DNA of 64,000 nt. It comes from Candidatus Obscuribacteraceae bacterium (GTDB lineage Bacteria > Cyanobacteriota > Vampirovibrionia > Obscuribacterales > Obscuribacteraceae). Positions within the stretch are counted from its first letter, which is position 1. Every line of letters begins with the position of its first letter. The translations under genes were made by a program, and so were the position numbers. The stretch covers positions 416,001 through 480,000 of the forward strand of contig JBGASG010000001.1 of assembly GCA_044229845.1 (NCBI GenBank), written 5' to 3'. Below the pieces are notes generated by a model, which did not search any database, had not been told where the DNA came from, and saw nothing but the letters and a program-made list of their open reading frames with translations. Below, one piece after another: positions 1-64,000 of the stretch.

Positions 1-2
1 TG

Positions 3-353
3 CGAATTGACGAACTGAGGAGGCAACTTGGAGCAGCAGCAGGCTGGGTGACTATTTCTGTAGCCGTTATAAGAGGCAAGGATAAGGACGGAAAAGTCCG
101 TTATTTTGTTGTTGTCAGCTCAAGTGAGGGGAGAGAATCGCTGAAAAAGATTACTCTCAACCCGTGGGAAACCTTTGTGGGCAACGGACAGGGTGACGCC
201 GAACAGCAGATTGTTGGTGCGACCGCAAACCGTGGAGTAGAAGTTACTTCGATTGGAGCTACTCGGCCAATCTGTACGAAATGCCAGGGAACGATCTTGA
301 GCGCACCGCACAGTCGTTTCGTGAGGCTGGCGACGCCAACGGTACAGAACTAA
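3..353 (+). CDS. 3' end of a gene running in from outside the window; C-terminal zinc-dependent deaminase-like (polymorphic toxin tip) domain
   Basis: Frame is open from base 3 (RIDELRRQLG...). Contains D-A-E and RPICTKC, matching the (H/C/D)xE...PCxxC deaminase motifs. Confidence 0.55.
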   Translation, partial: RIDELRRQLGAAAGWVTISVAVIRGKDKDGKVRYFVVVSSSEGRESLKKITLNPWETFVGNGQGDAEQQIVGATANRGVEVTSIGATRPICTKCQGTILSAPHSRFVRLATPTVQN

Positions 354-498
354 AATCTCTTCGAGAGTATTTCTCCCACGCTATGGGACGCAGGCACGCA
401 GTGCAGGAAAGGTTTTGAGAGGAGACCCTCGGTAGAATGTGGACCGTGGAGCGTCTGTGGGAGAAGGTGTTCTCGAAGTAAGCACGACCATCGCAGAA

Positions 499-1263
499 TC
501 AGTAGCTGACGAATCCGCCGCCGGGTAGGCTGACATATCCGGACCCGCCGCTGGAGTTGCCGGCACTAAATCTGGTGCTCCAGAAACCGTCTCCGCCACC
601 GCCACCATTTCCGCCGCCACCGCCACCACTGCGAGATTGTGCTTGCGCGCTGGCGAACAAGTTGATCACGGGCGATGCATTGCCTTCGTAACCCGCATTT
701 CCACTTGCGTCAAGCCAGTAATGACCGCGCGCAATCGGCACACCGGCGAGTTGGCTGAGGACATAGACTTCGCGAGTGGTCACGTTTCTGCCGTTGATGT
801 AGATTCCGGTGGTTCCGCGTGAGGCATTGGGTGCAAGTGGTCCGAGATTGTGTCCCGGATACATAAATCCCGACGCAGCCCAGCCAATCTTGCCGTACAA
901 CCCACTCTTGGCGTCGTACCAATACTTGCCTGCGCGAGCCTTAACCTTATATAGCGCTTGCAGTTCCGCCAGCTCTGCGCGAGTCAGTGCGCGACCATTG
1001 AAGATGACGTCGGTCAATTCAAGAGAAACATCAGCAGGTGCTGGGGCCGGACGCTGTGTTGTTTCTTCCTGAACTGGTGCTGCTCCAGGGTTTTGGGTTT
1101 GTTGGTTTACCGGCGCCGGGGACGGTGCTGGGACCGGTACCGGTTGCTTGTCGACTGCTCCGGTTTCGAACTCGTCTTCGAGCGTGCCGGCGCTAACCGG
1201 CACGTTTCCTGCCAGTCCCATTCCAATCCATATAAGTGCCGCAATAATGCTTGGCTTCAACAT
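499..1263 (-). CDS. Exported hypothetical protein with a duplicated (I/F)NGR...G(K/H)YWxDxxGxxG unit and a Gly-rich tail
   Basis: N-terminal signal peptide, Pro/Gln linker, two similar units (GKYWYDAKSG, GHYWLDASG). Confidence 0.75.
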   Translation of the reverse strand: MLKPSIIAALIWIGMGLAGNVPVSAGTLEDEFETGAVDKQPVPVPAPSPAPVNQQTQNPGAAPVQEETTQRPAPAPADVSLELTDVIFNGRALTRAELAELQALYKVKARAGKYWYDAKSGLYGKIGWAASGFMYPGHNLGPLAPNASRGTTGIYINGRNVTTREVYVLSQLAGVPIARGHYWLDASGNAGYEGNASPVINLFASAQAQSRSGGGGGGNGGGGGDGFWSTRFSAGNSSGGSGYVSLPGGGFVSY

Positions 1264-1477
1264 CCATCATTACCGTATGCGTTGGGGTAAACCGAGTTTC
1301 CCTTTTCTATGGAGATCCTACACGAGAAATTCACAAGTCGTTCCGGTATCGTTCCGCGTCGCTGTTTTACATTGTGAACGTCCCCACCCCATATCCCGCA
1401 ACTACACGAAGATACGCGCCAGAGGCGCTATAGCTCCGCGCTTCGTGCATCCCAATCGATAAATAGGAAGGTTTCCA

Positions 1478-1891
1478 ATGTCAGAACACAACGTCGATCA
1501 TATTCAAATGAAGGAAAAGACGGATGGTGCCAAGATCGTAGACGCGATCGCGGCTGGGGATACAAACCGTCTGCAAGACGCGGTCAACGGATTGACCCCG
1601 GAAGAATTGAAACAAGTCTATGTCCAGATCAACCAGGAGAACGCCGCACGCCAGGCTCACGGACTCTTACCAGTTACTGTTATCGTCAACGATCAAGACC
1701 ATGACGGCAGAATTGATGTTACTGGTACGAATACCAAGACGGGTTTGACCATCGGTGCCGAAGGCAAGTCTGCGTTCCAGATGGCGATCGAGGAAGTAAT
1801 CCTCGATGACAAAAGCGCCAAGACTGCCGGAGGTGGTGTGGGTGGAAAATTCGAAGCCAGTGGCATCGGCGGTGGTGCCAAGGCTAGATAG
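1478..1891 (+). CDS. Hypothetical protein
   Basis: 137 aa ORF preceded by a GGAAGG RBS. Confidence 0.7.
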   Translation: MSEHNVDHIQMKEKTDGAKIVDAIAAGDTNRLQDAVNGLTPEELKQVYVQINQENAARQAHGLLPVTVIVNDQDHDGRIDVTGTNTKTGLTIGAEGKSAFQMAIEEVILDDKSAKTAGGGVGGKFEASGIGGGAKAR

Positions 1892-1961
1892 ATAGGTTTG
1901 GTTAGCGAGTTCGAATGCTGCGTGGTATGCGAGCCGCGCAGCTTCGTTCTTTTGCGCAGAC

Positions 1962-3518
1962 TTACCAGATATTGAGGATGGCTCGGATTGCTACGGCGGT
2001 GAATGCAACGCTGAACATGAAGAGAAGAAACTTTGTGCGCGGTCGCCCCAATTTGGCTGACAGCAACCAACAGCATGCGGCGATGATGGCGCTGCTGCCG
2101 ATCAAGATGTAGATGCTGAATCTGTTTTGACCGGAGATGATGACGCCGCTAATGTTTCCCAAAGCCGGCGGTTTGTTTCCTGTTACCAATGCTATAGGCA
2201 TCAAGTTGCCCTTGCCGTCGACGCCGAACTCAGCTACCCGATGCGAATTGCCAGATCCGGCACGTAGTTCGAAGGCCGTGCCAGGCAAACTGCCTTTCCA
2301 GAAGCTTGCCGACAAAGCTTTTTGCATCGCACTATCGAGGTTGGAGCCGGTCGATGCTATTTGGCGTGTGGCTTCGATCTTATTGGAAAAAGGATTGTAG
2401 TATGAGCCGCCGCCGCCATGATTAGCCAGAGTGAGCAGTTCGCGTGCCAGGCGGCTTTCGCGCGACGCGTTGTCCAAATAGAAATTTCCTCGACTGTCGA
2501 GGAGACCATATTCGGCTGCACGAAACCATTCATTGCGCCGCGACAATGAAGCCCACCAGATTTGTGGCATATTGGTCAGGCTGTCGATGAGCAGCGGTAC
2601 TTCTTTAACTGTTTTCGGAGTTTTGATTTCTGCTGTGTTGTCAAAGTCTGTCAGCACGTGGATCGGATTATGGAGAGCTGTGTAATCTCTCCGTGAGTGC
2701 GTCGTTGCGGAGGTCGGCAACTGCGCGTTGTCCAGAATTGCACCGGAGTTATTTGCGACGCTCTCAGTCATTTGCGAGTTGGACGGTTTTCCCTTCGTCA
2801 GAGTGTTGATCTGGTCACGCACGCTGACACCGCGAGTAGTGGCGGTGGTGAATACCAGCCAACACGTTCCTGCCATGATGACCAGCAAGACAAACGGCAT
2901 AGCCGCCCACGTTGCGTCGAAACAAACCCGCACGAATCCGCTCAACACGTCCTTCTTCAGTCGGCTCGCTTTCTTCTTGCGTTCAAGTTGATCCAGCACG
3001 CCATCACGTAGCTTGTCCAGTTTCTTCTTGTCGATCTCGACGGTGCTGCGATCAACATTGGCGCCGGCGTTTTCATTAAGGCGCATTTCTGCGGACAAGA
3101 GGAGAGTGGAGCGCCAGCGATTTTGATAATCGGCTTCGCTATCCGTTTCCAAGATTGAGAGCGCGCCGATTGTTCGTTCAATCTTGAAGAGCAGATTCAT
3201 GCAGCCTTCGCTGGTTCGTTCTTCAAATCTGGAACGCGCCGTCAGGCATTGCTCATAGCGGTTGAGCGCCTCCGGCAACTCACGCTTGCCGACCAACACG
3301 TCGGACTGCAACTCGAAGCACTCTGCTCGCAACGACTGTGCTTCGGGAGACCGATCTGGTGCCAGCAGACCCAATACTTTCTTGGCTAGTTCCTCAGCGG
3401 CATCGTAATCATGAGTTTGGCACTTTTCGCGACCTCGGCGCAGTGATGCGCGAGCGAGGTCTTGCATGGAATTCGATTCGGATGGCGTTTCTTTGACGCT
3501 GGCGCTGGTGTCACTCAC
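1962..3518 (-). CDS. Membrane protein with N-terminal TPR-like helices
   Basis: TPR-like N-terminus, one central and two C-terminal TM segments; start overlaps the stop of the upstream gene. Confidence 0.75.
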   Translation of the reverse strand: MSDTSASVKETPSESNSMQDLARASLRRGREKCQTHDYDAAEELAKKVLGLLAPDRSPEAQSLRAECFELQSDVLVGKRELPEALNRYEQCLTARSRFEERTSEGCMNLLFKIERTIGALSILETDSEADYQNRWRSTLLLSAEMRLNENAGANVDRSTVEIDKKKLDKLRDGVLDQLERKKKASRLKKDVLSGFVRVCFDATWAAMPFVLLVIMAGTCWLVFTTATTRGVSVRDQINTLTKGKPSNSQMTESVANNSGAILDNAQLPTSATTHSRRDYTALHNPIHVLTDFDNTAEIKTPKTVKEVPLLIDSLTNMPQIWWASLSRRNEWFRAAEYGLLDSRGNFYLDNASRESRLARELLTLANHGGGGSYYNPFSNKIEATRQIASTGSNLDSAMQKALSASFWKGSLPGTAFELRAGSGNSHRVAEFGVDGKGNLMPIALVTGNKPPALGNISGVIISGQNRFSIYILIGSSAIIAACCWLLSAKLGRPRTKFLLFMFSVAFTAVAIRAILNIW

Positions 3519-4449
3519 GTGCTTCCAATCCTATGCGTCTGAAGATCTCTTCCATGGGCTCATCGGAGCGCAACGCCATTGTGCCGCTCTGCCAGTTGAG
3601 GATGCCGTCGTTCACCAGCTTTTGCACTTCCAGTCCGCGTTCGATCGTTTCGTTGTTCACCAACCCTTCTTCAACCAGAATCTGTCCGAAACGCCGTCCC
3701 TGAATACGCCCCTGCTCAACTGCTTTCAGAAGCTGTTTCGCGGTGATCAAATCGGCGCCCAGCAGCAGTGAGCCGAGCATGGTCATCAGCGGCTTGATGT
3801 CACGCTCCTGGCGGGTTGCCGCGATGGCGTCATCGAGACTCTCGTTACTCGCATAGACGCGCTTCAGAGCAGGAACTGCCACTTCCCATGGCAGCGAATC
3901 AGTCATCAACAAATTCTCGACTGTCAAACATGTGTCCGCGAGTTGTTCGGTGATCGCTCGCCGTTCGATCAACGCGTTCATGATCGGCAGACCGTGCGGA
4001 CAGCAAAGTGTGTAGAGTTGCTCGCAGTCCGCCTTGGTAATGATCTCCGCAGAAACAAGCAGCTTCGTCAGCGTACGGGTGTGTTCGAAATAGCTGAGGT
4101 TCCAATCCGTCTTCGACAGGGCTTCTTCAAAATTGATGTTGTCGCGCATCACTATCCGCAACGCGCGCACGGCGGTGTCCACCGGCAGCAGCATGTCGTT
4201 CATGAGCACCAGGCTCAATATTGATGCGCGAATTAATTTGGGGTCGATCGCACCAGAGCGATAGAGAAACTCGCCCGCCGTGGTACCGTGCTCCGACGCA
4301 TAGAGAGAAAGCGGCGCCAGGTGGTCAGGATCGAGCAGCTGGGCGCGCAGCAATATATCGCAAATCGAGGCGAACTTGGCAAACATAACCCTGATATGCC
4401 CAGCTTGGTCCGCCCATATGCAAATAGATGGCTCGTTGGGACGAGCCAT
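3511..4449 (-). CDS. Protein built of MshEN-like (PilB/GspE N-terminal type) repeats
   Basis: LGSLLLGADLITAKQL...RRFGQILVEEGLVNNETIERGLEVQ resembles the RLGxxLxxxGxxxxxxLxxxLxxQ motif; more degenerate copies lie upstream. Confidence 0.7.
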   Translation of the reverse strand: MARPNEPSICIWADQAGHIRVMFAKFASICDILLRAQLLDPDHLAPLSLYASEHGTTAGEFLYRSGAIDPKLIRASILSLVLMNDMLLPVDTAVRALRIVMRDNINFEEALSKTDWNLSYFEHTRTLTKLLVSAEIITKADCEQLYTLCCPHGLPIMNALIERRAITEQLADTCLTVENLLMTDSLPWEVAVPALKRVYASNESLDDAIAATRQERDIKPLMTMLGSLLLGADLITAKQLLKAVEQGRIQGRRFGQILVEEGLVNNETIERGLEVQKLVNDGILNWQSGTMALRSDEPMEEIFRRIGLEARE

Positions 4450-4497
4450 CTATCGCTGGTTCAGGTTTTAGGAGGAGGAGAAGAAAAAGTTTCTGGA

Positions 4498-5292
4498 CTA
4501 GATGGACAGTCCGCCGTCGACGTTGATCGTCTGTCCGGTGATCCAACCGGCTTCGTCTGTTGCAACGAAGGCGACGACGTTGGCGATGTCATCTGATTCG
4601 CCGAGGCGGCCCAGCGGCGTCTTGGCGATCATCTGCTGTTTGACGTTTTCGTCGAGCGCCTGCAGAAGCATTTCGGTGGCGGTGGTGCCCGGTGCGACTG
4701 CGTTGACGGTGATTTTGCGCGCTCCCAGTTCGTTGCCCCAGATGCGAGTCAAAGTTTCGAGCGCCGACTTCGCGGCGGAGTAGACGCTGGCACCAGGCAT
4801 GGTGGCTTTGGCTGCTCCCGAGGAGATATTGATGATGCGTCCGCCTTCCTGAATGTGCGGCAGAGCAGCGATGGTTGTGGCTACCACTCCTTTGAGGTTG
4901 ACGTTGAAAACGCGGTCGTAGTGCGCTAAGTCGATTTGTTCAAGCGGCTTCGCTTCCCAGATGGCGGCGTTGTTGACGAGAATGTCGATTTTGCCGAATT
5001 CTTTGACGACCTGTTCGACGAGTTGGCGCGCTTCATTTTCGACGGCAACGTTGGCTTTGAATGTCTTGGCGGTGGTTCCGAGTTCGGCGATCGATGCGGC
5101 GACATCCTCTGCGGCATCCTTACTATTTGAGTAGTTGACTGCGATGATTGCGCCTTCGGCGGCCAGTTTGCGCGCAATCGCGGCGCCGATGCCGCGCGAG
5201 CTGCCCGTCACGAGGGCGACTTTGCCTTGCAATTTCTGGGTGTTGGTCTTGTTGGGTAGTGTTTGTGTAGCGGTCATGTTGATGGGCTCCAT
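4498..5292 (-). CDS. Short-chain dehydrogenase/reductase (FabG-like)
   Basis: TGSSRGIG, NNA, YSAAK catalytic motif, GQTINVDGG. Confidence 0.95.
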   Translation of the reverse strand: MEPINMTATQTLPNKTNTQKLQGKVALVTGSSRGIGAAIARKLAAEGAIIAVNYSNSKDAAEDVAASIAELGTTAKTFKANVAVENEARQLVEQVVKEFGKIDILVNNAAIWEAKPLEQIDLAHYDRVFNVNLKGVVATTIAALPHIQEGGRIINISSGAAKATMPGASVYSAAKSALETLTRIWGNELGARKITVNAVAPGTTATEMLLQALDENVKQQMIAKTPLGRLGESDDIANVVAFVATDEAGWITGQTINVDGGLSI

Positions 5293-5502
5293 TCTTTGTG
5301 TTGGTGTTGTCTTCGCGTTTAAAGCTTGTTCTTCAGCCGAGAAATCTGGCTTGCTGGTGGCGGATTAGTGTGCGGTCGGGCGTCACAATCTCTGCTAGCG
5401 GCAGAGCCGTGTGTGGAGTCTGTGTCAGTCCGTAGAGAACGGTCATCAGCGAGAGGAATGCGTTGCTGACCTTGGATGCGTTGCGAGTGCACCGCTTTAT
5501 AA

Positions 5503-5517
5503 TAGACCGGTCATCTA
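5503..5517 (-). promoter_or_regulatory. Second, degenerate TetR-type operator next to a TATTAT -10-like hexamer
   Basis: TAGACCGGTCATCTA, a one-base-shorter copy of the 5703 box. Confidence 0.45.
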
Positions 5518-5698
5518 CGCATGCCCACCAAAAAAGACCGTAGGAGAGGGCTGTATTGGTGGATGTGTTTGATGTTTCGGGTTGGTGCAGTTCCATATGC
5601 GAGTGCCTTGGCTGCAATAACTGCCTGGGGCGCGTATCGATGAGTTCGGCTATTGCGTTCATTGGGCTGTCCCTTCGGAGGTGGGAGTCGATGCATTC

Positions 5699-5728
5699 AT
5701 AGTAGACCGGTCGGTCTAATTTGGTCAA
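5699..5728 (-). promoter_or_regulatory. Sigma70-like promoter (TTGACC-N18-TACTAT) overlapped by the palindrome TAGACC-N4-GGTCTA at 5703-5718 (NemR/TetR-type operator)
   Basis: Perfect 6-4-6 palindrome covering the spacer and -10, upstream of the SDR gene. Confidence 0.7.
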
Positions 5729-5830
5729 GCACCCCATAAAAGTTTCTTGCAAACACCCAGAGCTAGCTCCAGTGCGGAAGAAACCTCGCAAGCCGCCGGC
5801 GAAGTCCCAGTCTGAAGCCGCACAAGAGCT

Positions 5831-5856
5831 TCTTGGCAACAACACTTCTGTTGAAA
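5831..5856. repeat. Copy of the dispersed intergenic repeat also seen at 60515-60540
   Basis: TCTTGGCAACAACACTTCTGTTGAAA matches the reverse complement of 60515-60540 at 23 of 26 positions. Confidence 0.6.
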
Positions 5857-5937
5857 CCTCCTAAGGGACGATCAGGCACCCTCCCCGAACTTGCGGCGGG
5901 CGCGAATAGTCTGATACCGTCCCTGGTGCGCGCGCAC

Positions 5938-6480
5938 TTATGGTTGAAGCTGCGCACGCAGTTTCTCCCTAATGGTTTCCAGAATGTAGGTGAGTGGTAG
6001 AGCACCAGGTTCTGCTTCTCCGTCGGCAGCGAATTTCTCTACTTGTATATAGTGCCGATCGAGTAAGCGCCGGCGCTCCTCTTCTGTCTGTGCCGGCAAG
6101 TGAAACCCGAGCCAAAAGAACTTTTCCATCGTGCCGCGAGCGTGCGGTTCATTGTCGTCGAGCAACACGAAGACCTCAGGACACTGCACCTGCCTGTCAT
6201 AATCCAGCCCGCACACATTGTGGAACATCGACAACAAGCCAATCGCCCGCAGCGCATCGCGCTGAAAAGAAGTCTTGCCCAACGTCAGGCATACCAACTG
6301 ATAGTCACGCGAGAGCTCGGTCACCAGTTCTTTCGCACCGGGACGCAGCAGCGTCGCCGCATTGAATATCCCATGACGAAAGCGGGCGCGCCCTTCGGGA
6401 GCCTGCCGCTCCCACCACTTCAAAAACGTGGTGTGCGCGAGCGTGTGGTCGAAATCGATAAAGACGGTGGCACGGTTCAC
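5938..6480 (-). CDS. HAD-superfamily hydrolase/phosphatase (start uncertain; ORF extends to 6603)
   Basis: Motif I IDFDHTL, LRPG, and motif IV LLDD. Confidence 0.75.
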   Translation of the reverse strand: MNRATVFIDFDHTLAHTTFLKWWERQAPEGRARFRHGIFNAATLLRPGAKELVTELSRDYQLVCLTLGKTSFQRDALRAIGLLSMFHNVCGLDYDRQVQCPEVFVLLDDNEPHARGTMEKFFWLGFHLPAQTEEERRRLLDRHYIQVEKFAADGEAEPGALPLTYILETIREKLRAQLQP

Positions 6481-6663
6481 GTCACCATTTTGATTGATTT
6501 GCGCCGAATGCTCCAGTTTCTTCAAGCGCTCGCAAACTTCGACTTTAGGATGTTCGCAAGAGGATAGAATGAAGTGACATGAAACCCCGGAACCTTCCCG
6601 CATGACGTTTTACTGGTACTTTGAATCCTGCTCCGAACGCAAGTTCCAACTCGGGAGCCCCCG

Positions 6664-7902
6664 ATGAGTTGGATCAGCAAGTTCTTGGGCTTGAAACCGA
6701 GCGTCGAAGAGTTCGTAGAGATCGCCAAGTCATCGCTGGCAGCGACGTCGGAACCAGGTCAAACAATCAGCTATAACAAAGACCAGTTTACGCTTACGGT
6801 GCACCGAGCGGACGGGACTGTGGCGCAGGTGTTTCATCTGCACAATGCTTATGACGAGTACTGTGCCTCGCCGCGCGCCAATCGCCCGAACGTGCTGGAA
6901 TCCTACCTGCATCCCATGCAGGAGTTGCCGGATACGCTTGCCGAAGCCATGCCGAATATTTTGCCGCGTGTGCAGCGTCGCAGTTTCTATGTAGACATGC
7001 CGATGTTGGCCGGTCTGAATGTGATTACCGGCCCTTCTGAGCCGGACATGCTGCACATGCCGTTTCGCGTGCTTGCCGAACATTATGCGGTGGGCCTGAT
7101 TTACGACACTCCTAAACAGATTCTGCAGATCAGCCAGCACCATTGCGGACTGTGGAAGTCCGATCTGGATTCGATCTATCCGCAAGCGATGAAGAATCTG
7201 GAGAACCTGACGCCGAATCCTTTTGTACAAGTGCACGACGGTGTGTACATAGCCGGCTATGCCGACACGCACGACGCCACCAGAATGCTGCTCATCGATC
7301 GCATCAAAGAATGCAAATTGATCGGGCGTCCGGTCGCTATGGTGCCCAACCGCAACACGCTGATCATCACCGGCGAAAGCGATCCGGACGGCATCGAATT
7401 GATGCTCAGTCTCACCGAAGACGCGCTCAAGGAGCCGCGCCCTATGCTGGCGATACCTATGGTGCTGCTCGACAGCGAGTGGCGCGAGTTGGTGTTGCGC
7501 CCCGATCATCCGCATCGGCACATATTTGAGGAACTGCGTATCTCGTCCCTGGCGGACATTTATGCTGGACAGAAAGAACTGCTGGAACGCCAGCACGAAA
7601 AGGACAACATCGATATCTTTGTGGCGTCCTACAAAGCCGTGCAGAAAGCAGACACTAAGGAAATCGCGTCATTCGCCGCGTGGACTGAAGGTGTGACGAC
7701 ACTTTTGCCGAAGACGAACCTGTTGACCTTTGTGCGGGTCGAGGGCGACCAGGGCGATGTGGTCTGCTCGGTGGAGTGGGACTGGGCTCAGAAAGTTGTG
7801 GGTTCGTTGATGAAACCACAGGGCATTTACCCTGAGCGCTGGCTGGTGGACTCGTTCCCGAATGCCGCGCAGATTGAGGAATTGAAGCGCTACGCCAAGT
7901 AG
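6664..7902 (+). CDS. Hypothetical protein, DUF1444/YtpQ-like
   Basis: 412 aa; LIYDTP...AMKNL, DTHDATRMLL and VAMVPNRNTLIITG resemble this family. Confidence 0.6.
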   Translation: MSWISKFLGLKPSVEEFVEIAKSSLAATSEPGQTISYNKDQFTLTVHRADGTVAQVFHLHNAYDEYCASPRANRPNVLESYLHPMQELPDTLAEAMPNILPRVQRRSFYVDMPMLAGLNVITGPSEPDMLHMPFRVLAEHYAVGLIYDTPKQILQISQHHCGLWKSDLDSIYPQAMKNLENLTPNPFVQVHDGVYIAGYADTHDATRMLLIDRIKECKLIGRPVAMVPNRNTLIITGESDPDGIELMLSLTEDALKEPRPMLAIPMVLLDSEWRELVLRPDHPHRHIFEELRISSLADIYAGQKELLERQHEKDNIDIFVASYKAVQKADTKEIASFAAWTEGVTTLLPKTNLLTFVRVEGDQGDVVCSVEWDWAQKVVGSLMKPQGIYPERWLVDSFPNAAQIEELKRYAK

Positions 7903-7906
7903 AGCA

Positions 7907-8137
7907 CTATTCCATACGAGTGTTCTTCGTAGTTTTCGGCGAAGTGTCCTCAGTCAGTCCGGACAATTCGAGAGTGCCGAACGTCTCGTTGATGCTTGCG
8001 ACATCGAACTTGCGCCATGTATCGCGCTCTGGACAGTCTGACGGCTTGCTGACGATGGGACCGCCTGTCCAGCATTGATAAAGAATGGACAGTTCATTTA
8101 CAGAGTTTGGTTTTTCGCCCGAGTGTCTGATTTCCAT
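7907..8137 (-). CDS. Small hypothetical protein (76 aa, MEIRHSGEK...)
   Basis: GAGG RBS upstream of the ATG at 8137; convergent with the previous gene. Confidence 0.45.
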   Translation of the reverse strand: MEIRHSGEKPNSVNELSILYQCWTGGPIVSKPSDCPERDTWRKFDVASINETFGTLELSGLTEDTSPKTTKNTRME

Positions 8138-8454
8138 TTGGTGAGTCCTCACTGGTGGTGGGTGGCGAACGAGGATTTGATGCTCCAACACTAGCCGCCG
8201 CAGATAACATGAACGTGACAGACCACACAACCGTAGACATCGAGTCGTGTGTGTTGCAGGATCAGCACATTTTCGGGACTTGCGTGCGCAGTTTTCGAGT
8301 TTGAGCCCCGGTTTTAATGTCAAAGTGCTCACAGACTTGCTCGAAATGTGCTCATTACGCAACTCCTAGAACATGCGCCTCATCTGCTGGTTCAGGCGGA
8401 GCACGGCTGGGCACATTTTCGTTATCAGGTCTCGCCCCCGAACAGGTGGAATGT

Positions 8455-8775
8455 ATGGACGACGAGAGATATTTTGCGGGATGCGCATTGCAAGCTTTGA
8501 TCGCGCTCAATCATGGTGACTCGCCTGAGAAGATCGCGAAACAGGCCGTAGCCTATGCGATTGCGATGAAACAAGAACTGGATGCGCGCCGCGGTGGCAG
8601 CCCGTCTCCGTTCGCCGGCGCCCCGGCTCCTGTCGCCAAAGCCGCCGTCTCGGAAGAACCGAATCCGTTTGCGAAGCCGGCTTTGAAGCCCACCGAGCCT
8701 AAGAAATTGACGGAGACGGAGATGGCGAAGGACGCGCTCCTCGAAGAGTACCGCAAGAACAACCCGCGCCGTTAA
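8455..8775 (+). CDS. Small protein with an 'RYFAGCALQAL...AKQAVAYAIAM' motif
   Basis: AGGTGG RBS before the ATG at 8455; 106 aa. Confidence 0.7.
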   Translation: MDDERYFAGCALQALIALNHGDSPEKIAKQAVAYAIAMKQELDARRGGSPSPFAGAPAPVAKAAVSEEPNPFAKPALKPTEPKKLTETEMAKDALLEEYRKNNPRR

Positions 8776-9881
8776 GGCTTAACTTGACCCGCTTCAATTC
8801 GTTTGTGCGCGGGGCGAAGCCATGACCGCATGTCGGTTACTTCTTCGGAACGATTGGTGGCATTGAGAAGTCTCTCGAAGCAATCTAGAGTGCGCGTTGC
8901 TTCTGGATGGTATGGTTGATTTCTATATCGATCGTAGACCAGTCCCAGAAGCGGTTCAATCTCTTGCCCTCGACCAGTAGCTACATACGTCTCCAGTAGC
9001 ATATTTATCGTTCGCGTCGGGGCATACTGCACGAGCAATTCTGAGTGTTGAAGTGAGTTAAGCGACTTAGCACATAGAGCGTCTGACTCTGCCAATCGAT
9101 CTGTTTGTGCGTATAGACATGCGAGGTTCAAGTCACAAGACAGGACTGCGACTGGAATAGCCCACTCGTCCCCCGTTGACACCTTCATGTTTGGGTCTTC
9201 TATGGACTGTTTGACTCCCAGCAACTGCTCTTCCGCGGAATCCAGCTCGCCGAGGGTTAAACGCACGGCGGACAGACGCAGCACCACGAGAGTGGAGTGG
9301 AGCGGACTCACTTCTTTCTTGTGTAGGTCGTAGATTTCTAAGGACTTGACCATCTCTAGTTCGGCTTCGAGGATCCTGTCCTGCAGAAAGTAAGCGTCGC
9401 TGAGCCAAGCATGCAGGGCTCCGATTCCATGGCTGCCTGAGTATCGCGAGTCTTTTGAAGCGCAAAGCAAAGACTCTTTCAGTAGCTTTTCTGCCATCTC
9501 GTAATGCCCCTGCCAGAGTCGCGCTCGGGCGAGTTGCGCCAGCAAGAGGGCGGTTGTTCCTCCTTCGAGCGCGTGAATCGTCTTCAGAATGCGTAGCGCT
9601 GCTCCGTACGCAATCGCTCTATCTGACCAGTTCACTTCCATCGTGCGGGTGCTGAACATTGCCTCCAAAACGTAGTAGCAAATTACAGGCGACATTAACC
9701 AAGTCATGAAGACTCCTGAGGCTGCCCATCCAACAAGTGCAAACGAATTTCCAGGGTAGCAAATGGCTCCCCAAGCGCCCCAGAGTGCAATTGTGGCGAG
9801 CAAAATAGCTAGACCTAAGAGGTGTGAGAGTGTTTCTTTTACCCGATCAAATCGAGTAATTCGCAGTTCGTTGCGTTTCAT
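8772..9881 (-). CDS. Membrane-anchored TPR protein
   Basis: Two N-terminal TM helices followed by TPR-like repeats. Confidence 0.8.
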   Translation of the reverse strand: MKRNELRITRFDRVKETLSHLLGLAILLATIALWGAWGAICYPGNSFALVGWAASGVFMTWLMSPVICYYVLEAMFSTRTMEVNWSDRAIAYGAALRILKTIHALEGGTTALLLAQLARARLWQGHYEMAEKLLKESLLCASKDSRYSGSHGIGALHAWLSDAYFLQDRILEAELEMVKSLEIYDLHKKEVSPLHSTLVVLRLSAVRLTLGELDSAEEQLLGVKQSIEDPNMKVSTGDEWAIPVAVLSCDLNLACLYAQTDRLAESDALCAKSLNSLQHSELLVQYAPTRTINMLLETYVATGRGQEIEPLLGLVYDRYRNQPYHPEATRTLDCFERLLNATNRSEEVTDMRSWLRPAHKRIEAGQVKP

Positions 9882-10024
9882 CGGCTGAGCTTGGTTCTAT
9901 CGACATAGTTGATGTACCCCGAACATGACTGTGACGGGGGACATTGACCGGGGTTTGGGGCGCGGTCATAATGGATTTATCGTACGAATTCCCCAGTACA
10001 GCGCCCATACGGAGAACCTGGTCT

Positions 10025-11356
10025 ATGCGCCTGATTACGTCAGCCAGCCTGTTGTTCAAGCCGCTGCTTGCTCTGTTTGCCGGTCTGGCTGTGGCGAACG
10101 CAGCCACGGCTGCGAATGTGGAGACAATTTCGGGCGCCGATGCCGGCACACAGGCGAAAGCCATCAAATACGGCATTAACTGGGTCAATTCGCTGTCCAA
10201 CGCTGAAGAACTGGCGAAACGCTCGCATAAGCCCATTTTCTGGATGCATATGCTGGGCAACATCGACGGCTACACTTGAAGCGCCGCCAATAGTCTGAGA
10301 GCCGGGTCGCTCTCCAAAGAACCTGTCTACAGCACCCTCCGCAATCGTTTCGTCTGCGGCTACAAGAATATCTATAAAGAGAAGTTCGCGGGCAACTCGG
10401 GTGTGCATCCCATGGAGAGCAGCGCCGTCACCACCACAAATGGTGCCGGGCCGCACAATGTGCAGCTGTTCATTCTCAGTGAGGACGGCACCGTATTGCA
10501 CTGTCTGCCCGGGTATTGGGACCCGAATGATCTGCAGTCAGAGCTCGATCTGGCGCAGAAGTTGAACGATGTCTGGTTGAATAATTCGATTACGCCGACT
10601 CAGAAGATTGCGCAGTTTAAGCAACTGCAAATGCAACACCTGGCTGGGCACTCACCACAGACGGTGGCGCGCAGTCACCTTCAGCATTTTGATGCGCAAT
10701 ATATTGCGAAGCATGCCCATGGACCCGGCGGCGGACTAAATGATGCCATTGCGGAACCGGCACTGCTCGCCAGCTGTCAGTCTGCCTGGAGCGGCGCACC
10801 TAAAGAAGGCATGAGCATGAATGCCCCTATGGAGGCATTCAAAACCACCGACCGCATCATGCACGAGAGAATGTGCAAGTATCCGTTCGTTCCGTACGAA
10901 AACTTCGATGTTGTCTCGTACACAAATTACGGCACGCATTTTTACGACAAGAATGAAAACGAAATGGCAGGCGTCATGCGCCCGGATTTGAAGCGCATGA
11001 ATCTGCATAGGGTCACGCACGATGCAATCGGCGCTCCGCGTTCTGCCGGTGGTGGCAGAGGAAACAAGAATCGCTTCGACCCGGTGAGGAAGTTCTACGA
11101 GCTCTCGAACGAAAACAAATATACCGAAGCCTTGCAGTACGCGTCCAACCTGTGCACAGCCAAGCCCAATGATCCGACTGGCTGGGAATTGCGCGCGGTC
11201 GCCGAATATGGATTGGGCAAGTACGATGAGGCGTATAACGATGCGACCCGTGCAGCTTGGTTGGGAAGCCGTTCGGCGACAAATTCCGACTTACGCAAGA
11301 AAGCGCAGGAACGAATGGGTGCACGCGTGGGCACCCCAAAAGTGTCGCTGCACTGA
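10025..11356 (+). CDS. Putative exported selenoprotein: SelN-like thioredoxin fold plus C-terminal TPR, with an in-frame TGA (Sec85) at 10277-10279
   Basis: Track ORFs 9944-10279 and 10403-11356 are in the same frame, joined by 41 stop-free codons; signal peptide; sequence KPIFWMHMLGNIDGYT*SAANSLRAGSLS; hairpin right after the TGA. Confidence 0.75.
10297..10314 (+). promoter_or_regulatory. Candidate bacterial SECIS hairpin
   Basis: GAGAGC-CGGGTC-GCTCTC: 6-bp stem with a G-rich loop, starting 18 nt after the in-frame TGA. Confidence 0.6.
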
Positions 11357-11521
11357 GCTTAACGCACTTCTTACGTCGTTCTATATCTCTTGCCTGATGC
11401 GGCATCACAGCGGCGGGGTTGCACTTTCTTGGCTAGAATCGCGCGTGATCGAGAGCGATCATGAGCGCGATTTTTTGACGCGTTGTAGAATCGAATTTAT
11501 CTCAAACTAAGTTGGATAGCC

Positions 11522-13045
11522 ATGACTGAATCAGCCGGACCAGCTGGGCCGCTGCCTTCTGGCGCGCCCGCTCAGCCCAATCAGCCCAATCTGAACGAAA
11601 AGCCCAGTACGAGTGTCTTCAAACCTGTACTTGTAAAACTACTGATGGTGGCGGGGATTTTTGGATTACTCCAGATCCCTCTTTTTATGATCTTAGGCAC
11701 CATCGAGGAGCGTCAAAACTACAATGTCGAGTACCCGCAGGAGTACGCTGGTCCCGGCGCCGGCAAGCAGTCAGTGATGGGACCGATGCTGACGGTTCCG
11801 TACCACTACAAGCTCACTGAAGAACGTGAGGTTGCTCCCGCGCCGGCAGCTCTGGCTGCCACCACCGGCGATGTGGGTGTTCCTGACAATCCGCCGCCCC
11901 GCAAGACGATTAAGGTGACCCGCACCGCCACCGGATACCTGCACTTCTTTCCCGAAAACCTCAGTGTCAGCGGCAACCTGACACCGGAAGTCCGCGACGG
12001 AGGCAAGTTCAAGAATATCGTCTATTCCACTGCGCTCGACTTCAAAGGCACATTCAAAACCAGCGACTTCGAACGCAAGAAGCTCGACGAAAAAGAAATC
12101 ATGTGGCAGGACGCCTTCATTGCACTGGGCATCTCAGACCTGCGCGGCATCTCTCGCGAAACCACACTTGACTGGTCCGGCAGACAATACAACTTTGTTC
12201 CGGGCGTCAACGGAGTGAAGTCGTTCGATCAAGGACAATACGCGCTTCTCCCTGACGTGAAGAAGGGCGGCACCTATCCGTTTTCATTCACCCTGCATTT
12301 GAATGGCAGTCGTGATCTCAATATCTTCCCGGCAGGCAAGGAGAACGCCATCAACCTGGCGTCTACATGGAGCCAGCCGACGTTCATCGGCGGTTTCCTG
12401 CCTACGAAGAAGACCGTTTCTCAAAAGGGATTCTCGTCGCTCTGGGAAGTCTCATACTTCACGCGCAATATGGCTCAGGTCTGGACTGACACCGAAGTTG
12501 ACATCAAAAACTCCATGGACCAGTACATGGTCGGGGTCACGCTGGCGACGCCGGTGGAGTTCTACCAGTCGGCGATTCGGGCGGTTAAGTACGGCAGTCT
12601 CTTCATCATTATGACCTTTCTCGCTCTGTTCGTATTCGAGATGATGACCAAGGTGAGGATCCACGAGTTTCAATATCTGATGGTGGGTCTGGCGCTCAGC
12701 TTGTTTTTCCTTTTGCTGATCGCCGCCTCCGAATGGATTCCATTTGTCTGGTCGTATGTAATCGCCGCGATTTCGACAATCGTGCAGATCACCTGGTACA
12801 CACAAGCCTTTTCCAAAGCTCGCAGCCCTCAGCTGTGGAAGGTAATGGCTGGCACGCTGACGACGCTCTATGTGTACCTGTACATTCTGTTGCAGCTGGA
12901 AAACTTCTCGCTGGTGGTTGGCGCAATCGGGTTGTTCCTGACCTTGACTCTGGTGCTCTACGCCACACGCAACATCAACTGGTACGCGAGCGTCGTACCG
13001 GGCGAGCCTACGGGTCCACCGAAGGAAGCTCCCTCTCCTGCATAG
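11522..13045 (+). CDS. creD: Inner membrane protein CreD
   Basis: N-terminal TM, periplasmic domain (ISDLRGI, FLP), RAVKYG and IHEFQYLMVGLAL, C-terminal TM bundle ending TRNINWY. Confidence 0.9.
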   Translation: MTESAGPAGPLPSGAPAQPNQPNLNEKPSTSVFKPVLVKLLMVAGIFGLLQIPLFMILGTIEERQNYNVEYPQEYAGPGAGKQSVMGPMLTVPYHYKLTEEREVAPAPAALAATTGDVGVPDNPPPRKTIKVTRTATGYLHFFPENLSVSGNLTPEVRDGGKFKNIVYSTALDFKGTFKTSDFERKKLDEKEIMWQDAFIALGISDLRGISRETTLDWSGRQYNFVPGVNGVKSFDQGQYALLPDVKKGGTYPFSFTLHLNGSRDLNIFPAGKENAINLASTWSQPTFIGGFLPTKKTVSQKGFSSLWEVSYFTRNMAQVWTDTEVDIKNSMDQYMVGVTLATPVEFYQSAIRAVKYGSLFIIMTFLALFVFEMMTKVRIHEFQYLMVGLALSLFFLLLIAASEWIPFVWSYVIAAISTIVQITWYTQAFSKARSPQLWKVMAGTLTTLYVYLYILLQLENFSLVVGAIGLFLTLTLVLYATRNINWYASVVPGEPTGPPKEAPSPA

Positions 13046-13108
13046 GAAAGCAAACCCTGCATCGAAAAGAAGCCCTGCCTCTCTCCTGGGCGGGGTTTCT
13101 GCTCTTGC

Positions 13109-13564
13109 TCAGTGCGTTACCGCAATATGCAGGGGCGCCGACACTTCTGCTACCACGTTCTCACCGTCTCGCAAAATAAATATCAGGTCGACCACATGCA
13201 TTCCTTCGGTTGACGGACAGACAACCGGCGTGCCTTCCAGATTGATGATCTGGCTTGTCGAATCAAGACCTTCGGGAATACTGAGGTCGAGGATCAAGCC
13301 CTCCGCTACCACTTTGTCCGCCGCCTGCAGCGAGCCTTTGGCAGTGGCGTAAATATGCCCTTGCGTCCCCTGTTTGCGCCGAAATACCAGCACCAGCATG
13401 ATGGTGTTCAGTTTCACAACCAGCGATCTGTCCGGCGGCCGTCCGTCGCATTTCGCTTGTACTGCCACCACCGGATAAACCTCGGTCAAGCAAATGCCGT
13501 TGACGCTGTCGACCTGCGCATCTCTGCACATCACGCCCAGCACCAGTTCTACATTGATTGCCAT
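13109..13564 (-). CDS. Hypothetical protein (DUF6941-like beta-rich fold)
   Basis: 151 aa; N-terminal CRDAQVD...G pattern. The family call is tentative. Confidence 0.6.
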   Translation of the reverse strand: MAINVELVLGVMCRDAQVDSVNGICLTEVYPVVAVQAKCDGRPPDRSLVVKLNTIMLVLVFRRKQGTQGHIYATAKGSLQAADKVVAEGLILDLSIPEGLDSTSQIINLEGTPVVCPSTEGMHVVDLIFILRDGENVVAEVSAPLHIAVTH

Positions 13565-13579
13565 TGTTTCTCCGGGCGG

Positions 13580-14224
13580 CTAGATGCTGTATCCGACGCG
13601 CTGCCGCACTTGCGCCAGAAAGGGAGTCTCCATGCTGGCCGCCCACCTCAATGATGAGCTCGTGTCGGCTTTCATGGCGTGTTCCACCAGGCTAACGACC
13701 GGCGCGGGAACCCAGGAGAGCAGATACCCGGTTAGTTTCGTGCGGTCATACGAATCGATGACATACGCCATCCAGGTGTCGCTGGGAGGGAAGTTTTCAC
13801 CATCGAAGAAACCACCGGAGGACAGCATTGCCTTACCGTCTGCGCGGCTGAGTCCCGGCGTGAAGTAAAGCAACTTTCCGGCTGCCATTGCGATTGACTC
13901 TGTTTCTTCATAGTGACGCAGAATGACAGCCTCTGCGCGTTGCACGCTGACGTGCGCGACTTCCGATTCCAGTCCCGCGTCGTGCAGCTTGAGAAGCTGT
14001 CCCATGGTTTCCGGCGCGAAGCGGCGCAGCACCGAGCCTCTGACATGGGCTGTCTGTTCGATGTTGCGCTTGAGTTCGGCAGCAGTGGCTGGTTGTAAAT
14101 AAGAGGTGAGCTTGTGGAAAAACTGATTGCCAGGCAGTTTCGTCCGAACATGATGGTCCATCATCTCCGAATGGCACCAGTGCATGGTGTCGATCAGGCG
14201 CTTCTCGAATTTCTCGATTTTCAT
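13580..14224 (-). CDS. Conserved hypothetical protein
   Basis: 214 aa; GFFDGENFPPSDTW and LLSWVP motifs. Confidence 0.75.
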   Translation of the reverse strand: MKIEKFEKRLIDTMHWCHSEMMDHHVRTKLPGNQFFHKLTSYLQPATAAELKRNIEQTAHVRGSVLRRFAPETMGQLLKLHDAGLESEVAHVSVQRAEAVILRHYEETESIAMAAGKLLYFTPGLSRADGKAMLSSGGFFDGENFPPSDTWMAYVIDSYDRTKLTGYLLSWVPAPVVSLVEHAMKADTSSSLRWAASMETPFLAQVRQRVGYSI

Positions 14225-14421
14225 GGTTCAGACGGTGTTTTGCTGGTTCATCATAGCAGGTCGATGCCACAAACTCAGCCGTTGAATCCGGCAGTGATTC
14301 AGCCGTTAGCTCAGCATTCAATCCCTGCGCACGAGTCGCGAAACATTGGGATGGATGCGACGTCGCAAGGCTTACTTGTGAACGAACAGTGTTGGCACCA
14401 GTTAAGAGAGAGATTGGTTCT

Positions 14422-14775
14422 ATGAAAACAAGATTCAAACAATTCGTGGCGCTGATTGTGATGGTGATGGCAATGTCCACGCAATTGCTCATACCTCAGC
14501 AAGCGGAAGCTAGATACCGGCGCCCAATCACGTACGCAAACGTGGCACCAGGCTACTACGGCTATCGTCGTCCGGGTATTTATCAAAGGCACCCGATCGT
14601 TTCGCGCACTTTGACTGGTACTGCTATCGGTGCACTCGGTGGCTTGGCAGTCGGCGCGATCGCCGGTCATCACAGAGCCGGACGAGGAGCCTTGATCGGC
14701 GCCGGCGTCGGTACTGCGGCTGGTCTGGCGTATGGACTGTACCGCAACAAGCAGTACACGGGACGCATTTTCTAA
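14422..14775 (+). CDS. Exported glycine-zipper protein
   Basis: Signal peptide ending QAEA; GxxxG repeats (GTAIGALGG, GALIGAGVG). Confidence 0.8.
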   Translation: MKTRFKQFVALIVMVMAMSTQLLIPQQAEARYRRPITYANVAPGYYGYRRPGIYQRHPIVSRTLTGTAIGALGGLAVGAIAGHHRAGRGALIGAGVGTAAGLAYGLYRNKQYTGRIF

Positions 14776-14784
14776 CCACACGAA

Positions 14785-14807
14785 GCCGGGGCGCAAGTCC
14801 CGGTTTT
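14785..14807 (+). terminator. Rho-independent terminator
   Basis: GCCGGGGC-GCAA-GTCCCGGT followed by a T run. Confidence 0.65.
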
Positions 14808-14821
14808 CGTTTGCGGTTTCC

Positions 14822-15088
14822 CTAGCTCAGCGGGCGACGTTGATTGCAGGCGCTGACGAGCAGCTGTTTCTCTTTGCGAGACAACTGTTTTATGCGCCAC
14901 TCTTCCTTCATCGCTTCCGAGCGTGAAGGATATTGCCAGAATGCCACCAATGCCACCGGCGGGTGCGATCGTGTGTACTTGGCTCCAGTGCCTGCGCTGT
15001 GTGAGGCTATGCGTTTGTCGAGATTGTCGGTCCAACCGGTGTAATAACCGCCCCCGGTGCACTCAAGCATGTAAGTGAAGTAATTCAT
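14822..15088 (-). CDS. GIY-YIG nuclease family protein (YhbQ/UPF0213-like)
   Basis: YTGWTDNLDKRIASH, GAKYTR, SRSEAMKEEWRIKQLSR. Confidence 0.92.
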   Translation of the reverse strand: MNYFTYMLECTGGGYYTGWTDNLDKRIASHSAGTGAKYTRSHPPVALVAFWQYPSRSEAMKEEWRIKQLSRKEKQLLVSACNQRRPLS

Positions 15089-15158
15089 GATTCACCTGCC
15101 GCCTTCTTCTCGCCCTAATCAATACTCCAACCAGATCGTTGCTGTCAATGCTAATCTT

Positions 15159-15911
15159 ATGCAGATGAATGACGACGCCATACTAGCCACCGTGATTCAC
15201 CGGCCCTTTCCACTGCCGGAAAGTCCGCCGGTTCTGCGCCAGTCCTGGTCGAAGCTGCTTTTCGCGCACTGGCCGGTCGATGCGGATGTGCTCAGACCTC
15301 TGATTCCGGAGTGCCTCGAGATGGATCTCTACGAGGGCACTGCATACGTGGGCGTGGTGCCATTTGCGATGCGCAAGGTGCATCCGCGTTTTACACCCGA
15401 CATGGGTTGGCTCTCCAATTTCCTGGAGTTGAACATCCGGACGTACGTGAAGAAGGACGGCATTCCGGGTGTCTATTTCTTCAGCCTCGACTGCAACAAT
15501 CCGGTCGCCGTCACCGTGGCGCGCACCACCTATCATTTGCCGTATTTCAATGCGCGCATGACGATGGACGAGCAGGACGGTCTGATTAAGTATGAAAGCA
15601 AGCGCTCGAATTGCGATGCGGTGTTTCAAGCAGACTACAAATCGGCCGGTGCAGTTCTGAAACTCTCGCCGGCGTCGTTGGATCGGTTTCTCACCGAGCG
15701 CTATTGTCTATACACTACCGACAAGCGCGGGCGCTGCTTTCGCGGTGTGATCCATCATTTGATGTGGCAATTGCAGCCGGCCGAAGCCGAGATTCTCACT
15801 GACACGCTGTCTTCGACGCAACTGGGATTCCAGTTGCCCGACACGAAACCGCTGCTTCACTACAGTGAATACATCGACACGCTCGAGTGGCCGCTGGCGA
15901 AACTCGATTAG
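15159..15911 (+). CDS. YqjF/DUF2071 family protein
   Basis: QSWSKLLFAHW, FLELNIRTYV, PGVYFFSLD, FLTERYCLY. Confidence 0.9.
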   Translation: MQMNDDAILATVIHRPFPLPESPPVLRQSWSKLLFAHWPVDADVLRPLIPECLEMDLYEGTAYVGVVPFAMRKVHPRFTPDMGWLSNFLELNIRTYVKKDGIPGVYFFSLDCNNPVAVTVARTTYHLPYFNARMTMDEQDGLIKYESKRSNCDAVFQADYKSAGAVLKLSPASLDRFLTERYCLYTTDKRGRCFRGVIHHLMWQLQPAEAEILTDTLSSTQLGFQLPDTKPLLHYSEYIDTLEWPLAKLD

Positions 15912-15919
15912 ATGACCAG

Positions 15920-17011
15920 TTAGTCTTGCCTTTGATCGGGAGCGAAACCGTGCGTATCGAGCACGGTGCCGACCAGATAGGTGCGTTTGCCTTGCGATTC
16001 GTGATAGGTACGAATCAAGAGTTCGGCAATCAGACCCATAAAGATCAACTGCACGCCCATCATGAAGAACATCGCTACCAGCACCGGTAGTGGTGTGTCG
16101 ATGAAGTGTGTGTTGTAGCAGCAACGCAGGACTATCATCCATGCAAACACGACAAACGAGGCGCCCAGCGAAGCCAGACCGACGCTGCCGAAGGCATAAA
16201 TTGGTTTGGTCAGGAAGTTCGACATGAAGGTGACGGTAATCAGGTCGAGCAAAACGCGGAAGGTCCGCGAGATGCCGTATTTGGATTTACCGAACATGCG
16301 CGGGTGGTGAATAACCGGAATCTCGGCTACCTTGGCGCCTTCCCAGCTAGCATAGATGGGGACGAAACGGTGCATTTCGCCGTACAGGCGCACGTCTTGA
16401 ATTACTTCCCGGCGGTACGCTTTCAGGCAGCACCCATAGTCCCGCAGATGCACTCCAGTCATTTTGGAGATCAATCTGTTGGCAAACCAGGAGGGAATCA
16501 AGCGCAGGAAAAGTTCGTCGTGGCGTTTCTTGCGCCAGCCGCTGACAACATCGAAACCCTCATCCAGCTTGTCGAGCAAGCGTTGCAGGTCCTGCGGATC
16601 GTTTTGCAGGTCGGCATCTATGTGGATGATGATCTTGCCGCGCGAATAATCGTGTCCGGCAGACAGAGCCGGAGTTTTGCCGAAGTTGCGGACGAACTTG
16701 ATCACGCGCACCGTGGAGTCTTTCGCCCACAGAGCCTTGATCTTGTCGTACGAACCGTCGGTCGAACCGTCGTCGATGAAGATCAATTCCCAGGTGCAAC
16801 CCATAGTTTGCAGTTGGCGAATCAACTGCTCGTAGAGCGCATCGATCGTGTCCACTTCGTTGCAGACGGGGATGATGATCGACAGATCCGGTTGCGGCGG
16901 TGTCTGATCTTGAGTTGCCGAGCCTGCCACCGCATGTGGTGCAGACTGTGCAGGCGAAGGCGACTGCTGGGCAACTGGCGAAACTATTGAGGATTTAGGT
17001 GTAGTTTGCAT
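15920..17011 (-). CDS. GT2 polyprenyl-phosphate glycosyltransferase (ArnC-like)
   Basis: IDDGSTDGS, RNFGK, DADLQNDP, DYGCCLKAYRR; two C-terminal TMs. Confidence 0.93.
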   Translation of the reverse strand: MQTTPKSSIVSPVAQQSPSPAQSAPHAVAGSATQDQTPPQPDLSIIIPVCNEVDTIDALYEQLIRQLQTMGCTWELIFIDDGSTDGSYDKIKALWAKDSTVRVIKFVRNFGKTPALSAGHDYSRGKIIIHIDADLQNDPQDLQRLLDKLDEGFDVVSGWRKKRHDELFLRLIPSWFANRLISKMTGVHLRDYGCCLKAYRREVIQDVRLYGEMHRFVPIYASWEGAKVAEIPVIHHPRMFGKSKYGISRTFRVLLDLITVTFMSNFLTKPIYAFGSVGLASLGASFVVFAWMIVLRCCYNTHFIDTPLPVLVAMFFMMGVQLIFMGLIAELLIRTYHESQGKRTYLVGTVLDTHGFAPDQRQD

Positions 17012-17217
17012 GCGTTCGATTATACCGGTGCGGTAGCCCGGAAATTATGTCTTCACAACTTCTCACTATGGTCGTATAGCCTGCCCTGGTGGCTCTTTTG
17101 GCGATTCAAAAGGTTTACATGAGGCAAGACTAACGAAGTCATGATGCCTGTAGAAGATACTTAATCGTTGAAATAGAGTCACTTTGCGCACCATCTTGCG
17201 CTCATTCAGGTAACGAA

Positions 17218-19107
17218 ATGTCGCCAGCTTCTCTGATTATCAAAGCCGTACCGAACCCCGCAGCGGGTGCCGCTGACGCCGCGTCGAAGACAACCTCGAG
17301 GCTGAAAATTGCTGATCACGAGAAACGCGACAACACCCGTTCGAAGCGCGAAATTTTTGGCTTGTTGGCGGTGATTGCTGTTGCCTGCGCTGTCTTGTTT
17401 ACGGCACTGGGTGACCATCCGCTCTTCAATCCGGACGAAGGTTATTACGCTGAGCCGTCGCGAGAAATGCTGGAAACCGGCAACTGGCTTACGACAACGC
17501 TCAATTACGCAGTCCGTTACACGAAGCCGCCCCTCTACTACTGGGCATCCGCCGGCGCCATGGCTGTCTTCGGTCCCACCGAATTTGCTGCCCGTTTCTG
17601 GTCGGCTGCCTGCGCCGTCATTTTGATAGCCGCCACTTATTGTCTCGTCAACCGCTTCGTTGGCTTCCGCGCCGCCCTGATTGCATCTGTGGTGCTCGTG
17701 ACTTCTCCGCTTTTTATCGCGGTTGGGCGACACGCACTGTCCGATATGCCGCTGTCGCTTTTGATTGCCGGTGGACTGTTCTGTTTCTTCCGGGCTTACG
17801 CCCAGCGCAAGCCGGGATTTATCTGGTTCGGCTACACGCTTTTCGCGCTCGCCGTTCTGGCGAAAGGACCGGTGGGCATCGCTTTGCCGGTACTGGTGCT
17901 CTTCGCATATCACCTGTTGCGCCGCAATCTGAAGGATGCGCTGATCTTTTACAAGCCGCATCTGGGCGCACTGCTGGTTGCCGCCATCGCGCTTCCCTGG
18001 TTCATCGCCGAGACGATTGCCACCAAAGGCGAGTACGTTGCATGTTTTATATTTATGGAAAATCTGCAGCGCTTCACCAAAGTCGTCAGCAGTCATAAAG
18101 GTCCCTTCTGGTATCACTTCGCTGTTGTCGGCGGCGGATTGTTGCCCTGGACGCTTTTCTTACTGCAGGGACTGCAACGTGCGCTCAAACCGCAACCCGC
18201 ACCAGACGCGGCAGCGCCCCGCCTGCTCGACACGTACCGCTCTTTGACCCCGCGTCAGGATCTCATATTGTTCGCTGCCTGTTTCGCAGTCGTGACCATC
18301 TTTTTCTTCAGCGCCAGCGTTTCGAAGCTGGTGTCGTACACGGTGCCATGTTTCCCGGCGCTGGCGATACTGGTGGCGGCCGAACTGGATGCCATCCTCT
18401 CTGCAGACGCGGCAGCTTTCCGCAAACGTTTCTTGCTGCCGCTGCTGTTGCTTGGCGCTGCCCTGGCGATCACGGCCGGTGTGGCACCGTTCGTGCTCGA
18501 ACATGTCCGCCGCGCTCCACCGAATATCTATCCCATCATCGCCGGTTATGCGGTGCTGCAATTGATTGGTGTGGCCGCCGCCGTCGGTCTGGCCCATTTC
18601 GCACGCCGTCGCACCGCCGGACTGGTCGCCTTCGCGTCGGTGACGCTCATGTCGCTGGCAATCTTCGGCTTTCAGATCACCCATCTTGTCTCCGACCGCT
18701 GGGAAGGCGGCATGCCCGAACTGGCTAAAATAGCCGCCGCGTCCGGCGAACCTATATTTGCCTACCGCACGCGCCTGCCTTCGTTGCCCTTCTACACTCA
18801 TCGCGCTGCCGTACTCTCGCCGGCGCAGGAAAAACCGATCAAAGGCACCAACAGATTTACCGGTGTGATGGGCAATAATGTGCCACCACAACTGCCGTGG
18901 CTCGGCAAACCGGAACTGAAGCCGGAATTGAATTACCTTGCCGAAGCCAGCGTCGACGGACAGATCGTGCGCTACAAGACCGCATACGTGATAGCCCGCA
19001 CCGATGAATTAGCGCACTTCCAGGGCATTGCTGGATACACCAAGGTCAAGGAAGCCGGCACGTTCATGTTGCTGCACTGGAAAAATCCGGACCGCCCGAA
19101 ACCATAA
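17218..19107 (+). CDS. ArnT/GT83-like (PMT family) lipid-carrier-dependent glycosyltransferase
   Basis: PDEGYYAE..REML, KPPLYYW, LAKGPVG; many TM helices. Confidence 0.9.
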   Translation: MSPASLIIKAVPNPAAGAADAASKTTSRLKIADHEKRDNTRSKREIFGLLAVIAVACAVLFTALGDHPLFNPDEGYYAEPSREMLETGNWLTTTLNYAVRYTKPPLYYWASAGAMAVFGPTEFAARFWSAACAVILIAATYCLVNRFVGFRAALIASVVLVTSPLFIAVGRHALSDMPLSLLIAGGLFCFFRAYAQRKPGFIWFGYTLFALAVLAKGPVGIALPVLVLFAYHLLRRNLKDALIFYKPHLGALLVAAIALPWFIAETIATKGEYVACFIFMENLQRFTKVVSSHKGPFWYHFAVVGGGLLPWTLFLLQGLQRALKPQPAPDAAAPRLLDTYRSLTPRQDLILFAACFAVVTIFFFSASVSKLVSYTVPCFPALAILVAAELDAILSADAAAFRKRFLLPLLLLGAALAITAGVAPFVLEHVRRAPPNIYPIIAGYAVLQLIGVAAAVGLAHFARRRTAGLVAFASVTLMSLAIFGFQITHLVSDRWEGGMPELAKIAAASGEPIFAYRTRLPSLPFYTHRAAVLSPAQEKPIKGTNRFTGVMGNNVPPQLPWLGKPELKPELNYLAEASVDGQIVRYKTAYVIARTDELAHFQGIAGYTKVKEAGTFMLLHWKNPDRPKP

Positions 19108-19138
19108 GCCACGCTTGTACGCAGCCGGAGATAGCGCC

Positions 19139-19573
19139 ATGTCCGATCAGCCCGACAAGAGCATGTGGGAGAGATGGTGCCAGAACAGTGGCTGGGATCA
19201 AGAGTCAGCGCAGGCGAGCGCCGCTCGGCGGTATTTTGCATTGCATTGGGAAGAGGCGTTGGTTCCCGACGACACGAAGCTTATGGCTGAGCAGTTGACC
19301 GCGCTGCGTGAAATGGTGACGCGATTGGCGCAGGAGGTCACCGCAATGCAGCGGGTGTTGCGCGACCACAATCTGCTCGATAATTACGAGCAAGAGATGT
19401 TGCGCACCATGAGTCACGATCACGGTGGAGCCGGCGCCGAGCCGTGGACGCGCTACACGACATACAGGTTGCTGTTACCCGAGTCTGAATATCTGGAAGA
19501 AACTTTGCGGTGCAGCGAAGAAGACCGGCAAGCTTTCGCGGCAAACATCGAGGCGCAGATGCGCCTTACCTGA
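19139..19573 (+). CDS. Hypothetical protein
   Basis: GGAG RBS; 144 aa with a coiled-coil-like middle. Confidence 0.65.
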   Translation: MSDQPDKSMWERWCQNSGWDQESAQASAARRYFALHWEEALVPDDTKLMAEQLTALREMVTRLAQEVTAMQRVLRDHNLLDNYEQEMLRTMSHDHGGAGAEPWTRYTTYRLLLPESEYLEETLRCSEEDRQAFAANIEAQMRLT

Positions 19574-19586
19574 AACAGCGATAGCA

Positions 19587-19952
19587 TCACGTCTGAAACA
19601 GCGGCGCATACTCATCGGACCGCAAGCCGAATGTCCAGGCTACCGCCTCTCTGGCGGTGGTGACAGTGGACGGCACCCTGAGGAAGTAATCGCGATGCCG
19701 CCCATCCGGTTCGGGCGTCGAGTTGACCACGTGCACCAGTTTTTGCACCGGGTCGCCGTCTATCTGATAGAGGGTGCCGCAGTCATCGCTAGCCACCGGA
19801 TAAGCTTTCTTCTCGCGCCAGTAGCGCACCAGTCCGAATCGTTCGGCCATCAGCAATCTGGCGCCGGGGTCAGGCTGGGCGTCGATATCGCCGATGGTGT
19901 CGCCGATTTTCATCCATTTGCGGAGAAACGTTATATCCATAATCCAATCCAC
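19587..19952 (-). CDS. Standalone 'VVNSTPEPDG...YFLRVP...AREAVAWTFG' domain, like the C-terminal region of DUF6745-type proteins
   Basis: Motifs seen directly; GGAG RBS. Confidence 0.75.
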   Translation of the reverse strand: MDWIMDITFLRKWMKIGDTIGDIDAQPDPGARLLMAERFGLVRYWREKKAYPVASDDCGTLYQIDGDPVQKLVHVVNSTPEPDGRHRDYFLRVPSTVTTAREAVAWTFGLRSDEYAPLFQT

Positions 19953-19965
19953 TCCACTTCTCGCG

Positions 19966-20343
19966 CTAATCCATGTATTGCTCCCAGTACGCGTACTGAT
20001 CGTTGCTCTGAACGTCGGTTACCGGAGACGACTTAGTTGCCTCTGGTTCGGGTTTGGACGCTTCTGTGTATTGCTGCTGCTGGATGACGCGATAGACGCC
20101 TTTCGGAATCAGAATCGGATTGTGCTCCTCATGAACAAGTCGTGCGTCCTCTTCGAGCCACAGATACCGTTTTCCGCCGAACTTACTCAGGAGCGCAGCC
20201 GCGCACTGAATGCGGTGCGCGTGTCCAGTGCGCTCACCGACGGCGAGTACGATGTCTGTCCCTTGTGTTTCCGCCAGTGAGAATTGCGGACGCACCACCG
20301 CTTCATCGAGAAGAATGTCTCCCTGTCTGTATTGTCGCTTCAT
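19966..20343 (-). CDS. Conserved His-motif protein (YRQGD...GExTGHxH...HEEH), the usual partner of DUF6745-type genes
   Basis: Motifs seen directly; GGAGG RBS. Confidence 0.8.
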   Translation of the reverse strand: MKRQYRQGDILLDEAVVRPQFSLAETQGTDIVLAVGERTGHAHRIQCAAALLSKFGGKRYLWLEEDARLVHEEHNPILIPKGVYRVIQQQQYTEASKPEPEATKSSPVTDVQSNDQYAYWEQYMD

Positions 20344-20406
20344 TTGACCGAGCCTCCAAGCCAGTAAATCTATCCTACGAGTCCGGGCGCGATTCAGGTA
20401 GGTTTC

Positions 20407-20545
20407 TTACTGAACTGCAGCTAGGTTCCTTAGGACTGCGCTTCGCTTGCGTGCTATGGTATGGAAACGGCTTATAGATGCGATATTCGTGGTTCCTTTC
20501 TTTAGATTGATGGCGACAGATTATGCTTCTAGTGCAGTTCAGTAA
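20407..20545. promoter_or_regulatory. Pair of 13-bp inverted repeats in a divergent promoter region (candidate WYL-regulator operators)
   Basis: TTACTGAACTGCA at 20407-20419 and TGCAGTTCAGTAA at 20533-20545. Confidence 0.65.
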
Positions 20546-20571
20546 AAACGCTGTCGCTGGTGAGGTGAGGC

Positions 20572-21570
20572 ATGGAAAGAAACGAGCGGCTGGGCACCAT
20601 CATTAAAGTGATCGCCAATCATCCTGGTATAACGCTCAATCAATTGTGCAAAGAACTCGTGCGCGCCGGAGTTCGTGTCACCGAGCGCACGATTGCCAAA
20701 GATATCGTGCTCTTGAAGCACGAATTTGGATTGCTGCCGCAGCGTGAGCGGCTTCGTCAGGGCTATGTGCTCGAAAACATGTGCACGGTCGGCAAAACTG
20801 AAGTGCCGTTGGTTCTCGATGCGTTGCACGTATTCGGGTTTCGTCTCAGTGATGCTGAAGCTATTGCGCTGATTAATAGAATGCGCAGATGGTTCGGCGG
20901 CGACGACGCCGTAGCGTTGCGCCCGACCCGCACGATTCGTCATCGCACAATCTATAAGCAGGGGCGCCAGGCGAAGCAAATTGAGCAGGCACTGTTTGAG
21001 GCGATCCGCAGCCAGGAGGCGGTTTCTATCACTTACGAAACGCCGCGTCTGCGCAAGCCCCAGCAAGCAACGGGGTATCCGCTGCTGATGGTGTTTCATG
21101 AGCGCGCCTGGTATTGCATCATTCGCGACCAGCAAAGCAATACCTATCGCCCGCGGCGATTGGATCGCATCAAGTCGTGCGCGCCGGCGCCGCGTTCGGT
21201 GCCGGCCAATTCTCATCACCTCAGTGATGTCACCGAAGCTGAATACCTTATAAGTTGCGGGTGGGGAATGACTTTTCCACAAAGCCGAAAAGAACTGGAA
21301 GCGGCACTGGCTGCGCCTCCGATTGTGGTTCGTTTCGACAGCTCGGTGGCCGGCTACATTCTGGAGTCGGTGGACCGCCATCCATTTGGAAAAGTCTCGG
21401 CCAGCAAAGATGGAACCGGAGGGGCGCAAATAGAAATCCGGTTGGCTAATCCACGTGAGTTTGTTTTCTGGGTGCGATCGTTCGGCGCGCATGCACGCAT
21501 CGTCAGCCCGCGTTCTTATATAGATGCGGAAGTCGCCGAACTCAAACGAATGCTGGCGACCTATTCGTGA
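20572..21570 (+). CDS. wHTH-WYL-WCX transcriptional regulator
   Basis: N-terminal HTH (VTERTIAKDI), WYL region (FHERAWYC...RLDRI), C-terminal WVRSFGAHARIVSP. Confidence 0.92.
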   Translation: MERNERLGTIIKVIANHPGITLNQLCKELVRAGVRVTERTIAKDIVLLKHEFGLLPQRERLRQGYVLENMCTVGKTEVPLVLDALHVFGFRLSDAEAIALINRMRRWFGGDDAVALRPTRTIRHRTIYKQGRQAKQIEQALFEAIRSQEAVSITYETPRLRKPQQATGYPLLMVFHERAWYCIIRDQQSNTYRPRRLDRIKSCAPAPRSVPANSHHLSDVTEAEYLISCGWGMTFPQSRKELEAALAAPPIVVRFDSSVAGYILESVDRHPFGKVSASKDGTGGAQIEIRLANPREFVFWVRSFGAHARIVSPRSYIDAEVAELKRMLATYS

Positions 21571-21800
21571 GAGTCACACGCGTGCCTTCACAACTCAGTT
21601 GTGGGGCGGATCTGAAGAGATATATCAGACGTAAATTCGACAACTCGATTACGAAAAAATTAGGCTTGTAGCTCCTAATGTCAAGCGGGCGTGAGCAATC
21701 CTTGCATTTACATTTCGATCTTTGTGTTCGTGCGGGTTGTAAGGGTAAGCTAAAGGCTCGTTCGGTACCCGTCCCAGGAATTACAGAAGAAGGCAAGTTT

Positions 21801-23651
21801 ATGAACAAACTGATGCAACCACTGTACGCCCAAGCAACGACCACCTCGAGCTATGAGGTGAAAAGTCGTCGGTTGAGGGAGTGGGTTGCTGAAATTGCCG
21901 CAGTCTGTCAGCCGGATAAAATTCACTGGTGCGATGGCTCGCAAGCCGAGTACGACCGCCTGTGCGAAGAGATGGTTGCCACCGGCACGCTGATTCGCCT
22001 CAACGCCGAGAAGCGCCCGCGCAGTTTCCTGGCTCGCTCGACCAAGGGCGATGTGGCTCGCGTCGAAGAGCGCACCTTCGTCTGCTCGCGTCACTCGGAA
22101 GACGCCGGTCCGAACAACAACTGGATGGAACCGGTCGAAGCCAAATCCACTTTGCTCAGCCTCTTCGAAGGCTGCATGAAGGGACGCACTCTGTATGTTG
22201 TGCCTTTCAGCATGGGTCCGGTCGGCTCACCGCTTTCGATCATCGGCGTCGAACTTACCGACTCGCCGTACGTTGCAGTCAGCATGCGCACCATGACCCG
22301 CATGGGTAAACAAGTCATTGATGCTCTGGGCGAGAGCGAAAACTTCGTCAAGTGCTTGCACTCAGTCGGACATCCGCTCGCAGTCGGTCAGAAAGACGTT
22401 GCATGGCCGAGCAATGACAACGACAAGTACATATGCCATTTCCCTGAGACCGGCGAGATCTGGTCGTACGGATCGGGCTACGGCGGCAATGCGCTGCTCG
22501 GCAAGAAGTGCCTGGCATTGCGCCTGGCATCGGTCATGGGTAAGCGCGAAGGCTGGCTCGCCGAGCACATGTTGATCCTCGGCGTCCAATCACCCCAGGG
22601 CGAGAAGTCGTACGTCGCGGCTGCGTTCCCGTCGGCATGCGGCAAAACCAACTTCGCCATGATGATTCCCCCGAAAGCATTCGACGGTTGGAAAGTCACC
22701 ACTGTTGGTGACGACATCGCGTGGATTCACCCCGGCAGCGATGGTCGTTTCTACGCCATCAACCCGGAAGCTGGTTTCTTCGGTGTCGCCCCCGGCACAT
22801 CTTTGAAAACCAATCCGAATGCGTTGAAGACCCTCGACAGCGACTGCATCTTCACCAACGTCGCGCTCACTCCGGACGGCGATGTGTGGTGGGAGGGTTT
22901 GACCGATGAGAAGCCGGCGTCGTTGATTGACTGGCAAGGCGAAGAGTGGACCCCGGAAAGCGGACGCCCCGCTGCGCATCCGAACAGCCGCTTCACCGTG
23001 TCGTCGAGCCAGTGCCCGTCGCTCGACAGCGAATGGGACAATCCGGAAGGCGTCCCAATTAGCGCCTTCATCTTCGGCGGTCGCCGCGCCAATGTGGTGC
23101 CGCTGGTAGTCGAATCATTCGACTGGAACTTCGGCGTATACCTGGCTGCCACCCTCGGCTCCGAAACCACCGCTGCCGCTGTCGGCAACGTGGGCGAAGT
23201 GCGCCGGGACCCGATGGCGATGTTGCCGTTCTGCGGATACCACATGGGTGATTATTTTCAGCACTGGCTGAGCATGGGACATGCGGTCGCGTCGCAGCCG
23301 AAGATCTTCTGCGTCAACTGGTTCCGCACCGATGAAAACGGCAAGTTTATCTGGCCGGGATTCGGTGAGAACATGCGCGTCTTGAAGTGGATGTTCGAAC
23401 GCATTCACGGCCGCGCCGATGCCGTCCGCACGATGCTTGGCTGGATGCCGCGCTACCAGAACATCGACTGGACCGGACTCGAGTCTTTCACTCGTGAGAA
23501 ATTCGATCTGGTGATGTCGATAGATAAGGAAGTGTGGGACGAAGAGCTCAAGTCGCACAAAACTCTTTTCGAGAAGCTGAAAGAACGGGCACCGAAGGCG
23601 CTCACTTTGATTCGCGCCTCCCTCCAACTCGGCATCGAGCGCACCGACTAG
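21801..23651 (+). CDS. pckG: Phosphoenolpyruvate carboxykinase (GTP)
   Basis: [45 protein letters not shown]. Confidence 0.97.
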
Positions 23652-23759
23652 TCCGCGCCTCGCGCCTCGCCTATGCGTATCGCATCGCGCCGACTCGACC
23701 GCGGCATCGCGCCAAACTCGACTCGGGTTGCAATCCGCGCACTCCCTTGATTTTGGGCG

Positions 23760-23871
23760 TTGAACAAAACTGCTCGTTTTCAGGGGTCCAAAAGTTCGAA
23801 AACAGATTAAATCGGGCGGCTTTGAACAAAACTGCTCGTTTGACCCCTTCGAGATGAGCAGTTTTGTTCAA
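23760..23871. repeat. Palindromic REP/MITE-like element
   Basis: TTGAACAAAACTGCTCGTTT direct copies at 23760 and 23822; 16-bp inverted copy at 23856-23871. Confidence 0.75.
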
Positions 23872-24774
23872 TCAACTTTGCGGCATCATCTCGGCGCGAG
23901 GCATCGAGTTGGATCGCATCACTGCCTCGTACGCGATGGAATCAATTTCCGCGAAATATCGTTTGGTGCCCGGGGCTTGTATTCCGACCTCGCGCCCAAG
24001 TGCTGTTAGAAGCGCGTATATCTCGCGCGCGGTGGGTTCGGCTTCGTTCTTTTCAATCCGGGCGACTCTCCAGCGAGACACACCAGTCGCTTCGGAGAGC
24101 TCTGTTCTGCTGTAGCCGGCCTTCTCTCTCAAATCCGAGAGGTTTTTCCCGACGTCCTCGAGGAAATCCGAAAGGCTGACGCTTGATGCAATCGGTTTGC
24201 GTGCCTCGTGGCATGAGACGCACTTGCGAGTCACATTGCGTTTGATAACCGCCAACGCAGCAACGGGATCGACTTTTCGCAGCATCAATTCCTCCGTGTC
24301 GTAATGACTCAAGATGTTCAGGCTGCCGAGCCAGAGGATGCAGCCATCGATGACACCGATTTTCTTGTGAATCTTCCTTACCAGATTGACGTGAATGCCG
24401 CGTTGCTCAAGCAGTTCGATCACCGACTCCAAATCGCGATTGCTTGCCGCCTCGATGGCGTCGCCGTCGCCCTTCCAGTTGCGTGGCATCTGCACGAAGA
24501 CGCACACGCGAATCCCGCGACTGGGCAACTGCAACAACGTATCTTTGAGGTATCTGAGCCGATTCAACTTCGCCCAGCCGCTGAAAACAACGACTGAGAA
24601 TCGTGCCGCATTGATGTCGGCAATGAATTGTTTGTAGAAGCCGTCCTCATCGTACAGGTCGTCACAAGAGATGTCCCAGTCAACGAATGCGTCGCGTGTT
24701 GGAACCATGCCGCTTCCTCCAGCATTCTGCAAGCCTGAGTCAGAGCCGATTTCGTAACTACGGTTGCTCGACAC
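23872..24774 (-). CDS. PLD (single HKD) nuclease-like domain fused to a C-terminal XRE helix-turn-helix
   Basis: HKKIGVID...LGSLN motif, then CxxC, then LREKAGYSRTELSEATGVSRWRVARIEKNE. Confidence 0.85.
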   Translation of the reverse strand: MSSNRSYEIGSDSGLQNAGGSGMVPTRDAFVDWDISCDDLYDEDGFYKQFIADINAARFSVVVFSGWAKLNRLRYLKDTLLQLPSRGIRVCVFVQMPRNWKGDGDAIEAASNRDLESVIELLEQRGIHVNLVRKIHKKIGVIDGCILWLGSLNILSHYDTEELMLRKVDPVAALAVIKRNVTRKCVSCHEARKPIASSVSLSDFLEDVGKNLSDLREKAGYSRTELSEATGVSRWRVARIEKNEAEPTAREIYALLTALGREVGIQAPGTKRYFAEIDSIAYEAVMRSNSMPRAEMMPQS

Positions 24775-24823
24775 GAAGGAGTGTAAGTCGCGGGTGTGAA
24801 TTCGTCGTGTCGTTTCTGTGGAG

Positions 24824-24866
24824 GAAGTGTGGAGTGCGGGAGAAGTGCGGAGTGCGGGGAAGTGCG
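24824..24866. repeat. G-rich tandem repeat (about 2.5 copies of GAAGTGYGGAGTGCGGG)
   Basis: Seen directly upstream of the PLD-HTH gene. Confidence 0.7.
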
Positions 24867-24909
24867 CGGAAAAAGTATGGGGCTTGCGGGGAGGAGACTG
24901 CTGCTCGCG

Positions 24910-25185
24910 CTATATAGGTAGTCCGCGCAATTGCCCGAGCGGATGCTCGTCTTTCCATTTTTTCTCGGCGTCGCGACACTGATCGCAGTATTCGGTTTTG
25001 CGCACTTCCGGCGACTGGTTGGAGACGACGCTACCGCCATCATGGTACGAATTTGCCAGAGGAAATAGCGTTATCTTCGCGTTGCGATACGCTTTCGGAA
25101 CTGACACCAACCCGTAAACAACCGGCACCTCCTCGATCTTGAGGGGGCAGTTGTGTAGGAAACATTGCTTTTGGGCACCACCCAT
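24910..25185 (-). CDS. Small Cys/His-rich (probable Zn-binding) protein, paralog 2
   Basis: CFLH...PVVYG...LFP...GG...YCDQCR; ATG overlaps the upstream stop (TGATG). Confidence 0.75.
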   Translation of the reverse strand: MGGAQKQCFLHNCPLKIEEVPVVYGLVSVPKAYRNAKITLFPLANSYHDGGSVVSNQSPEVRKTEYCDQCRDAEKKWKDEHPLGQLRGLPI

Positions 25186-25637
25186 CAGTTGTCTCTCCCT
25201 GAGGGTGAATCCGGATTCGGACTGTCCAGATCCCGTGCGTCCGGATTCGGTGCGGCGTCCGGATCCAGACCCGGATGAAGATGCCCGCGGTCCATCTTGT
25301 GAAGCGTCCACTCCAGATCCAGTCCCGTTAGCCTCTGACTCGGGTCGGTGGGGATATTGAATCTCTCTTTCAGTGCTCTCAGCGGGTCCTCCGGATTTGC
25401 TTCCTTCCATTCTTTCTCCGCTGCCCGACATTGCTCGCAATAGTGGACGTACATGGTGCGTGGCGAGTCTTTCGAAACACAGCATCCTCCGTTCATGAAG
25501 GAGACTGCCTTCGGGAAAAGTTTGTTTCGTGCGGCGCGATATTCATTGCTCAGGTACCTGAGCCCATATTGAATCGCAACTGGTCCCCGCACGAGCGGAA
25601 CATGATGCAGCGGGCATTCGCCGTTGATCATGTCCAT
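25185..25637 (-). CDS. Small Cys/His-rich (probable Zn-binding) protein, paralog 1, with an acidic Pro/Asp tail
   Basis: CPLH...IQYG...LFP...GGCC...YCEQCR. Confidence 0.75.
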   Translation of the reverse strand: MDMINGECPLHHVPLVRGPVAIQYGLRYLSNEYRAARNKLFPKAVSFMNGGCCVSKDSPRTMYVHYCEQCRAAEKEWKEANPEDPLRALKERFNIPTDPSQRLTGLDLEWTLHKMDRGHLHPGLDPDAAPNPDARDLDSPNPDSPSGRDN

Positions 25638-25856
25638 CGTCTTCCGCACTAAGCCATAGAGCTTGTCGAGCAATTCGTCGATTCTCGTCGGGGAGGAAAG
25701 TGTTGCGTCTGACTCTATCTTAGTAGACAGCTGCTCTATTGTGGTGTCGCCGGTTGGCTTTAATAAACAATCCAAAAGAACGAGCGAGCGATATCTTGCT
25801 CGCTCGCCCACTCGCTCATCATGTGCTGCGCTTCTTGTCTGCGCGGCGCGTCAGGG

Positions 25857-26330
25857 CTATTCCGGCCAGACGACAGGCTGCTCGGATCTGATGCCATCTT
25901 CGAACGTGTCGATATTTAGCGAATTCTGCCGGGCTTGAATACACAAGAAGTAGAGCGGTTCGCTGCCCGAAGTGTTGCGCAGGGAGCGGCTGCCGTCCGT
26001 ATTGACGCGCACGATGGTGCCTTCTTTGACCGGAAAAACTTCGCCGTCAATCTGCATTTGCCCTTCGCCACCAATGAAAATGTACGCCTCTTCGTTTTCC
26101 TTGTGTTGGTGATAAAACGGCACACCGGCGCCGACGGGCAGTTTGTTGAACGAGACCTGCATGCCGGTAAACGCCAGCACGTCTTTTATAAACAGCTTGC
26201 CGCGCACATCGCGATTGAGCGCTGGAACGTGCAGGCGATACTGATCGAGTTCATTCATCGGTCCGAGGTTGACTGCGGAAAAATTCTTGCCGGTGCGGAC
26301 TTCGGCTTCGACTGTTTGGGTAATTGGCAT
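25857..26330 (-). CDS. Cupin-domain protein
   Basis: PFYHQHKENEEAY cupin motif; GGAGG RBS. Confidence 0.9.
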   Translation of the reverse strand: MPITQTVEAEVRTGKNFSAVNLGPMNELDQYRLHVPALNRDVRGKLFIKDVLAFTGMQVSFNKLPVGAGVPFYHQHKENEEAYIFIGGEGQMQIDGEVFPVKEGTIVRVNTDGSRSLRNTSGSEPLYFLCIQARQNSLNIDTFEDGIRSEQPVVWPE

Positions 26331-26403
26331 AATATCCTCCAAGGGAGAAACTATCCAAGCGCTGCAAACGCTCGAAAAGCTCGTCCTTTGCCACTTTGAA
26401 ATT

Positions 26404-26466
26404 TATACCAACCAGTATATAATTGCAGCGGGGGTAATGCAAATGAATTCTGTACCATTCGGTATA
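26404..26466. promoter_or_regulatory. Two TetR operators (TATACC-N4-GGTATA type)
   Basis: TATACCAACCAGTATA at 26404-26419 and TGTACCATTCGGTATA at 26451-26466, between divergent cupin and TetR genes. Confidence 0.7.
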
Positions 26467-26471
26467 AAAGT

Positions 26472-27056
26472 ATGAAGAGAGGACGCCCGCGTGAGTTCGA
26501 CCAGACGCAAGCGCTGGATAAGGCGATGGTGCTCTTCTGGCGCAACGGCTACCGTGGCGTTTCGCTCGACGACCTCACGGAGGCTATGGAGATAACTCGC
26601 CCCAGTCTTTACGGGGCGTTCGGCGACAAGGAGCGGTTGTTTCTGCAAGCCGTCGATCACTATCGCGAAACCGTTTTGCTCCCGCCATTCAAAAGATTGC
26701 TCGAATCGACAGATCTGAAGTCCGGTCTGACGGCGTTCTTCTTGGAATTGACCGAAGTGATGACATGCGGCGACAGACCCGGGTGTTTCATCGCGTGCAT
26801 GCTCAGCCAGGAAAGCGTCGAGTCACCGGCCATCAAAGAAAAGCTGTCCGCTCTGGTGCATGGCGCCGACCTCGGTTTCACAAAGCTCTTCACTCAACAC
26901 AAGGCGCAGCTCAGGCGCGGGCTCGAACCGGAAGATGCGGCGCGGGTGCTCACTTCGGTGTTGCACGGCATCGCCATTCGCGCACGCACCGGTGCTGCTC
27001 CGGAGGAGTTGCGTGTGATCGGAATCGCCGCGCTAAATGCGCTGTGCGCTGACTAG
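26472..27056 (+). CDS. TetR/AcrR family regulator (ComR-like)
   Basis: RGRPREFD...FWRNGY...SLYGAFGDKERLF. Confidence 0.95.
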   Translation: MKRGRPREFDQTQALDKAMVLFWRNGYRGVSLDDLTEAMEITRPSLYGAFGDKERLFLQAVDHYRETVLLPPFKRLLESTDLKSGLTAFFLELTEVMTCGDRPGCFIACMLSQESVESPAIKEKLSALVHGADLGFTKLFTQHKAQLRRGLEPEDAARVLTSVLHGIAIRARTGAAPEELRVIGIAALNALCAD

Positions 27057-27096
27057 CGTGGCTTACAATGGAAGCGTCAGACAAATGGGATAAGCA

Positions 27097-28617
27097 ATGG
27101 TAAATCAGAAAGCAGCGCCGGCCGGCTCGGCGGCGGCCGGTGTGATGGGACGCTTGAAGCGCGGTGACTTGTTTCGTGAAGCAGCTTACATAGATGGCGA
27201 GTGGATTAAAGCCGGCGGCGCCGGTAGCGCCGTGGCGGCAAGCTATGCGGTCACCAACCCGGTCGACAATTCTCAGATAGCGACCATGCCCAGTCTTGGC
27301 GAGGCCGAGACGCGCCGTGCGATTGAAGCAGCCGCCCGGGCATTTTCCGCGTGGCGCGAGCGCAGCGCCAAGGACAGAGCGGCCGTGTTGCGCCGCTGGT
27401 TCAACCTGATTATGGAAAACCAGGATGATCTGGCGATGATACTGACCATCGAACAGGGCAAGCCGCTTGCCGAGGCACGTGGTGAAGTGGCTTATGGAGC
27501 GGCTTTCCTTGAGTGGTTTGCGGAGGAAGGCAAGCGTGTCTACGGCGATGTTGTTCCTGCCGGTAGCGTGCGCCAGAGAATTCTGGTCACAAAACAACCC
27601 GTCGGGGTCTGCGCCGCTATCACGCCCTGGAACTTTCCCAGCGCCATGATCACTCGCAAAGCGGGACCGGCTCTGGCTGCCGGTTGTACGATGGTGCTCA
27701 AGCCGGCCGAAGATACGCCGATGTCGGCGGTGGCACTGGCGGTGCTGGCCGAGGAGGCCGGTGTACCGCCCGGCGTATTCAATGTCGTTACCACCGAAGA
27801 TCCAGCTCCGGTCGGTACGGAGTTGGCTACCAATCCACTGGTGCGCAAGCTTTCGTTTACCGGTTCGACAGCTGTCGGCAAGCTGCTCATGCGGCAAGCA
27901 GCTGACACCGTCAAGAAACTTTCTTTAGAGCTGGGTGGCAACGCACCGTTTCTGGTTTTCGCGGATGCCGATCTGGATGCGGCAGTGAAAGGCGCGGTCA
28001 CCTGCAAGTTTCGCAACAGCGGGCAAACTTGCGTTTGCGTTAATCGCATCTACGTGCAGGACAGCATTTATGAGCAGTTCTCGGCGCGCCTTGCCGAAGC
28101 GGTCGCCAAATTGCAGGTCGGTGACGGCACCGAATCCGGTACCAGTCAGGGACCGCTGATCAATGAGCAGGCGGTGCTCAAGGTTGAGGAGCACATAGCC
28201 GATGCCGTCGGTAAAGGCGCGACTGTCGTCTGCGGCGGCAAACGGCACGGGCGCGGCGGCACATTTTTTGAGCCCACAATCCTCAGTGGAGTGACTGACT
28301 CCATGGTTATAGCCAGGGAAGAAACTTTCGGTCCGGTGGCGCCGTTGTTCCGCTTTTGCGACGAAGCGGAAGCGATCAAGATGGCCAACGATACGGAATT
28401 CGGGTTGGCTTCTTATCTGTACACACGCGATCTAGGGCGCGTCATGCGCGTCAGCGAAGCGCTCGAATACGGCATTGTCGGCGTCAACGAAGGAATAATC
28501 TCCACCGAATCGGCGCCCTTTGGTGGCATGAAGGAATCCGGGCTGGGACGCGAGGGTTCCAAGTACGGCATCGACGAATATCTGGAACTCAAGTACATCT
28601 TGCTCGGCGGGCTCTAG
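27097..28617 (+). CDS. gabD: NAD(P)-dependent succinate-semialdehyde dehydrogenase
   Basis: ITPWNFPSAMITRK, FTGST, LELGGNAP, FRNSGQTCVC, EETFGP, GREGSKYG. Confidence 0.93.
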   Translation: MVNQKAAPAGSAAAGVMGRLKRGDLFREAAYIDGEWIKAGGAGSAVAASYAVTNPVDNSQIATMPSLGEAETRRAIEAAARAFSAWRERSAKDRAAVLRRWFNLIMENQDDLAMILTIEQGKPLAEARGEVAYGAAFLEWFAEEGKRVYGDVVPAGSVRQRILVTKQPVGVCAAITPWNFPSAMITRKAGPALAAGCTMVLKPAEDTPMSAVALAVLAEEAGVPPGVFNVVTTEDPAPVGTELATNPLVRKLSFTGSTAVGKLLMRQAADTVKKLSLELGGNAPFLVFADADLDAAVKGAVTCKFRNSGQTCVCVNRIYVQDSIYEQFSARLAEAVAKLQVGDGTESGTSQGPLINEQAVLKVEEHIADAVGKGATVVCGGKRHGRGGTFFEPTILSGVTDSMVIAREETFGPVAPLFRFCDEAEAIKMANDTEFGLASYLYTRDLGRVMRVSEALEYGIVGVNEGIISTESAPFGGMKESGLGREGSKYGIDEYLELKYILLGGL

Positions 28618-28637
28618 ATCAGAGCGGCAGAGTTCGC

Positions 28638-29465
28638 CTACATAGACTGGACGCGGCTGACCGTTTGCGCCAGCGCGCGTGCTAACCCTGTCGAGGTTAC
28701 TTGCGTGAAAGGCTTGACGTCGACGATGTCATAGCGGGCATGCTGCGCCCTCAGGCGATGATTCAGTTCGCCGAGAAACCGCGAGCCGTTGGTATCATTG
28801 CCGATTTGCAAAAACGTGATTGCTACTTCCTGCGCATCAGTCATGTGCTGAGTCGCTTCAACGATAGCTTCGCGCAAATGAATCGGGCTGTCCGGGCAGC
28901 CATCGGTGACGATGGCGATCAGCAGCGGCTTGGCATGAGCATCTTGTTGGCGATTGGCAAAATAGGCTGCCAGTTGGCTGCGCAGAGCGGCTGCCGTGTC
29001 CGTTCCGCCGTCGCACTGCGCTTTCTCAAAGATGGGCGCGACGGCATCGGCGCGAACGTTCTCGTTGACGTCGATGTTATCTGAGTAGAGCACCACTTTG
29101 ATGCCCGACGGCAGGACATCGCGCGTCTGCACGGCGATGTCCTGAGCTTGTTCTCGGCACCACTGCCAGCGGCTGATCCGGTTGCCGGACGCTGCACTTG
29201 TGCAATCGGTCTTAGTCATCGAACGCGATTTGTCGATGATCAAAACGACGTCGCGTTCACCCAGTTGATTCAGTTCTTCGGCGGAGAGTCGCGTGGCGTT
29301 GTTGCCGACCACCGCGCTCAAGGTGCGTTCCGTCGCCGGGCTCGGCGACTGCGCCTTCAGCGTACCGAAGTACATGGTTAAGTTACCTGCGAAGCAAGGT
29401 GCGAGGAAAAAATTGGACAGCAGCATAGCGCACGTCCAACCCATAAGGGGCCGACTGATGTTCAT
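28638..29465 (-). CDS. Exported von Willebrand factor A domain protein
   Basis: Signal peptide; MIDAS residues DKSRS, GGT, VTDG. Confidence 0.88.
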   Translation of the reverse strand: MNISRPLMGWTCAMLLSNFFLAPCFAGNLTMYFGTLKAQSPSPATERTLSAVVGNNATRLSAEELNQLGERDVVLIIDKSRSMTKTDCTSAASGNRISRWQWCREQAQDIAVQTRDVLPSGIKVVLYSDNIDVNENVRADAVAPIFEKAQCDGGTDTAAALRSQLAAYFANRQQDAHAKPLLIAIVTDGCPDSPIHLREAIVEATQHMTDAQEVAITFLQIGNDTNGSRFLGELNHRLRAQHARYDIVDVKPFTQVTSTGLARALAQTVSRVQSM

Positions 29466-29569
29466 CCCGATGTTCTCTCAAACTATGTGGGAGAACGTGA
29501 CGGCGCAACTCTACATTAGTTCCAATCATGCTGGTTGGAATCAAGTAACGCAGCTGTTCAATTCAAAAC

Positions 29570-29743
29570 TCAATTCTTCGGAATGGCGAACTCTTCCATC
29601 GCATGGAAGTCATCTACTATGACTTGCGCTGACTTGCGCCAGAGTCGCTTCATAGTTTCGTCATTCTCGAAAGCGATCATCTCATCGCGATCTATGACTT
29701 CGGACTTGGTAATTTCAGCTTTGATAAATTCAAGCAATGCCAT
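29570..29743 (-). CDS. Small 57 aa protein below the ORF-track cut-off (MALLEFIKAEITKSEVIDRDEM...)
   Basis: ATG with a GGGGG RBS-like run; protein-like acidic composition; same strand as the vWA gene. Confidence 0.55.
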   Translation of the reverse strand: MALLEFIKAEITKSEVIDRDEMIAFENDETMKRLWRKSAQVIVDDFHAMEEFAIPKN

Positions 29744-30043
29744 CTAGTTTGCCCCCGCAAAACATCGACCGCCCTAACCGCACATTTATATCGAACGAGT
29801 GTCTGCCTATATACGGGGTTTTCCAAAGTTGGACACTTAAAGCCCACAATTTATCTGACTGACGTGATTCGATATCGGTATCGCCGGCGGTATCACATTT
29901 CAGCGCTTCAATCAGGGCTCAAGCTGCACCAGGTCGCAGCTGCGGAGATTTCCAGGGAAAATACTGGTCAAATCGCCAAAACTGCGCTTATACTGATGAT
30001 GTCAGTGGTTTCCTCTGTCGTCCCCTTACTAAGCAAAATCATC

Positions 30044-30568
30044 ATGAAGCTATCTATCTGCACTGCTGTGGCGGTTTTACTCCTGTCTCCCGCGATTGCA
30101 TTGGCGCAAAACGGCAACCTGCCTGCCGTTCAAAACTCATACATGTCCGGATCGTCGAGCCGCAGCGCTGCCATGCAGGAGCAGCAGAAAATGCAGCAAC
30201 GCATGAAGCTCCAACAGATGCAGGCGGGCGCTCGCCAGGGCGCCGGAGCCGGCAGAGCCAATCTGGGGCAGACATACGGGCAACCGCAACCCCAGCAACA
30301 GATACAGCAGCAACAAGCAGCGGCTGGTATGCCGGTGCAGTCGATGATCAACAACGGGCTGCCGCAGGTTAGAACCAGTCGCTACTGTGGGATGCCGGGC
30401 GAGGACATGGTGAAAAACAACGTCCGGTCAGCAGCCATTCAGGCGCGTAATCCCAAGCCGGTGGTGAGGGCACAGCCCAAGCCGCAGGTGCCGCAGGGAC
30501 CCACATATTCATACTCGGGCGGCTACGACTATAAGAGCAGTCCGGGCGATCAGGGCGGCCAGCAATAG
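30044..30568 (+). CDS. Exported Gln-rich hypothetical protein
   Basis: Signal peptide ending ALA; poly-Q segments. Confidence 0.75.
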   Translation: MKLSICTAVAVLLLSPAIALAQNGNLPAVQNSYMSGSSSRSAAMQEQQKMQQRMKLQQMQAGARQGAGAGRANLGQTYGQPQPQQQIQQQQAAAGMPVQSMINNGLPQVRTSRYCGMPGEDMVKNNVRSAAIQARNPKPVVRAQPKPQVPQGPTYSYSGGYDYKSSPGDQGGQQ

Positions 30569-30584
30569 TCCTCTCTAAACCAGG

Positions 30585-31208
30585 CTAGGTTTCGTCCTTG
30601 ACCGTCTGCTTGTCCAGAAAACTGCGCCCGCGCAGCCGGGTGCCGGAGCTGGTGTCCACCGTGCCGCCCTCTACCGCATCGCCGTCGGCGGCAATCGAGC
30701 CAGCCGTGCCTGTATCGCGTGCGCCGGTGGCGCTGTCGGACTGATCGGCAAACATGTCCGCGCCCCATTCCGGTACGTCAGGCACGGTCAGGAGATAGCA
30801 AATATAGGACGGCATGATGGCGCATAAGAATGGAAAGACGATATAGCAAAACTCGGCGAAGTCCTCTGGAATCACGGAGAAAATCGGTGCAAACAGTCTG
30901 TAGAGCGCCGGTCCGAAGATTGTGGTGACCAGACAAATGGTGATTAAGTTAAGCGTAGCCGGCATCCAGAACGCGTGGGAGGCTTTGCGTTTGCCGGCAG
31001 GCAGAAGGGCCAGTTTGATGGAAACCCAGTAGGCTGGATAAATGGGTAGCAGGCTGAGCCAGGTAGCCGGAACCGGACCATCGCTGCTGTCCACTCCCAG
31101 CATCGGCGAGACTAGAGCCGTGATCAGAATTAAGGGCACACTGACGATAAAGCAGATAATAAAGAATACAAACCAGGCGACCGTTTTTCGCAAGAACGAA
31201 AAGTGCAT
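30585..31208 (-). CDS. Four-TM membrane protein
   Basis: Four hydrophobic segments and an acidic tail. Confidence 0.75.
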   Translation of the reverse strand: MHFSFLRKTVAWFVFFIICFIVSVPLILITALVSPMLGVDSSDGPVPATWLSLLPIYPAYWVSIKLALLPAGKRKASHAFWMPATLNLITICLVTTIFGPALYRLFAPIFSVIPEDFAEFCYIVFPFLCAIMPSYICYLLTVPDVPEWGADMFADQSDSATGARDTGTAGSIAADGDAVEGGTVDTSSGTRLRGRSFLDKQTVKDET

Positions 31209-31247
31209 AGATTAACGCAATCCCTTAAAAGGTCTGTCTGCAGTTAA

Positions 31248-31793
31248 TTATGCCCCGGTTTGCTTCCACCGGATGCTTTTGAAGGAGAACATAACCTCCA
31301 GCAAGTGGCTGGAGTATTGTTCTTCTGGAGACATGAAGATGACTTCTTGAACCAGCCTGCCATCGCCGAGACAGTCGACCAGCACCCAGAAGAGTTCTTC
31401 CTTCGTTTTCAACCAGCAACCGCTGATGACCAGGGCATCCTTGCCATTCCAGCTCTCCAGCGAGAACTTGGACGGTGTGAAGGTGCGCGGGCTTTCGGCT
31501 CCGCGCAAAAGGTCTGAGTACTCTTCCAGATTTTCCTTCAGCAAGCAACGTGGCGTAGAAGCGAAGAGCGCCTGGACGCGTGCTGCCTGAACGTCGTCGT
31601 ACGGGCTGAGCTGCAGGAAGATCGAAAACTGCACGCGCGAGTCGCGCGGTGAATAGCAAGTCATTTGCTGGCGGCGTCCTGCGATTTGTTTGATGCGCCC
31701 CTCTGCCGAGCAGATCCATCCGGCGGGCAATAACAAGTGCTCGATGCTGCCGAAGTTGGTGATTTCCAGATTTTTGCCAGTCACAGTGCTCAT
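31248..31793 (-). CDS. Hypothetical protein coupled to the giant gene (candidate immunity or chaperone; PsbP/Mog1-like LPxGW...LNG pattern)
   Basis: ATG at 31793 overlaps the giant gene's TGA (ATGA). Confidence 0.7.
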   Translation of the reverse strand: MSTVTGKNLEITNFGSIEHLLLPAGWICSAEGRIKQIAGRRQQMTCYSPRDSRVQFSIFLQLSPYDDVQAARVQALFASTPRCLLKENLEEYSDLLRGAESPRTFTPSKFSLESWNGKDALVISGCWLKTKEELFWVLVDCLGDGRLVQEVIFMSPEEQYSSHLLEVMFSFKSIRWKQTGA

Positions 31794-34700
31794 CTCCACA
31801 GTGCTCCATAAAGAGCGCCTGCCGGCGCGGTCATATTTTGACTGGAACCCCACTGGTTGCTGATGTCGACCAGTAAGTGTCCCGGGTTATTTGGATCAGG
31901 ACGATATCCAGTGACGAGCACTACGTGGCTGCCGCCGCCGCTCTGTCCAAACAACGGATTGCGCGTGTCGACCCAAACTACTGCAGGCAATTTACCATTG
32001 TTCTGGATTAGCAGGCGTTCGAACTCATCAACTGTCTGAGGTGCCAAAATGTCGTTCTGGAATTTTGGTGCTATCCAAGATTTGTTGCCGGCGAAGATAA
32101 ATCCGGTCTCGCTGCCTGGCGCGATCGAACCGTCGGGCAACCGATTCGGCACGATCTGATTGTAGACGCCTTGCAGGTCTTCGGTGGGAATATTTGGTCT
32201 GGTACTAATTTGATATTCTTTGAGGTGCCCATTTTCCAGACGGTATAGAACTAAGTGTTCACCGTCCGGATTGCCGGGTGACGGCGGGTCTTTGAAATAC
32301 TGGATGCGATCACCCGGTTGTACTTTGATGACCTGTCTGGTGGCGTCATCGATGTACTCGGTGGCATTCGCCCAGTGTGTGTTGACGGCGACGTTCTGGA
32401 ATATCTGGTCGGCCCAGTTTCGGTAACCGTCGACTTTGATGTCCGGCGGGAAACGTCCGTTGAAGTTCTTGTCGAACGCTTTGGACAAGACATCGGTGGA
32501 TTTGGTTGATTTGTCCCAGCCGTGGACGGCGTCGGCGTAGTAATCCAGACCATCGACTCGCGATATGTCGACGACCACGCCGTTTGGCAGAGTGGTCTTG
32601 CCGGACAGAGCCGCATCGACAATCAAACGTGCTGCATCTTGCGGTGACTTAGTGAATACGCGCCCTTCGATGGTGGCGACGTTGCAGGTGAGGTTTGTGC
32701 CCTGATCGATTGTGTGGGGATTGGCGGCGTTGAACATAATTTGTTCTGCCAGTTTGACACGCTCGGCTTCGGAGAGCGCGGCATTGGTGCCGGCTCCGAG
32801 CAGGCGATCGATTTGCTGGTAAACACCGGCGACTTCCTCTCTGGTCAAGCCATTGATTGCCGCGGTGCGTTCAAAGTCGCTGGACAGTTGCAAGAAACGA
32901 TTACGCTGTGCCAGGTCGCCGAAGGCATGGTTGGCCAGTGCTCTGTAATTGGCACGCTCTACGTCGAGCGCTGCCGGCGTCCACTCATGGAAGCCGTTGC
33001 GGAACACTTTCTCGATGCTGCCATCTACGCTCTGTAATTCTACAGGCTTGTTGGCGTCGTTGGGAGTAAGGCGAAGTTTGCCGTCGCCCTGTACTTCGAC
33101 CTTGCCTTCGAATCTTTCGGAGACCCAGGTATTTGAGCCGCGCTGCGAAGTGCTCTTGGTCCAGGTAGCGCCACCATCTGTGGTGATGTAAGCAGTAAAA
33201 TTGCCTTGACCATCGGAGACTTGCAGACTGTTCAATCGCCCCTGCTGGTCATACTGATACTCGATGTTGCGGCCGGTCGGGTGCGTTACCTGCTGTACCT
33301 TTTGTTGAGCATCGCGGGCGACTTCCTCACCGGTAAAACTTCTGGAAAGCGAAGTGCCGTCCTGTCTGACGATCACATCGCCTTCCGGTTTGCGATAAAG
33401 ATAGCTGCCGTCTTCCAGAGTGCGACCGCGTGTCATGCCAATCGTCAGCTCAGGTCCATGCTCCTGTCCCAGGTGAATTTTGTCGGTGTCTTTGAGATAC
33501 GAAGCATTGTTGTCGGCGGCGTAAACAAACTGGTCGCTGCCTTTGGCTCGTTCGTATACTTTGCCGTCTTTGATCAGTGTGTACGAGCCATCGGCATGCT
33601 CGATGTAGGTGCCGTTGGACGAAGTATCGGTGAAGACAAACTGTCCGGTTCGTTGATCTTTGGTCAGGAAACCATGATTGCGTGATACCTGGTTGTCAAT
33701 GATGTCCTGCGATCCACTGTTGAGTCCGGGGAATTCTCTGCCGACCGGAATACGGCCGTCGGGACCTGGATACAGATATTGACCGTTGAGCGACACTTCG
33801 TAATGGATTGGGCCGTCAGCTTTGAAAATATCGATGGACGGACCGTTTACGCCGCCGACGCGCAATTGATCGTAAGGACCGACTTCATAGCGCTGGCCTT
33901 TGGGGAGCTGTTCCCACTGATCCGAACCGTGCTTCTTGATGAAGGTCCCGTTGGTGGAGTTGTTGTCGGTGAAGTAGTATTTGCCGTCTTTGAATTCCAG
34001 CTTGCCCTGGTCTCGCGAGACCGTCGGGATATCGCCGAGCGTGGAGTTGGTGTCGCGGCCGATTTGCAGTTCGCCGTTGGTTAGCTTGTAGTCGCGTCCA
34101 TTTATAGAAACGATGACATCTTCCGGACCGTTCGGCTTTTCCGGTTTGAATTTATTGATCCGATCCCAGACGCCGTTCCAGGCATCGGCCAGTCTTTGCT
34201 TGATCCGACCGAAGAAACCGTTGTCGCCAAACCCACCGGTGGGTGGCGCGCCAGGCGCTTCGTTGGCGCGCAACTCGCGCACCTTATCGTTGAATTCTCT
34301 GGTCTTGTAGGCGAAGACCTCACCTTCTGCCGAAGCTTGAGATTCTTTCAGCAAGGCATTTCTAGCTGCCTGAGCTTTCTCTCCTGTGATACCGGACTTG
34401 GCGAGAATCTGGTCGACTTCAGCCTCGGTCAGGCGAGCACGTCCTTGTTTAACTGCATCGGCCAGCACCGGTTCGAGATTGGCTTTCAGAGAGGCTGCTG
34501 CTGCTTCATCCAATCCCACGCCGGCAGCTGTTTTTGCGGCGGCAGCGGCGGCTGCTCTGCCGGATATCTCGATGGCTGCGCCACCAACGATGGGGGCAAA
34601 GTTTAGTGCTCCGTCGACAACACCCAGTCCGATCTGTTTGAGGATGTTGGCGGTTGATCCGTCGAAATCGTTGCCTTCGACAGCTTTGAGCACCGCAATG

Positions 34701-37700
34701 CGGGCTACCGGATCGAGAGCAGCTGCCGCGGCGCCGATAGCCAGAACTACCTCCGGTGCCAGAGTACCACCCGACGCCGCAATAGCGAGAATGCCGCTGG
34801 CGACAAAGAGTGCTCCTTCGCCGAACTGGATCAGTTTCTCGGCAAAATCCTTTTTTGAATCTTTGTACTGTTGCAGGCTCTCTTCGAAAAACTGCATGAG
34901 CTGAGCTTGATCTGCAGCGGAGAGATTGCGGCCGTCAAGCTGGTAATGTTGCAGCGCTTCGGCATAAAGTTGCAGCGAGCGCTGTGCTGTTTGCAAGGTG
35001 CCATCGGGACTATAGCCGCTGTCGCTATGTTGTAAGCGCCCCAGGGCATCGAAATAGAACTGGCGACCGTCGGAGTGAACCGGTGTCAAAAGCGTTGCAT
35101 AGTTGGACTTTTCTTTGCCGTCTACCTTGCGCAGGAAATCATCGTCGAGGTCGGAGCCATAACGTTTGGCGTAGTCTTGTTTTAGTTGCTGCAGCGCCGC
35201 CGGATCGAGCTTCTGCAAGTCGGCTTTGAAATCACCGTATTTGGTGCCGTCGCCGACCGCGAAAGAGCGCAGGCGATCGGCGAGGTCGATATTGCCGCCC
35301 CGTTCCATGATGGACTTGGCGAATTTTATCTGGTTGTCGTCGGTCAATTGCAACCGATACAGATAGTCTTCTTGCTTGTCTTTTGGCTGTTTGGCAATCT
35401 CTGAAAGAACGTCTGTGCGGGGGAAGCCCATCCAGATCTTGTCGTCGAGGTTCAGCTTGCCGTCTTGAAGCATGCGGGCGAAGAATGGTTGTGGATCGCT
35501 TCCTACCGAAAAGGCACCGGATGGTCGTCGACTTTGACCTTCATTGAGGATGCGACCGAAGGTGCCTGCCATCACACCGGCAATGGCGAAAACGCGCGGG
35601 TCTTCGTCGCGCTGATTCCAGCCCAAGCCGATGCTCGAATTCAGGCGACCGTCTTTCTTTAGCTGGTCGCGCAGGTTCTTGTCCTGCAATACGACTTCCA
35701 GGTCTTTGTAAAGCTGTTGTGCGCTGGCACCGGTGATGGAGTCATAAAACAGTTTGTCTTGCGGATTGAGTTCGTTAGCCCGCGGAATCTTGCCGGTCTC
35801 TTTGAGAGCTTGCAAAAGATCTTGAGCGAGAAACTTGTGCGCGTCGTCCAGTTCTTTGCTGACTTTGTCGTCGACTTGCTTGCGATATGCTTCATCCGTG
35901 CGGTAACGCACTTGTTCGGCCGGACTCATGAAGTAGATGCTTTCGATCATGCCGTTCTTGTTGTCTTTGGAGACATCGAGCACGGAGCGATGCACTTCTT
36001 GCGAGAGTTCGTAGGACGAAGCACCGACTTTGCTGTCGAACAAGTCGAGGGCGCGCTGCTTGACGTTGGGGTCGAGATTGAAGGAATTGAGCGCGCGCTC
36101 CAGGTCCTGGCGGAATGCCGGGTTTAGCTTTGGATCGTGTCCGCGTCTATAATCCGTCTCACTCAGGTGTTCGATTGCCGAGTAGATTTCTTCAGGCTTG
36201 TGGTGGTCGGAAAGTTCGCTTATTAAAGATCCGCCGCGGATCAGTTTGTCTTCCCACTTTGTCAGGTCATTGACTGTGTGCTGGCGGTCAGGCTCGCGCT
36301 GATCTATCAGTTGATTGGCAGCGTCGACATCATTCTTCTTGGCGCCGTCATAACGTGACTCGATGATGTCGCGCGGGAAGCCCAATTCGGCTAGTTCCCA
36401 CGGACCCCACTTACCTTTGTCCAGCAGGTTGAAAATCCAGCTGTCGGCGGATCCGCCTTGGTTAAGACCGTTCTTGTTGTAACCGTCGTAGATGGCTTGT
36501 TTGATGATGCCATTCACGATGCGGTCTTGTAGCCATTGATCGCGGTCACCATTAGGAACACCGGTAGGATCGCTGTTGATGCGCTTGAGCCGATCCCGCA
36601 GCTGCGGATCTGACTGTATTAATGCTTCCGCATCGAGCATGATGCGTTGCGGACTGGCATGCATCGCGCGGTCGTACAAAAGCTTGTCGAGCGGGTTGAG
36701 CTCCTGGATGTTCTCGCCGTTTTTCAAGCGCTTCAGCAAGTCTTGCGTCAGAACGGCGTCGGCGTCTTTTAGTTTGCCGGCTTTGTCGTCGATTGATTTA
36801 CGGAACCCTTCATCGGTGCGATAACGCTCGTAATCGGCAGTGCTCAATCCGATTTTGTCTTGCAAGTATCTGCCGATGTCGGGCTTCGTTTCGTTATATA
36901 GATCCGGTGCGGGAGACTGACCGGTCGAAAGGTTTTCCAGCGCGCGGTGCACTTTGACATAGAAGTCGCGGTCGGACTGATCTTCAGGCAGCAGGGGTCC
37001 CTGCCAGCCGCTCTGGAATCTGAGCTCCAGCTCGCGCCCGTGGGCGTAACGGCGGCGCTCTTCAGGCGACGCGTTTTCGAGAGCCAGCTCGACGTTTTTC
37101 TTGTTGCTGCCGCCGAAATAACCGGCGTTGTTCACATCAGCTATTGTTTCCAGCGAGATGTGACCTTGCTGCAAAATGTCGTTGGCGATGCGCTTATCTT
37201 TGCCGAAAGCGTCATTGAGTTGTTGGACGAAATCCGGGTTGTGCTGCAGCGTCAGGCGCGCTGCCATGGCTGAGTTGTCGCTGCCTCGCAGTGCGATAGC
37301 CAGGAGGCTCATGTCTTTGTTTTGCACTGCCATTTGAGCCAGTGTTACGTCATCGGCGGCGGTGCGGTTGTCGATGCCCTTTTGCAAAATTTTCAGGGCT
37401 TGTTTGGTTTCTTCGCTGACGTTCGGAGTTTCGTTGATGGCATCGATGTATGACTTACCGTAGACTGCTCGGTAATCTGCATCGAGTTGCTGAATTTGAT
37501 CGGAGCGCAGTGTCGAAAAAATCTCGCGGATGTTTTTGTCCGAATCTTTGTTGCCGTCGCGCAATCTTTGTAGTTCGTACGCGAGTTGTCCGGCATCGTT
37601 GGTGTGATCGTCTTTGCGATTGAGAATCGCGATCAACTTTTCGGCGTCTGAACCGCCCAGCTTCTTGATGTCGTTAAGCAGCGCGTCAGGTCCCTGATTG

Positions 37701-38038
37701 TTGAACTTCTGCTGATACGTGCTGGTCAGAGCTTTGCGATCGTCTTCGCTCAATGTGGAGAGAATGCGCTCGGCGCGATCTTTGTCTTTGTCGTTCAGCG
37801 CGTCGTGCAATTTCTGCGCGATTACCTGACGAGTGGGATCGTCGAGAGTCGGCGGTTTATCGACCGTGACCGATGGCAGCCCGGTATTGTCCGCGGAGGC
37901 ACCGGCGCGCTGCTGCGTGACGATTGCCGAGTTGCCCGGCGTCGTGAGCGAGGCATCGTCGTCAACCTTGGTGGTATCGGTTGCCGGCTTAGTCTGAACT
38001 GGACGGTCGGCGACCGCAGTTTGATCGTTTTCACCCAT
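31790..38038 (-). CDS. Giant (~2,082 aa) multidomain protein: annexin-like repeats, hydrophobic hairpin, 2 FHA domains, YD-like repeat, C-terminal papain-like Cys peptidase
   Basis: FHA motifs GR...SRxH/Q...S(T)NGT twice; YQYDQQGRL; DQGxxxTC, SHVVLVTGY, NQWG. Confidence 0.85.
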   Translation of the reverse strand: MGENDQTAVADRPVQTKPATDTTKVDDDASLTTPGNSAIVTQQRAGASADNTGLPSVTVDKPPTLDDPTRQVIAQKLHDALNDKDKDRAERILSTLSEDDRKALTSTYQQKFNNQGPDALLNDIKKLGGSDAEKLIAILNRKDDHTNDAGQLAYELQRLRDGNKDSDKNIREIFSTLRSDQIQQLDADYRAVYGKSYIDAINETPNVSEETKQALKILQKGIDNRTAADDVTLAQMAVQNKDMSLLAIALRGSDNSAMAARLTLQHNPDFVQQLNDAFGKDKRIANDILQQGHISLETIADVNNAGYFGGSNKKNVELALENASPEERRRYAHGRELELRFQSGWQGPLLPEDQSDRDFYVKVHRALENLSTGQSPAPDLYNETKPDIGRYLQDKIGLSTADYERYRTDEGFRKSIDDKAGKLKDADAVLTQDLLKRLKNGENIQELNPLDKLLYDRAMHASPQRIMLDAEALIQSDPQLRDRLKRINSDPTGVPNGDRDQWLQDRIVNGIIKQAIYDGYNKNGLNQGGSADSWIFNLLDKGKWGPWELAELGFPRDIIESRYDGAKKNDVDAANQLIDQREPDRQHTVNDLTKWEDKLIRGGSLISELSDHHKPEEIYSAIEHLSETDYRRGHDPKLNPAFRQDLERALNSFNLDPNVKQRALDLFDSKVGASSYELSQEVHRSVLDVSKDNKNGMIESIYFMSPAEQVRYRTDEAYRKQVDDKVSKELDDAHKFLAQDLLQALKETGKIPRANELNPQDKLFYDSITGASAQQLYKDLEVVLQDKNLRDQLKKDGRLNSSIGLGWNQRDEDPRVFAIAGVMAGTFGRILNEGQSRRPSGAFSVGSDPQPFFARMLQDGKLNLDDKIWMGFPRTDVLSEIAKQPKDKQEDYLYRLQLTDDNQIKFAKSIMERGGNIDLADRLRSFAVGDGTKYGDFKADLQKLDPAALQQLKQDYAKRYGSDLDDDFLRKVDGKEKSNYATLLTPVHSDGRQFYFDALGRLQHSDSGYSPDGTLQTAQRSLQLYAEALQHYQLDGRNLSAADQAQLMQFFEESLQQYKDSKKDFAEKLIQFGEGALFVASGILAIAASGGTLAPEVVLAIGAAAAALDPVARIAVLKAVEGNDFDGSTANILKQIGLGVVDGALNFAPIVGGAAIEISGRAAAAAAAKTAAGVGLDEAAAASLKANLEPVLADAVKQGRARLTEAEVDQILAKSGITGEKAQAARNALLKESQASAEGEVFAYKTREFNDKVRELRANEAPGAPPTGGFGDNGFFGRIKQRLADAWNGVWDRINKFKPEKPNGPEDVIVSINGRDYKLTNGELQIGRDTNSTLGDIPTVSRDQGKLEFKDGKYYFTDNNSTNGTFIKKHGSDQWEQLPKGQRYEVGPYDQLRVGGVNGPSIDIFKADGPIHYEVSLNGQYLYPGPDGRIPVGREFPGLNSGSQDIIDNQVSRNHGFLTKDQRTGQFVFTDTSSNGTYIEHADGSYTLIKDGKVYERAKGSDQFVYAADNNASYLKDTDKIHLGQEHGPELTIGMTRGRTLEDGSYLYRKPEGDVIVRQDGTSLSRSFTGEEVARDAQQKVQQVTHPTGRNIEYQYDQQGRLNSLQVSDGQGNFTAYITTDGGATWTKSTSQRGSNTWVSERFEGKVEVQGDGKLRLTPNDANKPVELQSVDGSIEKVFRNGFHEWTPAALDVERANYRALANHAFGDLAQRNRFLQLSSDFERTAAINGLTREEVAGVYQQIDRLLGAGTNAALSEAERVKLAEQIMFNAANPHTIDQGTNLTCNVATIEGRVFTKSPQDAARLIVDAALSGKTTLPNGVVVDISRVDGLDYYADAVHGWDKSTKSTDVLSKAFDKNFNGRFPPDIKVDGYRNWADQIFQNVAVNTHWANATEYIDDATRQVIKVQPGDRIQYFKDPPSPGNPDGEHLVLYRLENGHLKEYQISTRPNIPTEDLQGVYNQIVPNRLPDGSIAPGSETGFIFAGNKSWIAPKFQNDILAPQTVDEFERLLIQNNGKLPAVVWVDTRNPLFGQSGGGSHVVLVTGYRPDPNNPGHLLVDISNQWGSSQNMTAPAGALYGALWR

Positions 38039-38178
38039 TTTTAGTAAAACGAATCCTTCGCTTACTGTGCGTAAGCGTGTGTTCGCGAGCACGCACTCTC
38101 GGTAGCCGCAGCTTGGAGGGAAGCTGCCGGCGAAAAAACGCAGTGCGAAATCTGGTGGTGGTGAACGGGGGTTAGTGA

Positions 38179-38207
38179 ATTATAGAAGTGGCCGCCGGGG
38201 ATGTCAA
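38179..38207 (-). promoter_or_regulatory. Perfect consensus sigma70 promoter for the giant gene
   Basis: TTGACA-N17-TATAAT on the minus strand. Confidence 0.85.
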
Positions 38208-38291
38208 TAAGTGGTGTCTTGACACTCTGGCGGTTTCTTTGCGGGGGTAGCTTGAAGGATAGCGCTTCCGCCTGGAGGAGTTATGGAGCGC

Positions 38292-38882
38292 TTATGGAGT
38301 TTTTGTGGAATTGCCTGCGTTCTGCAATTGATGAGCCTTCCATTCGTCGATGGTTAGGCGGTACAGAACGTGCGGCTTGAGTGGATGTCCAGCATCCAAC
38401 ATCGGGTGATCGAAGTCGTCAGCAGGATTGCGCTTCATATTGAGGCGTTCCATCACCCGCATCGATCGCTGATTCAAAACTGCCGTCATCGACACTATCT
38501 CAGTCAGTCCGATGCGTTCAAATCCATCGCGCATCGATTCTTCGGCGGCTTCCGATGCAAATCCCTTGCCCCAGTAGTTTTTGTCCAGGCGCCAGCCGAC
38601 TTCCACGCAGGGTGTGAAGTGTGCCTCGAATTTCGGTTTGCACAGCCCGACCATGCCGATAAATTTGCCGGTGTCCTTAAGCGTCACGGCCCATAGTCCG
38701 TAGTCGTCTTCGGAAAATGCGGTTTCGATGGTATGCACCATCGATGCAGTCTGCTCGAAAGTGGCGGTGCGCGGAAAGTATTCCATCACCTGCGGGTCAC
38801 TGTTCATCTCGGCGAAAGGTTGAATGTCGGAGATGTGCCAGCGCCTCAAAACCAATCTGGACGTTTCCAAAGGTGCTGTCAT
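38292..38882 (-). CDS. GNAT N-acetyltransferase (RimJ/RimL-like)
   Basis: LETSRLVLRRW, VEVGWRL..YWGKGFASE, NQRSMRVMERL. Confidence 0.93.
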   Translation of the reverse strand: MTAPLETSRLVLRRWHISDIQPFAEMNSDPQVMEYFPRTATFEQTASMVHTIETAFSEDDYGLWAVTLKDTGKFIGMVGLCKPKFEAHFTPCVEVGWRLDKNYWGKGFASEAAEESMRDGFERIGLTEIVSMTAVLNQRSMRVMERLNMKRNPADDFDHPMLDAGHPLKPHVLYRLTIDEWKAHQLQNAGNSTKTP

Positions 38883-39012
38883 GGAGCCCGATTCCTGTCG
38901 CCGCTGATTTATGCTGAGCACTGTAGCCGGTTGAGTGCATTCCTGCAAATGATTTGCTCTCAACAACTGGTACAATTTGACGCTCCCATAAGTCGAGGAA
39001 TACTCGGAAATC

Positions 39013-39876
39013 GTGTCTGCGAGCTGCACGCTAGTAACTTATTCCGGTTTGCCGGATCTCGATCCGGACGATCTGCCGCTCGTCGAGGCGCTTTCACGAC
39101 TGGGTGTCGACTGCCGTGTGGCACGCTGGGACGATCCTGATTACAGATGGGACACTACCGAGCATGTGTTGCTGCGTACAACCTGGGACTATCACTTGCA
39201 CTTGCTCGATTTCATGTCCTGGCTTGATCGCATCAAGAGCGTGACCCGTGTCTGGAATCCGGTCGATCTTGTCAAATGGAACATCAACAAGAGCTACCTA
39301 TTTCGTTTGCAAAAAGCCGGTGTGCCTGTTGTGCCCACGCGCCTTTTGTCGCATGGCGTTCAGGCAGAACTCGGCAATCTTCTGGAAGAAACTGGTTGGG
39401 GCGAGGCAATCATCAAACCAGTGGTGGGACTAGCAACACATGGCGTGAGACGCCTTTCGCGCGCCGACATTGGCGGCGGACAGTCCGCTCTGACAGCCCT
39501 TCTGGACAACGATGATGTTTTGCTGCAAAAGTTTTTGCCTTCTGTGAATGATTACGGTGAGCGAGCGCTGATGTTTTTCAACGGTGATTACTCGCACGCG
39601 GTGCGCAAGACAGCATTTCAGGCGCTCGCGCATACAGGTGGTGCCGGCGAAACAGCTGCCGAAGCCACCGAGGCGGAATTGGCTGTTGCTCGTCAGGCTT
39701 TGCAGTTTCTTGAGAAACCTCCACTTTATGCTCGTGTAGACCTGGTGCCCGACGAAAACGGACAGCCTGTGATCATGGAACTTGAGCTGGTGGAGCCCAG
39801 TTTGTTTTTCGCGTACAAGCCCGGATCTGCCGAACGATTTGCTTCCATATTTGTCGACTTAGCCGGCATCAATTAG
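39013..39876 (+). CDS. ATP-grasp ligase (RimK/DcsG-like)
   Basis: RTTWDY, WNINKSYL, IIKP, LYARVD, MELELVEPSL. Confidence 0.88.
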   Translation: MSASCTLVTYSGLPDLDPDDLPLVEALSRLGVDCRVARWDDPDYRWDTTEHVLLRTTWDYHLHLLDFMSWLDRIKSVTRVWNPVDLVKWNINKSYLFRLQKAGVPVVPTRLLSHGVQAELGNLLEETGWGEAIIKPVVGLATHGVRRLSRADIGGGQSALTALLDNDDVLLQKFLPSVNDYGERALMFFNGDYSHAVRKTAFQALAHTGGAGETAAEATEAELAVARQALQFLEKPPLYARVDLVPDENGQPVIMELELVEPSLFFAYKPGSAERFASIFVDLAGIN

Positions 39877-39914
39877 CCCGTACCAGTTAGCCCGCACCAG
39901 TTAGCCCGCACCGG
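39859..39914 (+). repeat. Four tandem 14-bp units (TTAGCCCGYACCAG consensus) spanning the ATP-grasp stop codon
   Basis: Units start at 39859, 39873, 39887 and 39901; followed by the hairpin CCGGCAC-N8-GTGCCGG. Confidence 0.8.
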
Positions 39915-40175
39915 CACTATATATGGTGCCGGCGGTGGGAGACGCTCAACGCCGGACAGTCTGTCTGCTGGAGGAACACTGGTGGGTTACTGATTGTCAA
40001 GTGATGCCAGGCGCGAGATCCCTTGCTTGATAACTTAATTTAAGCCGAACTGGCGCAGGAAAATTTGGCGCCGGTGCCCGAAATACGAACCTACGTGTTG
40101 GATTAGATGGTCTGACTATATAAATCACCATGAGATCGTAGACAATGCGGGCACTGGTTATGGATTCAGACATTT

Positions 40176-41219
40176 ATGACGAAGATCTCCACGACTCTCA
40201 CCCGTGAACCGGCAGGGCTAGACGACACAGTCATCACTGCCTCGACGACGAAGACCTCGGGATCGCATCCGCGTCCCAAAGACCGCAAAGATACGATCAC
40301 CGGTACTATTTCGCTGTGGTCGCGGCCAGTCGTCATGGCTCATCGGATTCCCGTTTTCAAACGCGTCTGGATCTACGTCGCGTTGATGGCGGTCTACGCG
40401 CTGATCGTTGACTATGTTGCTGGACAGAACTTTCCATCCAGCGTGATTAAAGAAGTCGGCGCGATTTCCTTTGGTGGCATTATCCTCGGCTTGCTCCTGG
40501 TGTTTCGCACCAACTCCGCCTACGAACGCTGGTGGGAAGGTCGCAAGCTCTGGGGGCAATTGATCAACGATTCCCGCAACCTGTCTTTGAAGATTCGCTC
40601 GATCCGGACAATCAAGAACGACGATAAGGTTCGATTCGGAGAGTTGATGATTTCCTTCGCTTACGCCCTCAAGCACCACTTGCGCGGTACCACTCCGTCG
40701 GAGCCACTGCCCGCGGTCGGCGATATTCCTGAGTTTGACCAGAAAAATATTCCCGTGTTCATTGCGGGCAAGATCTACGACACGTTGTTGCGCTGGCAAC
40801 GAGAAGGGCAGATCGACACAATGATGCTCTCCGTTCTCGACGAGAATGCCCGCCAATTCATGAACATTTCCGGCGGCTGCGAGCGCATCAAGAACAGCCC
40901 GATTGCCATCTCGTACCGGGCATTTATGCGTCAGGGCATTTTTATCAACCTGTTAGTCTTGCCCTGGTACCTCTCACAGCAGTTTTCCATGTGCTGGTGC
41001 TTGCCACTTATTTTGATCAGCACATACTTCTTGATTGGCATCGAACTGATCGCCGAAGATATTGAAGATCCCTTCGGCTACGATGGCGACGACCTGCCGC
41101 TCGATAATCTGTGCGCCACAATTAAAGACACCGTCAGTCATATATTGCCGGTGCAGGAAGATTTGCGGTTTACGCAATCGGTGACGCTGCCTAAATTTGA
41201 TTTGCTCAAACAACCCTAA
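40176..41219 (+). CDS. Bestrophin family ion channel (YneE-like)
   Basis: LLVFRTNSAYERWWEGRKLWG, GCERIKNSP, IEDPFG. Confidence 0.93.
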   Translation: MTKISTTLTREPAGLDDTVITASTTKTSGSHPRPKDRKDTITGTISLWSRPVVMAHRIPVFKRVWIYVALMAVYALIVDYVAGQNFPSSVIKEVGAISFGGIILGLLLVFRTNSAYERWWEGRKLWGQLINDSRNLSLKIRSIRTIKNDDKVRFGELMISFAYALKHHLRGTTPSEPLPAVGDIPEFDQKNIPVFIAGKIYDTLLRWQREGQIDTMMLSVLDENARQFMNISGGCERIKNSPIAISYRAFMRQGIFINLLVLPWYLSQQFSMCWCLPLILISTYFLIGIELIAEDIEDPFGYDGDDLPLDNLCATIKDTVSHILPVQEDLRFTQSVTLPKFDLLKQP

Positions 41220-41221
41220 GC

Positions 41222-42043
41222 ATGAGTGAGCTGATTTGGCGGCACGGGGCCGCACCGTATCAGGTGGCGGTTATCCATGGCGGACCAGGTGCGCCTGGTT
41301 CGGCTGGACTTCTGGCCCGTGAACTCTCCAAACATCGGGGCATTCTGGAGCCCTGGCAATCGGCGCTTACTGTCGACGGACAGGTCGAAGAACTGTGCGC
41401 GCAGCTGAACAATATGGCGGCACCACCGGTAGTGTTGATCGGTTGGTCCTGGGGTGCCATGCTTGCTCTCTTTTTTGTAGCCAAATACCCCCAGATGGTT
41501 AGCAAATTGATCCTGGTCGGCAGCGGACCTTTCGACGAGCAGTATGCTGCCATAATCCGCGACGTCCGGATGTCTCGTTTGACTGACGAGCAACGGGCGG
41601 AAGCGGACAAAATTACTATCGAACTGGCCGACGAAAAAAGTGAACGTAAGGATGAGTTGTTGGCTCGCATGGGCGATCTGTTTACTCGCACCGATGACTT
41701 TGAACCGGTGGACATGCAGGATGAGCGTATGCAGTGCGACTATGCAGTACATCGCGGTGTCTGGGATGACGCCAGGGCGCGCCGCGAACGCGGAGACTTT
41801 CTGCAAATCATTCGCGGACTGCAATGTCCCGTGGTCGCCTTGCATGGTGACTACGATTCGCATCCGGCAGACGGTGTCGCCAAGCCGTTGTCCGCCCTAT
41901 CCAATTTCCGCTTTCACTTGCTGAAAAACTGCGGGCACAGACCGTGGGTCGAGCGTCAGGCGCGCGACGAATTTTTCCGCATCGTTGGACAGGAGCTGGA
42001 TGAAGTCTTGCCGCCCATTCAGGATGATGCGCTGGCTATCTAA
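41222..42043 (+). CDS. Alpha/beta hydrolase
   Basis: HGGPG, GWSWG nucleophile elbow, GDYD, CGHRPW. Confidence 0.93.
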   Translation: MSELIWRHGAAPYQVAVIHGGPGAPGSAGLLARELSKHRGILEPWQSALTVDGQVEELCAQLNNMAAPPVVLIGWSWGAMLALFFVAKYPQMVSKLILVGSGPFDEQYAAIIRDVRMSRLTDEQRAEADKITIELADEKSERKDELLARMGDLFTRTDDFEPVDMQDERMQCDYAVHRGVWDDARARRERGDFLQIIRGLQCPVVALHGDYDSHPADGVAKPLSALSNFRFHLLKNCGHRPWVERQARDEFFRIVGQELDEVLPPIQDDALAI

Positions 42044-42104
42044 TCTTTAGAGTCATCACCGAACTGATCGAACAACTCGCTGAGGGTGCCGCTGGCTATG
42101 CCGT

Positions 42105-42665
42105 TCAGACCAGCTTTGCCCGCCGATGCCAGAGTTTCAAGTGCTCCGGCAGGTCCCCGTCCCGCCGCGATCGAGCGATTTCTTGCACGATGGTTCTCTC
42201 GGCGGCGTTGCCGAAAAATCCTGTGTCCCCGGCGAATTTGTTGATGCCTGTGCCGGCTTGCATCGTGAACATGCGCATGCCGCTACTGACGCCCTTGTCC
42301 ACCCAGAAATTGCCGCCCGCTGGAACCGGCTGCATGGCGCTCAGCGCTGCTGCTTTGATGCCTGTTTTGAGAAACGGTGCGGTGCCCGGATATGCCTCGG
42401 CGAACCCGGCTAAACCGCGATTGACACCGGCGGAAAGCAGGGCTGTATCCAGCGCTACGCCGCCAGCCACGCCGACTTTGAAGAGGGTGCTGTCATGCTT
42501 TGCCGGGTCGACAATCTCCAGTTGCGGCAGGTCGACCGGACTGATGTGGTTGAAGAGCTGCGTGATGCCATCGACAGGCATTTCGATGGCGCCATAAAAG
42601 ACACCCTGTCCCAATTCGGACAGACCATGCAGTACTTCCTTGGCACTCGGGAGTTCTAAAGACAT
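42105..42665 (-). CDS. Hypothetical Gly/Ala-rich protein, possibly frameshifted near 42170
   Basis: 186 aa ORF; an alternative frame gives a more typical tail ending at 42040. Confidence 0.6.
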   Translation of the reverse strand: MSLELPSAKEVLHGLSELGQGVFYGAIEMPVDGITQLFNHISPVDLPQLEIVDPAKHDSTLFKVGVAGGVALDTALLSAGVNRGLAGFAEAYPGTAPFLKTGIKAAALSAMQPVPAGGNFWVDKGVSSGMRMFTMQAGTGINKFAGDTGFFGNAAERTIVQEIARSRRDGDLPEHLKLWHRRAKLV

Positions 42666-42851
42666 TTAGTAAAAGGTGGGTTGCGAGCTGATGACTGTAT
42701 ATATCGCTGACGGCTCATTTCTGGACAGCGAGCCGCCGGGTGCTCCCGGCTGTCTCCTGGGTCGAGCCCAGTGTTCCTCCCAGTGTCGCCATCGCGGCTG
42801 CCTAATATGCTGAGGCAAAGTTGAAATCACCGGAGTGACAGAGGAAGTACC

Positions 42852-44651
42852 ATGCATAGCTCAACAGACCGCAGCACCGACCGCCCCGACAATAAAGGCG
42901 CCATAGAGCGACTGGAACGGTTGTTTCTCCTTGATGATGCACCGCCGGCGCGGCCGGCTGAAACTGCACAGCCGCCTGCCAATTCATTCTGGGTGGGAGT
43001 TGGAATCACATCGATCCTGGCGATGTCCATTTATTTAGTAGGTCAGAAAGCGCCCGAGATCGAGAAAGTCTGGAAGCAGGCCACGGCATCAGTCTCCAGC
43101 ACAGTGCAGACGGTGATGCCGCCACAAGTCACGAACGGACTGTCGGCAACGCGCACAACTTTAACCGGTGTCGTCGACCCCGAGTCCATGACGGCTGCCT
43201 ACTATTTGTCGACCATTTTGAAAAACAGCAGTTCTACAAATCAGGAAGCACAGATGCGCATCACGTTGCCGGCCGGCGCGGCGGTGACGCGCGCTACTCT
43301 CTGGATCAATGGGCAGGCGCAGGAAGCTGCGTTCACGGATCGCAATTCAGCGCAACAGGCGTTCGACTGGGTCGTGCAGGGCAGACGCGACCCGCTGCTG
43401 GTTAAACAAATCGATGCGCGCACCGTTGAGGTAATCGGCAACCCGGTTATGCCGGGCGGCGATGGCATGAAGATCCGCGTCGGCATCACAGCACCGTTGC
43501 GCCTGATGAGCACAGGCGAAGTATCTGCCGAACTGCCCCAAATCGAATCTCGCAACTTCGCCGACGGTTCTTATGACGTCCACCTCGAGTCGGGTAACGC
43601 GATCATAAGCGAGGGCGCCGATGTCGCGCGCAGCGGCCACAGCAATGTACTGAGGCTGCACAAACAATCTGTGCGCGCCGATATTCCACAGCTGATCTTT
43701 GCGCGCCATATGGGTCCCACTACTTTTGCCACCCGGGCCACACACTCTCTGAATGGCGGCTACATAGTTGCCACCATGAACAGCGATACCCAGACGCACG
43801 AAACCAGACTATCACTGCGCAAGCAATCACAAAAACCCGGCGCCGATATACCGGTTATCAACTCAAAAGATGCTGCGGCTCGCCTTTCCACGCTCTGGGC
43901 CAAAGGCGAGATTGAGCAGTTTACGCAAGAGGGCGATCAAGGCAGCGCCGTTGCTCTCGCTCATGTTTACCGCGTGGTTTCGCCTGTCAGTTCAGCTGTC
44001 GTGCTCGAGCAACAAAGCGATTACGATCGATTTGGCTTAAATCGCAACCAGTGGGAGTCTCTGGGCGCCAACAAGCATAGTGTCTCATCCCGACGCTCCG
44101 CCGGGGACAAGAATATTGTGCGACCGGCGATGGAAGCCCCGATGCCCACCGCCAGTCCGGCGCCAGCCTCGCGGGCGACACAGATCACAGACATAGAATT
44201 TGCGCCGCAGTCCATGCCGGGCGGAAGCGGGCAAGGCTTTATGTCTGAGCAGGGTGCCGCAGACGATAGTATCGCCCAGGCGCCGGTGCCGATGCTTAAG
44301 GGTGCCACCAATGGCAGTGTCGGACCGGCGGCGGCGGCGCCGGCTCCGGACGGTAATGCCACGCAAATCAGTGGGGTCGACGTGGCCGGTACGGTTCGTG
44401 TCGCAGCCCAGAGTCCTGCGACCGTATTTGGCGGGTTATTGATCGCCGGTTTGCTCGGCGTGCTCGGCTATGCACCGGCGGCGATACTGGCAGTGCGCGG
44501 CACGAGACGTTTCCTGCGCAGGCAGGCGGGAGCGGAAAAACTGCTGCTCCTCTGCGCCGGTTGGCTCGTGCTGGCAACCTTTTTGCCTCTGGCAAGTCAA
44601 ATTCTGGCAGCTGCCATGGCAGTTATCTTGCTTGCTCGCAAACGCAGGTAG
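42852..44651 (+). CDS. Membrane-anchored VIT-domain protein
   Basis: EAQMRITLP.GAAVTRATLWING, RRDPLLV, VSPVSSAVVLE; TM segments at both ends. Confidence 0.85.
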   Translation: MHSSTDRSTDRPDNKGAIERLERLFLLDDAPPARPAETAQPPANSFWVGVGITSILAMSIYLVGQKAPEIEKVWKQATASVSSTVQTVMPPQVTNGLSATRTTLTGVVDPESMTAAYYLSTILKNSSSTNQEAQMRITLPAGAAVTRATLWINGQAQEAAFTDRNSAQQAFDWVVQGRRDPLLVKQIDARTVEVIGNPVMPGGDGMKIRVGITAPLRLMSTGEVSAELPQIESRNFADGSYDVHLESGNAIISEGADVARSGHSNVLRLHKQSVRADIPQLIFARHMGPTTFATRATHSLNGGYIVATMNSDTQTHETRLSLRKQSQKPGADIPVINSKDAAARLSTLWAKGEIEQFTQEGDQGSAVALAHVYRVVSPVSSAVVLEQQSDYDRFGLNRNQWESLGANKHSVSSRRSAGDKNIVRPAMEAPMPTASPAPASRATQITDIEFAPQSMPGGSGQGFMSEQGAADDSIAQAPVPMLKGATNGSVGPAAAAPAPDGNATQISGVDVAGTVRVAAQSPATVFGGLLIAGLLGVLGYAPAAILAVRGTRRFLRRQAGAEKLLLLCAGWLVLATFLPLASQILAAAMAVILLARKRR

Positions 44652-44844
44652 CGCTCCAGCAGAACGCGTTCAGCAGGCGCGCAGGCAGAGAGCGTTAGCG
44701 GACAGCAACAACGCAGTGCTAAACATCCGTTGACGCGGAAGGTGACCGATCGATTTCGATCGGTCACCACCTTTTCCATCCACGTTAATAAAGGGTTTGC
44801 CCAGCGTTTGGGGGGGCCGCCGGGCAGCGGTTTTGGGCTTAAAC

Positions 44845-45747
44845 TCAGGCAGTTACTTCGCGTGGTCCTTTCAGGTCCCCTTTCCACACGGCTGCGAATC
44901 CGTATTTATTGCCACCAGTCAGGTTGGCGTTGACTTTGTTGCGATCCCAGGTTGTTGTTGTTGGATCTGCCGGGTCGGCGACGACATAGCCTCCCTGGCT
45001 ATCTCTGCCGATGATGTATACGAAATGGTTGGGCGCGTTGAGAATTACTCCTTTTCCTTCCTGCAAAGCCCGATCGAGGTCGGCGATGTTGGTGTCACTT
45101 GTATGGTCTTCGGCTTGTAGACCGTGTTGACGCGCCCACTCGGCCATTTGCTTCGGCACTCCTGGGAACTGTCCGGCAGATCTTGTCGACTTGCCGCCGC
45201 TTTGCGGAATCACTTCATTGATCAGTTGTTGGCGGTTGGCTTCTGTGGGTGCCATCACACCCCAGTCGGCCAGCGCGTTGAGAAACGAGGTCGGTCCGCA
45301 AGCGAACCAATCTCTTCCATTTGGTGCATCCTTTTCTTGTGAGATGTAGAAACTGGATCGAACAGCTTTGAGACGTGCAGGTTCTTGCTTTCCTGCTTTG
45401 ATCAAATCCTGGGTACTGACACCGCGGTCGATCGATGCTACTTGCGTCGGTGGGGCAGTGGTGCCGTCGCCGATCACTCTCTGTTTGGTGTTGTCTGCGA
45501 CAGGCGGATTTGGTGCCGGTTGTACTTCCGTACGTGCGACCGGGGGAGTTGGTGCTCCTTTTGTGCTGGTTTCGTAGTTGGCGGGAGTAAAAACGATCGT
45601 TGACGGCTCAGGTCCTCCGGGACGACGTTCAAAAGTAGCCGAGACTGCTTTTGCGTTTTCCGGTATCAATCCGCATTGAAGATAAGCTTCAACGTCAGGA
45701 TTTACACACGTTTCGTGACGTGCAGAAAGTTGCGTACCTTCGACCAC
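44845..45747 (-). CDS. C39-like cysteine peptidase domain protein
   Basis: Q...ACGPTS, NHFVYIIG, VADP (Cys-His-Asp). Confidence 0.8.
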   Translation of the reverse strand: MVEGTQLSARHETCVNPDVEAYLQCGLIPENAKAVSATFERRPGGPEPSTIVFTPANYETSTKGAPTPPVARTEVQPAPNPPVADNTKQRVIGDGTTAPPTQVASIDRGVSTQDLIKAGKQEPARLKAVRSSFYISQEKDAPNGRDWFACGPTSFLNALADWGVMAPTEANRQQLINEVIPQSGGKSTRSAGQFPGVPKQMAEWARQHGLQAEDHTSDTNIADLDRALQEGKGVILNAPNHFVYIIGRDSQGGYVVADPADPTTTTWDRNKVNANLTGGNKYGFAAVWKGDLKGPREVTA

Positions 45748-45857
45748 GGGGGTGGCTCCAGTAGATACTTGCGGGGCGATAGATAGAGCGGGGCAATTGA
45801 GCGAGGATCAGAATACACGGCACCCGCCCGTGTGTTAATACGTGTTTTTCCCATGAC

Positions 45858-47456
45858 CTACCTGGCAGGTAAGTTTTTGCGCATGTAGTAAATCGCCTCT
45901 GCCACAGTCATGATGCGCCCTGCGGTCAAATCCTGCTCTTTTACGACCTGCAGAATTAATCCCAAAACACCGCGCTGCAATCCATTTAGTGGATGGTCGG
46001 AATTGGCTGCTTTGGGCGGATTGGTCCACGGGCGGGCGGTAATGCTGGGCCACTCCGCTGAACCACGGGGGCTGTTGCGGTTGAGTGCCGCGAGGAAATC
46101 CGGTGCGGTGGCGTCGCGCGCGGTGAGACTGCCAAGGTTCCATTTCATCGACATGGTCTTAAGGACCGAGTTGTGATTCACCGGCGCGGTGACGATGGTG
46201 CCCGGTTCAGTCCATGCCGAGACGATTACCGTAGGTACGCGCACCCCCAGCCGGTCGAAGCGGAAATCCATCTGTCCGGTGCCTGCCGACGCATCGGGGG
46301 GCACCGCGGGCGGTGGAGGCACGTGATCGTAACAACCTCCATGTTCATCATAGGTGATGATCAAGACGGTGTTCTGAAAGTTGCTTCCTCCGGCGCTATT
46401 GGACGTACGGATTGCATCATAGATGTTGTTGATCAGCTGCTCTCCCGCCAGGACGGAAGAGTTGAGCACGTGTCCCTGCAAAACCGCCGGCGGATGCTGG
46501 TCATTGTGGTTGTAAAACATGCGCGGCTCGATAAAAGAATAGCTGGGCAGATTGCCTGCCGCAACATCCTCGTAGAACTGATCCATTATGTGGAAGTTGG
46601 TGGGCACGTAGGTTTTCAGACGCGGAAAATGGATAGCCGCAGTGACCGGAAAGACATCTTCCTTGTCGTAATAAACTTTCCAGCTTACTTTAGCGGCCTT
46701 CATGCGGTCGAAGACCGTCTCGGCATCGTTGCCTTTCACCCAGTCAGAATAGGGTGCATTGATCACCAGATTAGTCGAAGATGCCGCATGGAAGAAGGAG
46801 CGATTGCAAAAGGTCTGGCTCGGCACGCTGCAAAACCAGTGGTCGAATACGGCAAACTGCCTGGCAAGCGTGCTGAGGACAGGCACCGAATCTGGTGCAA
46901 AACAACCCATGATTACTTTGTATTCGTCGTACAGAGGACGGCGGCCGTAAGTTGCCTGGAAGTTATTGATATAGTCGGTAACGAAACCATCCATAGAGGG
47001 CGCGGCTGCAGCGGTGGAGGCGGCGGATGGCGGCAGGTTATAGGGCGCCGCCATTTGCAATGCGGCCAGCAACCGATTGGTCTCCGGCAGGACAGTGTTG
47101 TAGAGCTGCGTGTTGACGTGAGGAAACTCTTCGCCCGGGTCGGGATTCGGGTGGTCCATGACTTCGGTGATCCCGACCGGCACCACTTTGCGCGTATCGA
47201 ACTGATCGGCGCCGACGGGAATCGGGTTGCTCAGATTACGATTGGCTACACCCTCGAATGGACCATCGTTGTACAGATAACCGAGCATGTTGTCGAACGA
47301 ACGATTCTCAAGCATCAGAACCACCACGTGATCGAACTTTTTCAGCCGATCATCGGTTTTTTCACGACGCTCCCGGGCTTCCGCCGGTTGGCTGTTGCTC
47401 AAAGCTGCGAGAGCGCCGGCTAGCTTTATGAAGGTTCTTCGAGAATACTTAGACAT
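45858..47456 (-). CDS. Tat-exported phospholipase C / phosphoesterase family protein
   Basis: SRRTFIK Tat motif; HVVVLMLENRSFD, TFCNR, TYDEHGGCYDHV, RLGVRVP. Confidence 0.93.
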   Translation of the reverse strand: MSKYSRRTFIKLAGALAALSNSQPAEARERREKTDDRLKKFDHVVVLMLENRSFDNMLGYLYNDGPFEGVANRNLSNPIPVGADQFDTRKVVPVGITEVMDHPNPDPGEEFPHVNTQLYNTVLPETNRLLAALQMAAPYNLPPSAASTAAAAPSMDGFVTDYINNFQATYGRRPLYDEYKVIMGCFAPDSVPVLSTLARQFAVFDHWFCSVPSQTFCNRSFFHAASSTNLVINAPYSDWVKGNDAETVFDRMKAAKVSWKVYYDKEDVFPVTAAIHFPRLKTYVPTNFHIMDQFYEDVAAGNLPSYSFIEPRMFYNHNDQHPPAVLQGHVLNSSVLAGEQLINNIYDAIRTSNSAGGSNFQNTVLIITYDEHGGCYDHVPPPPAVPPDASAGTGQMDFRFDRLGVRVPTVIVSAWTEPGTIVTAPVNHNSVLKTMSMKWNLGSLTARDATAPDFLAALNRNSPRGSAEWPSITARPWTNPPKAANSDHPLNGLQRGVLGLILQVVKEQDLTAGRIMTVAEAIYYMRKNLPAR

Positions 47457-47488
47457 CGGTCGCAGTTTAACATGAGGGAATAACCTGT

Positions 47489-48664
47489 ATGGATACGACT
47501 AAGAGTCATGAAATGCACACGGTGCGCACCGTGCAGCAATTGCGGACGGCGGTCGCGTCTGGTTCTCTTAGAAACACCGTCATTATCGGACTGGACCTGA
47601 CTCACGAGAAAATCCCGGACGACCTCGACTTGCAGGGTGCGGTGTTTCTTGGATGCATGTTTGAAAGTCTTGCTGACGAGTGCGGCGCTCGTGCTCGCGG
47701 TGCTCTGATCTTTTCTCACTTTCGGGACTTGCCTTACGATCCCTATCGCGGCGATCTGTACACTCCCGATGAGTTGATGTCCGGCTATTGCGCAGGGCAG
47801 AAGTCATCGCTTGACGAACGCATTTATCAGCACTTTGTCGATGCCGGCGGACACGACCCGAACATTACAGAGGCGCTCGCTCAGCGCATTCATGATTACT
47901 CGATCGATCGAGCGATCAAAAATCTGCTGGGCTTTGACGAGAAGACAGGCATGCCGCGGCGGCGGGCAGTCGGTTTCATGGGTGGACACGCTATGCGACG
48001 CGATGATCCCTATTATCGACAGACCGCCATATTGGCCAGATTGGTTACCAGGGCTGGCTATTTCGTCGTCAGTGGCGGTGGTCCCGGGATTATGGAAGCC
48101 GCCAACCTGGGAGCTTACATGAGTAATGAAGAGGAGAGCGCGCTTGATGATGCCATCAGGACGCTCAGTCGCGTGCCGTTCTTCAAAATGCCTGACGGTG
48201 GTATCGATCCAGGTTCTATCGAAACCTCTCTGGAGGTGTTGGAGCGGTATCCCAGCGGTGCCGACAGTCTCTCTATTCCGACCTGGTTTTATGGTCACGA
48301 GCCGGTAAATCTGTTCGGACGGTATGTCGGCAAGTATTTCAGCAACAGCATTCGCGAAGATGGATTGCTTGCGATCTCCGTTCACGGAATTATCTATGCA
48401 CCGGGCGGCGCCTGTACGATTCAAGAAGTGTTCACAGATGCAGCGCAGAACCATTACGGCACATTTGACTGGATGAGCCCGATGATTTTTCTGGGCACCG
48501 GCCATTATCTGCAATCGCAGGTCTATTCTTGTTTGACTCAACAGGCTGCCGGTAATGTTTATGCGCAGCTGATCACCATCTCCGACGATGTGCAGAAGCT
48601 GCTCGACTTCCTGCGCAGTCATCCGCCCATTCCCACAGCCAAAAATCCTCTGGCGGCCGGCTAA
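47489..48664 (+). CDS. LOG/SLOG family nucleotide-binding protein with N-terminal extension
   Basis: MGGH, SGGGPGIMEAAN, IPTWFYGHEP, FSNSIREDGLL, PGGACTIQE. Confidence 0.88.
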   Translation: MDTTKSHEMHTVRTVQQLRTAVASGSLRNTVIIGLDLTHEKIPDDLDLQGAVFLGCMFESLADECGARARGALIFSHFRDLPYDPYRGDLYTPDELMSGYCAGQKSSLDERIYQHFVDAGGHDPNITEALAQRIHDYSIDRAIKNLLGFDEKTGMPRRRAVGFMGGHAMRRDDPYYRQTAILARLVTRAGYFVVSGGGPGIMEAANLGAYMSNEEESALDDAIRTLSRVPFFKMPDGGIDPGSIETSLEVLERYPSGADSLSIPTWFYGHEPVNLFGRYVGKYFSNSIREDGLLAISVHGIIYAPGGACTIQEVFTDAAQNHYGTFDWMSPMIFLGTGHYLQSQVYSCLTQQAAGNVYAQLITISDDVQKLLDFLRSHPPIPTAKNPLAAG

Positions 48665-48665
48665 T

Positions 48666-50084
48666 TCAGGACTCTTTCTCTTTCGGCGGCATCGTCCGTG
48701 GTGGCTGATGCCGACTCTCGCCACCGCTATTGGTGTTGACGTGGTGTTTGCCGCGAATTTCTCTGGCTCGCACCAGCAGTCGGTTCACCTGGCGCAGGTG
48801 ACTGGGGCTGTCATCGAGAACGCCGGCCCAGTTTTCCAGCACATCCGCAATATAAGGATGCTTCGGACCATAGACCTTCTCCAGCTTCGGCAAGAGGTCC
48901 TCGTACAAAGCGGATGCTTCTTCATACTTTTTTGCGGACTGATAGACGGCGGAAAGCTTATAAACGGTTTCTAGAAAGCGGGGGCTGTCGGCGTCCAGAT
49001 TTTTCTCTTCGATAGCCAGGGCTCGTTTGAGCGCCGCTTCCGCTTCCGGCAGCCGGTCCATGTTTTTGTACATGGTCCCCAGATCTTGCAGGCGCTCCGC
49101 GGTGCTGGCGTGTTCGGGACCGCGCGACTTGGTGCACAGTTCTATCGCTCGTTTGTAGACCGGTTCTGCTTTTTCGTAATCGTTTTTTTGCAGCAAGAAG
49201 TCGGCGTAATTGTCCAGGGCGTCGCAGAGTGTGGCGGCGTGGTGCTCCGGGTCGCGATCAAGCAATTTGATGGCGTCTGTGTAATTGACTTCGGCGGCGT
49301 CAAACTCGTACAACGCTTTGTTGACGGCGCCCAGAGCGTTAAGCGTCATAGCTCGATCTTCCAGCGAAACATTCGGATCCTGGCGCTCAATCTCCAGGGC
49401 TTCTTCGATTACGCGTCTGGCGTCGTCGAGGCGGCCGAGCTTTTTATAGAACATGGACAGGTTGTTGAGCACATCCAGTGCGCCGCCTTGATCGTCGGAT
49501 TTTTCGTAGATGCTCAAGCATTGCTCGAACATCTTTTCGGCTTCCTCATCTTTGCCCAGTTTTTGATAGACTTCGGCGAGGTTGTTGGCGGCAATCGCTA
49601 CGTGCGGGTGTCTATCGCCGAGCACCGCCAGACGGATGTCGTAGGCGCTTTTTGCATAAGTTTCCGCTTCGGCGAATTTATCCTGCTCGTACGCGATTGT
49701 CGCCAACGCACTGTAAATGGTGGCTACAGTTTCATCCTGTTCTCCATGTAATCGCGTGGCGATTTTCAAGGCATCAAGGAGGTCGCTGCGTGCTCCCACG
49801 AGGTCGCCGGAATCCAATCTGACTTTGGCTAGAGAAGTCTTGCTGTCTGCTAGCTGTTGAAGAACAGTGAGGGTGCGTTTTTGGTCGCCCGGTTCGATGT
49901 GATTGAGTTCCATCCCGGCTAATTTGCCTGAGAGGTCGAACTCCTTCAAAGCCCGGGCCGTGTCCTTTTTCTGCAGGGCTTTCTGACCGGCATTGAAATG
50001 CTCGCGCCAGGCATCTTGCTGCGTGGTGCAGGCCGTCAAGCACAAGATGCAAGTCCACATAACTAGGGTTTTGGGAGCTGCCAT
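48666..50084 (-). CDS. TPR-repeat lipoprotein (kinesin-light-chain-type TPRs)
   Basis: Lipobox LTAC; repeats such as HPHVAIAANNLAEVY. Confidence 0.9.
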   Translation of the reverse strand: MAAPKTLVMWTCILCLTACTTQQDAWREHFNAGQKALQKKDTARALKEFDLSGKLAGMELNHIEPGDQKRTLTVLQQLADSKTSLAKVRLDSGDLVGARSDLLDALKIATRLHGEQDETVATIYSALATIAYEQDKFAEAETYAKSAYDIRLAVLGDRHPHVAIAANNLAEVYQKLGKDEEAEKMFEQCLSIYEKSDDQGGALDVLNNLSMFYKKLGRLDDARRVIEEALEIERQDPNVSLEDRAMTLNALGAVNKALYEFDAAEVNYTDAIKLLDRDPEHHAATLCDALDNYADFLLQKNDYEKAEPVYKRAIELCTKSRGPEHASTAERLQDLGTMYKNMDRLPEAEAALKRALAIEEKNLDADSPRFLETVYKLSAVYQSAKKYEEASALYEDLLPKLEKVYGPKHPYIADVLENWAGVLDDSPSHLRQVNRLLVRAREIRGKHHVNTNSGGESRHQPPRTMPPKEKES

Positions 50085-50146
50085 TTACGCCGGAGGTGAG
50101 GGTTCACCCCTATTGTAATCGGTTTGGCGGACCCGCACTGCTCAGG

Positions 50147-50560
50147 TTACTTGCCGCCGAACCACTTACGGAATTTGGCGTCCGCGACTACTGAAATTGG
50201 GGAGATGACAAGTTCGAGTGATGCGGTGATTGGATTCTCTTGAAAGTGCTTCTTCACATCGGAGGGCGTGCTCACCACTTCCGACGCCACCTTCGCTCCT
50301 ACTGGTCCTGCTACGGCTCCGCCTACTGCCGGCGCCACTTTCTCCGCGGCTTGAGCGGCCTTTGTAAGGGCATCGATGGCACCAAATGCAATGGCACCGC
50401 CTACGACTGCGTTCTCAGCGGCCCGCACTACGGGAGGCATCATCGCTTTTCTGGCTGCGTCCAGCGCTGCGGCGCCGAGAATCGCTCCCACCTGCGCTGC
50501 CGTTTCTGCTGCGTTATTGTTGTTGCCTTTATCGTCTACATCTCTTATTGGTTCGCTCAT
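50147..50560 (-). CDS. Ala-rich hypothetical protein, paralog of 50824-51495
   Basis: Shared tail TPxDVxKHxxENP(I/V)T...DAKxRK(W/Y)F. Confidence 0.75.
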   Translation of the reverse strand: MSEPIRDVDDKGNNNNAAETAAQVGAILGAAALDAARKAMMPPVVRAAENAVVGGAIAFGAIDALTKAAQAAEKVAPAVGGAVAGPVGAKVASEVVSTPSDVKKHFQENPITASLELVISPISVVADAKFRKWFGGK

Positions 50561-50730
50561 TATGGGTCCATCCTCAGCTCGTATTAATGACAAACCGATT
50601 GCCCAGTTTGATTGCCTTCCCTGGCTGTCTATATTCCGCTGCGCAGATTGTTCGACAGCCAGAAGACACATTAACGAAAGTGTGCACAATTGTGCAGTTG
50701 GTCCGGTGCGGTAGTTGCATGCAATTCCCC

Positions 50731-50775
50731 AAAAGCAGCGTGCAGTAGGGCTCTCGTGCTTGCCCTACTGCACGC
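50731..50775 (-). terminator. Rho-independent terminator
   Basis: 14-bp stem GCGTGCAGTAGGGC/GCCCTACTGCACGC followed by TGCTTTT on the minus strand. Confidence 0.65.
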
Positions 50776-50823
50776 ATTGCGCTGCTGACCGCGTCTTGCT
50801 CGCGTCGGCAGCACAGACTCTAC

Positions 50824-51495
50824 TTACTTGCTGAAATACTTCCTCAGTTTTGCATCGACAACGATGGAAGGTATCCACAGTGTCCCTTCTATGATGCTTG
50901 TCACCGGGTTTTCCTTAACGTGCTTGAGCACGTCGTCCGGCGTTTCTGAAATTTCTTTGATCACTTTATTGGCGAGGTCTTTGATTTGTTTCTCCGTGCG
51001 TCCGGCTTCCCGTCCCAACGCCGCCGCACCAGTTATTACGGCGCCCTCAGCCAGCTTGCTGGCGGACACCGCCTGTCCCACCGCGCCAACTGCACCACTC
51101 ACGACGCCGGCTCCGGCCATCGCCAGATCGTCGGTAGCCGACGGCGAACCGTTGCCGCTTTCCGGCGTCCAGCTGTGGATTGGCGAGAGCAAGCCCTGCA
51201 GCGATCTGGGACGGTTCTCCTCCGCCGGTGACATGTGGTGGCGCAGGTCGTTGAACAGATCTTTGAAAGAATTGGGAATGACACTCGGCAAGGTACCGGG
51301 CTTCAAGGCATCGAGAGCGTACCGGGTGGCGACGCCGGCCGCCACGCCGGCGGCGGGACTGAACGTCGACATCATTGCTTCTACGCCGGCGGCGGCGAAG
51401 ATTTTCGCAGCCTCTTCCGCCTGTTTTGCCGATGTGCCGAGCGGTCCGCTGAGACTCTTTTCTTCGCTGCTGGTATCAATCTGTCGGTCACTCAT
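50824..51495 (-). CDS. Ala-rich hypothetical protein, paralog of 50147-50560
   Basis: GAGGT RBS; shared C-terminal motif. Confidence 0.75.
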   Translation of the reverse strand: MSDRQIDTSSEEKSLSGPLGTSAKQAEEAAKIFAAAGVEAMMSTFSPAAGVAAGVATRYALDALKPGTLPSVIPNSFKDLFNDLRHHMSPAEENRPRSLQGLLSPIHSWTPESGNGSPSATDDLAMAGAGVVSGAVGAVGQAVSASKLAEGAVITGAAALGREAGRTEKQIKDLANKVIKEISETPDDVLKHVKENPVTSIIEGTLWIPSIVVDAKLRKYFSK

Positions 51496-51638
51496 GTGGT
51501 AATTACCTCAGTTTGCTTTGCCAAACCGATTACCCTTGAGTATGTCCGCCCACGAGACTATATGCAGACAGACAGATTTTTCGACACGAGAGAAAAAAGT
51601 TTCTCCGTCAGAGGTTAGCACCACAAGTGGTGCAATCT

Positions 51639-51854
51639 TCAGTTAAGGATCGGTGCCGGATCCGCATGCGGTTTTTTCGGTTCATCCGGCGCCGGCTGCT
51701 CGGGAATCGGGTCGCCCGGCAGTGGCGTTGGGCGCGGCACGGGATCAGGCACGGGTATTTGCGGGCGGCGAATATCCGGTTCTTCTTCCGGCATCGGCGG
51801 CTGATCGGGAATCGGCTGAGCCGGGTTGATTGACGGGTCGTTGTTTGCGGACAT
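51639..51854 (-). CDS. Small Pro-rich protein
   Basis: Strong AGGAGGT RBS; 71 aa. Confidence 0.65.
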   Translation of the reverse strand: MSANNDPSINPAQPIPDQPPMPEEEPDIRRPQIPVPDPVPRPTPLPGDPIPEQPAPDEPKKPHADPAPILN

Positions 51855-51932
51855 AGCGTATTACCTCCTGTCTTGCGTGTTGTGACGCAAGCCGGCAGGT
51901 TCGGTGCCCGCAACTGTTGAGCTTTGCAGGCG

Positions 51933-52574
51933 CTATTTCTTGCTCATGACCGTGATCAATTCCTGCCCTTTGCGCTCGGGAATGGAATTGTGCGGCTCGT
52001 ACACGAGATCAAAATTGAATTTCTTGTCGAACAGATCATATAGATCGGTTTTCGCCAGACCGAAGGGGGGACCCGCGGCCGTATCAGGCAAAATCCACCA
52101 GAGCCCGATATGTTTGCCCGTCGGCTTCAGCAGGTCGTGAATTGTGAAAACATAGGTTCGTCGTCTCGACGGATGCAGCCCGCTGAAAACACAGTGCTCG
52201 AAGATATAGTCGTAGTACTGGTCGTACTCGTGAATTTCGAAAAAGTCGCGTTCGAGAAGATAGCCTGTCGTGCCGTTGACTCCAGCTTTGGAAAACAACT
52301 CGTGCGTGCGTTGAATCGCAGATTTGGCGAAGTCGACGCCGGTCACCTCGAAGCCTGCCTCAATGAAAGGCATGCAATCAAAGCCACTGCCGCAGCCGAG
52401 AACCAGAATCCGACCCGGCGGCTTCGGCGCGTAGGGCGTCTGCATAAATGCCACCAGGGGCGGTGCGGGGCGATTTAACTCCCAGGGAGTCCGCTTTGTC
52501 TGGTAGAGGTTTTCCCAGAATTCAGCGTCGTCCACGGTCGGACTGTTCTTCGTGTTAAGCTGCGATTGGCTCAT
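51933..52574 (-). CDS. SAM-dependent methyltransferase (TPMT/halide-thiol methyltransferase family)
   Basis: FWENLY...PWE, LVLGCGSGFD, GVDFA, DFF, GPPF. Confidence 0.9.
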   Translation of the reverse strand: MSQSQLNTKNSPTVDDAEFWENLYQTKRTPWELNRPAPPLVAFMQTPYAPKPPGRILVLGCGSGFDCMPFIEAGFEVTGVDFAKSAIQRTHELFSKAGVNGTTGYLLERDFFEIHEYDQYYDYIFEHCVFSGLHPSRRRTYVFTIHDLLKPTGKHIGLWWILPDTAAGPPFGLAKTDLYDLFDKKFNFDLVYEPHNSIPERKGQELITVMSKK

Positions 52575-52693
52575 GGCTATGACTAGTCAAGGAAAGGGTT
52601 ATTCAGCGGGAGCGTGGCGGAGGCGATTCTTGAACTGCCTAGATTTATTGTGCCACTTAGCGCCCAAAGTATAGCCTCTCCGGCAAAACAACT

Positions 52694-53095
52694 TCAAAGA
52701 GCCAGATGATGCAGGAGGCGGTCCAAAAACGCCCGCTGGTCGGGGTGTAGCAGGCTGCGAGCCAGGTCCATGCCCACAAATTCCGACTTATCGACCTCCC
52801 AGGAGGCGCAGCGCGGCTGGGCGTCCTCCGGAGCCTTGCCCACGAAGCAATGAATGCGCTTGCGGCTCTTCTTATAGTCGACATAGCCTAATGGCTGCAA
52901 CGAACCGGCAACGATTCCCGCCTCCTCGTAGGTTTCGCGGCGCGCGGCATCTTCCATGGTCTCGCCGGGCTCCGGAAGTCCCTTTGGGATGCTCCAGGGC
53001 GACTTCTTGTTATAGTTGCCGGATGGATGGACCAGTAGTACTTCCAAGTCGTTGCCGGCCTGGCGGTATAGAAGCGTGCCAGCTGTTTCCTTCAT
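52694..53095 (-). CDS. NUDIX hydrolase
   Basis: Nudix box GLPEPGETMEDAARRETYEEAGI. Confidence 0.93.
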   Translation of the reverse strand: MKETAGTLLYRQAGNDLEVLLVHPSGNYNKKSPWSIPKGLPEPGETMEDAARRETYEEAGIVAGSLQPLGYVDYKKSRKRIHCFVGKAPEDAQPRCASWEVDKSEFVGMDLARSLLHPDQRAFLDRLLHHLAL

Positions 53096-53231
53096 CTGCG
53101 CCTGTTGTTGCCGTCGTCCAAAAATTCCAAAATTGTAGCAAACGGCCGGCGGACCATAACAGTGCCCGGTGGTTGTGCCGGGCGGCGTTTACATTGCCAC
53201 CTTATTTAGTGGCGCTGCGGATATTCCGGAG

Positions 53232-53567
53232 TTAGACCAGGTGTAGCAGGATTGCCATAGCTAGTCCGGATGAGCAGACCAGCAAGACATAGACCACAGC
53301 CATGAGAGTTGTATGCAAGACGGCGGCGCGACGCGCGTGGCGGCGGGCTGCTGCGAAGCGCTCGCTGTTGGGATCTACTTTGGGTAGCCGCTCACGAGTG
53401 CTGCTGATGGCGCGCCAGTTATCGACGTTCGACCTGGCGCGTCTGATTTCTGCTTCCTCACGTTCGAGGCGCTGTTGGAAGGGGCTGAGTATCTTGAATT
53501 CGCTGCCTATTTCCGGGTCGTAGAGGGAGAGAGGATCGAATTTTTCGTGTGCAAGAGTGGCTGACAT
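53232..53567 (-). CDS. Hypothetical protein with a C-terminal TM helix
   Basis: GAGGTG RBS; upstream promoter. Confidence 0.7.
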   Translation of the reverse strand: MSATLAHEKFDPLSLYDPEIGSEFKILSPFQQRLEREEAEIRRARSNVDNWRAISSTRERLPKVDPNSERFAAARRHARRAAVLHTTLMAVVYVLLVCSSGLAMAILLHLV

Positions 53568-53683
53568 GATGTTCACCTCAGTCAGAAGGTCGCCAATTCG
53601 TCGCACGCGGGCCAGCATCCGCGAGACGGAAGCGACAGGGTTGTCAATTGCGTAGTAAGAGAGGACTAGGGCATGAAAACTCG

Positions 53684-53712
53684 ATAATGGGGCAAAGTTT
53701 CTGGAATGTCAA
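53684..53712 (-). promoter_or_regulatory. Sigma70-like promoter
   Basis: TTGACA-N17-CATTAT. Confidence 0.55.
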
Positions 53713-53786
53713 GCCTTTTTAATCGAAGCCGCAGTAGTCCCGCCTGCCGTCCGGCCGGTGTGAATGGCACCGCTGGCGGTGCTGCT

Positions 53787-55502
53787 TTATAGTCCCATGA
53801 AGTCTGGTCCGCTGCCTTGCTCGGTGGGCTTGACGCGCAGATTCACTTCCGGACAGACGATTTCGCAGGTGCGGCAGTGGATGCAGTTCTCGAGCGACAT
53901 GCCGTGTTTCTTCAAGTCGCCCAGAATGTCCACGCGGTGCACTTCGGCCGTGCAATCTGCAACGCAGGGTACGTCTTTTTTCAGCCCGTCGTACTTGCGA
54001 ATGCAAGCCACGCAGACATCCGCATTGAACTCGTCAATGTGCTTGTTGCCTTCGTGATATTTGGTTGATGCATAGAAAACGGCATCCGGGCGTGAGTAGA
54101 TGGTTGCTTTGTCATAGGGCGGCTCATCGTACTTGGGCGGCACCCAACTGGGCACGATGTGTTTGTAATCAGGCTCATAACGGATTGCGCCGATATCTTT
54201 GCCTTTTTCCATCAAGCCCAGGGCTCGAATACCATCGCCGGCTGCCTGGAAAGGATTGGGAAATCCGGCTTTCAGTACGCCCAAGAGTGGGGCGCCGGAA
54301 TCGACGCCGCGCGCGACTTTAGGCAGGTATTGCTCCAAAAGTCGTGGATTCTCCATGAAGGTCCAGCGGAAATAGCGGTCTTTGTAAGACTCTTGAATGA
54401 CGAAACTATCACGCAGCCGTTTCTCATACGGCGCCAGCGCGGCTTCGCTGTAGTCCTCTTTCTGGAGCGCATCCCAGAATACTTCGGCAGCGATGCGACC
54501 GCATTCCATGGCACGGTCGATGCCGGCCAGGTTCTTCACGTTGAGGACGCCCAGAGCGTCGCCCATGAGCACCGCGCCAGGTACGCAGAACTTCTTGGGC
54601 AGGCTGAAATAGCCTCCCTCAGGCAAGAGTGCGGCGCCGTACTTGAGCAGTTTGCCGCCATGCAACAACTTCTGCAGCCAGGGATGTTTTTTGTACTCCT
54701 GCAGTTTCATCTGCGGGTTGAGGTTGGGATCTTTGCTGTCCAGGCTGATGACCATACCGATGGTCAGCTTCTTGTCCTTCATGCCGTAGACGAAGCCACC
54801 ACCGAAGGTGCCATCCAGAAGAGGCCAACCGAGAGTGTGCCAGACTTTGCCGGCGTAGTCCTCGGTGACCTGCCAGGTTTCTTTAACGCCGACAGACCAG
54901 ATTTGCGGGTTGTCGCGCAGTTTGAAATGGTCGATCACATCACGTGAGATGAAGCCCTTGTCACCAAATGCGGTGAACTTCGAATAGACGTAATCTTCTT
55001 CGCTTTTCGCGTCTTCAGTGACTTTGACGCCGGCAACACGCCCATCTTCGAAGACGACGCCGTGGGCGGAGAAGCCGGTAAACAGGTCGATGGCGACGTT
55101 CGGTACTTCCTTGGCTTTCTCTTGAACTTGCTTGGCCATCCAGGAAACGACGTAGCTGAGCGTCAGGACCAGATAGCCGGTCTTGTCGAATGTCTTCGGG
55201 TAGAGCTTGGGCGGAATGTCCCATTTCTCTTGCATGCCGAGCACCGAAAAGTTGCTTTCGTTGCAAACGGCTTCGATGGGAAAATTCAGTTCTTTGTAGT
55301 TGGGCCAGACCTTCTCCAGCACACCGGGGTGCGAAACGGCGCCGCTCACTACGTGGCTGCCGAACTCTTTACCCTTCTCGAGAATAGCTATCGACAGCGG
55401 TTTTTCGCTGCCTTTGGCCAGTTCCAGAAAACGGTATGCCAGCGTGAGATTGGAGGGGCTGCCACCAACGAGAAGAAGATCGTACTCAATGCGATCCGAC
55501 AA
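53787..55502 (-). CDS. ETF:quinone oxidoreductase-like protein (FixC-like) with a C-terminal 8-Cys ferredoxin (FixX-like)
   Basis: EKG..GSHVVSGA, GVKETW, PEGG, MGDA; CxxC...CxxxC...CxxCxxCxxxCP. Confidence 0.9.
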   Translation of the reverse strand: MSDRIEYDLLLVGGSPSNLTLAYRFLELAKGSEKPLSIAILEKGKEFGSHVVSGAVSHPGVLEKVWPNYKELNFPIEAVCNESNFSVLGMQEKWDIPPKLYPKTFDKTGYLVLTLSYVVSWMAKQVQEKAKEVPNVAIDLFTGFSAHGVVFEDGRVAGVKVTEDAKSEEDYVYSKFTAFGDKGFISRDVIDHFKLRDNPQIWSVGVKETWQVTEDYAGKVWHTLGWPLLDGTFGGGFVYGMKDKKLTIGMVISLDSKDPNLNPQMKLQEYKKHPWLQKLLHGGKLLKYGAALLPEGGYFSLPKKFCVPGAVLMGDALGVLNVKNLAGIDRAMECGRIAAEVFWDALQKEDYSEAALAPYEKRLRDSFVIQESYKDRYFRWTFMENPRLLEQYLPKVARGVDSGAPLLGVLKAGFPNPFQAAGDGIRALGLMEKGKDIGAIRYEPDYKHIVPSWVPPKYDEPPYDKATIYSRPDAVFYASTKYHEGNKHIDEFNADVCVACIRKYDGLKKDVPCVADCTAEVHRVDILGDLKKHGMSLENCIHCRTCEIVCPEVNLRVKPTEQGSGPDFMGL

Positions 55503-56658
55503 CTGCCTGTACCTCTTGACCTTTACTCTTTGCTTGCGCCTTGAACTGTTTGATCAGCTCCGGCACGATCTGATAGACATCGCCGACGATGCCATGATGG
55601 GCGAACTTGAAGATCGGCGCATCAGGGTCCTTATTTATAGCAATGATCAGTCCGGACTTCGACATGCCCACCCGGTGCTGAATCGCGCCTGAAATGCCGC
55701 AGGCGATATACAACTTGGGTCTGACGGTCTTACCCGTTTGACCGACTTGATGCTCGTAAGGTATCCATCCCAGATCTACAACTTTGCGCGAGGCGCCGAT
55801 TGCAGAGTTTTCGAAGCAAGCCGCCAGATCGCGCAGCAGCGCAAATCCATCGGCAGTCTGCATGCCATAACCGCCCGCCACAATCACGTCGGCATCAGTC
55901 AACTTCATGGCCGAAGCTACTTCGCGCACCACGTCGGCAACGATCAATCGATAATCTTCCGGTTTCAGATTGACCGGCACGTTAATGATTTCGCCTTTGC
56001 GCGACGGATCCGCTTTCAGCGGAATCATGACGCCCGGGCGCGTGGTGGCCATCTGCGGGTTTTTCCACGGTCCGAGAATACGCGCTTTCAAACTTTCGCC
56101 GAAAGACGGACGAATGGCGTAGAGGCAGTCCGGATAAAGACCCAGCTTGGAAGGGTCGACTTTGCTCTTGTGCTCGTAGGGTCCGATATCCAACTCGGTG
56201 CAATCGGCGGTCAGTCCGGTTTCGAAGTGTGCAGCAATGCGTGGTGCTAAGTCGCGACCGGTGGTTGTAGAACCGAGCAGCGCCACGTGCGGCGGCTCCG
56301 GCAACGACTCGAGAAAATCGCAGATGACGCGGCGGTAGGGCAGCGTGCGGTACATGTGCAGCTCAGGATGATCAGCAACGTACACCTTGTGTGCGCCGTG
56401 ATGAATCAGCTTTTGTGGCATGTCGCCCAGGTTGTGACCGAGCACAATGCAGAGAACTTGCGTCTCCAACTTTTGCGTGAGCAAAGTGGCTGCGCCCAGA
56501 AGTTCCAGCGTCACAGGCTGCAATTCGCCCATGATGTGTTCGGCGACCACCAGTACATTGCCGCGTGGCGTTTCGTGAATCGGCAGAGCCGTCTGCTCGC
56601 CGGTAGTCTTGGGGGTGGCGCCAGCAGCGCCTTCCGCCGGTTTCTTCTCTTCGGTCAT
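55486..56658 (-). CDS. etfA: Electron transfer flavoprotein alpha subunit
   Basis: GLTADCT, QVGQTGKTVRPKLYIACGISGAIQH, AINKD. Confidence 0.96.
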   Translation of the reverse strand: MTEEKKPAEGAAGATPKTTGEQTALPIHETPRGNVLVVAEHIMGELQPVTLELLGAATLLTQKLETQVLCIVLGHNLGDMPQKLIHHGAHKVYVADHPELHMYRTLPYRRVICDFLESLPEPPHVALLGSTTTGRDLAPRIAAHFETGLTADCTELDIGPYEHKSKVDPSKLGLYPDCLYAIRPSFGESLKARILGPWKNPQMATTRPGVMIPLKADPSRKGEIINVPVNLKPEDYRLIVADVVREVASAMKLTDADVIVAGGYGMQTADGFALLRDLAACFENSAIGASRKVVDLGWIPYEHQVGQTGKTVRPKLYIACGISGAIQHRVGMSKSGLIIAINKDPDAPIFKFAHHGIVGDVYQIVPELIKQFKAQAKSKGQEVQAVVGSH

Positions 56659-57488
56659 GGTGCCACGAATTCCTTGACGTTGCAGTTGTTGACCAGTTGC
56701 TTGACGCATTCGTCAGGCGCGAGGCCTTCGTACATCTTGCAGTTGCCGCCGATTTCACCGACTTTGTCCGTGTGGGCAACGATGGTGGGCGAGCCTTTCA
56801 GACCGCAGCGGTCGGAGTCTGCCCCGACAGTGTCCAGGTTGACGGTGGTGATGATTTGATTCAACTCTTCCGGATGACGCTGCAGGTACTGCACGCGCCA
56901 GGCGCCACGAAACGACTTGTATTCCAGCGGATGGTAGGAGTTGGCGACGGTTATCAAAACCGGTGTCTCAACCGAGACATGCTGAATGCCGCCTTCGATA
57001 ATGCGGCGCGCTTTGACGCGGTCGTCCTCGATTTTGAAATCTTCGCAATAGGTGACTTGCGGCAAGCCCAATCGCTCGGCGATTTGTGGTCCAACCTGAG
57101 CCGTATCGCCGTCGGTGGTTTGCAGTCCGCAGAAGATCAGGTCGTACCGCCCCGCCCACTGAATAGTCTTGTGAAGCGCGTAGGCAGTTGCCAGCGTATC
57201 CGAGGCGGCCAGGCGCTTGTCGGAAAGGAGAACGCCGCGGTCGACGCCATGTTCGATGCCTTCCAGCAAAACTTCCACCGCCGGGGGCGGTCCCATTGAA
57301 ATGCAGGTTACCCTGCCGCCGTAGGCTTTCTTGGTGAAGAGTGCGGCTTGCAGCGCATAACGGTCGAACGGATTGAGCATCCGCTTCGCTTTAGCGCGGT
57401 CGATGGTGCCGTCCGGGTTGATACCAGCTTTGGAACCCTGGTCGGGCACCTGTTTGACGAGGACGAAAATATCGTACGGGCCAGGCAT
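56655..57488 (-). CDS. etfB: Electron transfer flavoprotein beta subunit
   Basis: KQVPD, NPFD, SMGPP, DTLATA, DGDTAQVGP, GLKGSPT. Confidence 0.96.
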   Translation of the reverse strand: MPGPYDIFVLVKQVPDQGSKAGINPDGTIDRAKAKRMLNPFDRYALQAALFTKKAYGGRVTCISMGPPPAVEVLLEGIEHGVDRGVLLSDKRLAASDTLATAYALHKTIQWAGRYDLIFCGLQTTDGDTAQVGPQIAERLGLPQVTYCEDFKIEDDRVKARRIIEGGIQHVSVETPVLITVANSYHPLEYKSFRGAWRVQYLQRHPEELNQIITTVNLDTVGADSDRCGLKGSPTIVAHTDKVGEIGGNCKMYEGLAPDECVKQLVNNCNVKEFVAP

Positions 57489-57714
57489 TTAGGACACCTA
57501 TGAGATTCACCTAGAAATTCTAGCTAGATTAATAGGTATGGCCTGTCATTGTTAAAGATCTGCGCGCACTTTAAAACCGATTTTTGCAACACACGGCGGC
57601 GGCACAGCCCTACGCATGCGTTCAGCTTCCGTGAGTCTGCAATAATGTGCGGCGTCTCAGTTAAAGACCCAGGCATCTAAAGGTCTGAGCGGACGCCTTT
57701 GAAGGAGGTTCTGT

Positions 57715-59538
57715 ATGCGCTTGAAGAATTTGCTCGCACCGGTGTCCCTGGTTCTGGCCGGTACCCTGTTGCTTTCAAGCGGAGCGGCTTATGGGTCCGA
57801 CGGAGTGTCGGCGGCGCAAGCCGGAGGCTTTTCGTCCAGGTCGGCGAGCAAAGCCGCCAGTCCGGAAGTCGATAGATTTGCCGAGATGGCTGACGCCTAC
57901 TTTGAGGCGACTTTCAAATTTAGCCCCAGCTGGGCTACTGCCGCCGGCATACACACTTACGACGACCAGCTCAATACCCATTCGGCGAAGTCCATCGCCG
58001 ACCGGATTGAAGAATTGAAGTCATTCAAAGGACAGTTTGAAGGACTGAAAAAGGACAAGCTTGATTTCGCCACTAGTTTAGATCGCGAATTGATTCTCTC
58101 GAACATCAATGCCTATCTGTTTGAGTTGGAAGAGGTGCCTGATTGGAAACGCAATCCGGATTCCTACAGTTCAGGCGCCAGCGAGAGTTTGTTTGGGCTG
58201 GTCAAAAGAGACTTCGCACCGATCAACCAGCGTTTGAAATCGGTGGTGGCAAGGGAGAAACAGATTCCTGAGCTTTTGGCTAACGGCAAGAAAAATCTCG
58301 AAAACCCGCCGCGAGTATTTACTGAAGTGGCGCTGGAACAGATGCCGGGCACCATCGAGTTTTTCGAAAAGACAGTACCGGAGGCGGTGGCAACCGCTGA
58401 CGATCAGGCGCTGCTTGCCGAATTCAAAACCACGAATGCCAAATGCGTCGAGGCCCTCAAAGACTATCAGAACTTTTTGAAAACCGACTTGCTGCCTCGT
58501 TCTAAGGGCGACTACGCTCTGGGCAAAGCGCGCTATCGCAAGAAATTGCTGAACGACGAAATGGTCGATACCTCGATCGAAGTGTTGCTCATGCGTGGGC
58601 AGATCGAGTTAAAGCGGCTGCAAGAGGAGTTTGCCGCCACCGCCAAAGCTATCGATCCGAAAAAGACACCGGTTCAGGTGTTGAAAGAGATGAGTGCCGA
58701 CCACCCGGCGCCGGATCAGCTGCTCGCCTCGACCCAGTCCGTATTAGCCAAGTTGCGCGCCGACTCGGCGGCGGTGGTGACCATTCCCAGCGGCGAAGAA
58801 TTGAAAGTGGAAGAGACTCCACCGTTCTGGCGCGCTCTTTCCTTCGCATCCATGGATGCACCGGGACCGTTCGAAACAAAGGCTAAAGAGGCTTTCTACA
58901 ACGTCACCTTGCCCGAAAAGTCGTGGACGCCGCAAAAAACCGAAGAGCACATGCGCGCCTTCTCGAAGATGGATGTGCTCAACACCTCGGTGCACGAAGC
59001 TTATCCCGGGCATTATGTGCAGGGGCTCTGGGTGCGGCAGGCGCCGTCTGCCACCCGCAAATTGATCTACTGCGGCTCCAACTCCGAAGGCTGGGCACAT
59101 TACTGCGAAGAGATGATGGTGCCCTATGTATCGAAGGACGACAACAAGCTGAAACTGGCTATGCTGCAGGATGCGCTGCTGCGCGTCTGTCGCTACATTG
59201 TCGGCATCAAGATGCACACACAAGACATGACCATGGAAGAAGGCATCGCGTTTTTCGAGAAGGAAGGGTTTCAAGAACACGCCAATGCCGAACGCGAAAC
59301 CAAGCGTGGCACTATGGATCCGACCTACTGTGTCTACACGCTGGGCAAGATGCAAATCAAAGCACTGCGTGATGACTACGAGAAAGCCAAGGGCAGCGCC
59401 TATTCATTGAAAGGGTTCCACGATGCCTTTCTCGGGCAGGGGCAGGTGCCGGTAAAGATTGTCCGGGATGCGTTGCTGGGCAACGGCACCGTCTCCAGTC
59501 AGAATTCGCTGGAAGCCTCGGACAAGAGCGGGAAGTAA
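57715..59538 (+). CDS. Exported DUF885 family protein (metallopeptidase-like)
   Basis: Signal peptide; HEAYPGHY, EGWAHYCE, YTLG, FHD. Confidence 0.92.
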   Translation: MRLKNLLAPVSLVLAGTLLLSSGAAYGSDGVSAAQAGGFSSRSASKAASPEVDRFAEMADAYFEATFKFSPSWATAAGIHTYDDQLNTHSAKSIADRIEELKSFKGQFEGLKKDKLDFATSLDRELILSNINAYLFELEEVPDWKRNPDSYSSGASESLFGLVKRDFAPINQRLKSVVAREKQIPELLANGKKNLENPPRVFTEVALEQMPGTIEFFEKTVPEAVATADDQALLAEFKTTNAKCVEALKDYQNFLKTDLLPRSKGDYALGKARYRKKLLNDEMVDTSIEVLLMRGQIELKRLQEEFAATAKAIDPKKTPVQVLKEMSADHPAPDQLLASTQSVLAKLRADSAAVVTIPSGEELKVEETPPFWRALSFASMDAPGPFETKAKEAFYNVTLPEKSWTPQKTEEHMRAFSKMDVLNTSVHEAYPGHYVQGLWVRQAPSATRKLIYCGSNSEGWAHYCEEMMVPYVSKDDNKLKLAMLQDALLRVCRYIVGIKMHTQDMTMEEGIAFFEKEGFQEHANAERETKRGTMDPTYCVYTLGKMQIKALRDDYEKAKGSAYSLKGFHDAFLGQGQVPVKIVRDALLGNGTVSSQNSLEASDKSGK

Positions 59539-59654
59539 GTCGCCGAAGATACCCCAGGATTTGCTCACAGTTGTAAACACCGAGTAATCAGGAACCTCGG
59601 TGGCGCCCGCCGTGTGACATAATTTTCGCTCCAGTCACTGCAGGAGCACGTAGC

Positions 59655-60464
59655 ATGACCACTAAGGTTGAAGAGCAAATTAAGCAGACAGGTGATTTGC
59701 TCAAGGGCAAGAAAGGCATCATTCTCGGTGTGGCCAACGACCACAGCCTGGCCTGGTTCTGCGCGCAACAGCTTTATGCTCAAGGTGCACAGCTGGCATT
59801 CACCTATCAAGCCGAGCCGCTCGAGCGCCGCGTCAGACCGCTTGCCGAAAGCGTCGAATCGACCTTCATCGAGCAATGCGATCTCGGTGATGATGCGCAG
59901 ATTGAGAAGACCTTCGCCAAATTGAAGGAAAAGTTCGGCACCATAGATTTCTTGATTCACGCAGTGGCTTTCGCCAACAAAGCAGAGCTGGAAGGGCATT
60001 TCATCGACACCAGCCGCGATGGATTTAAACTCGCGCTCGACGTCAGCGCCTATACATTTACTGCTGTCGCCCGCGCTGCCATGCCGCTTTTCGATCCTGA
60101 AAAAGGCGGCGCGCTCGTCACCCTCACCTATTACGGTGCCGAGAAAGTAATCCCCAACTACAACGTCATGGGTGTAGCAAAAGCTGCTCTGGAAGCCAGT
60201 GTCCGTTATCTGGCCGCCGACATCGGCGCCAAGAACATTCGCTGCAATGCCATTTCAGCAGGACCGGTGCGCACACTGGCCGCTATGGGCATCTCCGGGT
60301 TCCGCGACATGCTGAAGCTGGTGGCCGATAAGGCGCCATTGAAGCGTAACGTGGCTGCCGATGAAGTCGGCAAGACTGCTCTCTTTTTGGTCAGCGACCT
60401 CTCTTCTGGTATCACAGGCGAAACCATTCACGTCGACTGCGGCTACAGCGTCATGGGCATGTAA
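59655..60464 (+). CDS. fabI: Enoyl-ACP reductase
   Basis: GVANDHSLAW, YNVMGVAKAALE, ISAGPVRTLAA. Confidence 0.97.
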   Translation: MTTKVEEQIKQTGDLLKGKKGIILGVANDHSLAWFCAQQLYAQGAQLAFTYQAEPLERRVRPLAESVESTFIEQCDLGDDAQIEKTFAKLKEKFGTIDFLIHAVAFANKAELEGHFIDTSRDGFKLALDVSAYTFTAVARAAMPLFDPEKGGALVTLTYYGAEKVIPNYNVMGVAKAALEASVRYLAADIGAKNIRCNAISAGPVRTLAAMGISGFRDMLKLVADKAPLKRNVAADEVGKTALFLVSDLSSGITGETIHVDCGYSVMGM

Positions 60465-60476
60465 GGGCGCAGAAGT

Positions 60477-60683
60477 TTTTCCGACGGGCAGGGGGGTGAT
60501 CCTCGCCTTGTGCATATCAACAAAAGTGTTGTTTCCAAGAGGTGTCGCCGAGGAAAGCCCCCGGACTGGTGCCGGGACGTTCGCTTGGCGCCTCCGGAAA
60601 ATCAACACTTTTGTTTAAACGCACTAAGGCCGGCCGAGACACCCCCGGTTGGCGACTGTGGCGGACGGGCAGGTGCCCGAAAA
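60477..60683. repeat. Long (~200 nt) rod-like palindromic element (REP/MITE-like or structured ncRNA)
   Basis: Nested stems including a perfect 13-bp pair AACAAAAGTGTTG (60519) / CAACACTTTTGTT (60603) and GGGGGTG/CACCCCC. Confidence 0.7.
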
Positions 60684-60688
60684 TCGCC

Positions 60689-60723
60689 AAAAAAAAGAGT
60701 GCCGTGCAAGCACTCTCTTTTTT
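60689..60723. terminator. Bidirectional rho-independent terminator
   Basis: A run, AGAGTGC-N7-GCACTCT stem, then T run; lies between convergent genes. Confidence 0.85.
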
Positions 60724-60747
60724 GTTGGCAGCGCACTGGGAGGGGCT

Positions 60748-61077
60748 TCAGGCGCTTTCAGCTTCGACAACGTTTCGCATGGTTTGGAGTGCCAGCGAAG
60801 CGCTGCCGCAATATTTGATGAATTGGCGGGCCACGTCGCGGACAGTGTCCGGGTCTTTGAAGTTCGGCAAGAAACCGAACCGAGCCGCCTTGGAGATGGA
60901 AAGCAGGTAGCGGACGAACCTGAGACCTGGATCGGTCATATCTTCGCAGTCAGGTCCACCGGATCCTTCGCAGATTGTGCGCACAATAGAGTGTTCGGCG
61001 AGCGCGGCGAACATGCCATCGGCCGGCGCATCGACGATATTGGGGTTGAAGTTGAGATCGCCTTTATCAAAACCCAT
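60748..61077 (-). CDS. Hypothetical protein
   Basis: GGGAG RBS; 109 aa; ends just before the terminator. Confidence 0.6.
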   Translation of the reverse strand: MGFDKGDLNFNPNIVDAPADGMFAALAEHSIVRTICEGSGGPDCEDMTDPGLRFVRYLLSISKAARFGFLPNFKDPDTVRDVARQFIKYCGSASLALQTMRNVVEAESA

Positions 61078-61413
61078 GCTGTGCTCCCAATTCTAAAGAA
61101 ATTGTTGTCGTCATGAGTAGCGTAAGTCACTGGTAAAACACTTGGCAATTAAAGAACGTCTAAGACACGCCCTGACTTCCTCCCGACATGTCGCGGACTA
61201 TATAGAAATTGCGGAATGGTGCGGCTCCAGGGGTGGTATCACGCCATATAAGAACGGCAACAAATCATCATTTCGGTTAACAATTGCTGGCATGTTATAG
61301 GCGTAATTCTCTTTGCAATTGTGAAAACCAAAGATTCAGAAAACGTTTTTTCCGGCATCTGGAGCCAGACCTGACACATGCCAGGCGAGCAATGAATGTA
61401 GAATGTGTGACCT

Positions 61414-62577
61414 ATGAAATGCCTGATCAAAGAAAACCTGACAGTCAACGGACTTTCGCTTAAAGACAACATTCCGGCGCCGAAAGTGGGTTTCGGCGAG
61501 GTGCGCATTCGAGTGCTGGCCACCGCCGTTTGTGGCACGGACAAAAGCATATATACGAGTGAACGCAGCGAAGGCATCCGCCGCGAGATGCAGCGTTACT
61601 TGCCTGCGGACGACCAGTACCGACCGATAATCGTCGGGCACGAGTTCTGCGGTATCGTCGAAGAAGTCGGCGAGGGTGCGGTGCCCGGTCATCTGTCCGA
61701 AATTCCGCGCCACCTGTTGATTGAAAAAGGCGACTATGTGACTGCCGAGATGCATTTGTCGTGCGGGCACTGCACGCTCTGCCGCACCGGCAACGAACAC
61801 ATTTGCACCAGCGTGAAAGTGAAGGGTGTGCACCTGGATGGCTGTTTTGCACAGCACGTGGTGGTGCCCTATAAGAACGTCATTCTTCTGGGCAAAGGTG
61901 GAGACACCTCCGACATCCCGCCGCGCATCGGCGCCATGCTCGATGCTTTCGGCAATGCCGTGCACACCGTGGAAGAAGCTGCGGTCACCGGTAAGTCAGT
62001 TGCTATCCTCGGTGCCGGTCCGCTGGGACTGATGGCGGTTTTTCTCTGCCGCGCTTTCGGTGCCACCCGTATCTATATGACGGAAGCCGCCGACGTCGAG
62101 CGACGCTTCGAGCTTGCTACCGAATTTGGTGCCGACTACTGCATCGACGTCAACAAAGGTTCGGGGCAGTTGTACAAGTCGGTCGAGAAGTTCGAGACGG
62201 GCGCCAACGGTGTCGACGTAGTGCTGGAAATGTCCGGTTCGTTGCCTGCTTATGACGACGCCTTCAAGATTGTCCGCAACGGCGGTCAGGTGATATTGCT
62301 CGGCATCGCGCGCGAGCCGCTCAAGCATTTCGATATCGCCAACGGTGTGATCTGGAAAGGCGTGACGGTAAAAGGCATCTTCGGACGCAAGATGTTCGGC
62401 ACGTGGGAAACCATGTTGCGCCTGATCCGGTCCGACCGGCTCGATCTGAAGAGCAAGCTGGACAAAGTGTTGGCGCCGCGGCTCTACCCGCTCGACGAAT
62501 ACAAGGATGCCTTCGAATCACTGATAGCCGGTCGCGAGATGAAACTGGTTTTCTCTCCCGATGGAGCCAACAACTGA
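61414..62577 (+). CDS. tdh: L-threonine 3-dehydrogenase
   Basis: VCGTD, GHE, CGHCTLCRTGNEHIC, GAGPLG, GIFGRKMFGTW; adjacent to kbl. Confidence 0.88.
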   Translation: MKCLIKENLTVNGLSLKDNIPAPKVGFGEVRIRVLATAVCGTDKSIYTSERSEGIRREMQRYLPADDQYRPIIVGHEFCGIVEEVGEGAVPGHLSEIPRHLLIEKGDYVTAEMHLSCGHCTLCRTGNEHICTSVKVKGVHLDGCFAQHVVVPYKNVILLGKGGDTSDIPPRIGAMLDAFGNAVHTVEEAAVTGKSVAILGAGPLGLMAVFLCRAFGATRIYMTEAADVERRFELATEFGADYCIDVNKGSGQLYKSVEKFETGANGVDVVLEMSGSLPAYDDAFKIVRNGGQVILLGIAREPLKHFDIANGVIWKGVTVKGIFGRKMFGTWETMLRLIRSDRLDLKSKLDKVLAPRLYPLDEYKDAFESLIAGREMKLVFSPDGANN

Positions 62578-62624
62578 TCGCCGGGTGGCTTTCTTAAATA
62601 GAACGACAATCTAAGGAGTAGGAC

Positions 62625-63875
62625 ATGGTGGCTTCGACTAAAGAACACTTGAGCAAACTGTACTCCGACCTCGATCGCGAGTTGGAAAAGGCGAAGCAGG
62701 AGAAGACCTACAAGTACGAAGTGCCCGTCGAAGGCGAGCAGGGCGGAGTCGTGAAGGTCGCCGGCAAAGACTGTGTCATGCTGGCGTCCAACAATTATCT
62801 CGGTCTGGCCAATCACCCGAAAGTGCGCGAAGGTGCTCGCAAGGCGCTTGATACCTGGGGCTACGGCATGGCGTCTGTACGTTTCATTTGCGGAACGCAG
62901 CCTTTGCACCGCACCCTGGAAGAGAAGATCGCTGAGTTTCTTGGCACCGAAGATGCCATTTTGCACTCTTCATGCTTCGCAGCCAATGAGGCTTTCTTCA
63001 CAGCCATGGTGGCCAGCGACCTTGGCTATACCGACTACCGTGATTGCATCTACAGCGATCAACTCAACCACGCCAGCATCATCGACGGTATCAGACTGGC
63101 GCGCATCGCCGTGAAAACGACCGACTTCAACGGTTACAAACACAACGCTCTGGACGAGCTGAAGCAGCACCTCAAAGAAAATGCCTCCAAGAACCATCGC
63201 GTGAAAATCATCGCCACCGACGGTGTGTTCAGCATGGAGGGCGACATGGCCAGGTTGCCAGAATTGATTGAAATCGCCAATGAGCATGATGCGTTGCTCT
63301 TCGTGGACGAATCGCATGCGACCGGCGCGCTGGGCGCCACTGGACGCGGAACGCCCGAGCAGCAAGGTGTGCACGGCAAAATCGATGTTATCTCCGGAAC
63401 GCTGGGCAAAGCGCTGGGCGGCGCCTCCGGCGGTTTCATCGCCGCCAAGAAATCAGTCGTCGACTTCCTGCGTCAGAAATCGCGCCCTTATACTTTCTCA
63501 AATACGGTGCCGCCAGCGATCGTCGGCGGTTCGATTGCCGCGCTGGAACTTTTGCAAAGCGATCCGTCGCTCTGCGAACGACTGCACGAGAACACCGCTT
63601 ATTTCCGCAAAGAGATCGTGCGCATCGGTTTCACGATTTTGGAAGGGGTGCACCCGATTGTGCCTGTCATGCTGGGCGAAGCTTCGACAGCTATGGACAT
63701 GAGTTCTGAATTGCTGGAGCTGGGCGTGTATGTGCGCGGGCTCTGGTATCCGGTAGTGCCGAAAGGCGAAGCGCGCTTGCGTGTGCAGATCTCTGCGGCG
63801 CATACGCGCGAAGACCTGGACAAGAGTTTGCAAGCCTTCGAGAAGGCCGGCAAAAAGCTGGGAGTGCTCAATTAA
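62625..63875 (+). CDS. kbl: Glycine C-acetyltransferase (2-amino-3-ketobutyrate CoA ligase)
   Basis: [48 protein letters not shown]. Confidence 0.95.
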
Positions 63876-63923
63876 AACTTAGTCGAGCTGGTTCGCGCTG
63901 CGTCGATTTGAGGAGGTTGGTAA

Positions 63924-64000
63924 ATGGCGGTGACAAAAGTTGGCGCTGTGATCTGGACCTCGGAGTGCGTCGACGAAATGCTGGACTTCTATCGAGCACT
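63924..64000 (+). CDS. 5' end of a probable VOC/glyoxalase-family gene (truncated by the window end)
   Basis: GAGGAGG RBS; MAVTKVGAVIWTSECVDEMLDFYRA. Confidence 0.55.
   Translation, partial: MAVTKVGAVIWTSECVDEMLDFYRA

Follow-up and report, generated by a model that had tools for sequence, protein, structure and literature searches.

The analysed window is a stretch of 64,000 nt from Candidatus Obscuribacteraceae bacterium (GCA_044229845.1, contig JBGASG010000001.1, positions 416,001-480,000, forward strand). Within it, one plus-strand frame runs through 84 codons, an internal TGA, 358 further codons and a terminal TGA (Table 1). A sequence-only reading had proposed that two apparently separate ORFs are a single frame interrupted by one TGA, and translation verified the resulting 443-codon reading. 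Its expectation that gene callers would split the gene was also borne out: the standard ORF list breaks the frame, and among 150 representative homologs, drawn from 1.84 billion proteins, 132 start after the column of the internal TGA (hereafter the Sec column), 2 stop just short of it and 16 cover it, such that 134 of the 150 miss it.

The same reading had allowed for an assembly error, and the TGA holds in reads: four runs, one of DNA and three from RNA libraries, have no variant letter at the locus. In all, 14 of 24 listed sequencing runs, some of which may be the source of the assembly, contain 0.98-1.00 of the locus words. The TGA is spanned by contigs from all three RNA-library runs; these contigs cover parts of the gene and, being contigs, cannot show transcription.

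The gene is neighboured by a divergent gene for a TPR-containing membrane protein at 8772-9881 (-) and by one for a CreD inner-membrane protein at 11522-13045 (+). No conserved gene neighbourhood was found, the largest neighbour cluster comprising 10 of 80 family loci, and the neighbourhood therefore gives no pointer to substrate or electron donor. Elsewhere in the window, in the region of 19587-20343 (-) and 20572-21570 (+), a regulator-like gene, presumably of the WYL-domain type, has two small genes diverging from it, and this is possibly a defence or stress locus.

Table 1. Features of the candidate selenoprotein gene (window coordinates)
Feature	Position	Strand	Basis
Sigma-70-like promoter match, 10/12	9944..9972	+	Such matches are about as numerous as expected by chance
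GGAG Shine-Dalgarno-like site, 10 nt before ATG	10011..10014	+	Sequence; inference
Predicted selenoprotein CDS, 443 aa, U85 (family A, motif T-U-S-A-[AG]-N-S-L-R)	10025..11356	+	Frame translation and homolog comparison
N-terminus resembling a signal peptide: basic residues first, hydrophobic stretch ~8-24, Ala-x-Ala region; approximate cleavage site	10025..10114	+	Hydropathy
Thioredoxin-fold domain, residues ~48-186, DsbD-gamma/DsbH/AGR-like, homologous to SELENON thioredoxin domain	10166..10582	+	Model, fold matches, profiles
In-frame TGA, predicted Sec85, N-terminus of active-site helix, register of first Cys in CxxC	10277..10279	+	Homolog columns, model, alignments
Predicted bacterial SECIS hairpin: GAGAGC (10297-10302), loop CGGGTC (10303-10308), GCTCTC (10309-10314)	10297..10314	+	bSECIS constraints, conservation, codon entropy
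Family-specific helical domain, residues ~187-312	10583..10960	+	Conservation, model; barely covered by fold matches
TPR-like helical tail, residues ~352-434, accessory	11078..11326	+	Sub-cut-off Pfam scores; 24 of 80 loci

Conservation and decoding of the internal UGA

The sequence-only reading had asked whether homologs carry TGA or Cys at the Sec column. TGA was found in 32 of 32 loci of related genomes (including the window itself and two near-identical copies), in all of the best 80 of 220 GTDB loci and in all of the best 80 of 215 metagenome loci, sets which may overlap one another. Near-copies apart, the identity of these loci is 44-65%; pooled, all 192 of the locus readings show this TGA, many of them at about 50% identity. 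One search pattern carried Cys at the site and hence did not favour TGA. The 16 spanning database proteins have Cys (10), Trp (2), Ala (2), Ser (1) or Pro (1), and in more distant homologs Cys takes this place, as at the sister-family column in 80/80 loci of family C and the Cys form of family B. The homologs with Ser, Ala or Pro (P0016, P0084, P0089, P0090) are possibly non-catalytic, and P0016 is nested inside family A.

A UGA read as Trp or Cys, through an alternative code or a suppressor tRNA, would agree with the Trp at the column of two database proteins, P0003 and P0018. P0003, however, differs very little from the protein encoded at locus L038, whose column is TGA, and its Trp is therefore most likely a gene-caller code reading. 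In addition, the conserved Trp at U-12 is encoded by TGG in 27/27 sequences, the gene itself terminates in TGA, and the UCA tRNA found is tRNA-Sec, all of which leave this reading a very slight probability.

The genome, which is 88% complete, contains SelA, SelB, SelD and tRNA-Sec(UCA), all above cut-off, and thus all of the selA/selB/selC/selD set that the sequence-only reading had suggested looking for; by our reading of its sequence, the SelD has Cys at the catalytic site. Across 41 related genomes, SelA exceeds the cut-off in 26, including all 22 carriers of family A; a TGA member of family A or B occurs in 23 of those 26, and neither family occurs in the 15 SelA-less genomes, a co-occurrence that is a pattern rather than a test, the genomes being kin and not independent. 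The SelA-positive genomes in which neither family A nor family B was found are G017, G028 and G034. Up to six family A copies are present in one genome, and the family was not found at E 1e-20 in 250 other genomes of the phylum.

Bacterial Sec insertion employs a SECIS hairpin just 3' of the UGA, with a G-containing apical loop. The GAGAGC/GCTCTC hairpin with a CGGGTC loop that had been described from the sequence was located (Table 1), its stem beginning 18 nt after the TGA. With a 6-bp stem, a 6-nt loop, G at position 2, a loop that begins 23 nt after the UGA and -8.9 kcal/mol, it satisfies all four constraints of the bSECIS model as set out in the available part of PMC13188914 (stem 4-16 bp, loop 3-9 nt, a G among its first two positions, 16-37 nt from the UGA, MFE <= -7.5). 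Its folding energy is ordinary compared with shuffles (z +0.59, +0.14 and -1.17 in three folding windows), and the support for the hairpin derives from its conservation, not from its folding energy.

Of the 167,694 TGA triplets in the genome, no more than 66 are followed at the exact offset by the same geometry (6-bp stem, 6-nt loop, G at loop position 2), and these include both genome paralogs. Moreover, in 28 non-redundant sequences, from which 4 near-duplicates had been dropped, the entropy of the five hairpin codons is 0-0.81 bits, whereas no value under 0.89 occurs among the 43 remaining conserved degenerate codons, which average 1.68, and the Arg at U+7 is encoded by AGA or AGG in 28/28, as against 125/423 Arg codons overall. 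This comparison shows that the hairpin codons are synonymously frozen, and the predicted SECIS under selection. The full six-pair stem is formed in 74/85 sequences of family A, 6/7 of family B and 14/15 of family D, and in 1/80 Cys-codon homologs, whose amino acids differ over the hairpin, such that their missing stem is not a clean control. Covariation is thin, with mostly wobble changes; a single change on both sides of the stem separates family A from family B.

With TGA conserved in all three locus sets, a conserved SECIS, a complete selABCD set and Cys-bearing homologs, the proposed recoding is upheld, and the in-frame TGA almost certainly encodes selenocysteine at residue 85. The splitting by gene callers and the 134 representatives that do not span the column would also be expected of a real stop, be it between two genes or in a pseudogene. 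Against a true stop or an assembly error stand the 192 concordant readings at such divergence, the position of the break inside one folded domain, the frozen hairpin codons, the SelA co-occurrence and the invariant letters of the four runs, and the probability of either is close to negligible.

Other genes of the genome belong to the same picture. A family A paralog without the TPR-like tail (L021, G000:C1:848070-849104 (-)) has the TGA and a hairpin GAGAGC-CGTGTC-GCTCTC. In a family B paralog (L265, G000:C1:709199-710044 (-)), Cys-Cys replaces Cys-Sec; in L058, near-identical to L265, the six-pair stem is still formed and the loop is changed, as though Sec had recently been converted to Cys in this copy and the SECIS left behind. 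Family A was considered as the sole selenoprotein family of the genome and rejected, as a SelW/Rdx-like gene (G000:C6:190257-190460 (-)) has a C-G-A-U (CxxU) motif, with TGA at 190437-190439 and a similar G-loop hairpin downstream. Two genome-wide selenoprotein scans missed this gene and so are not exhaustive. No in-frame stop was found inside the 3 molybdopterin, 11 AhpC-TSA and 11 Thioredoxin_7 matches of the genome. Several DsbD/DsbH-like proteins are also encoded, none linked to the window gene.

Fold, active site and bacterial relatives

The export signal claimed for the N-terminus is in keeping with a hydropathy peak of 2.0, no later 19-residue window exceeding 0.76, and similar hydrophobic N-termini are seen by eye in the homologs; the protein is very likely exported from the cytoplasm via this predicted signal peptide. 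The thioredoxin fold was likewise recovered. An AF2 model of residues 42-312 from a 28-sequence alignment reached pLDDT 90.9, the single-sequence model of the full protein being unusable (pLDDT 38.6), and Foldseek with VIA-align returned thioredoxin-like matches (3f9u Z 12.0, 2lst 10.7, 3ira 9.9, 3ph9 9.5), the best having an rmsd of 2.4 over 110 aligned residues. Neither the protein nor alignment A1, used as the query of a PDB sequence search, gave a match at E up to 10. Searches of the ESM Atlas with P0003 and P0139 led to unnamed bacterial clusters and thioredoxin-like leads, and a SELENON cluster was not found among these.

In the model, the first core strand is followed by a helix, and U85 lies immediately ahead of this helix. 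The residue before U is T in 28/28 sequences (Y-T-U-S here), in agreement with the earlier remark that no Cys adjoins the Sec, and the motif U-S-A-A/G has no resolving Cys, such that neither a CxxC nor a UxxC dithiol is formed. C111 and C160 are nearly invariant and stand on other strands than the Sec motif, and Asn145 takes the thioredoxin cis-Pro position. Against the DsbH-like proteins of the genome, by our reading, U85 to V101 align without gaps, with U on the first Cys of CxxC; a low-probability hhalign comparison with DsbH-like proteins placed it on the second, and the alignment of Thioredoxin_7 with a starfish protein (below) placed the Sec column on the first. Invariant residues of the helical domain are K194, S217, Q220, F222, D223, D276, H280 and R282. 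The TPR tail described earlier stands as a TPR-like helical tail, but as an accessory one, found in only 24 of 80 loci with Pfam scores below cut-off; beyond this sub-threshold TPR, Pfam and NCBIfam have no family for the protein, and no family of Pfam or NCBIfam 20.0 covers families A, B or D above cut-off.

Weak matches in the related-genome search led to family B of the same order (C-U-T-N-A-R), with TGA in all 7 loci and an equally placed hairpin in which A-U replaces a G-C. Exported family B selenoproteins are predicted in Obscuribacterales at L051-L057, L260-L262, L264 and L266, with a GAGAAC/GTTCTC hairpin. The family B profile retrieved 79 S-C loci and one C-C locus, all 80 with Cys codons and only the C-C locus with the full stem; the S-C loci belong to Acidobacteriota, Myxococcota, Verrucomicrobiota, Planctomycetota, Cyanobacteriota and others. 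The Cys-only family C (L059-L137, L-D-E-E-[LF]-S-C-A-N-S-R) is widespread in Acidobacteriota, Myxococcota, Verrucomicrobiota, Planctomycetota and oxygenic Cyanobacteria, and its representative P0139 matches no Pfam family above cut-off.

Family D emerged from a search for a short motif resembling that of SELENON, with TGA at its end: 15 of the 34 matches were real, and the other 19 were dropped as chance. Its hosts are mostly Planctomycetota, in addition to Myxococcota, Vulcanimicrobiota and a burkholderial bin; its hairpin is GAGAGC-AGGTCT-GCTCTC or a close variant at the family A offset, and its members match a profile built solely from family A, at E 9e-11 to 2e-4. These loci (L218, L223, L226-L228, L231-L233, L243-L249) read S/T-C-U, with three copies in one Myxococcota bin. 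Further Obscuribacterales TGA families (L275-L280) have export-like N-termini; five read x-C-U-x-G-G with a bulged hairpin, and L279 reads G-A-T-U-G with no clear hairpin at the family A offset.

Kinship with selenoprotein N

SELENON is described as an oxidoreductase with Sec in its thioredoxin domain (PMC12839072 and PMC8967691, in their accessible parts), and its human Arg466 is a disease site (PMC8967691, likewise). The comparison with SELENON was made through one protein, the 564-aa starfish P0268 (Patiria miniata, 'EF-hand domain-containing protein' in UniRef), which family D locus L249 retrieved at E 4e-13 among 5.8 billion sequences. In P0268, a membrane anchor and an EF-hand accompany an S-C-C-G motif whose second Cys is followed, four residues on, by Arg; from the anchor, EF-hand and SC[C/U]G motif, which match the anatomy given in the accessible parts of PMC12839072 and PMC8967691, the protein is taken to be of SELENON type. 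L249 matches P0268 at E 8e-39 over ~330 residues, and family D covers its residues 133-528.

The family A profile matches P0268 in the thioredoxin domain only (hhalign 93.4%, E 2.5e-7), and pairwise identity is 25% over 131 aa (E 3e-6), BLASTP covering P0268 411-533 only; the profile match scores 23 bits, equivalent to E 3e-4 at the size of the PDB set, where this profile had no match. Reciprocally, the starfish thioredoxin domain, searched against 49,989 six-frame pieces of the genome, ranked the window gene and its two paralogs as the top 3, the window gene itself scoring E 0.096. In hhalign controls, family A reached 97.9% with family D and 55.8% with the genome's own, generic Thioredoxin_7 proteins, and Thioredoxin_7 reached 7.2% with the starfish protein. 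Judged by these comparisons, the resemblance to selenoprotein N is real homology of the thioredoxin domain. The SelN alignment, claimed to be free of gaps after the Sec, is so against P0268 only from U to about U+24, and has gaps before the GTVxH strand.

A tree of 70 hand-picked rows (16 of family A, 8 B, 10 C, 12 D, 6 E/F, 11 others, P0268 and 6 outgroup) splits all 64 non-outgroup rows from the outgroup (100/99), places P0268 inside family D (100/98) and keeps family A separate, with its own Cys relatives. With P0268 as the sole eukaryote, deep forks left open and long branches meeting, the tree is not read as giving a direction of transfer. Among the best 120 of 247 matches of a profile search with A2, no eukaryotic names were found, and PDB sequence and fold searches returned no SELENON-named structure.

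Family A could be regarded as a true bacterial SELENON ortholog with the same job, since its U aligns to the Sec position, the domains are homologous, and the L-R at U+6/+7 and the GTVxH strand are shared, as are U-x-x-G/A without a resolving Cys and, by inference for family A, an extracytoplasmic location. Nevertheless, no EF-hand match was found in family A, and the type II membrane anchor and the middle domain are missing; it has T-U instead of S-C-U, no SCUG motif and no Arg at U+4; its loop before the Sec is one residue shorter, and Asn stands for the cis-Pro. It adds a C-terminal helical domain and the optional tail, and its SECIS is of the bacterial type inside the CDS, whereas that of SELENON is in the 3'-UTR. 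Together with the far longer match and the tree position of family D, these differences largely refute orthology and leave it a small probability. Of the SelN-like designation, homology of the thioredoxin domain thus stands and orthology does not: on these comparisons, family A is not a SELENON and is the sister of the closer SELENON-like family D, within an exported bacterial SELENON-thioredoxin superfamily, and family D provides the best candidates for bacterial SELENON orthologs.

The available part of the PMC13188914 catalogue, including Table 1, lists no SELENON-like prokaryotic family. Its Trx UxxC (PF00085), thiol:disulfide interchange (PF13098) and Trx7/PDZ (NF041199) selenoproteins share with the window protein the UGA, a bSECIS-type hairpin, the thioredoxin fold and Sec at the first CxxC position, but the window protein lacks a second Cys, is not matched by these models and has a family-specific helical domain. 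The nearest catalogued models, VPGUxxT NF041382/NF041383, are matched weakly by relatives (P0012 at E 0.005 and L053 of family B at E 4e-4; 12-20 bits against cut-offs of 275-350); the window protein has no match and no VPGU. DsbD-gamma, DsbH, DUF255, AGR2-AGR3 and UAS thioredoxin-like proteins, the best structural matches, share a gap-free register from the nucleophile to U+16, but identity is 12-19% and their CxxC is U-S-A-A in family A. Two split thioredoxin-like candidates in a planctomycete appear in Table S9 of PMC4807772, as far as that source was available. A literature search, which covered some sources in part, found no bacterial SelN in print and no work on Obscuribacterales selenoproteins. 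A doctoral thesis reportedly describes a SELENON ortholog in Candidatus Poribacteria, and bacterial SELENON orthologs may thus not be wholly new. As far as these comparisons extend, the window gene is a genuine, unannotated and very likely exported selenoprotein of a new Obscuribacterales family in the SELENON-type thioredoxin superfamily.

Proposed function and its meaning

It is highly probable that the evidence as a whole is best explained by an exported, SelB/SECIS-decoded selenoprotein that acts as a single-selenol thiol oxidoreductase and is sister to family D. In the proposed mechanism, SelB with Sec-tRNA(Sec) would recognize the hairpin 18 nt past the UGA and Sec would be inserted at residue 85, after which the signal peptide would direct the protein out of the cytoplasm. 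The thioredoxin domain would present Sec85 where the active-site helix begins, the place of the attacking Cys in thioredoxins. Since the motif U-S-A-A/G has no second Cys, the protein is most likely a single-selenol enzyme, whose selenolate would attack an envelope disulfide, oxidized cysteine or peroxide and be re-reduced by an outside thiol donor, with the conserved helical domain probably picking the substrate. Such an exported activity with outside recycling is likely in its own right, and the family A protein probably works like the catalytic domain of SELENON.

The main rival accepts the selenoprotein but proposes that the selenol, together with His, Asp and Arg of the helical domain, binds a metal or small ligand without thiol-disulfide exchange. 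The missing resolving Cys, the Asn in place of cis-Pro, the invariant H87, H239, D235 and R241 and near-invariant H164 and H168 (model numbering), and the homologs whose Sec column holds Ser, Ala or Pro would suit it. Yet the Sec occupies the canonical nucleophile position of the thioredoxin fold, and SELENON, with its Sec in such a domain, is described as an oxidoreductase (PMC12839072 and PMC8967691, as above); ligand binding is therefore considered unlikely, and the oxidoreductase reading is preferred.

A broader view, held only tentatively, is that of an uncatalogued bacterial superfamily of exported SELENON-type selenoproteins (A with T-U, B with C-U, D with S-C-U, E/F and the Cys-only C; A, B and D with the SECIS at the same offset), within which animal selenoprotein N may have arisen, with an Obscuribacterales expansion as a leading part of the selenoproteome and SELENON-like single-selenol chemistry in soluble members. 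The finding would add a large selenoprotein family, split by annotation, that is missing from the PMC13188914 catalogue as far as that source was available. If the superfamily reading is true, the soluble bacterial members would be a tractable model of SELENON chemistry.

The finding would also tie bacterial proteins to SELENON, the loss of which causes congenital myopathy. The natural T-U, C-U, C-C and S-C variants would make the role of the Cys beside the Sec testable in soluble proteins, for which family D may serve as the better SELENON model and family A as the natural comparison with no adjacent Cys.

Follow-up and report, generated by a model that had tools for sequence, protein, structure and literature searches.

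An annexin-bearing giant protein of Obscuribacterales with a papain-fold peptidase and a coupled PsbP-fold partner: a candidate polymorphic effector family

Results

A giant gene and its overlapping partner

The window analyzed here is a stretch of 64,000 nucleotides from a sludge-dwelling Obscuribacterales (Melainabacteria) bacterium (the source genome; 5.16 Mb, 88% complete), which we compared with G001, a genome of the same genus. On the minus strand, a single open frame (38092-31790) with a likely ATG start at 38038 encodes a giant effector-like protein of 2,082 aa (31790..38038) that is 73% identical overall to its G001 ortholog. The stop codon of this gene overlaps a 181-aa gene (31793-31248) by ATGA, as originally predicted. 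Likewise, a predicted sigma-70-type promoter, TTGACA-N17-TATAAT, lies at 38207-38179 (minus strand), 141 nt 5' of the ATG, and by its letters it matches at 12/12 positions, as had been claimed. Only 2 such perfect sites exist in the 5.16-Mb genome, this one included, and the G001 counterpart reads TTGACA-N17-TATACT. A single contig of a public DNA run contains the complete giant gene, differing by 2 letters and 1 gap across 10 kb, although this run may itself be the source of the window. Three RNA runs each yielded 5-8 short contigs that were scattered, some of them outside the unit, and were discounted as evidence of transcription. A 207-aa membrane gene (31208-30585) was rejected as a part of the cassette, as it lies outside the exchanged block described below and its only relative in the genome and the retrieved loci was its G001 ortholog.

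The giant protein begins with an acidic, low-complexity region that may carry an export signal (aa 1-60; 37860..38038; this and all following domains are on the minus strand); across the family, the first 60 residues contain more D, E and S than do the proteins of the genome. In agreement with the original prediction that a signal peptide is absent, a hydrophobicity scan, on which this judgment rests, identified windows at aa 1083-1116 and 1138-1156 only, and none near the N-terminus. The helical repeats proved to be true annexin homologs by both Pfam and profile comparison. Pfam Annexin matched 2 stretches (E 1.8e-7); the first annexin-like region spans about aa 60-420 (36780..37860; Pfam Annexin at aa 74-136), while a second repeat at aa 921-975 (35114..35278) matched annexin VI with E 6e-17 and annexin V with E 3e-15. 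Annexin-repeat homology was found in 7/14 family members. The loop reads GDGT, and the GxGTD calcium motif is absent. The long Gly/Ala-rich hydrophobic hairpin is also present (aa 1083-1156; 34571..34792); it is the last conserved part of the scaffold and may insert into membranes.

Two FHA domains follow, as anticipated (2 Pfam stretches, E 5e-13): FHA domain 1 at aa 1326-1394 (33857..34063; GR, SxxQ, SxNGT) and FHA domain 2 at about aa 1432-1530 (33449..33745; GR, SxxH, SxNGT). Phosphothreonine-binding FHA domains carry the residues GR, SxxH and NG, and judging from its residues the second domain appears complete, while the first has Gln instead of His. The YD-like repeat is real (aa 1576-1612; 33203..33313; Pfam RHS_repeat E 2e-4; TIGR01643 YD above cut-off), but it is a single repeat within a short beta-rich linker and lacks the Rhs PxxxxDPxG motif. 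Since an Rhs toxin is expected to have that motif together with a long YD-repeat cage, we rejected this identity.

An unnamed family of papain-fold peptidases

The C-terminal portion of the giant protein (aa 1691-2082; 31793..32968) is a papain-fold, clan CA-like peptidase domain. Its catalytic codons (Cys TGC 32686-32684, His CAC 31927-31925, Asn AAC 31858-31856) correspond to C1785, H2038 and N2061, and Q1779 precedes the cysteine as Q-x5-C, all at the positions originally predicted. Profile match, predicted structure and structural comparison each back the proposed fold. The family profile aligned with dionain and cathepsin S around their His..Asn-Trp region (E 5e-4 to 2e-3), the predicted structure has a pLDDT of 90.5 and a pTM of 0.91, and at least 47 of the 50 structural matches listed are papain-clan proteins. 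The best among those listed was the calpain-1 core, with a Z of only 9.1 (rmsd 3.7, 200 aligned). Foldseek with this domain gave zero matches at E 0.001, and a single-domain sequence search against solved structures returned nothing useful. The oxyanion Gln and Cys-His-Asn/Asp triad of the papain fold are present in the family: Q, H and N are invariant and C is at least 90% conserved (26 and 34 family sequences), and 142 of the 150 best relatives retain the whole triad. The domain may act as a protease rather than as a deamidase, amidase or transferase.

The family comprises 2,391 clusters at 50% identity, with 14 loci in the source genome, and the domain matched no family in Pfam or NCBIfam. 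Membership in Tox-PL/C39 was rejected, as the third catalytic residue is Asn, not Asp, and family profiles failed to match: the Pfam families Tox-PL1, Tox-PL2, Tox-PL3 and C39 found none of 26 members at E 0.1, save for Peptidase_C39_2 in 1 member (E 0.004), NCBIfam Tox-PL/C39 families found none of 34 members, and the Tox-PL-2 model had zero matches in 3 genomes. Tails of 100-270 aa after the peptidase were considered as variable toxins and rejected, as 86/106 belong to one helical cluster. The peptidase-partner pair is a cassette that has multiplied across the order behind many other N-termini, most of which lack annexin and FHA; the five-part architecture is therefore one assembly of exchangeable modules.

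A conserved scaffold with exchangeable cargo

The annexin-hairpin scaffold occurs in 33 proteins with 15 C-terminal groups, which include metallopeptidase-like, EDR1/transglutaminase-like, GGDEF, PRTase-CE, methyltransferase and kinase-like types. This constant N-terminal region with varied C-terminal enzymes is the arrangement of a polymorphic toxin. The original prediction had called for a search of related genomes for the same N-terminus with other C-termini and other next genes, and both were found; neither lack of a papain fold nor invariant C-termini without a linked partner, the computational outcomes it had named against itself, was observed. Cargo was exchanged jointly with the downstream gene, in a block seen in one genome pair. 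Whereas most flanking windows are about 90-98% identical in DNA to G001, cargo and partner (31301..34300) are only 50-67% identical, which indicates an exchanged block; the scaffold is 74-87% identical, and the divergence stops at the 3' end of the partner. Other paralogs of the two genomes are 95-100% (peptidases) and 90-98% (partners) identical. Fourfold sites have diverged strongly from one end of the gene to the other, with 43-57% identity in the scaffold and 30-50% in the cargo, so that selection and replacement are indistinguishable.

Coupling of the peptidase to its partner

The original prediction of a coupled partner gene is borne out by position, co-occurrence and mirrored trees. At 34/68 peptidase loci from 6 genomes, a same-strand partner lies no more than 2.5 kb downstream, compared to 0.18 expected, and at 6/68 a partner lies upstream; loci fetched partly via the partner, which include duplicates, were left out of these rates. 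Each family is found in 18/30 other genomes, and their presence or absence agrees in 28/30. Distances in the two trees correlate across 34 cognate pairs (Mantel r 0.45, p 0.0005), including for the 7 pairs of the source genome (r 0.78, p 0.005); the 9 pairs of G001 alone count against this (r 0.43, p 0.06). Such mirrored trees reflect joint inheritance, not contact. The partner is the next gene for 7/11 scaffold proteins with the peptidase and for 0/22 without it, and partner-coupled paralogs in the source genome have no hydrophobic segment. The partner therefore tracks the peptidase, not the hairpin. Several observations stand against this coupling or the interpretation built on it: 34/68 peptidase loci lack a partner in that 2.5-kb range, 21/58 partners have no peptidase, distant peptidase relatives from other classes were accompanied by a partner match in 0/5 genomes tested, and genome G004 has two scaffold genes with no detected peptidase and the partner gene divergently upstream, one of these genes being cut by the contig end.

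The partner (31248..31793, minus strand; 181 aa) is a candidate cognate inhibitor of PsbP/Mog1p fold, of the short type without an N-terminal tail. Its structural matches were PsbP (Z 13.0), TplEi (11.2), DcrB (9.0), Tsi3 (8.1), PA3488 (7.9) and SciW (7.6), and it matched EagT6 with E 6e-4; identity to TplEi, Tsi3, PA3488, EagT6 and SciW is 7-15%. This fold is common to the immunity proteins TplEi and Tsi3 and to Eag chaperones. Pfam matched none of 24 partner members, and the DUF1795 profile that marks Eag proteins failed to match the family. Word-indexed searches returned just 3 and 6 relatives and, as weak evidence, no longer fused forms.

An export route was sought by marker families. No markers of type III, IV, VI or I export were found, only Tad pili: Phage_GPD/VgrG, FHIPEP and VirB4-type markers had no match in 5 genomes (the source genome being 88% complete), FtsK matches were weak, and HlyD rose above cut-off in 1/5 genomes, which was not the 88% complete source genome. 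The two Tad loci are unlinked to the giant gene, and genome G005 has Tad pili but no peptidase, partner or scaffold match, indicating that Tad pili are not specific to the system. An LPxLxID-like N-terminal motif is enriched (7/139 vs 14/2,599) but rare, and we do not claim it as a signal.

Discussion

We consider it somewhat probable that this locus represents one allele within a new family of polymorphic effectors in Obscuribacterales, with the partner acting as cognate inhibitor (immunity). The annexin repeats, homologous to known annexins, and the Gly/Ala hairpin would form a conserved membrane-binding and membrane-crossing scaffold, behind which cargo is exchanged, here FHA-FHA-YD and a thiol peptidase. 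From its fold and triad, the peptidase may cut or deamidate proteins in rival, prey or host cells, perhaps docked by the FHA domains on phosphothreonine proteins. The partner, translated from the same message, would bind its own peptidase and keep it inhibited inside the producer, in the manner of immunity proteins and staphostatins. That no export machine is linked counts against this explanation.

Alternatively, the giant protein might be an exported effector whose partner, reusing the Eag-like fold, is not an antidote but serves the peptidase domain as a chaperone, an adaptor or a helper exported with it. We regard this as unlikely, albeit worth weighing. The partner shares its fold with EagT6, SciW and DcrB, and a PsbP/MOG1-like gene beside T6SS toxins was termed an adaptor in the account of Zhang et al. 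2012 (PMC3482391). Moreover, 32/78 partner ORFs carry at the N-terminus a long polar tail resembling the one on the peptidase proteins, and 4/78 a hydrophobic one, which is odd for a cytoplasmic immunity protein, and 1 of the best 150 relatives is an intact peptidase fused to a partner. However, Eag chaperones, as portrayed in PMC7773334, bind transmembrane segments of prePAAR/PAAR effectors, whereas this partner follows the peptidase and is the next gene for 0/22 scaffold proteins lacking it. Pfam found no PAAR in the giant protein, the DcrB family had no match at partner loci of 3 genomes, VgrG-type genes had no match in the 5 genomes searched, and the tandem and orphan partners that occur are better suited to immunity.

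We find it quite improbable that the peptidase instead processes its own protein, as happens in MARTX or Tox-PL1 proteins, to free other cargo, with the partner holding it off until delivery. The peptidase is internal in some giants, preceding PRTase-CE, phosphatase or GGDEF domains, giants carry enzyme chains, and Tox-PL1 is described in both roles, self-processing and toxin (PMC3482391). At this locus, however, the peptidase is the last domain and the sole enzyme found, most family members (400-1,200 aa) end in the peptidase domain or the conserved helical tail, and some have up to three peptidase copies. Least credible is an in-house, membrane-bound signaling scaffold in which kinases phosphorylate, FHA domains read and a calpain-like peptidase is the regulated output: one kinase-like subfamily lies near 9/33 scaffold genes, FHA and GGDEF domains are common cargo and calpain leads the structural matches listed, but no kinase gene is present within this unit, and the exchange of a block between close genomes, the 2-38 matches per genome, their absence from some near-complete relatives, the split copies and the LysM/YD N-termini are all marks of conflict proteins.

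An extension of the effector-immunity reading, which we offer tentatively and consider doubtful, is an order-wide weapon class in which annexin-hairpin giants deliver exchangeable enzyme chains to the inside of other cells along a route distinct from types I, III, IV, VI and VII (perhaps Tad-linked, as in predatory myxobacteria). The unnamed papain family would be its commonest payload, the new PsbP-fold family its antidote, with some copies sent out along, and FHA-read linked kinases its switch. If so, these bacteria of sludge and soil, which are supposed to be free-living, would kill on contact or live as predators.

These findings name a large, previously unclassified papain-fold family, together with a possible new class of cysteine peptidase inhibitors built on the PsbP fold and what may be a new delivery scaffold, all from an uncultured lineage that is sister to the cyanobacteria. 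Specificity could be tested directly with the many diverged cognate pairs of one genome and with the two alleles found at this locus. Should the scaffold cross membranes, it would also provide a test of the idea that bacterial annexins aid toxin entry into cells.

Comparison with known systems

The original prediction knew of no system with this architecture; annexin-bearing toxins and papain toxin-immunity pairs have each been described. Cpe1-Cpi1 (PMC12136450) and the Citrobacter CdiA-CT peptidase (PDB 8ssm; Z 8.1, rmsd 2.5, 124 aligned with our model) likewise join a papain-fold C-terminal toxin to a cognate immunity gene, toxicity being presumed for the present domain. Both are small C39-like Cys-His-Asp domains delivered by T6SS or CDI, while this domain is about three times larger and uses Asn; Cpi1 has no structural homologs (PMC12136450). 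Staphopain-staphostatin (staphopain Z 8.2) and SpeB-Spi, as presented in PMC1298937, pair a papain-clan protease that is exported with a small 1:1 inhibitor in the cytoplasm. In contrast to these, the giant protein has no signal or pro-peptide and belongs to large paralog families, and the partner has a PsbP fold where staphostatins are lipocalin-like, according to the title of a paper cited in PMC1298937. The PsbP/Mog1p-fold T6SS proteins (immunity proteins TplEi, Tsi3 and PA3488; chaperones EagT6 and SciW, of DUF1795) share the partner's fold but not its tie to a cysteine peptidase, and no VgrG-type gene was found here in 5 genomes. MARTX toxins are likewise giant chains, in which a conserved part that crosses membranes is joined to several exchangeable enzymes and to a cysteine peptidase, the latter of caspase-like fold. 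The giant protein differs in its papain fold and cognate downstream gene, in matching no RTX family, and in a source genome with no HlyD above cut-off.

In bacterial annexins, as described by Kodavali et al. 2014 (PMC3894181), the repeats occur together with transmembrane segments and with domains of toxin, lipase or metalloprotease type; the excerpted text of that paper names lineages other than Melainabacteria, has 0 occurrences of 'FHA' and holds no family of comparable size. The excerpted text of Zhang et al. (PMC3482391) describes annexin-bearing PVC toxins and proposes annexin as a membrane-breaching accessory. Its systems differ from ours, where no PVC metallopeptidase, PAAR, WXG, TPS or signal peptide was found; its Tox-PL domains differ from this 390-aa domain, which has a Q-C-H-N triad and no Tox-PL family match; and Imm73 of Tox-PL2 is all-alpha there, whereas our partner is alpha/beta. 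The present family nonetheless resembles those polymorphic toxin systems in its constant N-terminus, varied C-terminal enzymes, coupled next gene, and tandem and orphan partners.

The giant gene and its partner

The giant gene occupies an open frame on the minus strand of the window (38092 to 31790), and its likely start codon, the ATG at 38038, yields a protein of 2,082 aa. The original prediction had proposed annexin-like repeats, a Gly/Ala hairpin, two FHA domains, a YD-like repeat and a papain-like peptidase, and each item was found in its place upon re-examination of the window, including the Cys, His and Asn codons of the peptidase and the ATGA overlap with the 181-aa partner gene. A Pfam search returned FHA (x2), Annexin (x2) and RHS repeat (x1) matches, and hydrophobic stretches were limited to aa 1083-1116 and 1138-1156. 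The TTGACA-N17-TATAAT promoter proposed upstream of the gene proved a 12/12 match, one of only 2 such sites in the whole genome (G000), and a same-genus genome, G001, retains it as TTGACA-N17-TATACT. G000 belongs to the Obscuribacterales, and the nearest Atlas cluster was mostly Melainabacteria; near-identical DNA was present in sludge, bioreactor, biofilm and aquaculture runs, each a possible source of the window's DNA.

The peptidase adopts a papain fold

Structure prediction for aa 1691-2082 gave a confident model (pLDDT 90.5, pTM 0.91). Nearly all structural matches listed were papain-clan, headed by calpain-1 (Z 9.1, rmsd 3.7, 200 aligned), and Alr0975, PeiR, C39 domains and staphopain were also present, with no single standout. 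Foldseek returned no match for the model at E 0.001; a profile of 26 relatives matched C1 peptidases across the His..Asn-Trp region (E 5e-4), and no Pfam or NCBIfam family was found that names the domain. The family comprised 2,391 representatives at E 0.001 and 1,109 at 1e-30, and the triad is intact, Q-C-H-N being complete in 142 of the best 150 relatives.

G000 carries 15 peptidase frames at 14 loci. Eighteen of 30 relative genomes, each of the same order, had 2 to 38 matches, and distant stand-alone relatives (340-900 aa) were present in 36 other-class genomes among 200 sampled from the phylum; Atlas clusters point to Myxococcota and Pseudomonadota. N-termini varied from YD runs, LysM-like parts and low-complexity tails to the annexin scaffold. 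Five loci from other classes (L159-L163, in G084, G045, G036, G096 and G075) bear distant stand-alone relatives, often in tandem and with Ser/Pro-rich N-termini, and gave no partner match. Giants of 3,000-6,800 aa at L126 and L127 (G018:C29, G014:C27) contain two or three GGDEF domains in addition to the peptidase. Elsewhere in the window, 44845-45747 encodes another effector-like peptidase (300 aa; low-complexity N-terminus, Peptidase_C39_2, Pfam E 1e-6), and 42105-42665 encodes a 186-aa Gly/Ala-rich protein whose start resembles, by eye, the N-termini of family members P0034 and P0063 and the start of the gene behind L124.

Peptidase and partner are genetically coupled

The partner model (pLDDT 89.5) has a PsbP/Mog1p fold, matching PsbP (Z 13.0), DcrB (9.0) and PA3488 (7.9), and no Pfam family matched the protein. 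The model resembled the immunity proteins TplEi (Z 11.2) and Tsi3 (8.1) and, at Z 7.6, the Eag chaperone SciW. A chaperone or co-exported helper is thus conceivable as the partner's role, albeit rather improbable in our estimation.

Tight coupling of the two genes was established in several ways. When multiple matches in one frame or split gene were counted as one, a partner lay ≤2.5 kb downstream at 34 of 68 peptidase loci in six genomes and upstream at 6 (0.18 expected). In the other direction, a peptidase was located upstream of 37 of the 58 partners. Presence of the two was concordant in 28 of 30 other genomes; in discordant G016, a profile search revealed an adjacent pair. Tree distances of 34 cognate pairs mirrored each other (r 0.45, p 0.0005), as did those of the 28 pairs left upon removal of close orthologs (r 0.44); per genome, values were r 0.78 (p 0.005) for 7 pairs in G000 and r 0.43 (p 0.06) for 9 in G001.

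G000 has 16 partner copies, and arrays such as peptidase-partner-partner-partner-peptidase were seen. Among 78 partner frames, a count containing near-duplicates from G000 and G001, 30 were short (window type), 32 had a long polar tail and 4 a hydrophobic tail, 11 had an unclear start and 1 was fused. One peptidase relative is an intact peptidase fused to a partner. At L029:9215-11827 (G000:C8:79214-81826), where peptidase and partner genes are clustered, a partner domain is fused to a peptidase whose catalytic Cys is Gly; this fusion is 99.5% identical in G001. Directly behind the window's partner, 30585-31208 encodes a 207-aa membrane protein whose G001 ortholog lies in three frames. Two short overlapping minus-strand frames at 24910-25811, possible tandem duplicates, have a common Cys/His pattern (CPLH...YC.QCR.AEK.WK..P) and no Pfam match.

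Cargo is exchanged behind a common scaffold

The annexin repeats-to-hairpin region, or scaffold, matched annexin VI as a profile (E 6e-17), recurs in two further G000 giants, one ending in an HExxH domain, and matched 13 of 30 other genomes. The other G000 paralog (2,321 aa; L035, G000:C8:656000-673000; ortholog L174) ends in EDR1/transglutaminase-like and two kinase-like domains; behind it lie five kinase-like genes in tandem that retain the Lys and HGDLKPE motifs. We studied 33 scaffold proteins, drawn from a listing of ~50 loci; by their final 350 residues they fell into 15 groups, with 4 proteins truncated at a contig or locus end. Eleven bear the peptidase, and the partner was the next gene in 7 of these and 3.4 kb on in one; two had no partner and one lay at a contig edge. 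The partner was never the next gene for the 22 without the peptidase, of which two had it divergently upstream and one overlapped a separate peptidase gene with its own partner. Alternative cargo included one to three copies of a metallopeptidase-like domain, EDR1-type peptidase, GGDEF, PRTase-CE, phosphatase, methyltransferase and FHA. The kinase-like subfamily to which the five tandem genes at L035 belong lay near 9 of 33 scaffold genes. Behind one scaffold protein, L182:9089-10219 (G004:C140) combines an HExxH-like motif with leucine-rich repeats and is a candidate for a further immunity type. Scaffold matches at G016:C3:66518 and G016:C1:1113957 fall inside open frames of 13,687 and 9,057 aa.

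Modular exchange was likewise evident between G000 and G001. DNA identity was ~90-98% in most flanking windows and 74-87% across the scaffold. In the stretch 34300-31301, which starts immediately past the hairpin and runs to the partner's end, it dropped to 50-67%. Protein identity fell from 79-96% up to aa 1200 to 39-63% past it, and the partners were 54% identical; at other loci, peptidase paralogs were 95-100% and their partners 90-98% identical. Since silent sites were strongly diverged along the entire giant gene, the gene itself is an alternative allele of long standing, and the data do not distinguish a second replacement from faster selection on the cargo.

Mode of action and export

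We modestly favor a joint reading in which the giant protein would be exported, its annexin repeats and hairpin would provide entry into a membrane, the peptidase would cleave a foreign target protein and the partner would inhibit the peptidase. A cognate antidote would point to a substrate present in the producer as well. Self-processing by the peptidase we consider unlikely, and in-house signalling marginally more so.

As for export, searches of five genomes for VgrG-type and VirB4-type proteins and for the export gate of type III/flagellar systems found no match, FtsK matches were only weak, and no HlyD exceeded the cut-off in G000, which is 88% complete. Two loci for Tad pili, one of them ~5 kb away from a small FHA gene, and a pair of RcpA-like secretins occur in G000 (L193-L197; C19, C22, C1); they are unlinked to the system and found also in a relative lacking peptidase, partner and scaffold. 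Myxococcus prey killing is reported to use Tad-like machines (PMC8460266, PMC12075869).

Comparison with known systems

Our literature searches, which covered openly accessible texts, yielded no paper on the peptidase family; supplements or subscription papers might tabulate it. The main texts of a papain classification (PMC10318531) and a giant-gene survey (10.1101/2023.11.21.568195) mention neither 'Melainabacteria' nor 'annexin'. The peptidase family, partner family and scaffold appear undescribed in the literature. The logic of the system is already known. Tox-PL families, a PsbP/MOG1-like adaptor at T6SS loci and annexin-bearing PVC toxins have been described (Zhang 2012, PMC3482391), as have fusions of annexins to toxins (Kodavali 2014, PMC3894181); staphostatins have been summarized (Meehl 2005, PMC1298937), Eag clients defined (Ahmad 2020, PMC7773334) and a papain toxin and immunity pair demonstrated (Song 2025, PMC12136450).
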